From positions 1 to 45,116 of IMG/VR virus record IMGVR_UViG_3300037461_000344: 45,116 bases of DNA; one strand, written 5' to 3'. A program made the translations under genes and the position numbers. Below, one piece after another: positions 1 through 45,116 of the stretch. The number at the start of each line of letters is the position of its first letter. Position 1 is the stretch's first letter. The notes below the pieces were generated by a model that searched no databases, was not told the origin of the DNA, and saw nothing but the letters and a program-made list of their open reading frames with translations. The stretch is from a virus. Its lineage: Duplodnaviria; Caudoviricetes.

Positions 1-127
1 GGCTCGCCGCCAAAGAAAGCGGTAAGCCTGGATTGCACTGACTCTGCTGATTGCAGTTGGTCGTTTGGCATCAGTTACTTGTTCCGTAAGCGCTCAACAT
101 CACCGTCGTCAACCCAGCGTTGCAACT
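1..127. repeat. Terminal direct repeat, identical to 44990-45116 (circular-assembly overlap)
   Basis: Bases 1-127 match 44990-45116 exactly; 127 is a common assembler k-mer size; the scaffold gene and the 78-aa gene run across the junction. Confidence 0.95.
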
Positions 128-311
128 GGCGTCGAACCGAACGAAGCGCTTGTAGTGAAAGGGCAATCTCGTGATGGGCGTCACGATCACCGATCTGTGA
201 AACTTCGATGGTCGCCAGTAATTGCTGCCGCACAGCCTCGAATGCTTTCTGGATCGTAGGATCGTCCAGCACCCGCTTTGCCTGCTCGGCCCTTGCAATT
301 ACGTCGCTCAT
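75..311 (-). CDS. Small head-assembly region protein upstream of scaffold
   Basis: 78 aa; start overlaps the upstream stop; position between portal region and scaffold is typical of P22/SU10-like podophages. Confidence 0.75.
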   Translation of the reverse strand: MSDVIARAEQAKRVLDDPTIQKAFEAVRQQLLATIEVSQIGDRDAHHEIALSLQALRSVRRQLQRWVDDGDVERLRNK

Positions 312-1480
312 AAGGTAAGCAATAGTGCTACCAGTTCATCTTCCTCGTCAAGTTCCTGTCGCTGGCGTAGCAAAATGGCCATTTCGTACTTCTCGGCGAC
401 GGCGCGGTATGCGTCGGTAATTGCTTCAAGGCGGGCTTGAACGTCGGCAATCCAGTTGCCGTCGATTCTGCCATCGTTGGCAGGCCGAACCTCGATAACT
501 GGCTCGGTTAGCTTGAGCGGAGCAGTGTTGAGGCGGGCTTTGCGAGCCTTGCGCTCACGCTTGCGCAGGATCTCGGCGGCCTCGGATTCGGCAACCTGAC
601 GCGCCGCTTCGGATGCAGCCTCGACAAGTTGCTCGGCCTCATACTCCGATGAGACGACGAATTCCTTGCCGTCAATGGTGACAACAATCGGCTTGCGACG
701 GCGTTTGGATGCCTTGCGGGCCTTGCCGCCGCCACGTTGAACCTGAGTTTCCTGTTCTCCACCGGTGATTGTTGGACCGAAGAACACCTGTTCGTTGATG
801 AACAGGTCGGGCAGGATCGTTAGCGTGCCGCCGGTGATGGTTGGGCTATAGAAGGTCTGCCCGTTGGTGAACAGCGACGGCGCAATGGTGTAAGTGGCGC
901 TTACCGTTACATCGTAGAAGGTGCTTGTGTTGCTGAACAGGTCCGGCGTCAGTGTGTAGGTGGCGCTGACTGTCGGGCTGAAAAACTCCTGAGTGTTGGT
1001 ATATAGGGAAGGCTGAAGTGTGACGGCTCCGCCGGTGACTGTCGGCGAGTAGAACGTCTGCGTATTGATGAACAGGTCTGGCGTCAGAGATTGGGCGCCG
1101 CCGGACTGGGATACTGTTGCGGAGTAAAAAGTCTGTTCGTTGGTGAACAGGCTCGGCGTCAGCGAATAGGTCGCTGATACGGTGGCCGAGTAGAACGATT
1201 GGGAGTTGGTGAACAGCGATGGGGTCAGCGTGTAAGACGCTGAAACCGTGGCCGCGTAGAACGTGCTGCTATTGGTGAATAGCGCCGGTGTCAGTGCATA
1301 AGTTGCGCTGACTGTGGCGGCATAGAAGGTCTGGGAATTGGTAAAGAGCGACGGAGTAAGAGTTTGCGAACCTCCGCCGCTGCTTGTTGATACGAACAGC
1401 CCGCCTCCGGACAGCAACAAGCCTTCGCCGCTGCCGGAGTCCTGAACTAGGCCGACGCCGGGAATCAGGCGGTCGGTCAT
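308..1480 (-). CDS. Ser/Thr-rich repeat protein, putative virion fibre or decoration, with basic and coiled-coil C-terminus
   Basis: Nine ~22-aa repeats of LTPSLFTNxQTFYSxTVS, then RGGGKARKASKRRRK and a C-terminal DEEDELVALLLTL. Confidence 0.7.
   Translation of the reverse strand: MTDRLIPGVGLVQDSGSGEGLLLSGGGLFVSTSSGGGSQTLTPSLFTNSQTFYAATVSATYALTPALFTNSSTFYAATVSASYTLTPSLFTNSQSFYSATVSATYSLTPSLFTNEQTFYSATVSQSGGAQSLTPDLFINTQTFYSPTVTGGAVTLQPSLYTNTQEFFSPTVSATYTLTPDLFSNTSTFYDVTVSATYTIAPSLFTNGQTFYSPTITGGTLTILPDLFINEQVFFGPTITGGEQETQVQRGGGKARKASKRRRKPIVVTIDGKEFVVSSEYEAEQLVEAASEAARQVAESEAAEILRKRERKARKARLNTAPLKLTEPVIEVRPANDGRIDGNWIADVQARLEAITDAYRAVAEKYEMAILLRQRQELDEEDELVALLLTL
764..1366 (-). repeat. Nine degenerate intragenic repeats of about 66 nt
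   Basis: Visible in the translation and as recurring ttggtgaacag and gtagaa segments. Confidence 0.85.
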
Positions 1481-1481
1481 G

Positions 1482-2831
1482 TCAGCTCACCGTGACTTTC
1501 GGATCGACGTAAAAGTAACGGCTCGACGCCACGTTGGCCACGGCGCAAGCCACGCGGGCGCGGAACTGCCCGGTTTCGTTGACCGTGGCCGTGACGCTGA
1601 GTTTCTGCTTGTAGGTGAAACTCGGCCCGGTGCCGTTCCACGTCGAACTGGTGTCGTCCGTCTGCGCGGCCGCGGTGGTCGTGATGTAGGTGCTCGTGGC
1701 CGGGTTGTGGCGCCAGTCCGAGGCAAGGTTTGACTGTGCCTCGTCCACCGTGCCCAGATACTCGACCTCCAGCCACACTTCGGCGTCAGTGAAGTCAGCC
1801 GTATCGTTGGTGATGTACAGGTCGAATGTCTTGGAGCCGGTGCTGCTGACCTCGCCGTAGATCCACGGCGTGTAGAACGGCTTTCCTTCGACTGGGATCG
1901 TTGCCGGCGTGGTCACGAGCCACGAGCAGGATGACCCTTCGACACTGGCCCCACCGGTTCTGTAGATTGCCGAAGAAGATGCCACGTCCCCCATCGGATT
2001 GCGGTACAGCAGATACGTCGGATCGTCTGCCGGGCCGCAGTTGACGAACCAGATTTCGCCCATCGCTGTCGGGCGCCCGGTGGTCATCGGCGTCCACGTT
2101 GAAGCAGTGATGCAATTTGAAAAGTAGAAATTGCCCGCTACGTCTCCCGTGACAATTTCGCAAGCCGTTGCATTCGTGAAAGTCGAGAAGTCACAACCCG
2201 ACGCCCGAAATGTGTTCAGGCCGCCAGAGGCCGAGACAACCACGCCGGTTCGGTTCGTTCCGTTCGTGAACGTTACTTTTTGCAGCGTCGCTTCGCCGTA
2301 CGAAAAGCCACTGAACACCTGCGCGGCCGTTGCGCCACTGTCTGCCGCCATGCTGACAGTCGTGTTTTGCATCAAGGTGCGCGAGCTACTGTTGCTGCCC
2401 ATCTCGATCTGCCGGCCATTACCCGGCTTCAGTGTGCAGTCGTGTACCGCAATAAGCTCGTCAGCATCGTTGTTGAGCGAGATATACCCGCCGGCCGCGA
2501 CGCACATCCCGTAGAACGCGAACGACCCGTCGAAAATCAGGTTGTAAGTGCTTTCCGTCGTGTCGATCTGGTTGGTGCTGCTGGCTTGGTACGCGGCCGG
2601 CGAACTGCCTTGCGTGGCGCTGATAAACAGCACCGGAGCGCCGGAGGTCGGGCCAGTCACCGTCAGGTTGGCGGTATTGGTTGCCTGACACACGCTGTTG
2701 TGACCGAAGTAGATGATGTCGCCGCTGGCGAACGTGTACTCGGCATCGAGCGCATTGATGCTCGTGTCGGCCGTGGCCCACGAGTTCTCGGTGGTGCCAT
2801 CGCCGCCGTCATCGACGTAGTAGGTGGCCAT
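1482..2831 (-). CDS. Putative beta-helix spike or structural protein
   Basis: 449 aa; N-terminal YYVDDGGDG..SW..A motif typical of pectin-lyase-like beta-helix proteins; G/S/T/N rich. Confidence 0.6.
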   Translation of the reverse strand: MATYYVDDGGDGTTENSWATADTSINALDAEYTFASGDIIYFGHNSVCQATNTANLTVTGPTSGAPVLFISATQGSSPAAYQASSTNQIDTTESTYNLIFDGSFAFYGMCVAAGGYISLNNDADELIAVHDCTLKPGNGRQIEMGSNSSSRTLMQNTTVSMAADSGATAAQVFSGFSYGEATLQKVTFTNGTNRTGVVVSASGGLNTFRASGCDFSTFTNATACEIVTGDVAGNFYFSNCITASTWTPMTTGRPTAMGEIWFVNCGPADDPTYLLYRNPMGDVASSSAIYRTGGASVEGSSCSWLVTTPATIPVEGKPFYTPWIYGEVSSTGSKTFDLYITNDTADFTDAEVWLEVEYLGTVDEAQSNLASDWRHNPATSTYITTTAAAQTDDTSSTWNGTGPSFTYKQKLSVTATVNETGQFRARVACAVANVASSRYFYVDPKVTVS

Positions 2832-2834
2832 CGG

Positions 2835-3056
2835 CTAGCCCGCCAGAATCGCCGCCGCTTCCGCTTCGGCCAGTTGCTCGGCCACCTTGGCGGCCACCAT
2901 CGCCAACTGCGCCGACGGCGTGTAGTTCGGGTCCGATGTGATGACCGGGCCGTAGGGGTGCCATACGCCGCTGTCGTCCCGGCAGCGGAAGTAAACGAGC
3001 CGCTGGCCGCTGGCCGCGCCATGCACGGACTCAACTTCGGTGGCGACGATAGCCAT
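2835..3056 (-). CDS. Hypothetical protein
   Basis: 73 aa, tightly packed between neighbours. Confidence 0.7.
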   Translation of the reverse strand: MAIVATEVESVHGAASGQRLVYFRCRDDSGVWHPYGPVITSDPNYTPSAQLAMVAAKVAEQLAEAEAAAILAG

Positions 3057-3343
3057 CAGAGTTCACCCTCGGCGAGCATGGCAAGGTAGCGATCCTTGAT
3101 CGGCACGAAACGCGTGGTCACGAGGTTGTTCCATTGAGTTGTGTTGAGCGACTTGCCGAACGCCGCGTTGTAGGAAAGGCGCACATCGTTGCTGGTAAGG
3201 TCGCCATCCTGAATGCGCTGCCAGATCCACCAAACCATGCGGTGATAGGTATATTTGTCACCAGCCGCGTAGGCGGCCTGCAACTTGCGCCAGAAACGGG
3301 CGGCAAACTGCGCGGGCGTCTGCGCTTTCAAAACAAGAGCCAT
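3056..3343 (-). CDS. Hypothetical protein
   Basis: 95 aa; stop overlaps the next start. Confidence 0.7.
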   Translation of the reverse strand: MALVLKAQTPAQFAARFWRKLQAAYAAGDKYTYHRMVWWIWQRIQDGDLTSNDVRLSYNAAFGKSLNTTQWNNLVTTRFVPIKDRYLAMLAEGEL

Positions 3344-3368
3344 ACGACCCCGCTATGCAAATTTTCGC

Positions 3369-3698
3369 TCATTTAAAACTACGCAAGTCAATTGGCCGCC
3401 CTTCGTGGAGATAGGCGTGCCAGGTTGCAAACAGCCCTTTTTTTGGGCGAAGCGGCTCGAAGTGCCATAGCGGGCCGGAAGGTCCGTCAGGCTCCCACGA
3501 GAGCCGAAGAACTCTTGCACGTGGAGACATTTCGATAATCAATCTCCCCTTCCAGCCCGAGAGTGCAAACTTCTTGAGCGCCCACGACCAGCAATTCTGC
3601 GTAGACGGTGCTTCATGTGCCGGATCGATGGTGGTATCGCCAAGGCCACGAATACAGGTGTCCCAAACACCCATAAGGAGGCGACCCAGAAGCGCCAC
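3369..3698 (-). CDS. Hypothetical protein
   Basis: 109 aa in operon orientation; start uncertain. Confidence 0.55.
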   Translation of the reverse strand: MALLGRLLMGVWDTCIRGLGDTTIDPAHEAPSTQNCWSWALKKFALSGWKGRLIIEMSPRARVLRLSWEPDGPSGPLWHFEPLRPKKGLFATWHAYLHEGRPIDLRSFK

Positions 3699-3702
3699 AC
3701 GA

Positions 3703-3891
3703 TTACGGCTTGCCCTTGCCGGAGGTCACGGACTTGCTGGCCTCGTTCCAGCGCAGGAACATGGAGAGCACTTCACCTTCCATGTACTCATATACATCGC
3801 GAGGAACATTGCTGTAGGTAACGGCTCCGAATCTCGCAAACTCTGATCCGTCGTCGTTGGTGACAATAACCGGGCCGACTTCAACTTTCAT
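3703..3891 (-). CDS. Hypothetical protein
   Basis: 62 aa with GGAG SD. Confidence 0.65.
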   Translation of the reverse strand: MKVEVGPVIVTNDDGSEFARFGAVTYSNVPRDVYEYMEGEVLSMFLRWNEASKSVTSGKGKP

Positions 3892-4102
3892 TTCTGCTCT
3901 CCAGGTAGTTGATGCGATTAGCCATCCACAGAAGGTATGGCTGCATTGCTTTGACCTCGCGCAGCAGTTGGTTGCGCTCGGCAGACAGGTTCATTATCAG
4001 CGTTACCTGAGATCGAACCTCGGACTCAAGCCTCTCGGAACGACGTCGCTCGTCGGCAAGTTTCTTCCATAGAGCGCGCTCGGCCTGAGAGTCTTGAGTC
4101 AC
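3881..4102 (-). CDS. Hypothetical coiled-coil protein
   Basis: 73 aa with heptad-like pattern, packed in the operon. Confidence 0.6.
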   Translation of the reverse strand: MTQDSQAERALWKKLADERRRSERLESEVRSQVTLIMNLSAERNQLLREVKAMQPYLLWMANRINYLESRNES

Positions 4103-4108
4103 TGCTTT

Positions 4109-4609
4109 CTAGACTCCACTAAGCGGAGATCCGCCTTGAGCCTCCTGCGGGCTGGTGGCAGGATAGTCGGTCGGTTGCGTTTCCTTGATGTAGGCAATGA
4201 AGTTGCGCATCGATGAAACGTAGCCGCGGTTGCGGCTCATGTCATGAGTAATCAAGCCGACAGGCTGGCGGGCCGACTGGCAGTTGACTACTTCAATGCG
4301 CCAGCGGTGCAGGAACGACAACGTGCGGTTGAAATATTCATTTTCTACTTCCTCGAACTTCTCGGGGACTTCGAGGATCTCCATGATCCCCTTGGTTTCC
4401 GGGAGGTCGACTTGAGGCTCCTGCTCGATGAAGTTCAATTCGCGCTCGTACGAATCGACATACTTAACGAGGCGGGCGAGGTCGAACTGATTGACGTAAT
4501 CGAGTTGGGCCGATGCGGCTTTGTAGACCTCGCCGATAATGCGATTGAGGCGGCGCCACAGTGATGCAACATCGATATTGTTGACTTGGAAAGTGGTGGG
4601 TTCAGCCAT
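4109..4609 (-). CDS. Hypothetical helical protein
   Basis: 166 aa with AGGAG SD. Confidence 0.75.
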   Translation of the reverse strand: MAEPTTFQVNNIDVASLWRRLNRIIGEVYKAASAQLDYVNQFDLARLVKYVDSYERELNFIEQEPQVDLPETKGIMEILEVPEKFEEVENEYFNRTLSFLHRWRIEVVNCQSARQPVGLITHDMSRNRGYVSSMRNFIAYIKETQPTDYPATSPQEAQGGSPLSGV

Positions 4610-4656
4610 ATGAGGCTCCTGCGAATGTGCCGGTCAATCGCGGCCGGCAGCGTGGG

Positions 4657-5058
4657 CTAGAGTTGGAAAATGCCCGAGGCGTTCCAGGTGATCGTGATGT
4701 CGCCGCCGTTCGGGGTGACTGGAAGGCCGGTGACTCCGGTATCGATGTAGGCGACGAGACGGGACGTAGCCACGTTACCAGTGTCGATGTAGATAACCAG
4801 AGCCTCGACGGAGTTTCCGGTGACGGCACTGAAGGTGACGTTGTCTCCGTCGAACAGTCCGTTGGTGACGGTGGTGTTGGCGATGGTGCCCGGGGTGCCG
4901 ACGACGCCGCTAAGGTCGTTGTAGAAGTCGTGGGCGGCGGAGTAGGTGTAGGTGCCGGTGTCGACAAGGGCAACCTTCACGGTGCCGTCGTTCAGGTCGA
5001 TGTCGGTCAGGCCGTCGAGCAGCGCCTGCTTGTAGATCGGGTAGATTGCGTTCGCCAT
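4657..5058 (-). CDS. Conserved phage structural protein (MANAIYP...ITITWNASGIFQL type)
   Basis: Recognisable beta-rich family usually found next to tail or decoration genes. Confidence 0.7.
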   Translation of the reverse strand: MANAIYPIYKQALLDGLTDIDLNDGTVKVALVDTGTYTYSAAHDFYNDLSGVVGTPGTIANTTVTNGLFDGDNVTFSAVTGNSVEALVIYIDTGNVATSRLVAYIDTGVTGLPVTPNGGDITITWNASGIFQL

Positions 5059-5059
5059 T

Positions 5060-5116
5060 TCACTTGCCCCGCTTACCCGGTTTCATCGGTTTCTTGCCTT
5101 TCTTGCCGCAGCCCAT
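5060..5116 (-). CDS. Basic 18-aa micropeptide MGCGKKGKKPMKPGKRGK
   Basis: AAGGAG SD, ATG at 5116, TGA ending 1 nt before the next ATG; fills the gap after the portal gene; below the ORF-track cutoff. Confidence 0.65.
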   Translation of the reverse strand: MGCGKKGKKPMKPGKRGK

Positions 5117-5131
5117 TTTGATCTCCTTGGG

Positions 5132-7516
5132 TTACTGAATCGTGATTTCTTCGGTGCTGCCATCCGCGCGCTTGGCACGCGCCGCAATCATCCTGCCGGT
5201 CTTGGGATCGCGAATGCGCTCGATTCCGACAACCTTGCTGCCGCCGACCGACTGGATCACCTGCTGCATGGCGGATTGCAGTTCGTTGAACTGCTGAACC
5301 ATGTTCGATAAAGCGGCGTCCTTGTTGGAGGATTCGGCGCGCTCGGAGTCGGCCCGCTGGAACTCTGCGGCCTTGATCGCCTCGGTGCTGCCAATCCTGC
5401 GCATCTCTGTTTCGGCCGACCCGGCAATCTTCATCTGCTCGATCTGGAACTGGACCTGAGCCTCAAACTCGGTTTTCCACTTGTCGAAGGCGAATTGCTG
5501 CTGGGCCTGCCACTGCTTGAATTGCATATCCGTCTGAACCTGTTGCTGATCAGCGGCTAGTTTGGCTTGGGTCTGCTGGGCTTCGCCTTGCTGCTTCATC
5601 TGTTCGATGAGCAGCGGAAGCGGGGGCTGCGGTGGCTGGGGCGGTAGAGTCGATGGGTCGGTAACGAACTTGTCAGGATTCGACAGCGATGCGGCCTTGG
5701 CAATCTCGATCAGTGTGGCGTAGAGGTTCTGGGGCTGGACGATACCGACAGGCGCAGCGGCCATCTGCATCTGGAACATGCCCGTTAGCTGCGCAAGCAT
5801 CGAATCTTTGTTGCCGGTGCCGAGGCCGACGCTGATCTTGACATCCGATCGCTTGCGCCACTGCGTAGGATCAATCGTTACCCACTTGTTGCGCAGCTTG
5901 ATCACTTCCTCGGCGTGGCCGTGCTGGAGGATCAGGCGGTGAACGATCAGAAATAGGCGCTCGACTCCTGTGGCAAACAGCCGCGCAATCATCTCAACGC
6001 GCTGGGCGGCAGAGTTCGTAAGCTGCGAGATCCCAGATGCAGTCTTGTTCAGCGCATTGGAGTCGGTACCCTGGAAGTAGGCATTGATCCCGGTGCGATT
6101 CTGTCTGCGGGAGTCGAAAAAGCCGATGGCGCCAACGGCGTCGGGGAAGGTGTTGGGCACCGTTACCGGCATGAACTCCTGTGGGGGCTGACCGTCGACT
6201 CGGATGACTCCGCCAACTCGTACGTCGAGCAGATCGGCCATATTGACCCGATCGGACACTGCAATCCTCGGGGTGTTGCTCAAGTTGATATTGTTGATCG
6301 CCGCCCGGGTGAGGTTGGTGTTGATGTCCTCGATGTCGGCAACGGTATCGGCAAGCGACATGCCGATGTGCCTATGAGCCAACGGAATCGGGCTGATGGA
6401 GGCAACCGGGATTTCCTCGCTCTCGCGGCGCGATAGCACCGTATCGCCAACGAGGATCACATACTGCAGTTCGTCGATTCCGTCACCGTCGTAGTCGTGC
6501 CTGATCCAGATGTAGCGGACCCGGACGCTGCGCATCGACGGGTCGGCAAACTGCGGATCGCGCGTGGCGTCCGACTCGTTATAGAGATCGCGGGCGCGCT
6601 CTACTTCGTTGTCGTAGCGGTCGAAGCGGTCGCTGCGGGCATCGGAAATCGTGTCGTCGACCGTGAAGCCCTGCCGCCTCAGTGCTCCTATCGTGGAGAA
6701 GTCGTAATACTCGAAGTAGTTGGCCGACGCGAGCGTGCAATCGGAGGCGTTGATGTCGACAAGGCAGCGCTCAGGGGCCAGAACGCGCAGGCACACCGAC
6801 CCGCGCTTGCGGGTGCGCTTCAGTTCGCAATCGTGCAGGAAGGCAGGCTGAGGTTGAGGCGGCGGCGGAGGGATTTGCGGAGGCTGGCCGGACTGCATGG
6901 CCTGCACCTGGGCCGCTTGAGCCTGCTGCTGATACTGAACAATGGCCTGCTGATAAGCGGCTGCATTGCGCTGATCCGCATCAACATTGGGCCTTTGCGA
7001 ATGCGCAACGATATCAATTTCAGAATCCCGAGCCAGCAGCGCAAACGCATCGTCAGTCAGGTTCTCGTAGAACTCGGACTCGACAACGGCCGACTCGTCC
7101 CAGTAGGCGTGCGTATAGCCGTTCTTGAGCAGCAGCGCATCGCTGAACCAGTCGTTGCATAGCTGGTGCCAGTTGTTGCGCTGCGTCAGGACGTAGTTGA
7201 CGTAATCGGACTCTTGAGCGGAGAGTTCCTCGTCCTCGGGGCCTTGAGGGTCGAACCGGCAAACCTCGCTACCGGATGTGAAGATCCGCAGGAGCGATGG
7301 CTTGGTCCACTCGACGACTTCAAAGGTCGTTCGATCCCGAACCTGCGATGTTCCGACTGGCGCCGGATCGATATTGCGGCCTAGGTAGCGCTCGATGGCA
7401 AGCGCGCGGTCGCGCGACAGGTCGCCATCGTTGTCGGAGCCGTAGGCTTGCTCGGAGAACGAATCGATTGCGCTAAGGAGCGCGCTTTGGCGGTCTGCCT
7501 CGCTTTCTCTTGCCAA
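5132..7516 (-). CDS. Portal protein (P22/SU10-like podophage type with Gln-rich C-terminal coiled coil)
   Basis: About 794 aa after terL; DALLLKNG, TASGISQL and VKISVGLG segments typical of this family; likely TTG start at 7516 after GGGGAG (the ORF extends to 7570). Confidence 0.88.
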   Translation of the reverse strand: MARESEADRQSALLSAIDSFSEQAYGSDNDGDLSRDRALAIERYLGRNIDPAPVGTSQVRDRTTFEVVEWTKPSLLRIFTSGSEVCRFDPQGPEDEELSAQESDYVNYVLTQRNNWHQLCNDWFSDALLLKNGYTHAYWDESAVVESEFYENLTDDAFALLARDSEIDIVAHSQRPNVDADQRNAAAYQQAIVQYQQQAQAAQVQAMQSGQPPQIPPPPPQPQPAFLHDCELKRTRKRGSVCLRVLAPERCLVDINASDCTLASANYFEYYDFSTIGALRRQGFTVDDTISDARSDRFDRYDNEVERARDLYNESDATRDPQFADPSMRSVRVRYIWIRHDYDGDGIDELQYVILVGDTVLSRRESEEIPVASISPIPLAHRHIGMSLADTVADIEDINTNLTRAAINNINLSNTPRIAVSDRVNMADLLDVRVGGVIRVDGQPPQEFMPVTVPNTFPDAVGAIGFFDSRRQNRTGINAYFQGTDSNALNKTASGISQLTNSAAQRVEMIARLFATGVERLFLIVHRLILQHGHAEEVIKLRNKWVTIDPTQWRKRSDVKISVGLGTGNKDSMLAQLTGMFQMQMAAAPVGIVQPQNLYATLIEIAKAASLSNPDKFVTDPSTLPPQPPQPPLPLLIEQMKQQGEAQQTQAKLAADQQQVQTDMQFKQWQAQQQFAFDKWKTEFEAQVQFQIEQMKIAGSAETEMRRIGSTEAIKAAEFQRADSERAESSNKDAALSNMVQQFNELQSAMQQVIQSVGGSKVVGIERIRDPKTGRMIAARAKRADGSTEEITIQ

Positions 7517-7700
7517 CTTCCGGCTCCCCGCTGGCCACAGGCTGACCCAGCCGCTGCTGGATAGCGCCAACTTGGGATTGAATTGTACCGATAGTTGTGG
7601 CTAGTTGGTCAAGAGTGGCGAATTTGGCGTCGAACCGCTCCTGGAGGCGGATAAGTTCGAGGTGAATGCGCTTGAAGTCGCTGCTGTGGTTGGCTGGCAT
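7473..7700 (-). CDS. Small coiled-coil protein with C-terminal AT-hook-like motif
   Basis: Ends KRKRGRPPK; lies between terL and portal. Confidence 0.65.
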   Translation of the reverse strand: MPANHSSDFKRIHLELIRLQERFDAKFATLDQLATTIGTIQSQVGAIQQRLGQPVASGEPEVGKRKRGRPPKRAP

Positions 7701-9118
7701 TATGGAATGGCGAGGCTAGGATAACGGATAGGTTCCTTGCGGGTGGCCGAGCGGGTAAATTCGAGTCCCCTGCCGATCAGCGAGGCAGCATCCACGGCGT
7801 CGTCCACGCGGCCGGCCGGAAACTGCAACCACTGAGCCATCACGTCGGCCATCCACGGCTTGTTCTTGGGCACCTTGACCTTGCCCATCGAGGCCATCGC
7901 CTGGAACGGGCGGGCGCGGGTGGCCTTATCGTTGATCGACGGCAGCCATTCGAGGTTGCAATAGGCTCGGCGAGCATCCATCCGCTTGCGAAGGAACGGT
8001 TCGACGGATCGGCGGATTGGCCCAGCTTCGCCGAACCAAACCATCGGTCGGTGATCGACAATCAGCGAGCACATGTGCTCTATCCAGATGTCGGGAGAGG
8101 TTTGTCCGCGCCACCAGTCCAGTAGCCACAAGTCGCCACCGAAGTCCACGCCCCAGATTGCATGCTCTGTGTAGTCGCCACCTCGATCAGTCACCGCGAA
8201 GTCGGACGAGCCGTACTTGTGAAGCGTGGACGGCAATGAGGAGTCGTCGTACTCGACAAACCACTCCTTCTTGAAGAAGTTGCCTTCCTCCGGCACAGGA
8301 TTCTGCTGATAGAGCGCATTCCACGAGCGCACATCGCGGCGCGCGTCCTCTACCATCTCGTCGGTGAACCAGTCGGGCCATAGGCGCTCGCCCGGCTTGC
8401 GGCCGATAGGATCATCGGGGCCTGCGATCATCGGAAGCGAGATCACCTTCCACTTAGAGGCTTCGCGCGCGAGGATTCGGCCAGCAAGATCATCTTCATG
8501 CCACCTAGTCATGATCAGGACCTGGCGGGCGCCGGGCTTCAGCCTGGTGAGGAAGTCGTTGAGGTACCACTGCCATACTGTCTCGCGAGAGCGTTCAGAA
8601 TCCGCATCCTCTCGACCTTTAACGGGGTCATCGATGATGCCGAGATCAGCACGCCGTCCAGTGACAGATCCTCCGACTCCGACTGCGAAGTATTCTGCTC
8701 CGGTAGTTGTTTCCCACTTTCCGGCTGCTTGGCTATCTTCGCTGATCGAGAACTCGAATACATTCTTGAACTCCTTCGACGCTACGATGTTACGGGCCTT
8801 GCGCCCGAACCGCTCTGCAAGATCCAGAGTGTGCGACGCCCCGATCAGCGATGCGTGTTTGTTGCGCCCGATGAACCAAGGTGGGAACTCAACCGAGGTA
8901 TAGGTGCTCTTGGCGCTGCCGGGCGGCAATTGAAGCATCAGCCGAGTGGTGTCTCCTCGCTCGATAGCTTCCAGTTCGCGGATGATCAACTCATGATGCA
9001 AGGCTGGAGATAGTCCGGCATCCCGGTAGCGGACCCACGCGGCGAACGAGTTGCGGGCCTCGATGCGGGCCAGGAGGTCGTCCTCGTAAGCGCGAAGTTG
9101 GGCTGGCGTGAGTTTCAA
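7700..9118 (-). CDS. terL: Terminase large subunit
   Basis: LPPGSAKS Walker A variant, GIIDDP Walker B, MTRWHEDDL, nuclease DFA..DY and DDAVDA. Confidence 0.95.
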   Translation of the reverse strand: MKLTPAQLRAYEDDLLARIEARNSFAAWVRYRDAGLSPALHHELIIRELEAIERGDTTRLMLQLPPGSAKSTYTSVEFPPWFIGRNKHASLIGASHTLDLAERFGRKARNIVASKEFKNVFEFSISEDSQAAGKWETTTGAEYFAVGVGGSVTGRRADLGIIDDPVKGREDADSERSRETVWQWYLNDFLTRLKPGARQVLIMTRWHEDDLAGRILAREASKWKVISLPMIAGPDDPIGRKPGERLWPDWFTDEMVEDARRDVRSWNALYQQNPVPEEGNFFKKEWFVEYDDSSLPSTLHKYGSSDFAVTDRGGDYTEHAIWGVDFGGDLWLLDWWRGQTSPDIWIEHMCSLIVDHRPMVWFGEAGPIRRSVEPFLRKRMDARRAYCNLEWLPSINDKATRARPFQAMASMGKVKVPKNKPWMADVMAQWLQFPAGRVDDAVDAASLIGRGLEFTRSATRKEPIRYPSLAIP

Positions 9119-9291
9119 TCTGAGGCCTCGTCAGCATAACGATCAACATCCTCGCTCAGCAGACGGGCGGCCGCAAGCACGGCCTCGTCCAGCCCGCCAG
9201 CGATGAACTTCGATGCGCTCATGGTCTTAGCATACGGCACCCCGCCGAGAGTGACGATGAGCTGGATGGTATCTCCTGGGGAAAGTTTCAT
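9115..9291 (-). CDS. Small hypothetical protein (MKLSPGDTIQL...), paralog of the upstream gene
   Basis: ATGA overlap with the upstream stop; GAGG SD. Confidence 0.65.
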   Translation of the reverse strand: MKLSPGDTIQLIVTLGGVPYAKTMSASKFIAGGLDEAVLAAARLLSEDVDRYADEASD

Positions 9292-9488
9292 AGCCTTATG
9301 ACCTCGATGAGGTCGCGCCAATTCTCCATGTCGCCATCGATCTGAAGTTTGACAAGCTCGTAGACCGCCGCGAGTGCGAACTCTGGCTTCTGGAAAAGTT
9401 TGTTGTCGTCAATCTTCAGCGACTGTGCGAACTTCGTGTCGTTCTTGGTGATCTCAAGCCTAACGGTGTCTCCTGGGGACAGGATCAT
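9288..9488 (-). CDS. Small hypothetical protein (MILSPGDTVRL...)
   Basis: 66 aa with coupled start and stop. Confidence 0.65.
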   Translation of the reverse strand: MILSPGDTVRLEITKNDTKFAQSLKIDDNKLFQKPEFALAAVYELVKLQIDGDMENWRDLIEVIRL

Positions 9489-9676
9489 CAGAAGAACTCC
9501 ACAACGCTCTGATTTGCTACAAAATACGGCGGCGTAATAATCGCTACCACTTCTCTATCTCTCGGCTCAACGGCGTATTTGCCAAAGAAAGCATTGTTGT
9601 TGCTGGCTTCAACCCACCACTCATCTGCCGAGATAAGCATTCTTGTGTCTGCGTTTCCTACGACCCACTTGTTCAT
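9488..9676 (-). CDS. Small hypothetical protein (MNKWVVG...)
   Basis: C-terminal 62 aa of the listed 244-aa ORF; GAGGG SD before ATG 9676. Confidence 0.55.
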   Translation of the reverse strand: MNKWVVGNADTRMLISADEWWVEASNNNAFFGKYAVEPRDREVVAIITPPYFVANQSVVEFF

Positions 9677-9723
9677 GCGGCCCTCACTGAATTGCCCGAT
9701 GCTAACTCCGAGTGTCAAGGCTG

Positions 9724-10030
9724 TGCGCAGTACCTGACGAACGGTAGGTGCGCGACGTACCGTGAGCGCGGTATCCTTTAGCCTACGATGCGCAAACCCC
9801 AAGCGCACTAGCAAGAATGGGTACCGGGGGCCTGGGGCGAGCACCGCTATGGCCCGGTCAGACTGGCGCCGGCCAGCGACCAAACCCTTGCAGGAGCCGA
9901 AAGGCTTGGGCGAGATGGAGAGGCCCCTGAAAGGGCTGAAACCGGACCGGACTGAGGCCCAGTAAGAGGGGGGTAGGGGGGAGATTTCACTTCCAACGGC
10001 GCAGCGAGCCGGCAGGCGAGCGCAGCCCCT
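9724..10030 (+). ncRNA. Candidate structured RNA upstream of the HNH gene
   Basis: About 300 nt without a credible ORF; serial hairpins including AGCC-GAAA-GGCT (9895-9906); long-range GGGCCT/AGGCCC pairing. Confidence 0.3.
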
Positions 10031-10048
10031 AAGCTCGACAAGGCGACT

Positions 10049-10402
10049 ATGAAGCCAAGGCCAACTTGCAAGATTTGCGGCCGCAACCCGGTCAAGAAGA
10101 AGCACGACAGGCCGGGCAAGGTCAGGTACAAAACCAAGTGCGCCGCCTGTGATGCCCGGAGTCGAGGCTACAAAGCGGCGCGCGGCGACAAATGTGTGCT
10201 CTGCGGATTTGTGCCGGAACACGTTTGCCAGCTACAAGTCGACCACATCGACGGCAACCACCTGAACAACGACGCCGCCAACCTGCAAACGCTTTGCGCC
10301 AACTGCCACGCCCTGAAAACCTTCCGCGAGCGCGACAACTTCAAAGAAAACACCGCCCCAGCCGCCCGCCTACAACTCTCGCTCTCGCTAACTCTGGAAT
10401 AG
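10049..10402 (+). CDS. HNH endonuclease with zinc-binding motifs
   Basis: CxxC pairs; VDHIDGNHLNNDAANLQTLCANCH. Confidence 0.9.
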   Translation: MKPRPTCKICGRNPVKKKHDRPGKVRYKTKCAACDARSRGYKAARGDKCVLCGFVPEHVCQLQVDHIDGNHLNNDAANLQTLCANCHALKTFRERDNFKENTAPAARLQLSLSLTLE

Positions 10403-10532
10403 TTGACTAATTTACTCAGCATTCCAGATTTTTGCTGCGAAAATTAGTGAAGCTTCCTGCCCACCACCCCCCTCCCTCTCTCAAAATCACGACCAGGGGG
10501 CCGGGTACCGCAAATACGGTATCGCCTCGAGG

Positions 10533-10895
10533 CTATGCGGGATCGCGCGAATGTGGGATAGCGGCTTGACTCGGCTGCTCAATTGTGGTAGGCGTTGCGT
10601 CAACCGCATCGACACTGCGAGCGGCGAGCACCATGCGCACCAGGTCGGCGAGTGCGATCTCGCGCGGCTGATCGCCCGACACCTCGATTGACTGACGAGC
10701 TTTGCCGTCAAGACGATCCGCAACGAATTGCAGGCAGGCAAGGCGATGCGTTGGCGACTCATGATCCGCAGCATCCTCGATTACTCTCATGCACGCTCGA
10801 TCTAGAGCAGCGTAAGAGCGATGTGCAGCCTTGCGAAGCACATTCTCCACAGTGCGGCGAGACACTGCTAACTGATTGCCGGACTGGAATGGCAT
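10533..10895 (-). CDS. terS: Terminase small subunit, putative
   Basis: MPFQSGNQ start and DRLDGKARQSIEV motif typical of small terminases; first gene of the late arm. Confidence 0.7.
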   Translation of the reverse strand: MPFQSGNQLAVSRRTVENVLRKAAHRSYAALDRACMRVIEDAADHESPTHRLACLQFVADRLDGKARQSIEVSGDQPREIALADLVRMVLAARSVDAVDATPTTIEQPSQAAIPHSRDPA

Positions 10896-10920
10896 TTTAC
10901 ATAGCGCAACGTGTTGACGA

Positions 10921-10935
10921 TGAAAGATTCTTTCA
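10921..10935. promoter_or_regulatory. Palindromic operator candidate TGAAAGA-T-TCTTTCA upstream of terS
   Basis: Perfect 7-bp inverted arms about 25 bp upstream of the terS ATG. Confidence 0.4.
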
Positions 10936-11041
10936 CGGCTGGCACGGGGAGCGCAAGTGTGGCGAGATACGTGTTAGTGCTTATGCCGTGAATGGTCACT
11001 TGCCGATGTGCAATGTGACCAAATTTGTCAGTCTAGGGGCG

Positions 11042-11065
11042 AAAAAAAGCCCGCTCGAGGCGGGC
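11042..11065 (-). terminator. Rho-independent terminator
   Basis: GCCCGC-ctcga-GCGGGC followed by T7 on the minus strand, after gene 11087-11416. Confidence 0.85.
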
Positions 11066-11086
11066 ATTGTGCCGAGGGAGTGATGG

Positions 11087-11416
11087 CTAATCGTCTGACG
11101 TTTCCTGATCGGCCGCGTACTCTGCGCGCAGGTTTTCGGCTTCGTGCTCGGAAACAATCGAAGTACTGACAAAGCCGTTGTCAGACTCGGCGACTACAAC
11201 GTAACAACCAATGTGCGGCGCAAGCTCGGGATACTCGGCCGCGTCAGCGTCGCCGATCAACACAAGACTAACGTACTCTCCCATGCCGCCCTCGAACCAG
11301 GAAAGCTCCTCACCGTCTGCAGCATTCTCGTAAAAGTACGGCGCCCATTCAGGCTCGCCTTCAAACTTTCCGAGATCGGCAATCCGACCATCAACAATCC
11401 GGTATCCGTAATCCAT
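11087..11416 (-). CDS. Very acidic small protein
   Basis: GGAGGA SD before ATG 11416; about 26 D/E against 4 K/R; has its own terminator. Confidence 0.8.
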   Translation of the reverse strand: MDYGYRIVDGRIADLGKFEGEPEWAPYFYENAADGEELSWFEGGMGEYVSLVLIGDADAAEYPELAPHIGCYVVVAESDNGFVSTSIVSEHEAENLRAEYAADQETSDD

Positions 11417-11590
11417 TGCATCCTCCGTATATCGCACCATGCGATGACAGGATTCTACGGCCGGCAGTAGCCGGGCAATATCCCGCTTATCCGGTACTAG
11501 CGGCCGCTAGCGCAGTTGCGGGATTCAGCGCGCTGGCAGATAGGCGCATCATTCACTCGGCGCCAATGGTGGCGCAATCAAGGAACGAAG

Positions 11591-11911
11591 ATGATCCTAG
11601 TCACTAAAACATTTTCGGTTGTCACGCCAGAGTCGGCGCGGGACGGTGATTTTTCCGAAACCGGCATTGACTTTGAGAATGAACCATTCACTTTCCGCGA
11701 GCTGGTCGCAACCATGAAGGCGCACTATCAGCCGTCGTGCTATCCAGTGAGCGGAAACATTCCGGTCAATGTGTGGTTTTCGTCTGGCGCGGATGTTGAC
11801 TACGTTGACGGGTCGGAAACTTTCACGTCAATTCACTTTTCCATGAACAACAAGCCGCGCTCTGAAAAGTACTGGATCAAAGCAGCAAAAGCTGCCGGCA
11901 TCATCAGATAA
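11591..11911 (+). CDS. Early hypothetical protein
   Basis: AAGGA SD, ATG 11591; VTPESAxDGDFSETG motif seen in phage early proteins. Confidence 0.75.
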   Translation: MILVTKTFSVVTPESARDGDFSETGIDFENEPFTFRELVATMKAHYQPSCYPVSGNIPVNVWFSSGADVDYVDGSETFTSIHFSMNNKPRSEKYWIKAAKAAGIIR

Positions 11912-11950
11912 TCAACCTGCGCTGTGGTAGCGCATCATCGAGGACCGAAA

Positions 11951-12349
11951 ATGACTACTCGCAAGGAATCGGAACGGATCGTTAGGCAGCATCTGATGCT
12001 GCAATCTCTAGGCTTTAGTTCGGACGAAGCCGACAAGCTGCGCAGGATAAGCATGACGCTGCACCGGTGGTGCGAACTCGAGTGCGGCGACGATGGCGGA
12101 TGCATCGAGCGCGACGAGAGCACGGGCAAAGCCTATTGGCTGAACCCCAACACGATGCGGCGCTATCCGATTGCCGATCGGGAGTCGGGCGCCAAGCGAA
12201 GGCTGGCCAAGATCCTGAACGGCAAGCAATTGTCGGCCTACATCCAGACCGATCCGCGCGGCGCTGCGCTGTACATCATCAGGCCTGGCGACGTACCGGC
12301 CGGCGCCAGTGTCGAGTCGTGCTACACGAACGGAATTTGCGTCTACTAG
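11951..12349 (+). CDS. Early hypothetical protein (QTDPRGAALY type)
   Basis: GAGGA SD, ATG 11951. Confidence 0.78.
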   Translation: MTTRKESERIVRQHLMLQSLGFSSDEADKLRRISMTLHRWCELECGDDGGCIERDESTGKAYWLNPNTMRRYPIADRESGAKRRLAKILNGKQLSAYIQTDPRGAALYIIRPGDVPAGASVESCYTNGICVY

Positions 12350-12358
12350 GAGCCGACG

Positions 12359-12562
12359 ATGATGACAACGCAAAAACAGGTTCGCGCAGCATTCTGGATC
12401 GCGAATCCGGATTTCGATTTTCAGGCGCGCGAAGCTGGAATCCGCAGCAAGCGGCAGAATGAGCACTGCGCTACGGTGCGCTGCGCATTCGTCGATTACG
12501 TCGATTTTCTGGCGCGCAATGGCCAGATATCCGAGCGCTTGGCGCAACGGGTGACGCTATGA
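12359..12562 (+). CDS. Hypothetical protein
   Basis: AGGAG SD; FVDYVDFLARNGQISE motif. Confidence 0.75.
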   Translation: MMTTQKQVRAAFWIANPDFDFQAREAGIRSKRQNEHCATVRCAFVDYVDFLARNGQISERLAQRVTL

Positions 12563-12741
12563 ACGCCGCGCCTTCAGACTCTTTGATCGCCCAAGCGAAA
12601 ATGCTCAAGGGCTTTTTTCCATTTCGCATTGTTTGGGTCGCCGTTTCTCCCGATGGAGAGGAAAGGTCTGGCGCCAATCCAACAATGCGACGCCCGAACG
12701 ACCTAGCGCGCAAAGGGTGGAATGTATGGACAATCATCTGA
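12559..12741 (+). CDS. Hypothetical protein
   Basis: ATGA overlap with the upstream gene. Confidence 0.6.
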   Translation: MNAAPSDSLIAQAKMLKGFFPFRIVWVAVSPDGEERSGANPTMRRPNDLARKGWNVWTII

Positions 12742-12857
12742 AACAGGAACTAGAGGAAGTAATTTGCGAACTTGAAGAGGCGGAAGAGCGCGGCGACCTA
12801 GAGCGTATTTTGTCGCTGGCATTCAAGATCGCGGACCTTCAGAGGAAAGCAGGATGA
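12726..12857 (+). CDS. Small acidic helical protein
   Basis: ATG 12726 (MDNHLKQELEE...). Confidence 0.5.
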   Translation: MDNHLKQELEEVICELEEAEERGDLERILSLAFKIADLQRKAG

Positions 12858-12976
12858 AGCTGTCCCTATACGCTGCCGGTGGCGCCATGCTCATTTTGGC
12901 ACCGCTGGCAGGATTTTCAGTCTTATGGGCCGTCCTGCCGCTTGCAGCGGCCTTTTTGATCGACAATGGGGAATAA
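12854..12976 (+). CDS. 40-aa hydrophobic membrane peptide
   Basis: ATGA overlap; MKLSLYAAGGAMLILAPLAGFSVLWAVLPLAAAFLIDNGE. Confidence 0.5.
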   Translation: MKLSLYAAGGAMLILAPLAGFSVLWAVLPLAAAFLIDNGE

Positions 12977-12985
12977 GGTGGCACT

Positions 12986-13204
12986 ATGAGCAAAACACTA
13001 AAAAAACATGTTTGCCTTAAAGATGCTAAGGAAAGCGCACGCAAGCGTTCTCTGTTCGCCAATCTGAAAAGCGGACAGAATGAATACTTCGAGGTAAGAA
13101 CGGCGCCCGACGGCTCAGTTTTTAGCGGCACCATGTCAGACTTTAGCAATGTCTCATGGCCGATGTTTGTCGGGTACTGCAATGGATACCGTTACGAGGA
13201 ATGA
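12986..13204 (+). CDS. Hypothetical protein
   Basis: 72 aa with AAGG SD. Confidence 0.6.
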   Translation: MSKTLKKHVCLKDAKESARKRSLFANLKSGQNEYFEVRTAPDGSVFSGTMSDFSNVSWPMFVGYCNGYRYEE

Positions 13205-13205
13205 C

Positions 13206-13442
13206 ATGGAAAACAGACCACATCGTGGAATGCACATGGGAGATCCTGACTGGCCGATTGATGCATCATCGGATTTCGAGGTACAACCAATCGGCACCGG
13301 CCGACAGCTTGCTGACCATGCCGATCGCCTGCGCGACCTGGCAACCGCCGTGCGCTACGTGCTGAACTCTTCCAACCTGACAGCAACGCAACGCATCGCA
13401 CTGCGCGCAGCACTAGCAAACGCTGGCCAGCCTGACAAATAA
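13206..13442 (+). CDS. Hypothetical protein
   Basis: GAGGA SD, ATG 13206; followed by a terminator. Confidence 0.65.
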   Translation: MENRPHRGMHMGDPDWPIDASSDFEVQPIGTGRQLADHADRLRDLATAVRYVLNSSNLTATQRIALRAALANAGQPDK

Positions 13443-13463
13443 CGTCACATCGCACACTTTACT

Positions 13464-13490
13464 AGGGCCGACAATTCGGCCCTTTTTCTT
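13464..13490 (+). terminator. Rho-independent terminator
   Basis: AGGGCCGA-caat-TCGGCCCT followed by TTTTCTT. Confidence 0.85.
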
Positions 13491-13507
13491 GTGTGCAGCG
13501 CACAATC

Positions 13508-13653
13508 GGGACTTTTCCGGCCGGGACAGGACAGACGACTATAGTCCCGTAAATGTCCCGTCCCGAAAGGGACATTTACTATAGTCGATGTCCCCTGTCC
13601 CCATGTCCCCAAAATGTCCCCTTGAATAGCGCTTTCTGTCCCCACAATGTCCC
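13508..13653. repeat. Iteron-like (T)GTCCC/GGGAC(A) cluster with an inverted repeat; putative replication origin
   Basis: About 12 copies in 150 bp in both orientations; GACTATAG..TAAATGTCCC / GGGACATTTA-CTATAGTC dyad; abuts the helicase stop codon. Confidence 0.65.
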
Positions 13654-13655
13654 TT

Positions 13656-14669
13656 TCAGGACATGACGCGGCGCAGCAATCCGTCGGATATTTGGACGAT
13701 GCCGGAATGTTCTGCCCAGGCCAGGGTGCGTTGCCACTGTTTCTTTTTGGCCTCTTTGGTTTCGCAGTCGGAGTCTGAATAGAAGCGTTTGCGGGCCTCG
13801 GCGATGGGCAATCCGAGCGCCGCAATCTCCAATATCGAACGCTTTGGGCTATCCGGCCCAGATCCGACACTTTCGGCCAGTGCTTTAGGGTCCGCTATAT
13901 GGTGCGCCGCAATGCTGGTGATGGGGTCGCCGTCGGAGTCTGTGCCCAGCTTAACAATGTCCAGGCGGAAGGCCACTGGCGGCAGCAGAGCGCCGTCCTT
14001 TTGCTTGGAGCATTCGAGGGTTGTAAGCATCGCGCCCTCGGTCCTGAACACCCCGAACACGAAGTCGGCATTGGCGACGATTGCCGAGCTGCCGCGCGGG
14101 CGTTCGGTGGCAGCGTGTCCGGCATGATGAACCATCAGCACCGAGGCGCCGAACTTGGACACGAACGCACTGACCAGCACCCGGAAAAAGTTGGCTATCT
14201 CCGATGCCGAATTTTCTTCGGAGTCGAACGTCTGGCTTAGGGTGTCGCCTACGATCAGGCCGGGAATGAATCCAGCGGCCTCTAGAACACGCGCCAAGGG
14301 CATTGCGTCGGTTCTTAGTGTCAGAGGGTCAACCACTACCTTCAATGGGCACCTGCGCCAATCCAGGCCCCTTGCAACGTGCCACGCCTTGATCCTGTTG
14401 GCAATGCCGAGTCCGCCCTCGAAGGCGCAGTAAAGGACGTTGGTCTGCACCGTTTTCAGGCCAAGCCACGGCAGGCCGTAGCAAAGGTGCAGAGCCATGT
14501 CCAGGGCCAGCGCGGTCTTGAACGATCCGCTGCCGCCCCACAGAAGGCCCACCGAGGCGACCGGAATCGCTCCCTTCACCAAGTACCTGATTTCCTTCAT
14601 CCTTTCGTCCATTTCGCACAGTGAAAGCAAGGATACAGAGGGCATGGGCGCTCCGGTATGTAGCGGCAA
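13656..14669 (-). CDS. RepA/AAA_25-type (SF4, DnaB-like) helicase
   Basis: GGSGSFKT Walker A, IVGDTL Walker B, VHHAGH and RGSSA motifs; no primase domain. Confidence 0.88.
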   Translation of the reverse strand: MPLHTGAPMPSVSLLSLCEMDERMKEIRYLVKGAIPVASVGLLWGGSGSFKTALALDMALHLCYGLPWLGLKTVQTNVLYCAFEGGLGIANRIKAWHVARGLDWRRCPLKVVVDPLTLRTDAMPLARVLEAAGFIPGLIVGDTLSQTFDSEENSASEIANFFRVLVSAFVSKFGASVLMVHHAGHAATERPRGSSAIVANADFVFGVFRTEGAMLTTLECSKQKDGALLPPVAFRLDIVKLGTDSDGDPITSIAAHHIADPKALAESVGSGPDSPKRSILEIAALGLPIAEARKRFYSDSDCETKEAKKKQWQRTLAWAEHSGIVQISDGLLRRVMS

Positions 14670-14795
14670 CTTGGGATGTTCACAGTCTAGCGTCTACCGC
14701 AAACGCGGCAAGACCCGTATTCAGGGGATCGCCTGCGGCGGGCTAAAGGCGCACAGTTCGTCTCACGCCAACGGTGGCGCATCTGAGGAGCGAAC

Positions 14796-14987
14796 ATGAC
14801 AACAAATCAAGAGTACGGAAGCGAGCTAAACGCTGTTTCTTTTGCTATGCGCAAGGCCCGCGAGACTGGACTGCCTTGGTACGCGGTTGAGTGCAAATAC
14901 GGATGGGTTGATTCAGAGCGTAAGCCGTCAATTAGGCAAGGGAAAGTTTGGGAGTGCCACCCTAACGGGAAAAAGGTGTACGGATGA
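14796..14987 (+). CDS. Hypothetical protein
   Basis: GAGGAG SD. Confidence 0.7.
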   Translation: MTTNQEYGSELNAVSFAMRKARETGLPWYAVECKYGWVDSERKPSIRQGKVWECHPNGKKVYG

Positions 14988-15418
14988 ACGGTAGAGAAAA
15001 GGCAATAGACATCGCCAAAAAGTCCGGAGCAAGGTTTGTAAACATTGATGGAGTCATTTTTGAGGTTTATCGCGCGGAGTATTTGCCAGATCAAGGTGAA
15101 AGAGCGTGGTTTGCAGACCCGATAAAGATTTATCCATCAATCGACAATGCGAGAGAAATCAGAAGTAGTAGCGCATTTACAAGAGGGTTTGAGATCAAGA
15201 TCCATGAAGAAAACAAAGAGGAACTTTTGGCTGATGCTATGAGATACCGCTGGCTGCGAGATTACGCTCTTGAAGTTTTGATTCCTGGTCCAGTTGTATG
15301 CGGCGCGGATAAGTGGGGAGAGTTAGCAACTGTCAACGGAAAGCACATCACCAGTGACGGCCACGATTTGGACGCTGAAATTGACAAAGCAATGTCTGAG
15401 TTTTCAAAACAAAGGTAG
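14984..15418 (+). CDS. Hypothetical protein with DAxRYRWL motif (Ead/Ea22-like C-terminus)
   Basis: ATGA overlap; DAMRYRWLRD...LDAEIDKAM. Confidence 0.7.
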   Translation: MNGREKAIDIAKKSGARFVNIDGVIFEVYRAEYLPDQGERAWFADPIKIYPSIDNAREIRSSSAFTRGFEIKIHEENKEELLADAMRYRWLRDYALEVLIPGPVVCGADKWGELATVNGKHITSDGHDLDAEIDKAMSEFSKQR

Positions 15419-15448
15419 CTACAACGGTGGCGCATTGAGGAGTGAACG

Positions 15449-15628
15449 ATGACACAAAGCGAACTGAGCAAGATCATGAAGCAGGCCGTGCAGCCTTGGC
15501 GTGAGTACGGCGCACGTCTGCCGGACGACATGCCGCCTCGTGGCGGCGACAAGCGGGCGCTAACCCGTGTACTGAACGACGCCGAGATCGAACGCGAGAA
15601 TGCACTTGATCTTCTCAAGGTGAACTGA
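15449..15628 (+). CDS. 59-aa hypothetical protein
   Basis: GAGGAG SD; MTQSELSKIMKQ...; below the ORF-track cutoff. Confidence 0.65.
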   Translation: MTQSELSKIMKQAVQPWREYGARLPDDMPPRGGDKRALTRVLNDAEIERENALDLLKVN

Positions 15629-15783
15629 TGAATCCGAATCGCAAAGCTGTTAGCCGGCACGACCAGATCGACCGGGCGCGGATCATTGCGCGCTCTCTGG
15701 GCGTGTATCAAGCCGCGCGTTACCTGGCGCTCCGCAACTGGAGCATCGACGCGGCACTGTGGATTCTGACTAGGAGGGGTTAG
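15628..15783 (+). CDS. 51-aa hypothetical protein
   Basis: TGATG overlap; MNPNRKAVSRHDQ... Confidence 0.6.
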   Translation: MNPNRKAVSRHDQIDRARIIARSLGVYQAARYLALRNWSIDAALWILTRRG

Positions 15784-15785
15784 AA

Positions 15786-16133
15786 ATGGATACTTTGTCA
15801 GCTTTTGCAATGGGCCAAGCGAACCGCGGCAAAGAGCCGATGTTTTTTGACTGGATCAAGGCGGCAACCATCATTGTCGAACGCGGCGCAAAAGAGGCAA
15901 GCGCCGGCCTTGCTGGCGATTGGGAGTGGACCGGCGGGCCGATTCTCAAAAACGGCAAGCCGGTCAGGAAAGAGGACACGTACACGTACCTTGCATCTAC
16001 ATGGGCCACGCCGCAGCTTGAAGTCGACGGAGACTTGATCGACTGTTTTGTCATGAAGTCGAAAACCGATGGATGGGACAGCGAAACGTATTGGCCAGAT
16101 GAAGCGCTTGAGATTCTTAATCGGAGGGCCTGA
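15786..16133 (+). CDS. Conserved phage hypothetical protein
   Basis: GGAGG SD; FDWxKAA, AGLxxDWEWT and YLASxWATP motifs. Confidence 0.8.
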   Translation: MDTLSAFAMGQANRGKEPMFFDWIKAATIIVERGAKEASAGLAGDWEWTGGPILKNGKPVRKEDTYTYLASTWATPQLEVDGDLIDCFVMKSKTDGWDSETYWPDEALEILNRRA

Positions 16134-16135
16134 CC

Positions 16136-16330
16136 GTGGAGACTACGAAGTGCGGATCGATCCGGGTAACGATCAGTGTGCCGGTGCAGGTGCAGTATCG
16201 GGTGACATCCGGCGTGCCATTCGATGTGCGAATTGGTGGCCTCGTCAGAATGTACGACTTGATGCCGGAGGACGTGAGGATTCAGATCAACGAGCAGATC
16301 ATTGCCGAGGAACGCAGGCATGAGGATTAG
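16136..16330 (+). CDS. Hypothetical protein
   Basis: GGAGG SD, GTG start. Confidence 0.6.
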   Translation: METTKCGSIRVTISVPVQVQYRVTSGVPFDVRIGGLVRMYDLMPEDVRIQINEQIIAEERRHED

Positions 16331-16331
16331 C

Positions 16332-16520
16332 ATGAACTACGGCGAGGAATTCCGCGATCTCATCGAGTGCCTTCTCGGCGATCTCAACGTCGAGTGGGAG
16401 TCGCTCACCGAGGATCAGCGTGTGAAGCACCTGAACCGGGCGAACGACTTCTTCAGCAACGTGTGGAATGCCGGATACCGCGAGGGTCTGGCCGATGGGA
16501 GGTACGAACCGTGGCCGTGA
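16332..16520 (+). CDS. Hypothetical protein
   Basis: GAGGA SD, ATG 16332. Confidence 0.65.
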   Translation: MNYGEEFRDLIECLLGDLNVEWESLTEDQRVKHLNRANDFFSNVWNAGYREGLADGRYEPWP

Positions 16521-16681
16521 ATCGTGAAGTGATCGAGCTTGCCGACGACCTGGCGCATAGCGTCGGGATGAAGCAGGCCGACGAACTGTTCAAGGCGGCT
16601 CTGGCGCTGGCCTATCAGGTCGGAGTGCGCGACGGAATTAGGGAGGCAGCTAGCGATGTTACGAAACGACTGGGCGCTTGA
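16517..16681 (+). CDS. Hypothetical protein
   Basis: GTGA overlap (VNREVIEL...). Confidence 0.55.
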   Translation: MNREVIELADDLAHSVGMKQADELFKAALALAYQVGVRDGIREAASDVTKRLGA

Positions 16682-16856
16682 TTATGTCCGCATCGTCGAT
16701 TGCAGGCCGGATGAGAGCATTCAGAGACGCAATCAGGATGCTCTGGAGCGGGCGAGGCAAGCGCTCGGCGACAGACACATCCTGGTTCGACGGATAGACC
16801 GGCCAGGAGACTACTGGCGCGCAGGATTCTGGAGGGACTTCGATGCTCGCAGATGA
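16656..16856 (+). CDS. Hypothetical protein
   Basis: GGAGG SD. Confidence 0.55.
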   Translation: MLRNDWALDYVRIVDCRPDESIQRRNQDALERARQALGDRHILVRRIDRPGDYWRAGFWRDFDARR

Positions 16857-17010
16857 TCGGTTGTGGTATTCGGCCGGAGAGGTCGATCAGTTGCGCAAGC
16901 GAGTTGATGATCTGCTAACCGACAATGACCGCATGAGTTGGGAACTGTGGGCTTCGCAGGTTGCGGTGCGCGTTCTGGCAGAGCGGATTTCTGAATTGGA
17001 GGATGCGTGA
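16843..17010 (+). CDS. 55-aa coiled-coil hypothetical protein
   Basis: GGAGG SD; MLADDRLWY...; overlaps the next start. Confidence 0.55.
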   Translation: MLADDRLWYSAGEVDQLRKRVDDLLTDNDRMSWELWASQVAVRVLAERISELEDA

Positions 17011-17642
17011 TGCCAATCGGATATCACTTTCACAATGGAAAGACTTTGCGCGACGGTCGGCCATTGCCAGAAATAGGCCATTGGCTTGAACACAGCGGAC
17101 AAATCGTAATGTGCAAGTCCGGGCTGCACGGATCTGACGATCCATTCGATGCGCTTCAGTACGCTCCGGGTCCGTGGCTCGATCTGGTCGAGTACGACGG
17201 CGACATTGAGCGACAGACTGACAAGTGGGTTGCGCGCAGGCGCCGCACGATCAAGCGAGTAGACCTGACTGATACGTTGCGATACTTTGCTCGTATGCAA
17301 GCATTGTCGGCAATCATGAGTGCTCCGGCAAACGTTCCTGATGTAGTGCTGGATTGGCTGATGACCGGAGATGAGTCGTTGAAGTCGGCGGCGGAGTCGG
17401 CGGCGTGGTCGGCGGCGTGGTCGGCGGCGGAGTCGGCGGCGAGGTCGGCGGCGTGGTCGGCGGCGTGGTCGGCGGCGGAGTCGGCGGCGAGGTCGGCGGC
17501 GAGGTCGGCGGCGTGGTCGGCGGCGTGGTCGGCGGCGGAGTCGGCGGCGTGGTCGGCGGCGGAGTCGGCAGCGAGGTCGGTGGCGAGTTATGAATTTTCA
17601 ATTCTCGTGAACGAAGCGTTTGAGTGCTGCAATGTCACCTGA
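17007..17642 (+). CDS. Phage protein with CxxGLH N-terminal domain and SAA(W/E/R) tetrapeptide repeats
   Basis: MCKSGLHGS motif and 16 SAAx repeats. Confidence 0.8.
   Translation: MMPIGYHFHNGKTLRDGRPLPEIGHWLEHSGQIVMCKSGLHGSDDPFDALQYAPGPWLDLVEYDGDIERQTDKWVARRRRTIKRVDLTDTLRYFARMQALSAIMSAPANVPDVVLDWLMTGDESLKSAAESAAWSAAWSAAESAARSAAWSAAWSAAESAARSAARSAAWSAAWSAAESAAWSAAESAARSVASYEFSILVNEAFECCNVT
17385..17576 (+). repeat. Sixteen tandem 12-nt units TCGGCGGCG(GAG/TGG/AGG)
   Basis: Read directly from the sequence. Confidence 0.95.
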
Positions 17643-17865
17643 GCGCTACCCTTATAACGTCGATACGGGATTTCTCGATCAGCGCCGCCTGGACGACTAT
17701 CAGCGTGGTGGACGGCCGACATCAACGCACTGGTGCCCGTACTGCGGGGATTACATGCCACGCGGGGTGCAGCCGGAAACCTGGCGGTGCTGCGGCGAGG
17801 TCGGGCACGCGGTAGACACTGAGCAGGATGAGGCTCAACGGAAACAGGAGAGGGAAGATGAGTGA
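17632..17865 (+). CDS. Small putative zinc-binding protein
   Basis: CPYC...CC..H pattern. Confidence 0.55.
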   Translation: MSPERYPYNVDTGFLDQRRLDDYQRGGRPTSTHWCPYCGDYMPRGVQPETWRCCGEVGHAVDTEQDEAQRKQEREDE

Positions 17866-18070
17866 GTGGATCAGGAGCGCCGCGTATTCGCGCGGCGACC
17901 ATCAGGTCAAGGCCGTGCAGTGCGGGCCGAACATGGTACTGGTGATGCTCAATGTCGGGCTGATGGACGCGAACATCGCTATCAGTCTGGAAGCGGCAGA
18001 GCAATTGGCCGAGCAGATCAAGGCATCCGTAGCTGCGGCGCGCTCGGAATCGCTGAAGGAGGCCGCATGA
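17858..18070 (+). CDS. Hypothetical protein
   Basis: GGAGAGGG SD; ends in KEAA coupled to the next gene. Confidence 0.65.
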   Translation: MSEWIRSAAYSRGDHQVKAVQCGPNMVLVMLNVGLMDANIAISLEAAEQLAEQIKASVAAARSESLKEAA

Positions 18071-18831
18071 GCAACATCAAGATTGCCGCCTACGGCCGCT
18101 GGTCTAGCCGCAAGACTTTGCAGATCGCATCGCTGATCGAGCGATTCGGGTCGGATAGTGTCGTCATCGTGAATGCCGACAAGGGCATCGGCCCGGTTCA
18201 CTCGGTAGCCAAGAATGTCGTGGAGGCGAACAGCCTCGATGATCTGCGCCGGGCTTACGGCGATGTGGTTAAGTTCATCAAGGACAAGCCGGATGCATGG
18301 TTGTGCCTCGACGGCATGACCCGCGTGATGAACTGGATTGCGGACGAGGCCATCGGCGGGGCTGACGAGTATGCCGAACAGCTGGCGCTCGGCACTCCGC
18401 ACGCCGGGATCGAGACGCGCCTGAAGCCGTATCGCCGGTTTGTGACGAGCGATGGCGGCGTGGACATGATGAGGATTTACGGGTTAATCGGCACAGACTC
18501 GAAGAACCTGTTAGGCGCGTGGCTCAAGCTCAACTGCAACTTGTATAGCACCTATCTGGAGGACCAGACGAGCAACGGCCGAGACAAGGGTCCACCGTAT
18601 GTTCCGGACGTTCCTGGGCAGGTCGGACTCAAGGCAGTGATGTCCACATACGACTTCGTTATCCGCCTCACGATCAAGAACGGCAAGTGCGTAGCTCAGA
18701 TGGACCCGACCTCGGCGCTGTACCTGAGTCGCACCCGCGAAGATCAGAGCGTGAGCGGCGCGCTGCCGAAAGAGATCGATGATTTCAGCCTGGCGGACTT
18801 CGTGTGCAGGATCAGGGGATTGAATCAGTGA
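18067..18831 (+). CDS. AAA_24/Sak4-like P-loop ATPase or recombinase with degenerate Walker A
   Basis: YGRWSSRKT, NADKG, LCLDGMT and YDFVIRL; precedes SSB-like and exonuclease genes. Confidence 0.65.
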   Translation: MSNIKIAAYGRWSSRKTLQIASLIERFGSDSVVIVNADKGIGPVHSVAKNVVEANSLDDLRRAYGDVVKFIKDKPDAWLCLDGMTRVMNWIADEAIGGADEYAEQLALGTPHAGIETRLKPYRRFVTSDGGVDMMRIYGLIGTDSKNLLGAWLKLNCNLYSTYLEDQTSNGRDKGPPYVPDVPGQVGLKAVMSTYDFVIRLTIKNGKCVAQMDPTSALYLSRTREDQSVSGALPKEIDDFSLADFVCRIRGLNQ

Positions 18832-18833
18832 AT

Positions 18834-19026
18834 CGCGGCATTTCCTCCTACGGCTGCTCCCGGCCGTCCGTGATAGGGACTTGAGCGCGCCTCGACACCA
18901 TTCCGCTGGCCCGGCGGTGCGCGTGGGGCACATAACATCACTAAAAACCGCAGGGGCTGACTTTAAGCGGGATACAAGATACGTCAGACACGGCGGCAAC
19001 TGCCGGGAGCGCAAATTTGGTGCCGA
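18834..19026 (+). ncRNA. Candidate structured intergenic RNA
   Basis: Nested long-range stems GCTCCCGGC/GCCGGGAGC and CCGTG/CACGG enclosing internal hairpins. Confidence 0.4.
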
Positions 19027-19062
19027 AAGTTGCATCTCAACTCAACGAAAAGGTACGCAACG

Positions 19063-19512
19063 ATGATCAGCTACAACTGGAACGACGCCGCATACGCTGA
19101 ACTGGAATCCGAGGCAGCCAAGGACAACAGGCTGGGGCACCAGACCTTCATGGTAACCGAGGTCCGCAACGAGACGTGGCCGAGCGGCGACCCACGCATC
19201 AAAGTGCTTGGCATCCTCACGACCGCCAACTCCGCGAAGTGCGATTTGACAGTCAGCCCGCCGCCCGCGCCTGAGGTCGTCAAGGATCTCATGGCAACGT
19301 GGGAGCCGGCCAAGAAGAAGGCGATCAGCCAGACCATCACGATCTACCGTGAAATGAGCAAGCACTACGGCAAGACGCCGGAGACGCTGATTGCCGGCGA
19401 CGAGATCAACGTTAACGTCGTGAAGAACAAGGAGGGCTTCATCCGGATTGCGTCGGTGCTGCCGCCTGGCGATCTGGCCGCCAAGGCCGACGCTTCGATG
19501 CCGGGCTTTTAG
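19063..19512 (+). CDS. Putative single-stranded DNA-binding protein
   Basis: Position between Sak4-like and exonuclease genes; size; C-terminal PGF tail. Confidence 0.5.
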   Translation: MISYNWNDAAYAELESEAAKDNRLGHQTFMVTEVRNETWPSGDPRIKVLGILTTANSAKCDLTVSPPPAPEVVKDLMATWEPAKKKAISQTITIYREMSKHYGKTPETLIAGDEINVNVVKNKEGFIRIASVLPPGDLAAKADASMPGF

Positions 19513-19607
19513 CCGTCCGCAGGACTGGGCGAAAGCGGATGCCGCAGCACTCGTGCCGGAGCCTAGGCAGCGGACGTAGCGAGTAGCCCAACAATTTAGG
19601 AGCCAAT

Positions 19608-20408
19608 ATGCCGATCACCAGTTGGATCTGCGCCGCCTGCGGGGGACGAGAGGTGCCGCTCGACCACTTCGCTACCACCAGTTGCGGCGAGAAGGTGCAC
19701 CCAGACTACGCGGCGGCGATCCTGGCCGACAGGGCTGATCAGTACGTCACCGGAAAGGTGAGAGTAAGTCATGGGCTAGGGTGCCCGCGCAGGGCTGCCA
19801 TAGAGGAATCCGAGGGCTTTGCGGTGGACCCGCTGGACCTGAACAGTATGCTGACAGGCACGGCGTGGCACGCATTCGTGGAGCGGGCCGGACCGAAAGA
19901 GTGGGTCGAAGTCGAGGTCAGCGGCAAGCTCGCCGGTGTTCAAGTAGCCGGCAAGATGGATCGGTTGCGCCAGTTGTCTGACGGCACCTGGGCCATCGAG
20001 GACTGGAAGCACGTCAACGACTTCGGCGTGAAGTTCATATCGGCAGGGCCGAAGGCCGAACACAAGATTCAGACATCGCTGTACGCTGAACTGCTAGAGC
20101 AGTGCGGGAGCCAGCGGCCGACCGTTGGAATAATCTGGTACCACAGCAGCCAGCAAGGCAAAGCCGCACTGACGTCGCACAAGTTCGATCTGATGCCGAC
20201 TCACGAGGCATTGGATCAGCGTCCATACGACTGCGACTACACGGTAGCCGAGTTGCTCAAACAGGCTGCCAGCCACTACGAGGACGGAATCAAGTGGCAG
20301 GAGTTGCCGCTAGCGGGCAAGAGCATTAAGTTCGGCACAAAGACGGCCTGTAACTACTGTTCAGTCATGTCGGTTTGCAGAGAGGCTGAAGTTGGCGCAC
20401 CCTTCTAG
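19608..20408 (+). CDS. Cas4/RecB-like PD-(D/E)XK exonuclease with Fe-S cysteines
   Basis: CPRR, GKMD..IEDWK, QTSLY and C-terminal CNYC-x5-C. Confidence 0.82.
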   Translation: MPITSWICAACGGREVPLDHFATTSCGEKVHPDYAAAILADRADQYVTGKVRVSHGLGCPRRAAIEESEGFAVDPLDLNSMLTGTAWHAFVERAGPKEWVEVEVSGKLAGVQVAGKMDRLRQLSDGTWAIEDWKHVNDFGVKFISAGPKAEHKIQTSLYAELLEQCGSQRPTVGIIWYHSSQQGKAALTSHKFDLMPTHEALDQRPYDCDYTVAELLKQAASHYEDGIKWQELPLAGKSIKFGTKTACNYCSVMSVCREAEVGAPF

Positions 20409-20832
20409 CCTTCCGACGATCATAATCGATACGCGCGAGAAAGATCCATTCCCGCTGGTAGGCTACGAAACTCAGGTTGCCACGCTGCGTACCGGGGATT
20501 ACTCGCTGCTCGGGTTTGAGGATCGCGTGGCGGTGGAGAGAAAATCAAAATCGGATGCGTACGGCTGCGTGGGGGCGGGCCGCAAACGGTTCGTCGAATG
20601 CTTGGAGCGCCTGGCCGAACTGGATCGTGCTGCCATCGTTATCGAACGCTCGATCGAGGACTTCAACAGGAACCCGCCAGCCCGCACGAAGATCGACTCG
20701 CGGATGGCGGTGGGCAGTTACATCTCGTGGGCCTGCAAGTACAGGATTCCGGTGTTCTGGTGCGATAACAGAGGGTATGCGGAGAGGATTACTGTGAGGT
20801 TCCTGGCGGCTTATGTCAAACACTGTGCATGA
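20392..20832 (+). CDS. ERCC4/XPF-domain nuclease
   Basis: IIDTRE, TGDYSL and VERKS..D motifs. Confidence 0.88.
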   Translation: MAHPSSLPTIIIDTREKDPFPLVGYETQVATLRTGDYSLLGFEDRVAVERKSKSDAYGCVGAGRKRFVECLERLAELDRAAIVIERSIEDFNRNPPARTKIDSRMAVGSYISWACKYRIPVFWCDNRGYAERITVRFLAAYVKHCA

Positions 20833-21613
20833 TCCATTCAAGATTGAAGGACCGGCCTGCATCAGTTTCAGCGGAGGACGGACGAGCGGCTACATGCTCT
20901 GGCGCATATTGCAGGCCTACGGCGGAAAACTGCCTGACGATGTAGTGGTCTGCTTTGCGAACACCGGCAAGGAGATGACGCAGACGTTGGATTTTGTGAA
21001 GGAGTGCAGCGATCAGTGGAATGTGCAGATCGTGTGGCTAGAGTACGGACACGACTTCGACAAAAAAGTGACTTATAGGACGGCCAGTAGACATGGAGAG
21101 CCGTTTGCTAGCCTAATTAAGCGCAAGAACTACCTACCGAATCCAGTTACAAGATTTTGCACAAGCGACCTGAAAGTTAAGCTGATAGAAAATCATTGTA
21201 AGTCTATTGGATTGGAAGAATGGACGACGCTTGTAGGTATTCGCGCAGACGAACCTAGAAGAGTAGCAAAGATTCGCAGCCAGTCGACAAAGTTAGCTCC
21301 GCTTGCCGAAGCTGGAATAGTTGAGGAGGTTGTCGAGGATTTCTGGTCACGCAACGACTTCGATCTTGATCTTCCATACAGGACGCATTCCAACTGCGAC
21401 CTGTGCTTCTTGAAGGGGGCCGGACAGATAATGTCTCTTATCAGAGAGAATCATGAAAGAGCACTTTGGTGGATTGAGCAGGAAAAGAAGATAGGGGCGA
21501 CGTTTCGCTCGGACCGTCCTTCATACGCCGAGATGTACCGCATGGCTACACAGCACGGTGAACTGTTTTCGTTTGACGATGAACCGATACAAGATTGCGC
21601 ATGCACTGACTAG
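20813..21613 (+). CDS. PAPS-reductase-like PP-loop (adenine nucleotide alpha-hydrolase) protein
   Basis: SFSGGRTS, FANTGKE, RFCTSDLK, GIRADE, NCDLCFLK and C-terminal CAC. Confidence 0.85.
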   Translation: MSNTVHDPFKIEGPACISFSGGRTSGYMLWRILQAYGGKLPDDVVVCFANTGKEMTQTLDFVKECSDQWNVQIVWLEYGHDFDKKVTYRTASRHGEPFASLIKRKNYLPNPVTRFCTSDLKVKLIENHCKSIGLEEWTTLVGIRADEPRRVAKIRSQSTKLAPLAEAGIVEEVVEDFWSRNDFDLDLPYRTHSNCDLCFLKGAGQIMSLIRENHERALWWIEQEKKIGATFRSDRPSYAEMYRMATQHGELFSFDDEPIQDCACTD

Positions 21614-21647
21614 TTGCGTTGCAGCTTACGTGAAGCACTGCACATGA

Positions 21648-22958
21648 ATGAGCGCGTACTACAACGAGATCGAACCGTTCGCGGCGCAGTGGTTGCGCAA
21701 CCTGATCGCGAGAAACCTGATTGCGCCCGGAGACGTTGATGAGCGCAGCATCGTCGAAGTGCAACCCAACGACCTCAGAGGCTACGCCCAGTGCCACTTC
21801 TTCGCCGGCATTGGCGGATGGGGCTACGCCTTGCGGATTGCCGGATGGGCCGATGACCGACCTGTTTGGACAGGCTCTTGCCCATGTCAGCCGTTCAGCA
21901 CGGCCGGCAAGCAGCGTGGCAGCGACGATGAGCGCCACCTATGGCCTGCGTTCTTCCGCCTCATCCGCGAGTGTCGCCCTGCAACAGTCTTTGGCGAGCA
22001 GGTTGCAGGAGCGGCTGGATATGCGTGGTGGGACCATGTGGCAGCAGACCTGGAAGGCGAAGGTTACGCCGCTGCGGCGTGTGATATCGGCGCACACTCA
22101 GTCGGGGCTCCGCACATCAGACAGCGATTGTTCTGGGTGGCCGACGCCGACCGCACAGGATCACTTCTCGGCGAATGCGACAGCGAACCGCAGCAACCCG
22201 GACAGCAAGCACCACGCGGGCACGACGCTGACGGACGCGGCCCGGTTTGCGGGATGGGCGACGCCGACGACGCGAGACTGGAAAGACGGCGCAACGAGTC
22301 TGGAGAACGTGCCGGTCAATTCACTTCTTGGCAGGCAAGTCCTTGGAGCAGCCTCGAATGGCTCCAATGCTCCGACGGAAAAGCGCGGCCAACTCAACCC
22401 GGCCTTTTCCCGCTGGCTCATGGGTTACAATCCTCACTGGTGCGATGCGGAGATATTGAAGCCGCTGCCATTCAGGAGGTTCTAAATGCCAGCATTGATC
22501 CCGACCCCGGAAAAGCGCTGCGAGTTCTGTGGCAAGCCTTACGAACGACGGTACATCAATGGACGGTTGGAGGACCGTGGAGTATTCATTCGACGGAAAT
22601 TCTGCTCGCTTTCATGCTCAGTCTCCGCGCAGCATGCAATGCCACCGCCTACGGAAGCGGCGGCGCGCAAGCGAGCAAAGCGGTTCATTGGCGTGCGCTG
22701 CGATTCCTGCGGATGGTCAGACGGCTTGACCGTTCACCACATCGACGGCAACCCGTTGAACAACCGGCTCACGAACTTACAGACGTTGTGCGGGTACTGT
22801 CACTCAACATGGCACGCCACGCTGAAGCGTATTGGTTTGCTGCCGAGGATGCCTATGCCTCGACTAATCGAGTGGGACGACTGCGCGCCTACGGCAACGC
22901 AATCGTCCCGCAAGTCGCGGCCGAGTTCATCGGAGCAGTGATGGAGCGCAGGCCATGA
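21648..22958 (+). CDS. C5-cytosine DNA methyltransferase, alpha chain (M.EcoHK31I-like) with a ~146-aa insertion
   Basis: FFAGIGG (I), GSCPCQPFS (IV), GEQV (VI), HIRQRLF (VIII), GNAIVP (X); motif IX is missing from this frame. Confidence 0.9.
   Translation: MSAYYNEIEPFAAQWLRNLIARNLIAPGDVDERSIVEVQPNDLRGYAQCHFFAGIGGWGYALRIAGWADDRPVWTGSCPCQPFSTAGKQRGSDDERHLWPAFFRLIRECRPATVFGEQVAGAAGYAWWDHVAADLEGEGYAAAACDIGAHSVGAPHIRQRLFWVADADRTGSLLGECDSEPQQPGQQAPRGHDADGRGPVCGMGDADDARLERRRNESGERAGQFTSWQASPWSSLEWLQCSDGKARPTQPGLFPLAHGLQSSLVRCGDIEAAAIQEVLNASIDPDPGKALRVLWQALRTTVHQWTVGGPWSIHSTEILLAFMLSLRAACNATAYGSGGAQASKAVHWRALRFLRMVRRLDRSPHRRQPVEQPAHELTDVVRVLSLNMARHAEAYWFAAEDAYASTNRVGRLRAYGNAIVPQVAAEFIGAVMERRP
21853..22485 (+). 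CDS. Alternative-frame methyltransferase beta chain nested in the alpha gene
   Basis: +1 frame; WPTP and WATP repeats and GQLNPAFSRWLMGY (motif IX-like), as in M.EcoHK31I beta; start uncertain (21739 or 21853). Confidence 0.75.
   Translation: MTDLFGQALAHVSRSARPASSVAATMSATYGLRSSASSASVALQQSLASRLQERLDMRGGTMWQQTWKAKVTPLRRVISAHTQSGLRTSDSDCSGWPTPTAQDHFSANATANRSNPDSKHHAGTTLTDAARFAGWATPTTRDWKDGATSLENVPVNSLLGRQVLGAASNGSNAPTEKRGQLNPAFSRWLMGYNPHWCDAEILKPLPFRRF
22486..22941 (+). CDS. HNH endonuclease fully nested in the +1 frame of the methyltransferase gene
   Basis: CEFC, FCSLSC, CDSC, HHIDGNPLNN..NLQTLCGYCH; GGAGG SD; ATG immediately follows the beta-chain TAA. Confidence 0.85.
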   Translation: MPALIPTPEKRCEFCGKPYERRYINGRLEDRGVFIRRKFCSLSCSVSAQHAMPPPTEAAARKRAKRFIGVRCDSCGWSDGLTVHHIDGNPLNNRLTNLQTLCGYCHSTWHATLKRIGLLPRMPMPRLIEWDDCAPTATQSSRKSRPSSSEQ

Positions 22959-23161
22959 ACCAGAACCTCAAGGAACAAATGGACTGGTACGCCAGCCAGC
23001 CAGTCAGCTACCGCCGCATGTGGTGGAAGTGGGCAACCGAGCAACCGAACTATCACGAGATGCACCAGGTTGCGCTGGCGACCGAGAAAGACGAATCGGT
23101 GCTCAGGATCATGCGCGTGATTGATGAGCAGGTGCGCGACGGCAGGAAGGTGAAAGTGTGA
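22955..23161 (+). CDS. Hypothetical protein
   Basis: ATGA overlap. Confidence 0.65.
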   Translation: MNQNLKEQMDWYASQPVSYRRMWWKWATEQPNYHEMHQVALATEKDESVLRIMRVIDEQVRDGRKVKV

Positions 23162-23308
23162 AGCGCTGGTCGTCACTGATCGACTGGATCACGATGCCGA
23201 TCTGGCTGCCGGCCATGTTTGCGGTTGCACTGGTCGCATTCTGCGCCGGCTGGCTGCTGACGCAATTGCGGGATTCACAGGACTGAACGCTGCTGAGAGA
23301 CTCCAATA

Positions 23309-23548
23309 ATGAACTACCGTTGCTGCAAGCGCTGCATGAATCTCAAACCAATGACTGACGAGTTCTGGGGACGATATAGCGCCAGAAGGAGATTCAAGCA
23401 CGTTTGCAATGAGTGCCTGGCAAAGTCGATCAACCCGGCCAGGTTCCAGAAAGACGACAGCAAGACGCACAGGAAAGACGTGATGGGCCGGTTCAAGCGA
23501 CACCCGCTTGACGATGTGATGATGCAGTGGGGGAGGATGGGGGCATGA
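23309..23548 (+). CDS. Small zinc-finger-like protein
   Basis: CKRC...CNEC. Confidence 0.6.
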   Translation: MNYRCCKRCMNLKPMTDEFWGRYSARRRFKHVCNECLAKSINPARFQKDDSKTHRKDVMGRFKRHPLDDVMMQWGRMGA

Positions 23549-24024
23549 TCAAATCTTGCGACAATAAGCACTCGTTTCTCAGCGGCGCGCACCGGCGATG
23601 CCCGTGGTGCGAAATTGACCGGTATCGAGTAGATAATCAGCAGTTTTTGAAAGAGAGAAACGAGGCACTCGACTTGACACAAAAAAAGATCGAAGAAATC
23701 GAGCGTCTACGAGCCGAGTGTCTGCGGCTTAATCACGAGGAAGCCGAAGCAATGTCTGTTGTGCTTTCTCAAGAAGGCCAAATAGAACGGCTGCGGGCCG
23801 AGCTTGCCGACGCGATGGCGGCTATCGACAGGCTGCATGAGCAGCGCAGGGAGCTTGAAGCAGTGCGGGATGCGCTGCGCGAGGATGCGGAGCGGTATCG
23901 GTGGCTCGTACACGACCATGATGACGCGACCTCGAGGGTCAAGTGCCGAGCCATTCTTGAAAGGCTGCCCTCCATGTCCTACAGTGCAGCAAGCACAGCA
24001 ATCGACACAGCGAGGAAAGAATGA
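23545..24024 (+). CDS. Coiled-coil protein with DAERYRWL motif (Ead/Ea22-like)
   Basis: CPWC, repeated EIERLRAE, DAERYRWL. Confidence 0.7.
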   Translation: MIKSCDNKHSFLSGAHRRCPWCEIDRYRVDNQQFLKERNEALDLTQKKIEEIERLRAECLRLNHEEAEAMSVVLSQEGQIERLRAELADAMAAIDRLHEQRRELEAVRDALREDAERYRWLVHDHDDATSRVKCRAILERLPSMSYSAASTAIDTARKE

Positions 24025-24236
24025 GCCGCCGCACGTCTACGGCAACTATAGTGCAAGCTCTGCGCGTGTTGGCCGCTGACATTCGGAGCGACGACGGAGT
24101 GGCCAGCGCAACGTGTGCCGAGGCGGCGGATAGACTTGACGAGTTGGTCAAAATGCTGCGCGTAGCGGCAGGAACGCCGAGCCACGAGCGGTGGTCTACC
24201 GACTTCCGCGGAAGCGTGGAGAGGGCGATTCGATGA
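24021..24236 (+). CDS. Hypothetical protein
   Basis: ATGA overlap; EAADRLDEL motif. Confidence 0.7.
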   Translation: MSRRTSTATIVQALRVLAADIRSDDGVASATCAEAADRLDELVKMLRVAAGTPSHERWSTDFRGSVERAIR

Positions 24237-24272
24237 CAGACATTGTTGAACGATTGATAAAGCGATGAAGCC

Positions 24273-24551
24273 ATGACGCCAGAGCAAACCATGCTGTTCA
24301 AACGCCTGATTGAGTACGCGCACCGGCAGGCAATGATGAGAAACGGCCAAATCGCGCAGGACATTCGACTGGCGCTGAACGATGCCGCGAGGTACTGGCA
24401 CCTTCGTGACAAGAGCGATCCTGATCTGTGTCGTTACTACTTGGCGTCTGACGATCCGGCCAACAAGTTTAATGACCCCGATCACGTTGACAAGCAGATC
24501 GACACTGACCGGGCCAACATGGAGGCGCGCGACCGCGCGAGGAAAGCATGA
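24273..24551 (+). CDS. Hypothetical protein (DAARYWHL motif)
   Basis: 92 aa, coupled to the next gene. Confidence 0.6.
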   Translation: MTPEQTMLFKRLIEYAHRQAMMRNGQIAQDIRLALNDAARYWHLRDKSDPDLCRYYLASDDPANKFNDPDHVDKQIDTDRANMEARDRARKA

Positions 24552-24808
24552 GCAAGTACGAAGATCGCCTTATCGAAGAAGCCTTTGACAAAACGAGGAT
24601 GCGCGCACTTCTTGTCTTGCGCGCGGCCGTTGAGGCGATGATGGCGCCGCTTGGATACCACGGCTCAATATCTGCACAAGACGATAGGGTGCAGTCGGTA
24701 ATGAATGCGCTGGCGCAAATCGACGAAATTGAAAACAACTCCACGCCTGTCAGATGGGCCGCTGCTCTAGCGGCGTTAAGCGACAAAGACAAGAGGGGTC
24801 CGCTATGA
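24548..24808 (+). CDS. Hypothetical protein
   Basis: ATGA overlap. Confidence 0.65.
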   Translation: MSKYEDRLIEEAFDKTRMRALLVLRAAVEAMMAPLGYHGSISAQDDRVQSVMNALAQIDEIENNSTPVRWAAALAALSDKDKRGPL

Positions 24809-25104
24809 GCGACATCAACGAAGTTCCAGTATTTGCAGCACAACAAATGCAGACAGGTGCAAACATCGGCAGCAAATGCCTGCGGGTGAAGAATTGGAGC
24901 GAACGCACCGCAGAGGAAAAGCTGGACGCCATGCGCGATCACATTGAAGTGCTTACGCATCGGCTGCAAGATGCCGAGACGCTGCTGCAACGATTGCGCT
25001 TTCACCAGCACTCGCCGAGCGGAGAATTGGTCGTCTATCTTGAGCGAATCGGCAACAGGATCGAACACTTTGAGTTACGCCTGCCGAGTGGCTTGCGAGG
25101 GTGA
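24805..25104 (+). CDS. Hypothetical protein, last gene of the plus-strand arm
   Basis: ATGA overlap, GAGGGG SD. Confidence 0.65.
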   Translation: MSDINEVPVFAAQQMQTGANIGSKCLRVKNWSERTAEEKLDAMRDHIEVLTHRLQDAETLLQRLRFHQHSPSGELVVYLERIGNRIEHFELRLPSGLRG

Positions 25105-25139
25105 AAATGAGCCTGCCTGACTGGATGCCGCCGCTCACC

Positions 25140-25700
25140 CTACTTCGGCCACGCCTTCAGGCACGCCGCTAGTTTCCCGCCCCTGACATCAGCATCGCGC
25201 GCACTTGCGCGTACCAGTTCTGCACTCTCAGAGAGTAGTCCAGCGCCTTCACTGAGTAGGCTGCCGCAGTCGGCAAGTGCTTCACCGAGTCGTCCAGCTC
25301 TAGCGTTACAGGCGGCGATGGAATCCTCGGAGCTTCTGGCGGCGCTGTAGGCACGGACCTGGTTGCGCAGGCCGGCAGCATCAGTGCGAGAAGCAGCGAG
25401 CTGGCGATTAGTGTCAGCGATCGTTGCATTGAGATCCTGTGTGGTGCGGATTGCATCATCGGCCTCCGTGCGGGCTGCATCAACTTGCGATTGCATCGTG
25501 CGCTCGGCTTCACGAGCCTTGGCGTGCGCGGCGGCCACTTGCGATTCCCAGTTGGCGATCGACTCCGCGTGGCGCAGTTCCAGCGACGCGATCTTACGAT
25601 CGGTGAACAGTTTGTGCGTGGCGATCCCTGCGGAAAATCCGATTGCTGCAATGCCGACGACTATCCAAAGGCGTGGCGAGAGAAGCAATGCCGGAATCAT
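25140..25700 (-). CDS. Inner-membrane spanin (Rz-like)
   Basis: N-terminal transmembrane segment and long periplasmic coiled coil; in the lysis cassette. Confidence 0.8.
   Translation of the reverse strand: MIPALLLSPRLWIVVGIAAIGFSAGIATHKLFTDRKIASLELRHAESIANWESQVAAAHAKAREAERTMQSQVDAARTEADDAIRTTQDLNATIADTNRQLAASRTDAAGLRNQVRAYSAARSSEDSIAACNARAGRLGEALADCGSLLSEGAGLLSESAELVRASARDADVRGGKLAACLKAWPK
25169..25429 (-). CDS. Outer-membrane lipoprotein spanin (Rz1-like) embedded in Rz
   Basis: MQRSLTLIASSLLLALMLPA-C lipobox followed by a Pro-rich segment, in an alternative frame inside Rz. Confidence 0.8.
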   Translation of the reverse strand: MQRSLTLIASSLLLALMLPACATRSVPTAPPEAPRIPSPPVTLELDDSVKHLPTAAAYSVKALDYSLRVQNWYAQVRAMLMSGAGN

Positions 25701-26359
25701 TACGTGGAAGCTCTGACTGTGACAGTAGCAACAGAATTCACATCAATGCTTTGCGCCCTAACTCTTCCGTTTGAAAACCTCATTTTCGACACGTCTGACA
25801 TTGTGAGTCCTGACAGAGTGAAACTGTCGTTATAGAAGTCAGCCCTAGTGCGCGTAAAAATGAGGCTATCTGACGTGAAAGTAAGGTCGCCCTGAACATA
25901 GTTCGCACCGCCACCTGAAAGTGTTGCATTGCTCAGGCTAGACAGGCTTGTTCCGTACGAAAGTTGAGTTACAAACGACGCCGACCTTCTCATTCTGAGC
26001 GCTGCCCTGACAGTCCCTCCGTCAGTAAGAAACTCAATATCAAGCTCCGCATAATCTCCAGAGTTCGATGTGTTTCCGGCAAAGAGCGGGATCGTGATAC
26101 CAAGGCTGAAGTATCCTGACTGGGTAACCGATCCAGTTTGGGACCAATCGAGAAAAGTGCCGAACGCCGTCTCGTGGCGGTACAACATGTCAGAAGGCGA
26201 TGCCTGATACGCCGCATAGTTCGGGTTGAGAACGTCGTCCTTGTTGAAATTAAGGCCAGCAGTGGTGCCGCCTACGAACAGCGAGACAAGATAAGGATCG
26301 TTCGATGCGTCGAACACATAAGGTTTTGGCTTGAAGAAACCTGGCGCCATCGGAATCAC
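25700..26359 (-). CDS. Beta-rich protein with N-terminal MIPMAPGFFKP; putative receptor-binding module
   Basis: GTG start overlapping the lysozyme stop, GGAGGA SD. Confidence 0.7.
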   Translation of the reverse strand: MIPMAPGFFKPKPYVFDASNDPYLVSLFVGGTTAGLNFNKDDVLNPNYAAYQASPSDMLYRHETAFGTFLDWSQTGSVTQSGYFSLGITIPLFAGNTSNSGDYAELDIEFLTDGGTVRAALRMRRSASFVTQLSYGTSLSSLSNATLSGGGANYVQGDLTFTSDSLIFTRTRADFYNDSFTLSGLTMSDVSKMRFSNGRVRAQSIDVNSVATVTVRAST

Positions 26360-26817
26360 GATATAGTCCTCCAGTCTCGCCCAAGGAACATCGCACGCTC
26401 GGCCTTGCGCCGTTTCGTCAGTCCTTCGATCACCTTGCCATCGGCCTTGTTCCACCGTAGGAACTCATCGGCCGCGCCACCGATGTCTAGCCGGTTCAGT
26501 TTGCGCAGCAGTGTAGACCCCACCAGCGCACCAGACCCTACGTTGTACGTAAAGCTGACCAATGCATCAAACTGACACTGCGTCATCTGCACAAGCACGT
26601 TATCGCGCACCCGTTCCTCGAACAGCCTGATGTCGCTCAGGAGCAGTTCCTCGGCCTTGGACTCGGTGATCGTATCGCCCTGGCGTACCGGGCCACGCGC
26701 AGTGTGTGTCGTCCCGTATCCGATGGTCCATACGTTCGCGCTGCACTGATACGCTTCGAGGCGCAATCCCTCGAAGTGCTTGATCAGGTCAATGCCGGGT
26801 TGGCTGATGCGGAGCAT
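26356..26817 (-). CDS. Endolysin, GH24 lysozyme
   Basis: FEG..AYQC..VWTIGYG (E-x8-C-x5-T), FDALVSFTYNVG and GLTKRRKAE. Confidence 0.95.
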   Translation of the reverse strand: MLRISQPGIDLIKHFEGLRLEAYQCSANVWTIGYGTTHTARGPVRQGDTITESKAEELLLSDIRLFEERVRDNVLVQMTQCQFDALVSFTYNVGSGALVGSTLLRKLNRLDIGGAADEFLRWNKADGKVIEGLTKRRKAERAMFLGRDWRTIS

Positions 26818-26827
26818 TGCAGCACTC

Positions 26828-27322
26828 TTAGACTAAAGTGCAAGACAAATTGTGATACCGGGTAAGCACAATGTTGCCACCAGCGGCAACAGTAGAAACT
26901 TGCCACTTAATGCGGGCAGTAACAGTCCCATCACTGAAATTTTTCTTAAGCGTCGTAAACCTGTCAAACGTCATCTGTTGCCAACCACTATCAGCTGGCA
27001 TAAAGACGTAATCAGTTGGAGAGACTTGTCCGCCGGGAGATGAACTTGTTTCTATTGTCCGCCTGACGTAGCAATTTCCAGCAGACACGCCCCAAGAAAG
27101 GTCGTGCCAGCTATCAGTGCACGTCCCAAGAACAGTTTCAGCAACGCCGTCAGGGTACCAGAGCTTGTCAATGAGCAACCCGCCATCAGCCTGAAACGTC
27201 ATGCGAACCCAAAGGCTTCCGAGTGCGTTGTCGAGATTTGTTGCTTGAGCGAATTGGTCCTCGCCGCAAGAATAACCGGACGAAACCTGAGGTTTGAAAA
27301 ACCCCGGTGCCATCGGAATCAT
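26828..27322 (-). CDS. Beta-rich protein with N-terminal MIPMAPGFFKP; putative receptor-binding module
   Basis: AAGGAG SD, ATG 27322. Confidence 0.7.
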   Translation of the reverse strand: MIPMAPGFFKPQVSSGYSCGEDQFAQATNLDNALGSLWVRMTFQADGGLLIDKLWYPDGVAETVLGTCTDSWHDLSWGVSAGNCYVRRTIETSSSPGGQVSPTDYVFMPADSGWQQMTFDRFTTLKKNFSDGTVTARIKWQVSTVAAGGNIVLTRYHNLSCTLV

Positions 27323-27326
27323 GCCG

Positions 27327-27542
27327 CTACTCCTTGTTCTCGACTTCTGGCTTTCCAAACGAGATCGGCTGACTAGTCACCAGACGCAGCAGGATATTGG
27401 TCATTGCGATGACGAAGGCCGCGGCCCCGTACAGCGTTTCGCTAAACAGAGGCTGAAGCAGCCTGAAGTGCATCTCCAAGCCGGCCAATATCGCACTGAG
27501 GAAGTTGAACCACAATGCCTTGGACGCCCACCAGACTTTCAT
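27327..27542 (-). CDS. Putative holin with two transmembrane segments
   Basis: WWASKALWFN...NILLRLVT; upstream of the endolysin. Confidence 0.65.
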   Translation of the reverse strand: MKVWWASKALWFNFLSAILAGLEMHFRLLQPLFSETLYGAAAFVIAMTNILLRLVTSQPISFGKPEVENKE

Positions 27543-28033
27543 CACATAGTCCTCCACAAAAAATTTGCAACTGCTTGTACCTCAGATGCTGTGGCGTTGT
27601 TTTTGATCCTGTTAGCCTTCATGCAGATGACATGAACATTGCTTGCTATGTAGCCAACAGAAGGAATTATTCGATCAATCGTTGGGGAGTTATCTGAACC
27701 ACCAGAAGCTGATGTTTCAAACTTCAATCCGAGAATGGGGCAGTGTGTCGGCATGTTTATATCTTGCCAGCGCAGATTAAATGGAACTCCTATTTTGACC
27801 GCTCTCTTTTTAGCTGACCAAACCATTTGTTTTCTTGGATCTTTTTTGTGCGCTTCACGCATCCGCAGAACTAATATATCTCGCTTACCTGAATGGTATT
27901 CGGCACGACGATCAGCAAGAATTTGATCTCTTTTCAAAGCGTATGCCACCTTCTTGGCGGCACTAATTTTCTCTCTATTTAAAGATCGATATCTAGCTTG
28001 GGACTCAAGTCTTTGTGGAGAACAGCGCATCAC
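27542..28033 (-). CDS. HNH-like (His-Me finger) endonuclease
   Basis: AKKRA, CPILG and SPTIDRIIPSVGY..NVHVIC..ANRIK; visibly AT-rich. Confidence 0.8.
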   Translation of the reverse strand: MMRCSPQRLESQARYRSLNREKISAAKKVAYALKRDQILADRRAEYHSGKRDILVLRMREAHKKDPRKQMVWSAKKRAVKIGVPFNLRWQDINMPTHCPILGLKFETSASGGSDNSPTIDRIIPSVGYIASNVHVICMKANRIKNNATASEVQAVANFLWRTM

Positions 28034-28584
28034 ATTGTCCGAGATGTTCTTATACTAAAGATTGAACGAGCATCCATATTGGGATGCGAGGCCGGACGGG
28101 GAGCGCGATCCAGCCCCTGCTTGAGCCGCTCTACATTCTCCATGCAGCCATCGTAGATCGGCTGGATACGGTGCCCGGTAATCAGGATGAATGGGCCGAT
28201 GCGGCGTTGATTCTCGGTGAGCGTTGAGCCGTCGGGGCCGCGCAACGTATATGTGCGCACCTTGCCATTGATTGCAAATTCGAGATTGCCTGCCAGCGAC
28301 TCATACTTGATTGTCGGCTCCTTGAGCCAGTCCGGCTTGCCGTGCTTGTAGGAGAATCCGTAGGCCGTGTTGCGGAACCCGAGCCAGATCACGTCGCCGA
28401 CGTAGCGACCGAGGTACTTGTAGATCAGCTTCATCGTCGGCTCGGCCTTGCCGAACGGACTGACAGGATCATCGGGGGTAAGTGCCCAGTCTGGATACTG
28501 ACCTTTGATCGCGTACACCGGCACGGCAACCTTCGCATACAGCGTTAGCGCAATCTTGGCCGCTCTATAGATCCACGAGTTCAA
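28030..28584 (-). CDS. Conserved phage hypothetical protein
   Basis: W..TPD and WL..RN.AYGF motifs, seen near tail and lysis genes. Confidence 0.7.
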   Translation of the reverse strand: MNSWIYRAAKIALTLYAKVAVPVYAIKGQYPDWALTPDDPVSPFGKAEPTMKLIYKYLGRYVGDVIWLGFRNTAYGFSYKHGKPDWLKEPTIKYESLAGNLEFAINGKVRTYTLRGPDGSTLTENQRRIGPFILITGHRIQPIYDGCMENVERLKQGLDRAPRPASHPNMDARSIFSIRTSRTM

Positions 28585-28943
28585 TGTTTACCTCCAACAG
28601 TCAGTGGCGGGAAGCACTCCTTCCTGCGCCGCTCGTAGCCGTCATAGCAGGCCGAGTCGACCACGTTGCGCAGGATTGCTCCGATGCCAACCAGGATCAC
28701 CGAGAACGCAGCAACCGGCGGCATCAACGGTGGCACGCCATACAGGTACGAGAATGCAAACCTCACGGTCAGCAATGTCCACCCCATTGCGGTCCACAGC
28801 CTCCACATCAGCGGACCATAGCCCGCCGACCCGATAGCTGTGTACTGCGACCCGCACGCAAGCGCAGTAATCACGAACAGCATCCCGATCAGCAGCGACG
28901 ACGACTGCCCGCCAAACATTATGCCGGTAGCGGCATCGATCAT
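28581..28943 (-). CDS. Multi-pass membrane protein
   Basis: At least three hydrophobic segments; TGATG coupling. Confidence 0.65.
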   Translation of the reverse strand: MIDAATGIMFGGQSSSLLIGMLFVITALACGSQYTAIGSAGYGPLMWRLWTAMGWTLLTVRFAFSYLYGVPPLMPPVAAFSVILVGIGAILRNVVDSACYDGYERRRKECFPPLTVGGKH

Positions 28944-29206
28944 CAGTTCTTGTCCCCGCGAATGGCCTGCTTGAAGCCCTCCCAGAATGCGAGGATTGCG
29001 GCACTGAGCAGGAATCCGATCAGCGATATCCAACTGGCCCGCTTCATCGACTCAAGCCATTCCTTGTGGCGCTGGACCCAGTGAATGGATTCGATCAGTT
29101 GCTGCTCGGTTATGCCGTGGCGCTTGGCCAGCAACTCCATAACGCGGTCGTAGTGCAGCGCAATCACGGCGCGCTCATGATCCGACAGTTCATGTCCCTC
29201 GGTCAC
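28943..29206 (-). CDS. Small protein with C-terminal transmembrane segment
   Basis: 87 aa; WISLIGFLLSAAILAFW. Confidence 0.65.
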   Translation of the reverse strand: MTEGHELSDHERAVIALHYDRVMELLAKRHGITEQQLIESIHWVQRHKEWLESMKRASWISLIGFLLSAAILAFWEGFKQAIRGDKN

Positions 29207-29270
29207 GATAGGTTCTCAAGGTTGCTGAATCATGGATTGTCGGTGCGGGCATGGGAAGTGAGCAATGGCT

Positions 29271-30290
29271 TCACTTAACGAGGCTGACGCCGTTGCGTTT
29301 CAGCAGTTCAACTAGCGCATCATCGAAGGTGACATAGTTGCGGGTTCCTGCTCCTGCCGCACGGCTACCGGCGTCGAGGTAAGTGATTCCTGGGATGCCA
29401 GCTTGGCGAAGTAAATCTTCTGGCCTTCCTTGGCGCAACATTTTCAAATCATCAAGAAGGCCAGCGCCTGTGCGCTGCGATCTTGCCGGATCAAGAAAGC
29501 GACGCTCTCCGCTTGTTCCAGTAACCCATCCGCCGCGAATCTTTGACACGGCATCTTTGATGCCTTGAGCCTGCTCACTCAACGGCTTATCCCAATCCAG
29601 AAAGTGCTTCGCACTCAGCGGGTCGGCAGCCTCGCGGGAGGCATCAGGCCAGCGGAGCGAGGCTTCGTATAACGATCCGCCGCGCTTGAACTCAACGCCT
29701 TCCTTTTGCCACTTCTCAATTGCTGCGATCTTGTCGTCGGCTCGCGGGCCGCCTTGCCTGCGAATCCAGTCCTTCGCCTGCGCGTATGGGTTTTGATACT
29801 GCCCATCAATGGCAGATGCAACATGCGCTGCAGCGGCATCCTCAACAGTTCCCGGCTTCGTCTTGGCTGCGTTCGGATACCAGTCGTTCATCGCGTTTCT
29901 GTAGCTTTCCGCAACGCCTTTGTCCTCAGCCCAATACAACCCATGCCCGTAAGCCTGCGCCCCCTCGCCGGTGCCGATATTGCTGCTGTCGGCCTTGTCG
30001 AACTTGTGAGGGCTACCGTGATACACCTTGATCGCATTGCGCATGATCGGGGCAACCTTGGTCCCCTGAAGCAGCCCGGTTAGCATTGCCAGTGCCGACG
30101 CACCTTCCTCCGCTGACTTCTCGCCAGTGAGGTACTGAGCGCTGAGCAGCGCATTGCCTAGCAACCCACCGATTCCAGGCGCATAACTCATCGGCTCGCC
30201 GACAGCGGCAAGCAGCCCCTGCGACCCTCGCTTGCGCCTCGCTTCATCTGCCGCCCTGAGTGTCGGCCCCGGCTGCATCAACCCGCTCAT
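29271..30290 (-). CDS. ART-PolyVal-like (ADP-ribosyltransferase-fold) putative ejected protein
   Basis: VYHGSPHKFD..IGTGEGAQAYGHGLY and GIPGITYLD..NYVTFD motifs. Confidence 0.65.
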   Translation of the reverse strand: MSGLMQPGPTLRAADEARRKRGSQGLLAAVGEPMSYAPGIGGLLGNALLSAQYLTGEKSAEEGASALAMLTGLLQGTKVAPIMRNAIKVYHGSPHKFDKADSSNIGTGEGAQAYGHGLYWAEDKGVAESYRNAMNDWYPNAAKTKPGTVEDAAAAHVASAIDGQYQNPYAQAKDWIRRQGGPRADDKIAAIEKWQKEGVEFKRGGSLYEASLRWPDASREAADPLSAKHFLDWDKPLSEQAQGIKDAVSKIRGGWVTGTSGERRFLDPARSQRTGAGLLDDLKMLRQGRPEDLLRQAGIPGITYLDAGSRAAGAGTRNYVTFDDALVELLKRNGVSLVK

Positions 30291-30559
30291 CGAAACAGCC
30301 CCTCCTTGATCCCGAGCAGCCCGGACTTCAGTTGATTCCAACTCGGCTGGCTGCGCGCGCTCGACAATCCGGTCAACTTGTAACCTTGGTACAGAGGAAT
30401 CGCCGCGAGCAGCGACAGCGCCATCAGCGGATTCTCACGCACCGATTCGCGGGCGAACGCACGATGTTCCTCGGCCGCAAGTGCGTCATGCTCGGCCTGA
30501 GTGCGGGCCTTGTCGCGGGCCGAGTAGAGTGCAGCGTGGGTGCCTAGGAGTCCGCTCAC
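30287..30559 (-). CDS. Small virion-associated protein (MSGLLG start)
   Basis: EHRAFARE motif; coupled start and stop. Confidence 0.7.
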   Translation of the reverse strand: MSGLLGTHAALYSARDKARTQAEHDALAAEEHRAFARESVRENPLMALSLLAAIPLYQGYKLTGLSSARSQPSWNQLKSGLLGIKEGLFR

Positions 30560-32136
30560 TTGAACTTTTCCTCGCCGAGCATGTTGGTGAGGCCTGCTGC
30601 GCGCAACAGCGCATCGCTGATCGGGATTGCAGCCGGAGTATCGCGAAGCGTGCGCTGCAGCGGGAATCCGCCGGTCAGGTATCGCTGCATCAACTGAGAT
30701 TCGATGATCGGATAAACGGCACCGCTGGCTACGTCCATCGCGTTACGAGCAATAGGAAGCGAATTCTCTGCAAGTAGCGCGCTCCTGCCCGGCGGCTTGA
30801 TCACCTGCCCCAACTTGGCAATCCCAGAGAAATCCCCGGTTCCATGCACATACGAGCGCGGTCTGTTTTGCTCCATGACGCGGGCCAACTTGTTGATCGG
30901 AACATCGCCCTCGGCAAGCGACTTCGGATCTTTGATGAACGATTCCTCGATCAACTTGTAGTTGGCATAGCGGCGATTTGCCTCCTGCCACGACTTGCGC
31001 TCAGAAGCAGACAAAGTACCGTCCATTGCCTTCTTCAAGCCAGCAACAAGATCTTCAAGTCCGTTAGCCAGTTCAGTGTTCTCGTTGGCTCGTGCATCGC
31101 GGGCTTGGTCCATCAGTTTCGACCTGATGCGCTGTGCGGTTTCGCCGCTGACGGATTGCTTGTTACCGATCAAGTCCAACGCTTCCTCAATCTTGGTTCT
31201 CAGCGCTGGAGAGGATGTCAGCCTGCCGCCAACAGATGAATCGGCGTCAACCGCAACGACTGCATTGAAGAAGTCCGTGTCCAGCGGCACAGTACGGCCT
31301 TTCATCATGCCGCTTACTTGACCGCCGATATCGTCCCTGAACTTCAGCAGCGATGCATCGTTCACCTCGCTCATCTCATTGCCGAGTCGACGAGTAATTG
31401 CACGATTGATTGCGGCTGTCTGAGCCTCGTTAAACCTCTGTTCCATGCCGCCAGTAATTGGCCTGTTGGCGCGCATTTGCTCCCAGTTGCGGATTACGTT
31501 GCTGCCGGTGGCCTCGCTGGTGCGCAATGGGATCTTCTCGTAACTGGCAGCGGTCAGAATGTCCTTTTGGGCCCGCGTCAGATTGCGCGCAGTAGTCGGC
31601 AACAGTGCATAAGCACCAAGGTTGCCAAGTCCCTGACCGGCAGCGCCGAGTCCAACATTAGCGGCAGCCTCAGATCCAGATGTCGTAGGAAACAATGATC
31701 CAGCCGCGCCACCAGTAAGCAACGATGCAATGGTCGACCCAAGAGCGGACTTGCCTCCTGGAATGAATGCCAAAGGAAGTGTGCCGCCAATCATCCCAAC
31801 GCCGCGACCAATTTTCTCAGCTTGAGTAACTTCAGGATTGAACTCTCGCCTCTCCCTGCGCGCAGCCTCGGCCGCATACAACTCGTCCTTGTTTGGCGCA
31901 GAAGTTACCTCGGCATAGCGCTGTTGCGCTCCTCGTCCAAGATCGGCAATCCCAGATCCGATGCCACCAAGGAAATCAAGTAGCCCGCCTGAAGGCTGAA
32001 CAGGTTTCGCTCTGTACGAATCTCTGTGCTGCATTTCGGAGCGCTGATCGGATGAATACTTGCGCTCCCACGGCTTTGCAGCAGCAGGCTCAGGCTCAGA
32101 GCCTTGGTCCGACCAGTTTTTTTCCCACGGGTTCAT
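30556..32136 (-). CDS. Internal virion (DNA ejection) protein
   Basis: 526 aa; PWE repeats, Gly/Ala hydrophobic stretch, helical; position after tail genes. Confidence 0.65.
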   Translation of the reverse strand: MNPWEKNWSDQGSEPEPAAAKPWERKYSSDQRSEMQHRDSYRAKPVQPSGGLLDFLGGIGSGIADLGRGAQQRYAEVTSAPNKDELYAAEAARRERREFNPEVTQAEKIGRGVGMIGGTLPLAFIPGGKSALGSTIASLLTGGAAGSLFPTTSGSEAAANVGLGAAGQGLGNLGAYALLPTTARNLTRAQKDILTAASYEKIPLRTSEATGSNVIRNWEQMRANRPITGGMEQRFNEAQTAAINRAITRRLGNEMSEVNDASLLKFRDDIGGQVSGMMKGRTVPLDTDFFNAVVAVDADSSVGGRLTSSPALRTKIEEALDLIGNKQSVSGETAQRIRSKLMDQARDARANENTELANGLEDLVAGLKKAMDGTLSASERKSWQEANRRYANYKLIEESFIKDPKSLAEGDVPINKLARVMEQNRPRSYVHGTGDFSGIAKLGQVIKPPGRSALLAENSLPIARNAMDVASGAVYPIIESQLMQRYLTGGFPLQRTLRDTPAAIPISDALLRAAGLTNMLGEEKFK

Positions 32137-33380
32137 GGCGTCTTTGCCCAGCTATTGGGGTTGTTGGGGTCGCCGCCAAGGTATATGTAGTCTCCATCTC
32201 GGAACCCTGGCTTTAGTCCGCGCTGTCCAGCAATCGGATTTGCCGGCTTTGGTGACGACTGCTTTGCACTGTTCAGTTTCTGCCGGCCCGTATCCGTTGC
32301 ATTGACGTTGATCCCTAGACCGTATGTCTTGTCCAGATAATCGAGCGCGGCAAAGTTGACCTCAGGATCTACTCCGGTGTCGGTGGCCATCTTGATGTAG
32401 AACTGCAACTCGACGTTGGAGTCCATTGCCCTTGCGCTCATACCGGTTGCCGACCTGATCTCATTGATCAGCGCCGGACGAAGCGCCGCGATCTTGTCCC
32501 GCGCCCGCTGGGCCTCGGTTCCCAGCGCCCTGCCAACATACTGACCGGGCAAAGTGTTCATCAGGATGTTTCTGGTGTTGTCCACTACGTTGCCGCCGGT
32601 CTTGACCGATCCACCTGCACTTTCAAGTTCTGTATAGGCGTCACGCAGTCGAAGCACGTTCTCGCTGACACGGCCCTTGGACTTCTCCTGTCCCTGAATT
32701 TCAATGGATAGTTTCTCGCTGGACGGCGCAGTGGACTCTTTAGTGAGCCAGTCGCGCAACATGCGCTGGCCCTCTGCCGAATCACGCGAAATCCCGGCAG
32801 CCTCCATCCTGCGCAGGAATGTGTCCTTTTCCTCAGCGGTATTACTTGACTGAGACGGCGTCAGGAACTCACCAGTTGATGGGCGAAAAACAGAGTTCCC
32901 GACCACCATGAAATCAGGAGTTGCCTTCTGCGGCTGCATCATCGCCTGCAACCCAACTCGCGCCAACATCGGATTGCCGGTCTGCATGAACTTCATCGCC
33001 TGCTCGCGCGCTGTCAGCGGAACTTGCTGGATCTGCATATCAGGGCCGGCGTCGCTAGCCGAGTACACCTTCTCCTGCTTCATGAGAAATGAAGGATCGC
33101 GTAGCAGACTGGTCAACTGCTGATCAGCAGCAGATTGGCGCTCGGCCTCGGCAATCTGCATATCGACTAGCCGATTGCGCCGTGCAAGTTCCTCATCGCG
33201 CTGCTGGAGCAACCGCGCCTGACCGTATCTGTTCATACCGGCCAGCCCGCCTTCGCCGATAATCTGTCCGACCGAAGTCCGCTGTGGACGAGGACCGGAA
33301 GCCGCAAGCATAGATAGGGCAGCACCGAGAATCCCTTGCGTCTGAGGGTCGTCCCAGTTGGTTCCGAGAAGTCCTGCCAT
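32133..33380 (-). CDS. Internal virion (DNA ejection) protein
   Basis: MAGLLG start; C-terminal DGYxYxGGDP..SW-type motif. Confidence 0.65.
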   Translation of the reverse strand: MAGLLGTNWDDPQTQGILGAALSMLAASGPRPQRTSVGQIIGEGGLAGMNRYGQARLLQQRDEELARRNRLVDMQIAEAERQSAADQQLTSLLRDPSFLMKQEKVYSASDAGPDMQIQQVPLTAREQAMKFMQTGNPMLARVGLQAMMQPQKATPDFMVVGNSVFRPSTGEFLTPSQSSNTAEEKDTFLRRMEAAGISRDSAEGQRMLRDWLTKESTAPSSEKLSIEIQGQEKSKGRVSENVLRLRDAYTELESAGGSVKTGGNVVDNTRNILMNTLPGQYVGRALGTEAQRARDKIAALRPALINEIRSATGMSARAMDSNVELQFYIKMATDTGVDPEVNFAALDYLDKTYGLGINVNATDTGRQKLNSAKQSSPKPANPIAGQRGLKPGFRDGDYIYLGGDPNNPNSWAKTP

Positions 33381-33389
33381 GTGTGGCTC

Positions 33390-34271
33390 CTAGCCGATCA
33401 GGCCGAGGCGCGGCCGTGCGAAGTTCATGTCGGGAATGAGGCCGGTACTGAATTGGGGCGGCGGCGGGATCGAGGTCGAGAACTGGGGCGGCTGCCACTG
33501 GCGCTGGGCATTGGCGGTGAGCACGTCGATTGAAGGCTGGTAGCCCTGCACCTTGCCATCGTTGCGCTTGGCATCGAAGTAACTGAGGGCGCCGCCAGCA
33601 ACAGGTATCAGAGTCTTGAGAACGGATTCGCTGATGCCGGTCAGGTCGGACAGGCTTTTCAGCAGACCGCTTCCTGCCGACGCGGCAGTTCCAGCGCCGC
33701 CAAGTGCCAGCGATGCGACGGGCTCAGTAGCGCCCCCAGCAGCCGATCCAGCCCCGCCAAGAGCAAGAGAAGAAACTGGCTCGGTTGCGCCTCCGGCTGC
33801 ACCACCAAGACTTAGTGAGGCTACCGGCTCGGTGGCGCCGCCTGCCGCCCCGCCGAACAGGCTAGGGAATGCCTGGCTCGCACCATATGCCGCACCCATT
33901 GCAGCCAGCGGGATCAGCGGCCCCCAGTTCTTCAACTGATCATTGGTGTCCCAGTGCATGGTGCTCTCGGGGGCTGCCGAGTAGCCGCCCTCGCCCTTCT
34001 TGAGCGTGTAGAGCGTCCCCTCCTTGTCGCCCGTCTTGACACGGAACTGTGGGTCCATGCCCTCGACATAAGGCATCAGTCCGAAGTTGCCGCGGGTAGT
34101 CCAGTTGTTGAACAGATCGGGATTCTGCGCGGCCAGTTCCGGCGACAGTTCCCACACGCGCTCGGAGGTCGGACCTATGCGGTTGCCGAGATAGTCTTCC
34201 ATCGGCAGCCCTGACCAAGAGCGGTCGGCGACGACAAAGGGGTTGAACCCGAACTGGAAGGAGTCGGCCAT
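33390..34271 (-). CDS. Internal virion protein with Gly/Ala repeats
   Basis: Three GGATEPVxSLxLGGA repeats. Confidence 0.65.
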   Translation of the reverse strand: MADSFQFGFNPFVVADRSWSGLPMEDYLGNRIGPTSERVWELSPELAAQNPDLFNNWTTRGNFGLMPYVEGMDPQFRVKTGDKEGTLYTLKKGEGGYSAAPESTMHWDTNDQLKNWGPLIPLAAMGAAYGASQAFPSLFGGAAGGATEPVASLSLGGAAGGATEPVSSLALGGAGSAAGGATEPVASLALGGAGTAASAGSGLLKSLSDLTGISESVLKTLIPVAGGALSYFDAKRNDGKVQGYQPSIDVLTANAQRQWQPPQFSTSIPPPPQFSTGLIPDMNFARPRLGLIG

Positions 34272-34273
34272 GA

Positions 34274-34906
34274 TCAGCCCTGCGACAGAATGTTAAGGAG
34301 TTGGGCGAGGCCAAGCCCGCCACCGATTGCCGCGCCCCAGGGGTTTGCGTACTGCGGATTGGCTGCTTGAGCGGCTTGATAGGCGGCTTGGTTCTGCGCA
34401 ACCATCTGATTGACGCCGAGGTTGCCAAGGCCGAGTTGACGCTGCGTATCGGCGCCGTAGTATCCGAGACCGAGTTGGCCCAGCCCAAGTTGGCGAGACG
34501 TGTCGGCTTGGTACTGGTTCACCCCGAGGTTCCCCAGCCCCAATGTGCGATTCAGATCCTGCTGATCGACGCCGAGGCCGGTGCTGGCCGATGCCTGCCC
34601 AGCCTGCAATCCCCTGTTGGCCCAGTTTTGATAGGCGTTCGCATATTGCGGCGCCATCGCATTGACCACGTTCTGGTTCATGCGATCCATCACAACGCCC
34701 TCGGCGAGCTTGGCCCGGTCGCCACCGTATCCGCCCGCCGTGATCGCATTGGCATTCAGTCCCGGCTTCAGGTTCGTGTTGTAGTTGTAGTTGGACTGAT
34801 CGTATAGCGACTGGCTGACCTTATCGAGCCATTGGGTGTCGAACGGCTGCTGGGCCTGCTGGAATGCGTTCAGCCCAAGGGTCAGGAAGGGGTTGTAGTC
34901 GGCCAT
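34274..34906 (-). CDS. Ejection or pilot protein (P22 gp7-like position)
   Basis: AGGYGGDR motif, Q/G/N rich, three LGLGxLG repeats. Confidence 0.65.
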   Translation of the reverse strand: MADYNPFLTLGLNAFQQAQQPFDTQWLDKVSQSLYDQSNYNYNTNLKPGLNANAITAGGYGGDRAKLAEGVVMDRMNQNVVNAMAPQYANAYQNWANRGLQAGQASASTGLGVDQQDLNRTLGLGNLGVNQYQADTSRQLGLGQLGLGYYGADTQRQLGLGNLGVNQMVAQNQAAYQAAQAANPQYANPWGAAIGGGLGLAQLLNILSQG

Positions 34907-34915
34907 GTCAGTTCC

Positions 34916-35167
34916 TCATTTGGCGACCCAGCCGGTGTTGCCGGTGCCGCTTTCCTTAATGTAGAGAGTGGTGTTTGCGCCGCCGTCAGTGCGCAGGTAC
35001 AGAGAGCCTACCGGGGCTGCAATTGCTCCTTCTGGCGTGCCGGCCCCTTTGGAGATACTCAATGCAGCAATGGACTCGATGGATCTCTCCACTGCTTCGA
35101 GTTCGCGCTCAGCCCACGGCCCGAAGTCGCCGAACGGGAAACTCTTGATGTAGCCGACAATGCTCAT
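34916..35167 (-). CDS. Short tail needle or fibre-like protein
   Basis: GTPEGAIAAPVGSLYLRTDGG..LYIKESGTGNTGW motif; position after the gp10-like gene. Confidence 0.65.
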   Translation of the reverse strand: MSIVGYIKSFPFGDFGPWAERELEAVERSIESIAALSISKGAGTPEGAIAAPVGSLYLRTDGGANTTLYIKESGTGNTGWVAK

Positions 35168-36748
35168 CTAGTACATCCCCTGCGGCTGGACATCGACATC
35201 CAAGGATTTGATCCTCCAAGGCTGTCCGTCGTTGGACCGGATACGCAGCCCCAAGAACCTGCCGGATCTGTTGACGTAAACAGCCCTCGATGTGCCTCCG
35301 TCGAACACGATTTCTGGCTGCCATACAGGTTCTTCGTTCACGCTCATCGAGGTACCTATGGACACATAGATATTCTGGTCCTCGGCCAAATCGAAACGGG
35401 GCCATACGCTGCGGAAGAACTTCACCCGTTGGGCGTCGCCAACTGCAATGTAGCTTCTGCGCAGTTCGGCATTCAGTTCAAAGCCGTCGTTGGAGTAGCC
35501 GCGCCCGAGGACGTAAAGCCGTTGTGACGTGCCGGATAGCACCGTATGCGGCAGCGAGTTCGCCAACTGATTGAGCGATTCCCAGGTCGACGTGATCGAT
35601 GACCATGTGCCTTCGACATTGCTCCACGTCACCACGTTATCGACGCTGATCTCCGAGTAGATCCCCGATGTGGCGCTTGGAAGATCGCGGATACCTAGCG
35701 TGTTGTCGGTGTAGTTCCAGGTGATCGCCTTGGTGCAGGCGGTAGCGCCGTACTCCGGGAAGCAAATCATCACCTCGGAGTCGCGCACGTTGGCCAGCAC
35801 GAAGCACCGCTTCTTGTACTGCGGGTCGACGTTGGTGAACAGCCAGTTGCGCAGGCGGTTATCGAGTATCGATTTGATTGACGATCCATTGAACACATAG
35901 ACATCGGAACTCGAAAGCACGACATGGCCGACGCCAGCTACATCCACTCCGCAGTTGTTGTTGATCATGCCGCCGGTAGAGCCGACCGGGATGCGGTTGA
36001 ACGCCATGACCAGTCGGTTGGCCGCGTCCGACCCGCCAACATACCTCATCAGCGTGATGGCCTTTTCCTGATAGATGGCCAGTTGATCGCCGAGCGGTAT
36101 CATGTCGACAATGGGGCCTTCGTTGGAGTCGAGATCGACGGAGCCGGCGTCGTTCGATACTGAGGCGACCCAACTGGCGGGCAGCGTGCCGGGCTCTGCC
36201 GATGCCGACCACCTTACCTTGTACGGGTAGGTCGTGCCGCTCTCGATCATTCCGCCGGCCACGAGGAAATACTTGAACGGGCGCAGCACCTTGCAGGTTG
36301 TCGAGGCGGGCCAGTTCGTCAGGTCGGCAAGGTTGGTAGCGGTGCCCAGTTCCTCGATTGCTATGAACTGAGGGTCGGCTGCCCCGCCATCATTCAGGAT
36401 CAGGAAGCCGGTGAGCGATCCGCCCGTCCAGCGAGAGTCAGCCGACGATCCAGGAGTGGTCGATCCGGTGATCTCGTACTCGGTGTCAGTGGAGTAGGCG
36501 AACACCTTGGTCGTGCCGCCGCCGACGATGTAGTTCGTGCCGTCGATCTTCTTGGCGCTGAACAAGCCGTAGAGGATCTGGGTGGGCTGGACAAAGGCCG
36601 ACAGATAGCCCGGCGCTCGCTCGGCAAGCCCACCTTTGAATCGCATGTTGATAACGTCGGACCACCCGAGCGGCTCGATAGGCAGGTCGTGGTCGGGCAG
36701 ATCCTTTACGACCCCGTAACCGCCGACGTTGGACAGGCTGACAATCAC
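35168..36748 (-). CDS. Tail hub or nozzle (P22 gp10-like, beta-propeller)
   Basis: About 526 aa; VRWS, SGRFLGLRI and C-terminal G; GTG overlaps the upstream stop. Confidence 0.75.
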   Translation of the reverse strand: MIVSLSNVGGYGVVKDLPDHDLPIEPLGWSDVINMRFKGGLAERAPGYLSAFVQPTQILYGLFSAKKIDGTNYIVGGGTTKVFAYSTDTEYEITGSTTPGSSADSRWTGGSLTGFLILNDGGAADPQFIAIEELGTATNLADLTNWPASTTCKVLRPFKYFLVAGGMIESGTTYPYKVRWSASAEPGTLPASWVASVSNDAGSVDLDSNEGPIVDMIPLGDQLAIYQEKAITLMRYVGGSDAANRLVMAFNRIPVGSTGGMINNNCGVDVAGVGHVVLSSSDVYVFNGSSIKSILDNRLRNWLFTNVDPQYKKRCFVLANVRDSEVMICFPEYGATACTKAITWNYTDNTLGIRDLPSATSGIYSEISVDNVVTWSNVEGTWSSITSTWESLNQLANSLPHTVLSGTSQRLYVLGRGYSNDGFELNAELRRSYIAVGDAQRVKFFRSVWPRFDLAEDQNIYVSIGTSMSVNEEPVWQPEIVFDGGTSRAVYVNRSGRFLGLRIRSNDGQPWRIKSLDVDVQPQGMY

Positions 36749-37134
36749 GATGAGGCGAAGTCCCCGAACAGGAGCCACACTTGCTCAGATTGGCGCGAGT
36801 CGTCCTCCTTGAGCAGCGTCACTACCGAGTTCTGCGCGCGGGTCTTTTTCGCCGTGCTGGCTACGTCGATGGTGATATCTGAGTTCGGGCTGATCGTCAC
36901 TTGGCCGGCCCCGTCCTGCTTGATGTGGATGCACTCGCCGCTGCGCAGCGACATGCGCGGCAGGGTGATAGTCACCGCCGATGCACTGGTAGTACAGATC
37001 ACCCAGTTAACGTCGTCCTGCGAAAGCGTGAATGCAGTACGGTCGTCGTACCTGACGTTCAACTGCGGGTAGGTGTCACCCGGCTGGATGTTGCTGTACT
37101 TGCGGGTGTACCCGATGAGTACGCCGTTGTTCAT
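36745..37134 (-). CDS. Tail-fibre-associated adaptor domain protein
   Basis: VTITLP, IKQDGAGQVTI and VTLLK..WLLFGD motifs. Confidence 0.65.
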   Translation of the reverse strand: MNNGVLIGYTRKYSNIQPGDTYPQLNVRYDDRTAFTLSQDDVNWVICTTSASAVTITLPRMSLRSGECIHIKQDGAGQVTISPNSDITIDVASTAKKTRAQNSVVTLLKEDDSRQSEQVWLLFGDFASS

Positions 37135-37529
37135 CAGAAGTCGCCGCTGTTGGTGACGTGGACCATGAACGGTTCAGCGTTGTGCGTTGCGACACCGATC
37201 TGCGCGCCGGCCTTCAGAATCCAGTTCAGGTTGGAGTAGCCGCCGCCGACAGGAGGGGCGAGCACGCTGACCGATCTGGCCGCAACCGATGCAGTGAAGA
37301 ACAGCCGCCACTGGTCGGTTGACGATTCGCGGGCGAAGAACTTCAGGCAGCCGGCGGTCGTGGTGCCCTGTGCGGCCCATCCGATTTGGTCAACTCGCGA
37401 GCCGTCATCTCCGCCAGTGAACAAAGTAACGATGGCGGTGGAACTTGCGCCGTCAAACCCCTCGACTGCGGCACTAATGTAGGCAATCTCGTAGCGCGGC
37501 GTTGATGCATATGCAGCATTGGTGCTCAT
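37134..37529 (-). CDS. Tail-associated beta-sandwich protein
   Basis: TLFTGGDDGSRVD motif; ends SGDF. Confidence 0.65.
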   Translation of the reverse strand: MSTNAAYASTPRYEIAYISAAVEGFDGASSTAIVTLFTGGDDGSRVDQIGWAAQGTTTAGCLKFFARESSTDQWRLFFTASVAARSVSVLAPPVGGGYSNLNWILKAGAQIGVATHNAEPFMVHVTNSGDF

Positions 37530-37531
37530 GG

Positions 37532-37813
37532 TCAGGCGACTCCTGCGTTCTGGAGAAGGAAGTCCTGAACGGTGACGTTGAGGACCGAGGCTTGCAGCAG
37601 GTTGATCTGCTGCTGGATATTGCTCGTAGAGTTGAGCAGATAGTTCAGTTCCTCGTCAGTCGCGGTGACGGCGGAATTGACGTTAGGGAACGTGTTCTTG
37701 AGGGCCGACTTGATGCCGCGTAAGTGGTCGTCACCTTGGGAAACGAGGTCGCCGATGGCGGGCCAGTTGACGTTCAGATCGGCAATTGAGGTAAAGCTGG
37801 ATTCGAGCGGCAT
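37532..37813 (-). CDS. Stand-alone tail-fibre N-terminal anchor domain
   Basis: GDDHLRGIKSALKNTFP motif; only 93 aa. Confidence 0.7.
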   Translation of the reverse strand: MPLESSFTSIADLNVNWPAIGDLVSQGDDHLRGIKSALKNTFPNVNSAVTATDEELNYLLNSTSNIQQQINLLQASVLNVTVQDFLLQNAGVA

Positions 37814-37859
37814 ATCGTTCAGCCCTTAAGGTTCATTTGCTTTTCAGCCGTGCGCAGCA

Positions 37860-38456
37860 CTAGGCAACCCTCATCTGAAGCCCGTGCGGGTATTTGTAGG
37901 CAAGCATGTAACTGCGGATGCGCCGGATGCACGCCTCGAATACGCCCGCATACTTGCTCATCGATTCGGTGTCCTGAGTCCAGTTAGCGGCATGCATCAG
38001 GGAGCCGTTCAGGTAAGCATCGGGGAACAGACTGAGCAGCGAATTGGATGTGGCGGTATCCGATAGCGGCGTGAACCTTGCCGTGTACACGAGCGTCAGG
38101 TCCCCGCTCCACGATGGCACCACCAGGATATTCGATCCCTGAATCGTGAAGAACTCAGGCTTGCCGGACTCGCCATCGGCGGCAGCAGCGTGGAACTGGC
38201 GTTGAGGCAGGTGGTGTAGCTGGTACGGCCCGCCGCCGTAGACGACGCTGATGGCCTGCGAGTAGTCGGACGGGAGCGACCCCGATCCGCTGGTGACGGC
38301 CACCGTAGCGGTAGCCTCCCACTGCGACAGCTTGGCCCGGACCTGCATATCGGCCTCGGCCAGCGCAATGAAATCGGGGATGCGAGAAGTGAGGTCGTCG
38401 CGGTGCAGCCAGTCGGCCACCGACGCCTGCAACTCGGAGTACGTGCTCAAGGCCAT
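37860..38456 (-). CDS. Head-tail adaptor (P22 gp4-like)
   Basis: TYSELQASVADWLHRDDL..IPDFIALAE and PDAYLNGSL. Confidence 0.85.
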   Translation of the reverse strand: MALSTYSELQASVADWLHRDDLTSRIPDFIALAEADMQVRAKLSQWEATATVAVTSGSGSLPSDYSQAISVVYGGGPYQLHHLPQRQFHAAAADGESGKPEFFTIQGSNILVVPSWSGDLTLVYTARFTPLSDTATSNSLLSLFPDAYLNGSLMHAANWTQDTESMSKYAGVFEACIRRIRSYMLAYKYPHGLQMRVA

Positions 38457-38508
38457 CCGGCCCCTCCATGAAAGGCCGGTTGGTGGCTACGGGCACTCCG
38501 GTACCGCT

Positions 38509-38536
38509 AGTATATTAGGTTCGGCTTCGTGGTCAA
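38509..38536 (-). promoter_or_regulatory. Sigma70-like promoter TTGACC-N16-TATACT driving tail genes
   Basis: Near-consensus hexamers in the 80-bp gap directly after the radical SAM stop. Confidence 0.65.
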
Positions 38537-39478
38537 TCAGGCGCGGGAGGCGACACAATCATCGCAGGGGGTACCGCTGACATCCTTGTTCAGGTGGGCC
38601 TCACGCAACTGCTGGAACCTCACACTATTCCACCCAACTTCGAAGCTGACTTCGTTCAGGTCTGCCATTACCATATTGCTGTCCAGGCCGGCCCCAAAGC
38701 AGCACGCTACCAGTTTGCCATCCTTGGTAATGTGGGCCTCGGTGAAGGCGGACCAGCAGGGCAGAGGTTCGCGCATCTTGGCAAGGCGGCCGGGATTGCC
38801 TTGGATAGGCTTCATACCGCTCGCGTCTGATGCTCCCCTCATCGAGTAAAGTGGGAGGAAATAATGTTCGTCGACGAAAGGCTCAATCTCTGCAATCATC
38901 TGGCGCATCAGATCGCCCTGCTCGCCGTCGAAAGCGATGGACGAGGCATAGATGCCGCAGTCGAAGCGTTCCTCATCGCGGATCGTGCGGGCGGCTTTGA
39001 GGTTGCTGATGGCGCGGTCGAGGTTCAGCCCGCTGACATTGGCGACCGAGGCTAATTGCTGCCGGTCGTAGAAGTTGAGGCTGAATTTGAGACTATCCAG
39101 TCCGGCATCCATGCAGGCGCGGATCTTGTCAGGCTTGGCCGCTGACCCGTTAGTTGTGAGGAACACGTATGGAAAGCCGACGAGCTTGGCCTCGCGGATG
39201 GCGTCGGGCAGCCACTGGCACAGAAACGACTCCCCGATGAAGAACACCCCAAGTTCTTCCACTCCGAGATCGTGCATTTCCCTAATGATGCGGGAGTAGA
39301 ACTTGCGGTCCATCTCGCCGTTGTCGGGGCGGATCGACTTGACGCAGAAAGAGCACTTGTAGTTGCAGTTTGCTGTCAGTTCGATCTTGCAGGATTTCGG
39401 CGGCGGAATGACCGTGCCGAGATGGCTTGCCGGAATCCCGGTAACGGCATCAATTCGTTGCGTAATTGACTTTTGCAT
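38537..39478 (-). CDS. Radical SAM enzyme with SPASM/twitch domain
   Basis: CNYKCSFC, GES, LTTNG and C-terminal C..DG...CC...CDDC; likely ATG at 39478. Confidence 0.92.
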   Translation of the reverse strand: MQKSITQRIDAVTGIPASHLGTVIPPPKSCKIELTANCNYKCSFCVKSIRPDNGEMDRKFYSRIIREMHDLGVEELGVFFIGESFLCQWLPDAIREAKLVGFPYVFLTTNGSAAKPDKIRACMDAGLDSLKFSLNFYDRQQLASVANVSGLNLDRAISNLKAARTIRDEERFDCGIYASSIAFDGEQGDLMRQMIAEIEPFVDEHYFLPLYSMRGASDASGMKPIQGNPGRLAKMREPLPCWSAFTEAHITKDGKLVACCFGAGLDSNMVMADLNEVSFEVGWNSVRFQQLREAHLNKDVSGTPCDDCVASRA

Positions 39479-40136
39479 GTGTGGTGCGGTACTCGTCGGC
39501 GTGAGGGGCGTTGGCGTAGTGCGGGAATAGCGGGATTCCCTGAGTCCAGTGCAGAAGCTTGGCGGCACCGCTTGCGCCGTACTCGTCGGCTAGCCAGTTC
39601 CAGTCAAGCGGCAGTTCGCCGATGAACTGATCGGGGCACCAGGAGAATGTCAGTGTTTCCAGCGCATTGCCGTCCCGCACAATGCTCGGATTCATCTTGC
39701 GCCAGACATAGTGGGCGCAGTTGATCAGCATGACTGATGCCCAGTTCTTGCGCGGGTAGTCCTCGTTGTCGGCCTCCATAGCGGTGCCGATGTACTTGCG
39801 CGGAGAGTTGGTGCGGTAGTGATGCTTGACGACCTGAACGGCCTTGTAAGGGTCGCGCAATCGTTCGAGGTCGGCAAGGTCCGCTTTCAGCAGCATGTCA
39901 GCCCCATCGCAGAAGATCGCGGTGCCGCGGTAGTCCTGCAACAGCGGAATCAGAAACCGCGACAGGGTGAATGCATTGGTGCCCTCGCGAACGTCAGATC
40001 CGAATGCCCTGCGCAGCATTGGTTTGTGCAGTGCAGTGATGGATACCGGTACCGTTGTGCGGTCCAGCACCGACTGGACAAACACATGGGTGCCGACATT
40101 CTCGCGTTCGTCGTGCCCGACGTACAGGTTGATCAT
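39450..40136 (-). CDS. GT-A glycosyltransferase (GT8/CDI-like)
   Basis: YVGHDERE, FTLSRFLIP, FCDGADM, YPRKNWASVML, WNWL and LLHWT. Confidence 0.85.
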   Translation of the reverse strand: MINLYVGHDERENVGTHVFVQSVLDRTTVPVSITALHKPMLRRAFGSDVREGTNAFTLSRFLIPLLQDYRGTAIFCDGADMLLKADLADLERLRDPYKAVQVVKHHYRTNSPRKYIGTAMEADNEDYPRKNWASVMLINCAHYVWRKMNPSIVRDGNALETLTFSWCPDQFIGELPLDWNWLADEYGASGAAKLLHWTQGIPLFPHYANAPHADEYRTTHAKVNYATN

Positions 40137-40672
40137 GGATATACGCGCACCATCTGGACGAAGCCTCCGCCGGCCACCAAGTCCTTGTGCGGCAGGATTT
40201 CGTGCTTGAGATCGGCGATTATCAAGTTGCAACCGAACTTCGAGGTGTCAATCGATCCAGTGTAGTAGTCGTCGAAGAACACCCATGCGTCCGGAGCGAT
40301 GACGCGCTTGATGTTCTCCCAGTCGCTGCGGATTGTCTCTACTGAGTGCCCGCCGTCGATCCATACGAAATCGATTGGCCGATCCGGGGCGAAAGCCGGC
40401 AATGTCTCACGAGTGTTGCCTTTGTAGAGCAGCGCATTGAATCCACTTAGACGATCAAGCACCTGCTCCATGTAGTGGTGCGGCTTGACGTTCTTCTCGA
40501 TGGCGTCCGTCTCGCGCGTGGCGTCCTCGAACAGGTCGAAGCCGTGATACTGGCAGCCCTCCGGGGCGACAGCGAGCATCTGCATCGCCCGCCGGCCATC
40601 CCACGTTCCGATTTCAAGTATCGAATTGGGGGCCTTCTGGCGCACAGCATCGATAAGTTGGTCGTATCTCAT
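40133..40672 (-). CDS. Class I SAM-dependent methyltransferase (Methyltransf_24-like)
   Basis: LEIGTWDG, GFDLF, DFVWIDGGHS and FDDY. Confidence 0.9.
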   Translation of the reverse strand: MRYDQLIDAVRQKAPNSILEIGTWDGRRAMQMLAVAPEGCQYHGFDLFEDATRETDAIEKNVKPHHYMEQVLDRLSGFNALLYKGNTRETLPAFAPDRPIDFVWIDGGHSVETIRSDWENIKRVIAPDAWVFFDDYYTGSIDTSKFGCNLIIADLKHEILPHKDLVAGGGFVQMVRVYP

Positions 40673-41382
40673 GCGGCGCTCCGGTTGGCGTTCTCTGGGC
40701 TAAAGCCGGCAGCCTTGCGACCGCCTTTGCAGTGATCAAGGTACTTGGCAAGCTCGACCTTGGCCATCGGGTGCATGTCCTTTTCGTGGCCGGCGGACAG
40801 GCTGACCGAGCGGATCTTGCCGGACGCCTCCATCTTGCGCACCGTGGCGTCCAGTGTTTCGCAGTCGGTCCAGTTATTGAGGCTTTTGAAGGAGTCGGAC
40901 GTGTACCAGGCGAGCCAAGTGTCGAGGAAGTTGCTGTGCTCGTAGTGCGCACAGTTGAACAGCACCATCCCGGTTTCCGAATACATGCCGGCCCGCTTGA
41001 ACAGGCCGATGTAGGCGTCGCCTAGCATGGATTGAAGCAGGCCATCGGGGATAGGCGCGTAAGCCACGGCATCCGCATCGCACCACACGCCCAGCCCATC
41101 GTAGTCGCGCAATGCGTCTGCCGTGGCAAACACCTTGTTGGCGAAGCGGACGACATCGAACAGATAGTTGGGCGGACGGTAGTTGGCGTAGCGGGCCTTG
41201 AGATCGTTCAGCGGCGCCAGTTTGGTGATTGAGCGCTGTGTCAGTCGCTCGTCCTGCGGAACTTCGTAGCCCTCGACGTACCAATAGAACTCAGTGCCGG
41301 CGGGCCAATTGTTCAGCGATTCGCGGAACCGGAAGCCGTACTCGTCGTAGCCGGCTTTGTGGCAGGTGGTGACGACTCTCAT
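40669..41382 (-). CDS. Nucleotide-diphospho-sugar transferase (GT-A fold)
   Basis: RFANKVFA, VWCDADA (DxD), ETG, WTDC and HCKG. Confidence 0.78.
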   Translation of the reverse strand: MRVVTTCHKAGYDEYGFRFRESLNNWPAGTEFYWYVEGYEVPQDERLTQRSITKLAPLNDLKARYANYRPPNYLFDVVRFANKVFATADALRDYDGLGVWCDADAVAYAPIPDGLLQSMLGDAYIGLFKRAGMYSETGMVLFNCAHYEHSNFLDTWLAWYTSDSFKSLNNWTDCETLDATVRKMEASGKIRSVSLSAGHEKDMHPMAKVELAKYLDHCKGGRKAAGFSPENANRSAA

Positions 41383-42746
41383 AGATCCTTGTCGAGCCTA
41401 GCGATTGCGTGCTTCCACTCGGTTTCGCCCTTGGTTTGGCGGTACAGGCGCACGGAGTTTGGCGGATACCAGATCAGTTCCTTGCCGCCGTTGAACTGGT
41501 AGGCATAGCGCCACTGAGCGATTGAAGGAACCAGTACCCTGGCCTTGCGGCCGAGCGCGCCGCAGACGTGCGCAACAGTGGTTGTGACGGTGACGACTTC
41601 ATCAAGAGCAGCGATCAGCGCTATGGTGTCGTCGTAGTTGGACTTGTCGATTGGCGGAATGACAATCTGCGTCTTGTTAGCGATGTTCCACTCTGCAACT
41701 TCTCTTGCGCTGTCGTGATAGGAAAGGTCGACAAAGATTGCATCGCGTTGCAGGATCGGTGCATAGTCATTCAGCGTTACGCTGCGCAGATGGGTCTGGG
41801 TCTGCTGCACGCCACCGCGCCACGCGATTCCAATGGTGCGCTTGCCGAACTGTGCTAGCCACCTGTTCCACTTATCGAACAGCGCGGGATCTGGAGTGCA
41901 ATATGCGGTGCGCTGAAAATCCGAATCGCGGTTCAGATAGAACCGGCCGAGCAGGCTGATGTGGATGCGGGCGTCGATGCGACCATAGTCGGCGGGCCAG
42001 GTGATCGCTGATTGCTTCAGCGTGCCATAGACGTGCAGGCCAGGAAAGTTTCGCTTGAAGTATCCGACCATCCGTTCGGCGCACTCCACGATCACGCGCT
42101 TGCAGTCCGCCTGAAATCGCGGCAGCAGTTGCGAAAACATGATGATGTCGCCGACCCCCTGATCGCACTGGACGACAACGGTCTGCCCCTTGGCGCCGTC
42201 CCACTGCGGTTCCTCGTCCTCGCGCTTGTTGTACACGCGGATGACGATGTGGTTGCCGTAGAGAGCCTCGGCGTACTTCCAGCCGTCGGCCCAGCGGCCC
42301 AGCGACAACGATGCGAACGCCTTGCTTACCTGCGCGATATGGTTAGTTGGCTCCAGCGCCAGTGCCCGATCGCACCAGTTGATCGTGTCGTGCCATAGGC
42401 CGCGCTGAACGTAGGTGGCGCCGATGTTGGCAATCGGCATCGGATCGTCGGGCAGAAACTTGTTGACATGACGGAACGCCTGCTCGGCCTCGGCGTACTT
42501 GTTGAGGTCGTGCAGGGCAGCCCCGTAGTTCATCCACAGGTTGGGCTGCGATCCCTCTTTCGCCAGGGCGCGCGAGAAGCACACCAGCGACAATCCGATA
42601 TTGCCCATCGCGCGCAGGCAGCAGCCGGCGAGGTATAGGGCCTCAGGCCGGTCGGGATCTTCGTTCAGGGCAATGCTGGATAGGTGCCACGCGGTCGGCC
42701 AGTCCTCGCGTTTGACGGCCGAGTGAACCGCTCTGAGATCAAGCAT
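41379..42746 (-). CDS. TPR-repeat protein fused to a GT-B (GT9-like) glycosyltransferase
   Basis: N-terminal TPRs; DQGVGDIIMF, IGIAWRG and ALIAALDEVVTVTTTVAHVCGALG. Confidence 0.85.
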   Translation of the reverse strand: MLDLRAVHSAVKREDWPTAWHLSSIALNEDPDRPEALYLAGCCLRAMGNIGLSLVCFSRALAKEGSQPNLWMNYGAALHDLNKYAEAEQAFRHVNKFLPDDPMPIANIGATYVQRGLWHDTINWCDRALALEPTNHIAQVSKAFASLSLGRWADGWKYAEALYGNHIVIRVYNKREDEEPQWDGAKGQTVVVQCDQGVGDIIMFSQLLPRFQADCKRVIVECAERMVGYFKRNFPGLHVYGTLKQSAITWPADYGRIDARIHISLLGRFYLNRDSDFQRTAYCTPDPALFDKWNRWLAQFGKRTIGIAWRGGVQQTQTHLRSVTLNDYAPILQRDAIFVDLSYHDSAREVAEWNIANKTQIVIPPIDKSNYDDTIALIAALDEVVTVTTTVAHVCGALGRKARVLVPSIAQWRYAYQFNGGKELIWYPPNSVRLYRQTKGETEWKHAIARLDKDL

Positions 42747-43074
42747 GGGTGCCTGAGGTTACCTTGAGGGCAGGGTAGTGCTGGTTGATGATGCGGAGGG
42801 CGGCTTTCCAGTCGATCTTGGGGGCCATCAGGTCAATGCCGTGCTTGAGTTTCATGTCGAGGATCACGGCATTTGGGATGCGCGCATAGTGCCACCAATC
42901 CTTCTTGATCCCGGCGCGCGAGTAGTCGGTGTCATTGCGCATCGCAAAGGTCTGGTCAAGCACCGAATTCACATCCTGCTCGTGCGTAACGTACACCCGA
43001 TCCTCGGATGCCGAGTAATCCCAATAAACGGTTTCACCGGTCAGCGGGTCGTGATCTAGAATTCTGCGTGTCAT
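42739..43074 (-). CDS. Conserved small protein following the major capsid gene
   Basis: 111 aa; QDV and HYARIP motifs. Confidence 0.75.
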   Translation of the reverse strand: MTRRILDHDPLTGETVYWDYSASEDRVYVTHEQDVNSVLDQTFAMRNDTDYSRAGIKKDWWHYARIPNAVILDMKLKHGIDLMAPKIDWKAALRIINQHYPALKVTSGTHA

Positions 43075-43081
43075 GGTCGTG

Positions 43082-43108
43082 GAAAAGGGGAGCCGAAGCC
43101 CCCCTTTC
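43082..43108 (-). terminator. Rho-independent terminator after the major capsid gene
   Basis: GGGGGGC-TTCG-GCTCCCC followed by TTTT on the minus strand. Confidence 0.8.
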
Positions 43109-43122
43109 CTATTCAGCCGCGA

Positions 43123-44100
43123 TTAGGCGACACCGTGGGCCTTGGAATTGGCCAGCGGGTTCTTCGCGCACAGGGTCCACTCGGCAAGCAACATGCGCTT
43201 GTCCGAGTCGCCGGCCTTGGCGATTTCCTCGGTCATGAAGGGGCGCAGGTATGCAATCTCCCACTTCTCCATTTCGAGAGCGTAGGCCGTGCTGGTCGGC
43301 ATGTAGCGCGAGAGCACCAGCTTGTGCGTGCCGTACGGGGAGACGTACAGGTCGGCATAGCCGATGATCTGTGCCGGCTGACGGGAGCCGACATCGCGGA
43401 ACCGCTGCGCCACGCCAGTGAACGTCGAGAAGCGGTTGAACGCTACCGAGTCGCACAGGATGGTGTCGACCTCGCCGCCAGTTGACCAGGCGAGTTTGAT
43501 CATGTCCGACAGGTCGGCCTCGACATAGGCGGTTGCCGAGTTGGTCCACGATCCGCCGGTCGCCGTTGCAAATCCACTAACCGGAGCCGTGGTGGTTTGC
43601 AGGGTTTGCGACGCCTTCTTGTAGTGCTGGCCTGAGTAGATCCAGTTCGGCACCGAACCCGACACCCGAGGCGAAGGCGAGGTGCCGGCCGACGCAGGGT
43701 TGTTGTTCAGCACGCCGTACTCCATGTCGCGCTTGATCTCGCGGCCGGCGCGAGCGGTGTGGTACGCGAGGATCTCGCGCATACCGGCGTTGTTGATGGC
43801 GCGGGCGGTGCCGGTGACAACGATGTCCTTGCGGCTGATTTGCGTGTAGTTCTTCAGGCGCGAGGGCAGCGAGCGGGCCACGGCGGAGTGGTCGTCGCCT
43901 TCAATTGCGGCGTTGTTTGCCGGGGCGGCCAGTGCGTCAACGAGCCATTCGTGCGTGGTCGATTGCGCCTTGCCACGACCGGCGCGGGACACGAAGATCG
44001 TATCAACTGGTGAAATGTCATAAATGATGTCCTGCAGGTCCTCGCGCAGCGCGCCGCCGGACAGGTCGTAGGACTTGGTTGCGGGTACAGGTGCGGCCAT
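43123..44100 (-). CDS. Major capsid protein (DUF5309/SU10-type)
   Basis: REDLQDIIYDISP, HEWLVDAL, NYTQI, EIKRDME, YVSPYG and LRPF. Confidence 0.9.
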   Translation of the reverse strand: MAAPVPATKSYDLSGGALREDLQDIIYDISPVDTIFVSRAGRGKAQSTTHEWLVDALAAPANNAAIEGDDHSAVARSLPSRLKNYTQISRKDIVVTGTARAINNAGMREILAYHTARAGREIKRDMEYGVLNNNPASAGTSPSPRVSGSVPNWIYSGQHYKKASQTLQTTTAPVSGFATATGGSWTNSATAYVEADLSDMIKLAWSTGGEVDTILCDSVAFNRFSTFTGVAQRFRDVGSRQPAQIIGYADLYVSPYGTHKLVLSRYMPTSTAYALEMEKWEIAYLRPFMTEEIAKAGDSDKRMLLAEWTLCAKNPLANSKAHGVA

Positions 44101-44103
44101 TTC

Positions 44104-45060
44104 TTACCTCATTCGGTGCAGCAGCAGTGCGGCGGCATCGTTGACGTTCCCCGTCTTGTGAAGCCGTTCGCGCAAGGATCTTTCCTTTGCTGCCGTGTTG
44201 CTTTGGGAGGCGGCTGCGCTCGCGGCTTTCACCACGGGCACGGCCTTCGATGCCTTGTTGGCAACGGCTGGTTTGCCAGCCTGCAGGTTGTCCCATTGCT
44301 GCGCCTTCCACATCACATGGGTCGCCACCGGATCGGCGAACCAGCCTGCGGTCAGTTTCTGCTTGGGGATTCCCAGTGCGGTGCCGTAGTCGTGCAAGGC
44401 ATTGCCAGCGTTCTGATTCCACCCCGGAACCTTCTGGGCCATGTAAGCCTCGGTCGCCTGCACCGCCTGCAAGACAGCACGGCCGAACCCGGCTTCGTGT
44501 TCCTGTTGCTTGCTGGATAGTTGCTGGTCGATGTCCGCCAACTGGCTGTCGATGTTGCGCAGTTCGCGGTCGAGGTCGATCTTCTGGTCGGTCGAAAGCT
44601 GCGTCCAGTCGATCTTCTTGGCCTGCTCCTTCATGGAGTTCAGTTGCTGCTTCTGCGTCAACAGAGGCTGAGTCTGCTCAGTGAAAAGCTGCGCCGATTG
44701 AATTGCGAGCTTTTCGGCCTCGATTGAGCGCCGTACCTCGGCAAGTTCCTGCGTTTTCCTCGTGTAGTCGGCCTGCATCATGAATGCGGGCTTGAGCTTC
44801 GCGGGGATAGCATACTTCTCGCCGTCCCAGTCGATTTCCTCGGTCGGTACTTCGGCCGTCTCATCATTGGATTGTTCAGTTACCTCATCGGAGGCTTCGG
44901 CTAGCGAAGGCTGTTCCGGTTCTGGAACTGTCTCGATCCCACTATGAGGGACTGGAGGATTGTCGGCTTCAGGGGCCGACGTTGGGGCCGGCTCGCCGCC
45001 AAAGAAAGCGGTAAGCCTGGATTGCACTGACTCTGCTGATTGCAGTTGGTCGTTTGGCAT
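44104..45060 (-). CDS. Scaffolding protein
   Basis: Acidic N-terminus, QADYTRKTQELAE, C-terminal KTG..DAA; directly upstream of the capsid gene. Confidence 0.88.
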   Translation of the reverse strand: MPNDQLQSAESVQSRLTAFFGGEPAPTSAPEADNPPVPHSGIETVPEPEQPSLAEASDEVTEQSNDETAEVPTEEIDWDGEKYAIPAKLKPAFMMQADYTRKTQELAEVRRSIEAEKLAIQSAQLFTEQTQPLLTQKQQLNSMKEQAKKIDWTQLSTDQKIDLDRELRNIDSQLADIDQQLSSKQQEHEAGFGRAVLQAVQATEAYMAQKVPGWNQNAGNALHDYGTALGIPKQKLTAGWFADPVATHVMWKAQQWDNLQAGKPAVANKASKAVPVVKAASAAASQSNTAAKERSLRERLHKTGNVNDAAALLLHRMR

Positions 45061-45116
45061 CAGTTACTTGTTCCGTAAGCGCTCAACATCACCGTCGTCA
45101 ACCCAGCGTTGCAACT
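44990..45116. repeat. Terminal direct repeat copy of 1-127
   Basis: Exact identity. Confidence 0.95.

Follow-up and report, generated by a model that had tools for sequence, protein, structure and literature searches.

How can a gene hold a complete endonuclease gene in its interior, in another reading frame, and still encode its own product? The question is raised by a methylase locus in the window, by which we mean the whole stretch of DNA analysed, the 45,116 nucleotides of IMG/VR virus record IMGVR_UViG_3300037461_000344. The window is a tailed-phage genome, with a portal, a large terminase, a major head protein and an endolysin that match PHROGs (47 ORFs scanned). The methylase locus lies among replication and recombination genes and is preceded by a PAPS-reductase-like gene. 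A preliminary description, made from the letters alone, held that an HNH endonuclease is inserted in a DNA methyltransferase encoded in two frames, that neither frame is closed by it, and that it is tolerated by overprinting rather than by intron or intein splicing. From comparisons of sequences, the element is probably a splicing-free homing endonuclease overprinted on a working two-chain methylase.

Layout of the locus

The alpha chain, a C5 cytosine methyltransferase of 436 aa, is encoded at 21648-22958 (+), as first described, and its frame is open across the insertion. On the same strand it includes what we take to be motif I (21798-21818), the catalytic PCQ (21882-21890), motif VI (21993-22004), motif VIII (22110-22127) and the motif X region (22869-22919); the motif numbers of both chains are our own presumed labels. 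Alpha matches PF00145 and phrog_363, its residues 70-164 align to M.HhaI, and its predicted model matches solved C5 methyltransferase structures. Motifs I, IV (PC), VI, VIII, IX and X and a HhaI-like fold are all present, with motif IX in the +1 frame.

From 21721 no stop occurs in the +1 frame until a TAA codon at 22483-22485. The beta chain, of 248 aa, is placed at 21739-22485 (+), with ATG 21739 as the probable start on the basis of GGAG at 21729-21732. It contains W[PA]TP repeats, which are likely to serve in target recognition, and motif IX (LNPAFSRWLMG...W, 22393-22440, +), the last residues of which are supplied by the insertion. The alpha segment FPLAHG (22407-22424) overlaps this motif. 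The beta ORF matches phrog_1008, and in most relatives the +1 frame is open from near the alpha start to motif IX, though 10 of the 62 listed loci contain no motif IX by the search pattern used. Beta also has conserved blocks of its own (46 sequences) and is presumably made as a protein here. The beta frame matches 203 phage records, and because most of the 25 rows listed are annotated only with the alpha methyltransferase, the second chain seems to have been widely missed. A possible one-frame counterpart of the alpha/beta pair is ShiLan gp70 (locus L168, 8344-9513), a single-chain relative whose PTP repeats, motif IX and motif X share a frame.

The HNH endonuclease, of 151 aa, is encoded at 22486-22941 (+), in the +1 frame relative to alpha. 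Its ATG directly adjoins the beta stop, and a Shine-Dalgarno-like AGGAGG (22474-22479, +) lies 6 nt 5' of it. The order given in the preliminary description, with beta ending at 22485 and followed by an HNH gene that has its own Shine-Dalgarno sequence, is thus correct. The term triple-nested, with neither frame closed, holds in part: alpha does read through, but beta is closed at 22485. Over the length of the gene the third frame is interrupted by 12 stops, and with beta ending ahead of the HNH the locus consists of three ORFs in two frames.

The HNH ORF matches PF13392/PF01844 and phrog_1271 and has an intact HNH core with zinc-binding Cys pairs (12/15, 40/44, 72/75 and 102/105), as well as H84-H85, N93, N97, H106 and H110. 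Each of these 14 Cys/His/Asn positions is kept in 70-74 of the 74 nested members of the family defined below, and the HNH is a conserved protein. Its predicted model has a mean pLDDT of 87.5; a Foldseek search with this model gave no match at E <= 0.001, the top rows including the HNH nucleases T5 SciA, PacI and I-HmuI. By the pattern used, a strong Shine-Dalgarno sequence was found in only 39 of the 74 nested representatives. The Shine-Dalgarno sequence of the window's HNH is paired in a local fold prediction. Hairpin control of the HNH start was considered as a family trait and rejected, as start accessibility was lower than that of control starts in only 26 of 59 loci. A search of 21400-23200 for a sigma-70 promoter found none.

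Elsewhere in the window, a second, free-standing endonuclease gene that matches endonuclease VII/HNH-like PHROGs is found near the endolysin (27542-28033, -), and a radical-SAM-like ORF and a methyltransferase-like ORF lie among the virion genes (38537-40672, -).

Comparison with empty alleles

Alleles that lack the insert were found in the same metagenomes as the filled allele. Contigs from 4 of 4 DNA runs join position 22428 to 22869/22870 with 5-6 other letters between, a net difference of 435 bp, these contigs being alleles of related phages, aligned at 80% likeness and with 22-61 letters on the shorter side, and one of the four runs may be the window's own source. In two runs 22424 is joined to 22872 with 12 letters between, and the net difference is again 435 bp, as it is in the protein alignment. 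The insertion is accordingly placed at 22429-22869 (+), where 441 nt replace 6 nt of the empty alleles, and the net 435 bp correspond to 145 alpha codons. Two earlier expectations, that the alpha junction FPLAHG..NRVGRLRAYGN is split by about 440 bp and that the insert length is divisible by 3, are both borne out by these contig junctions.

The insertion site is the end of motif IX of beta. In empty alleles, alpha reads FPLAHG-xxxRVGR-LRAYGN and the +1 frame reads LNP...RWLMG-xPxEWDxCAPT from the same bases, and both readings match their own consensus at 0.84 (30 distinct empty segments). At the left junction, beta has received a new tail, which retains the motif IX tryptophan; at the right junction, the ancestral beta tail is kept as the HNH C-terminus. 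Both features had been suspected from the letters of the window, and the empty alleles confirm them. The left target copy (22429-22485, +), which is diverged, consists of the replacement beta tail and the TAA at 22483-22485. The right target copy (22870-22941, +) includes the ancestral beta tail in the +1 frame and alpha motif X in frame 0.

In P0094, L002, L003 and L033, a few additional residues separate FPLxxG from RVGxL, ahead of motif X. These short segments at the insertion site resemble remnants of a deleted element, and may be such.

Stop codons and selection in the overlapping frames

Searches with HNH peptides, and scoring of 387 loci, gave 84 full-length members of the family, reduced to 79 representatives after collapsing at 90%. 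The loci of these members were fetched by HNH peptides and not by the host frame. The number of stops expected in other frames was obtained by shuffling each gene's own synonymous codons, and the interval counted covers the nuclease core. Many phage C5 methyltransferases were found to have the layout of the window, which answers the survey that the preliminary description had proposed. The representatives include phages or genomes of proteobacteria, Staphylococcus, Bacteroidota and Verrucomicrobiota. Among cultured phages, the Komagataeibacter phages phiKX1/2 have the same layout as the window, and Staphylococcus phage CUB-EPI_14 has a single-chain host with the insert before motif IX. In the annotation of phiKX1, both the HNH and the full alpha are missing.

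In 74 of the 79 representatives, the carrier (-1) frame contains 0 stops across the nuclease core vs 315.4 expected, whereas the control (+1) frame of the same 74 contains 312 vs 295.6 expected. With codon usage taken from the flanking ORFs (57 loci with enough flank), the carrier frame again has 0 stops vs 352 expected. The other five representatives, which were separated only after their context had been seen, have 56 stops vs 67.9 expected, and all 79 together have 56 vs 383. Two of the five are free-standing (L259 and L107), one has lost its host (L261), and two are fused in frame to a single-chain methylase (L263 and L103). The openness of the carrier frame is well beyond chance. It extends to AT-rich members (L085, L196, L260 and L100), which have zero stops where 6-15 are expected, and to a family in which HNH cores are under 90% alike, often about 40-50%. 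Past the nuclease, 71 of 74 have motif X in the carrier frame. For the window alone, the probability of no alpha-frame stop when the HNH is synonymously recoded is 0.002-0.05 depending on the null, and 0.052 by the strictest.

With alpha residues 255-436 as query, 145 proteins were found, and at least 49 carry the insert open in frame among the 120 listed and scored. A profile search with the HNH family, in which context was disregarded, gave 72 clusters (50% identity) at E <= 1e-30 and 884 at E <= 1e-10; several of the matches, of 407-491 aa, may be beta-HNH fusions.

Selection on the two frames could be compared using a second filled allele, seen in 3 of 3 runs. It has 37 differences, 35 of which were analysed, and 34 of these are inside the HNH ORF. 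For this one allele pair, the differences are 25 synonymous and 9 non-synonymous in the HNH frame (dN/dS 0.09) and 7 synonymous and 27 non-synonymous, with no stop, in the alpha frame (dN/dS 1.3). The frame-specific dN/dS suggested earlier therefore reveals purifying selection on the HNH frame and none on the alpha-frame residues. In view of the two values, alpha likely carries the insert as a passenger loop, on which the one clear constraint is staying open; the value of 1.3 speaks against protein-level selection on the alpha-frame insert, and that possibility was rejected. The predicted alpha model is in keeping with this, as the methyltransferase core and the C-terminal helix are modelled with confidence and the insert between them with less (block means mostly 86-98 for residues 1-170, 39-79 for the insert, and 95 and 86 at the C-terminus). 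The moderately confident helices of the alpha-frame insert, and its conservation in alignments, can be a shadow of the HNH.

Splicing signals

A rival reading is that the insert is removed by an unrecognised self-splicing intron, an intein or ribosomal bypass. A short duplication does flank the insert, a feature that is discussed as intron-like in PMC11855218. However, a search of 21400-23200 against Rfam gave no match at E <= 1, the ribozyme core of a group I or II intron was found neither outside nor around the ORF, and only 57 nt of the insert are outside the HNH ORF. Its folding energy (-155) is like that of shuffles (-152 +/- 5). An intein family was sought in 94 alpha proteins and found in 0; a Hint domain and a terminal His-Asn followed by Cys/Ser/Thr are lacking, and HN[CST] precedes motif X in 1 of 23 representatives. 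RNA splicing or bypass would also remove the need for an open carrier frame, and the frame is open, which counts against both. We therefore regard removal of the insert by any of these routes as very unlikely. The claim of the preliminary description that the endonuclease is tolerated by overprinting, and not as an intron or intein, is supported by the lack of a splicing signal, the patchy distribution and the open frame, though tolerance of this kind is not new in principle (PMC11855218).

Target duplication and re-wiring of motif X

In the window's subfamily, both anchors were found in 23 representatives, and the copies were compared with the anchor residues left out. The target is duplicated in all 23. 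In 19 of them the left copy resembles the beta consensus more than that of alpha (0.53 vs 0.27; 2 ties), and in 21 the right copy resembles the alpha consensus more than that of beta (0.57 vs 0.31; 2 ties). The window's own copies are strongly diverged, among the most so, and give a tie in the left/right comparison. The motif IX tryptophan is retained in 23/23, beta ends 18-21 residues past WLMG (21 unfused loci), and the beta stop directly adjoins the HNH ATG in 13 of 23. A net insert divisible by 3 in 23/23 was set aside as evidence, as it follows from the choice of anchors.

A sister subfamily was used to ask which feature is kept. For its empty alleles, 80 loci were fetched, 16 of which were incomplete and 5 without motif IV, leaving 59 that were classifiable. 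In 58 of the 59, motif IX is in the +1 frame and motif X in alpha, 53 nt apart. Among the filled loci, 24 were examined and 19 were measurable. Seven keep the phase of the empty alleles, with alpha reading through, and in the other 12 (L172, L173, L252, L335, L336, L349, L186, L191, L097, L181, L089 and L331) motifs IX and X are in one frame. Ten of these 12 were read, and in nine the alpha motifs occupy the other frame, where a stop comes just ahead of the HNH, and beta runs on to motif X; in L331, all motifs are in one frame. Whichever chain extends to motif X, the HNH lies in the +1 frame relative to it. As motif X belongs to alpha in 58 of 59 empty alleles, yet shares a frame with motif IX in 12 of 19 filled loci, the kept feature is a chain that reaches motif X. 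Judged from these loci, frame-shifting inserts in the sister subfamily appear to hand motif X to beta. An initial classing of hosts by regular expressions (10 of 79 unassigned) had produced a class of single-chain hosts with the insert between IX and X, the members of which proved to be mostly re-wired two-frame genes.

Several other arrangements were noted. In L250 and L251 (and L255), around 2400-2830, beta runs stop-free into the HNH, forming a beta-HNH fusion. In L263, L103 and L098, around 2490-2830, the HNH is in frame as a domain of a single-chain C5 methyltransferase, just before motif IX, and the -1 frame is full of stops. L337 (2495-2827) has a family member at another site of the two-frame gene, near the start of the conserved part of beta. 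In L261 (2483-2960) the HNH is followed by a motif X relic with no methylase upstream, and it seems that the host was lost or the element moved.

These data also bear on whether the methylase is still needed. The element could weaken or kill a dispensable enzyme, the open frame being inherited or a result of codon bias; orphan phage methylases can be dispensable, as is noted for ShiLan in section 4.1 of PMC11855218, the alpha-frame insert residues are unconstrained, and L255, L261 and L265 are frameshifted or have lost the host. Such an origin of the open frame is hard to reconcile with zero stops in AT-rich members and across cores that are often only about 40-50% alike, or with motif X following in the carrier frame in nearly all nested members. 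There would be no reason to replace the end of motif IX, or to re-wire motif X, if the enzyme no longer mattered. We consider it most improbable that the methylase is expendable in this way, and retain the reading of an endonuclease overprinted on a working enzyme.

Distribution and presumed mobility

The rows of a tree built for the N-terminal domain of alpha (150 in all, with 59 filled and 91 empty) were labelled by allele state; 70 of its 147 inner branches are open. The labels are interleaved, with 37 changes, 7 of them forced by starred branches, in which gain and loss are indistinguishable, and phage recombination alone can scatter the insert. They are more clustered than in shuffles (37 changes vs 46.7). 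The window's nearest rows are empty. When loci were found through the host, 1 of 49 found with alpha was filled, as were 0 of the 59 classifiable loci of the sister subfamily. The HNH family is found in hosts of different architecture, with 14 changes among 69 labelled rows. This scattered distribution fits homing, and homing is what we infer from it.

The HNH might instead be a domesticated partner of the methylase, in a small restriction-modification or competitor-cutting module that serves the phage. The strong purifying selection on the HNH and the HNH start that adjoins the beta stop would suit such a role, as would the fusions to beta (L250 and L251) and the in-frame fusions to single-chain methylases (L263, L103 and L098). 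A useful partner would hardly be as rare and scattered as the host-based searches found (1/49 and 0/59). The HNH is placed at conserved motifs in the interior of the gene, with more than one insertion site and with hosts that differ in architecture. Moreover, the HNH is flanked by a target duplication, and short remnants are found in P0094, L002 and L033. Domestication is accordingly judged unlikely, and the homing endonuclease is preferred.

Proposed mechanism

The insertion, with its probable homing endonuclease, lies where motif IX of beta and the approach of alpha to motif X share bases that are conserved in both frames among empty alleles. The target is duplicated, and the left copy keeps the end of beta motif IX and a stop, the right copy alpha motif X. 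The carrier frame is kept stop-free by selection, and alpha would reach motif X with about 145 passenger residues. Since translation of alpha is predicted to continue across the insertion, the gene likely tolerates it with no splicing. The HNH would be made as its own protein from the Shine-Dalgarno sequence and the ATG that adjoins the beta stop, probably coupled to translation of beta, and alpha and beta would assemble into a functional methylase. In a co-infecting phage or a prophage, the nuclease may then make a cut or a nick at the empty junction, and repair would copy the element.

Looking beyond the window, we lean towards a widespread, undescribed family of splicing-free homing endonucleases specialised in C5 methyltransferase genes. 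Its members would invade the doubly coded IX/X stretch, leave one target copy per chain and lie +1 over the chain with motif X, and the length of the insert could move motif X from alpha to beta. If this is true, overprinting would join introns, inteins and gene splitting as a general way in which insertions are tolerated, and the element would drive the re-wiring of split methyltransferases. In genome annotation, beta and the HNH are mostly uncalled. The locus is also a natural system for the overprinting of new coding sequence under one-sided constraint.

Comparison with known systems

In split C5 methyltransferases of the M.AquI type, motifs I-VIII are on one chain and IX-X on the other. 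The re-wired relatives, in which alpha stops before the HNH and beta reaches motif X, arrive at the same split. In contrast, the window's alpha keeps motif X, and the likeness implies nothing on the origin of M.AquI.

The host resembles M.EcoHK31I. According to PMC2836561, the whole of the beta chain of that enzyme is read from within the alpha gene in a different frame, motif IX being on beta and motifs I-VIII and X on alpha. Compared by layout, the window has the same arrangement of chains and the same split of motifs. M.EcoHK31I is a restriction-modification enzyme with no nested nuclease, and PMC2836561 places its target-recognition domain in alpha, whereas the variable repeats of the window, which would have this function, are in beta. 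The insertion is reminiscent of mobE in phage nrdA, where the host gene is cut into two genes that reassemble without splicing (PMC3045599). Both are HNH-type endonucleases, mobile in the case of mobE and probably so here, in a coding gene, with no sign of RNA or protein splicing, and both insertions supply new tails to host chains; in the window, the ORF of the carrier chain is undivided and the nuclease is encoded over it in another frame.

A literature search, with most subscription journals outside its scope, brought up nothing on this C5 family or on phage methyltransferases read in two frames, and nothing on a split target duplication or the re-wiring of motif X. The principle itself is published (PMC11855218); the combination and the evidence of selection were not found in print.

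The closest known system is the ShiLan domain (Arsenault, Gosselin and Gogarten 2025, PMC11855218). It is an HNH that lies out of frame in methylase genes of mycobacteriophages, where the host frame is open and a splicing signature is lacking. One more phage with this domain is given in PMC12613952. Homing of ShiLan was inferred, not tested, in PMC11855218. The window shares with the ShiLan domain and the Pacc40 gp60 insertion an out-of-frame HNH in a phage methylase, a stop-free host frame and no intron or intein signature. The distribution is patchy in both, and the start of the insert briefly resembles the downstream flank (PMC11855218). What defines an insertion of this kind is likewise seen here, namely filled and empty alleles, an open host frame, an HNH in another frame and a disjunct distribution, on a weakly resolved tree. 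However, gp65 is a DPPY-type (amino) methylase with the HNH in the +2 frame, whereas the window has a C5 methylase and an HNH in +1, and the 195-aa ShiLan HNH shares only a 28-residue core with that of the window. ShiLan is also without a Shine-Dalgarno sequence, while in the window this sequence and the ATG adjoin the upstream stop. Furthermore, the window's host was already two-frame, its two chains divide the duplicated target between them, and with 79 representatives the C5 family is far wider. Given the other methylase class, the other frame and a likeness confined to the 28-residue core, the element is ShiLan-like in its working and not of the ShiLan sequence family. PMC11855218 left open whether hidden nucleases are spliced, whether the host enzyme survives and how the nuclease is translated. 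The C5 family bears quantitatively on these questions, as stops are purged from the carrier frame, motifs needed by the enzyme are restored on the appropriate chain, and an ordinary start for the nuclease is present beside the upstream stop. Phages phiKX1/2 are cultured examples in which they can be tested at the bench.
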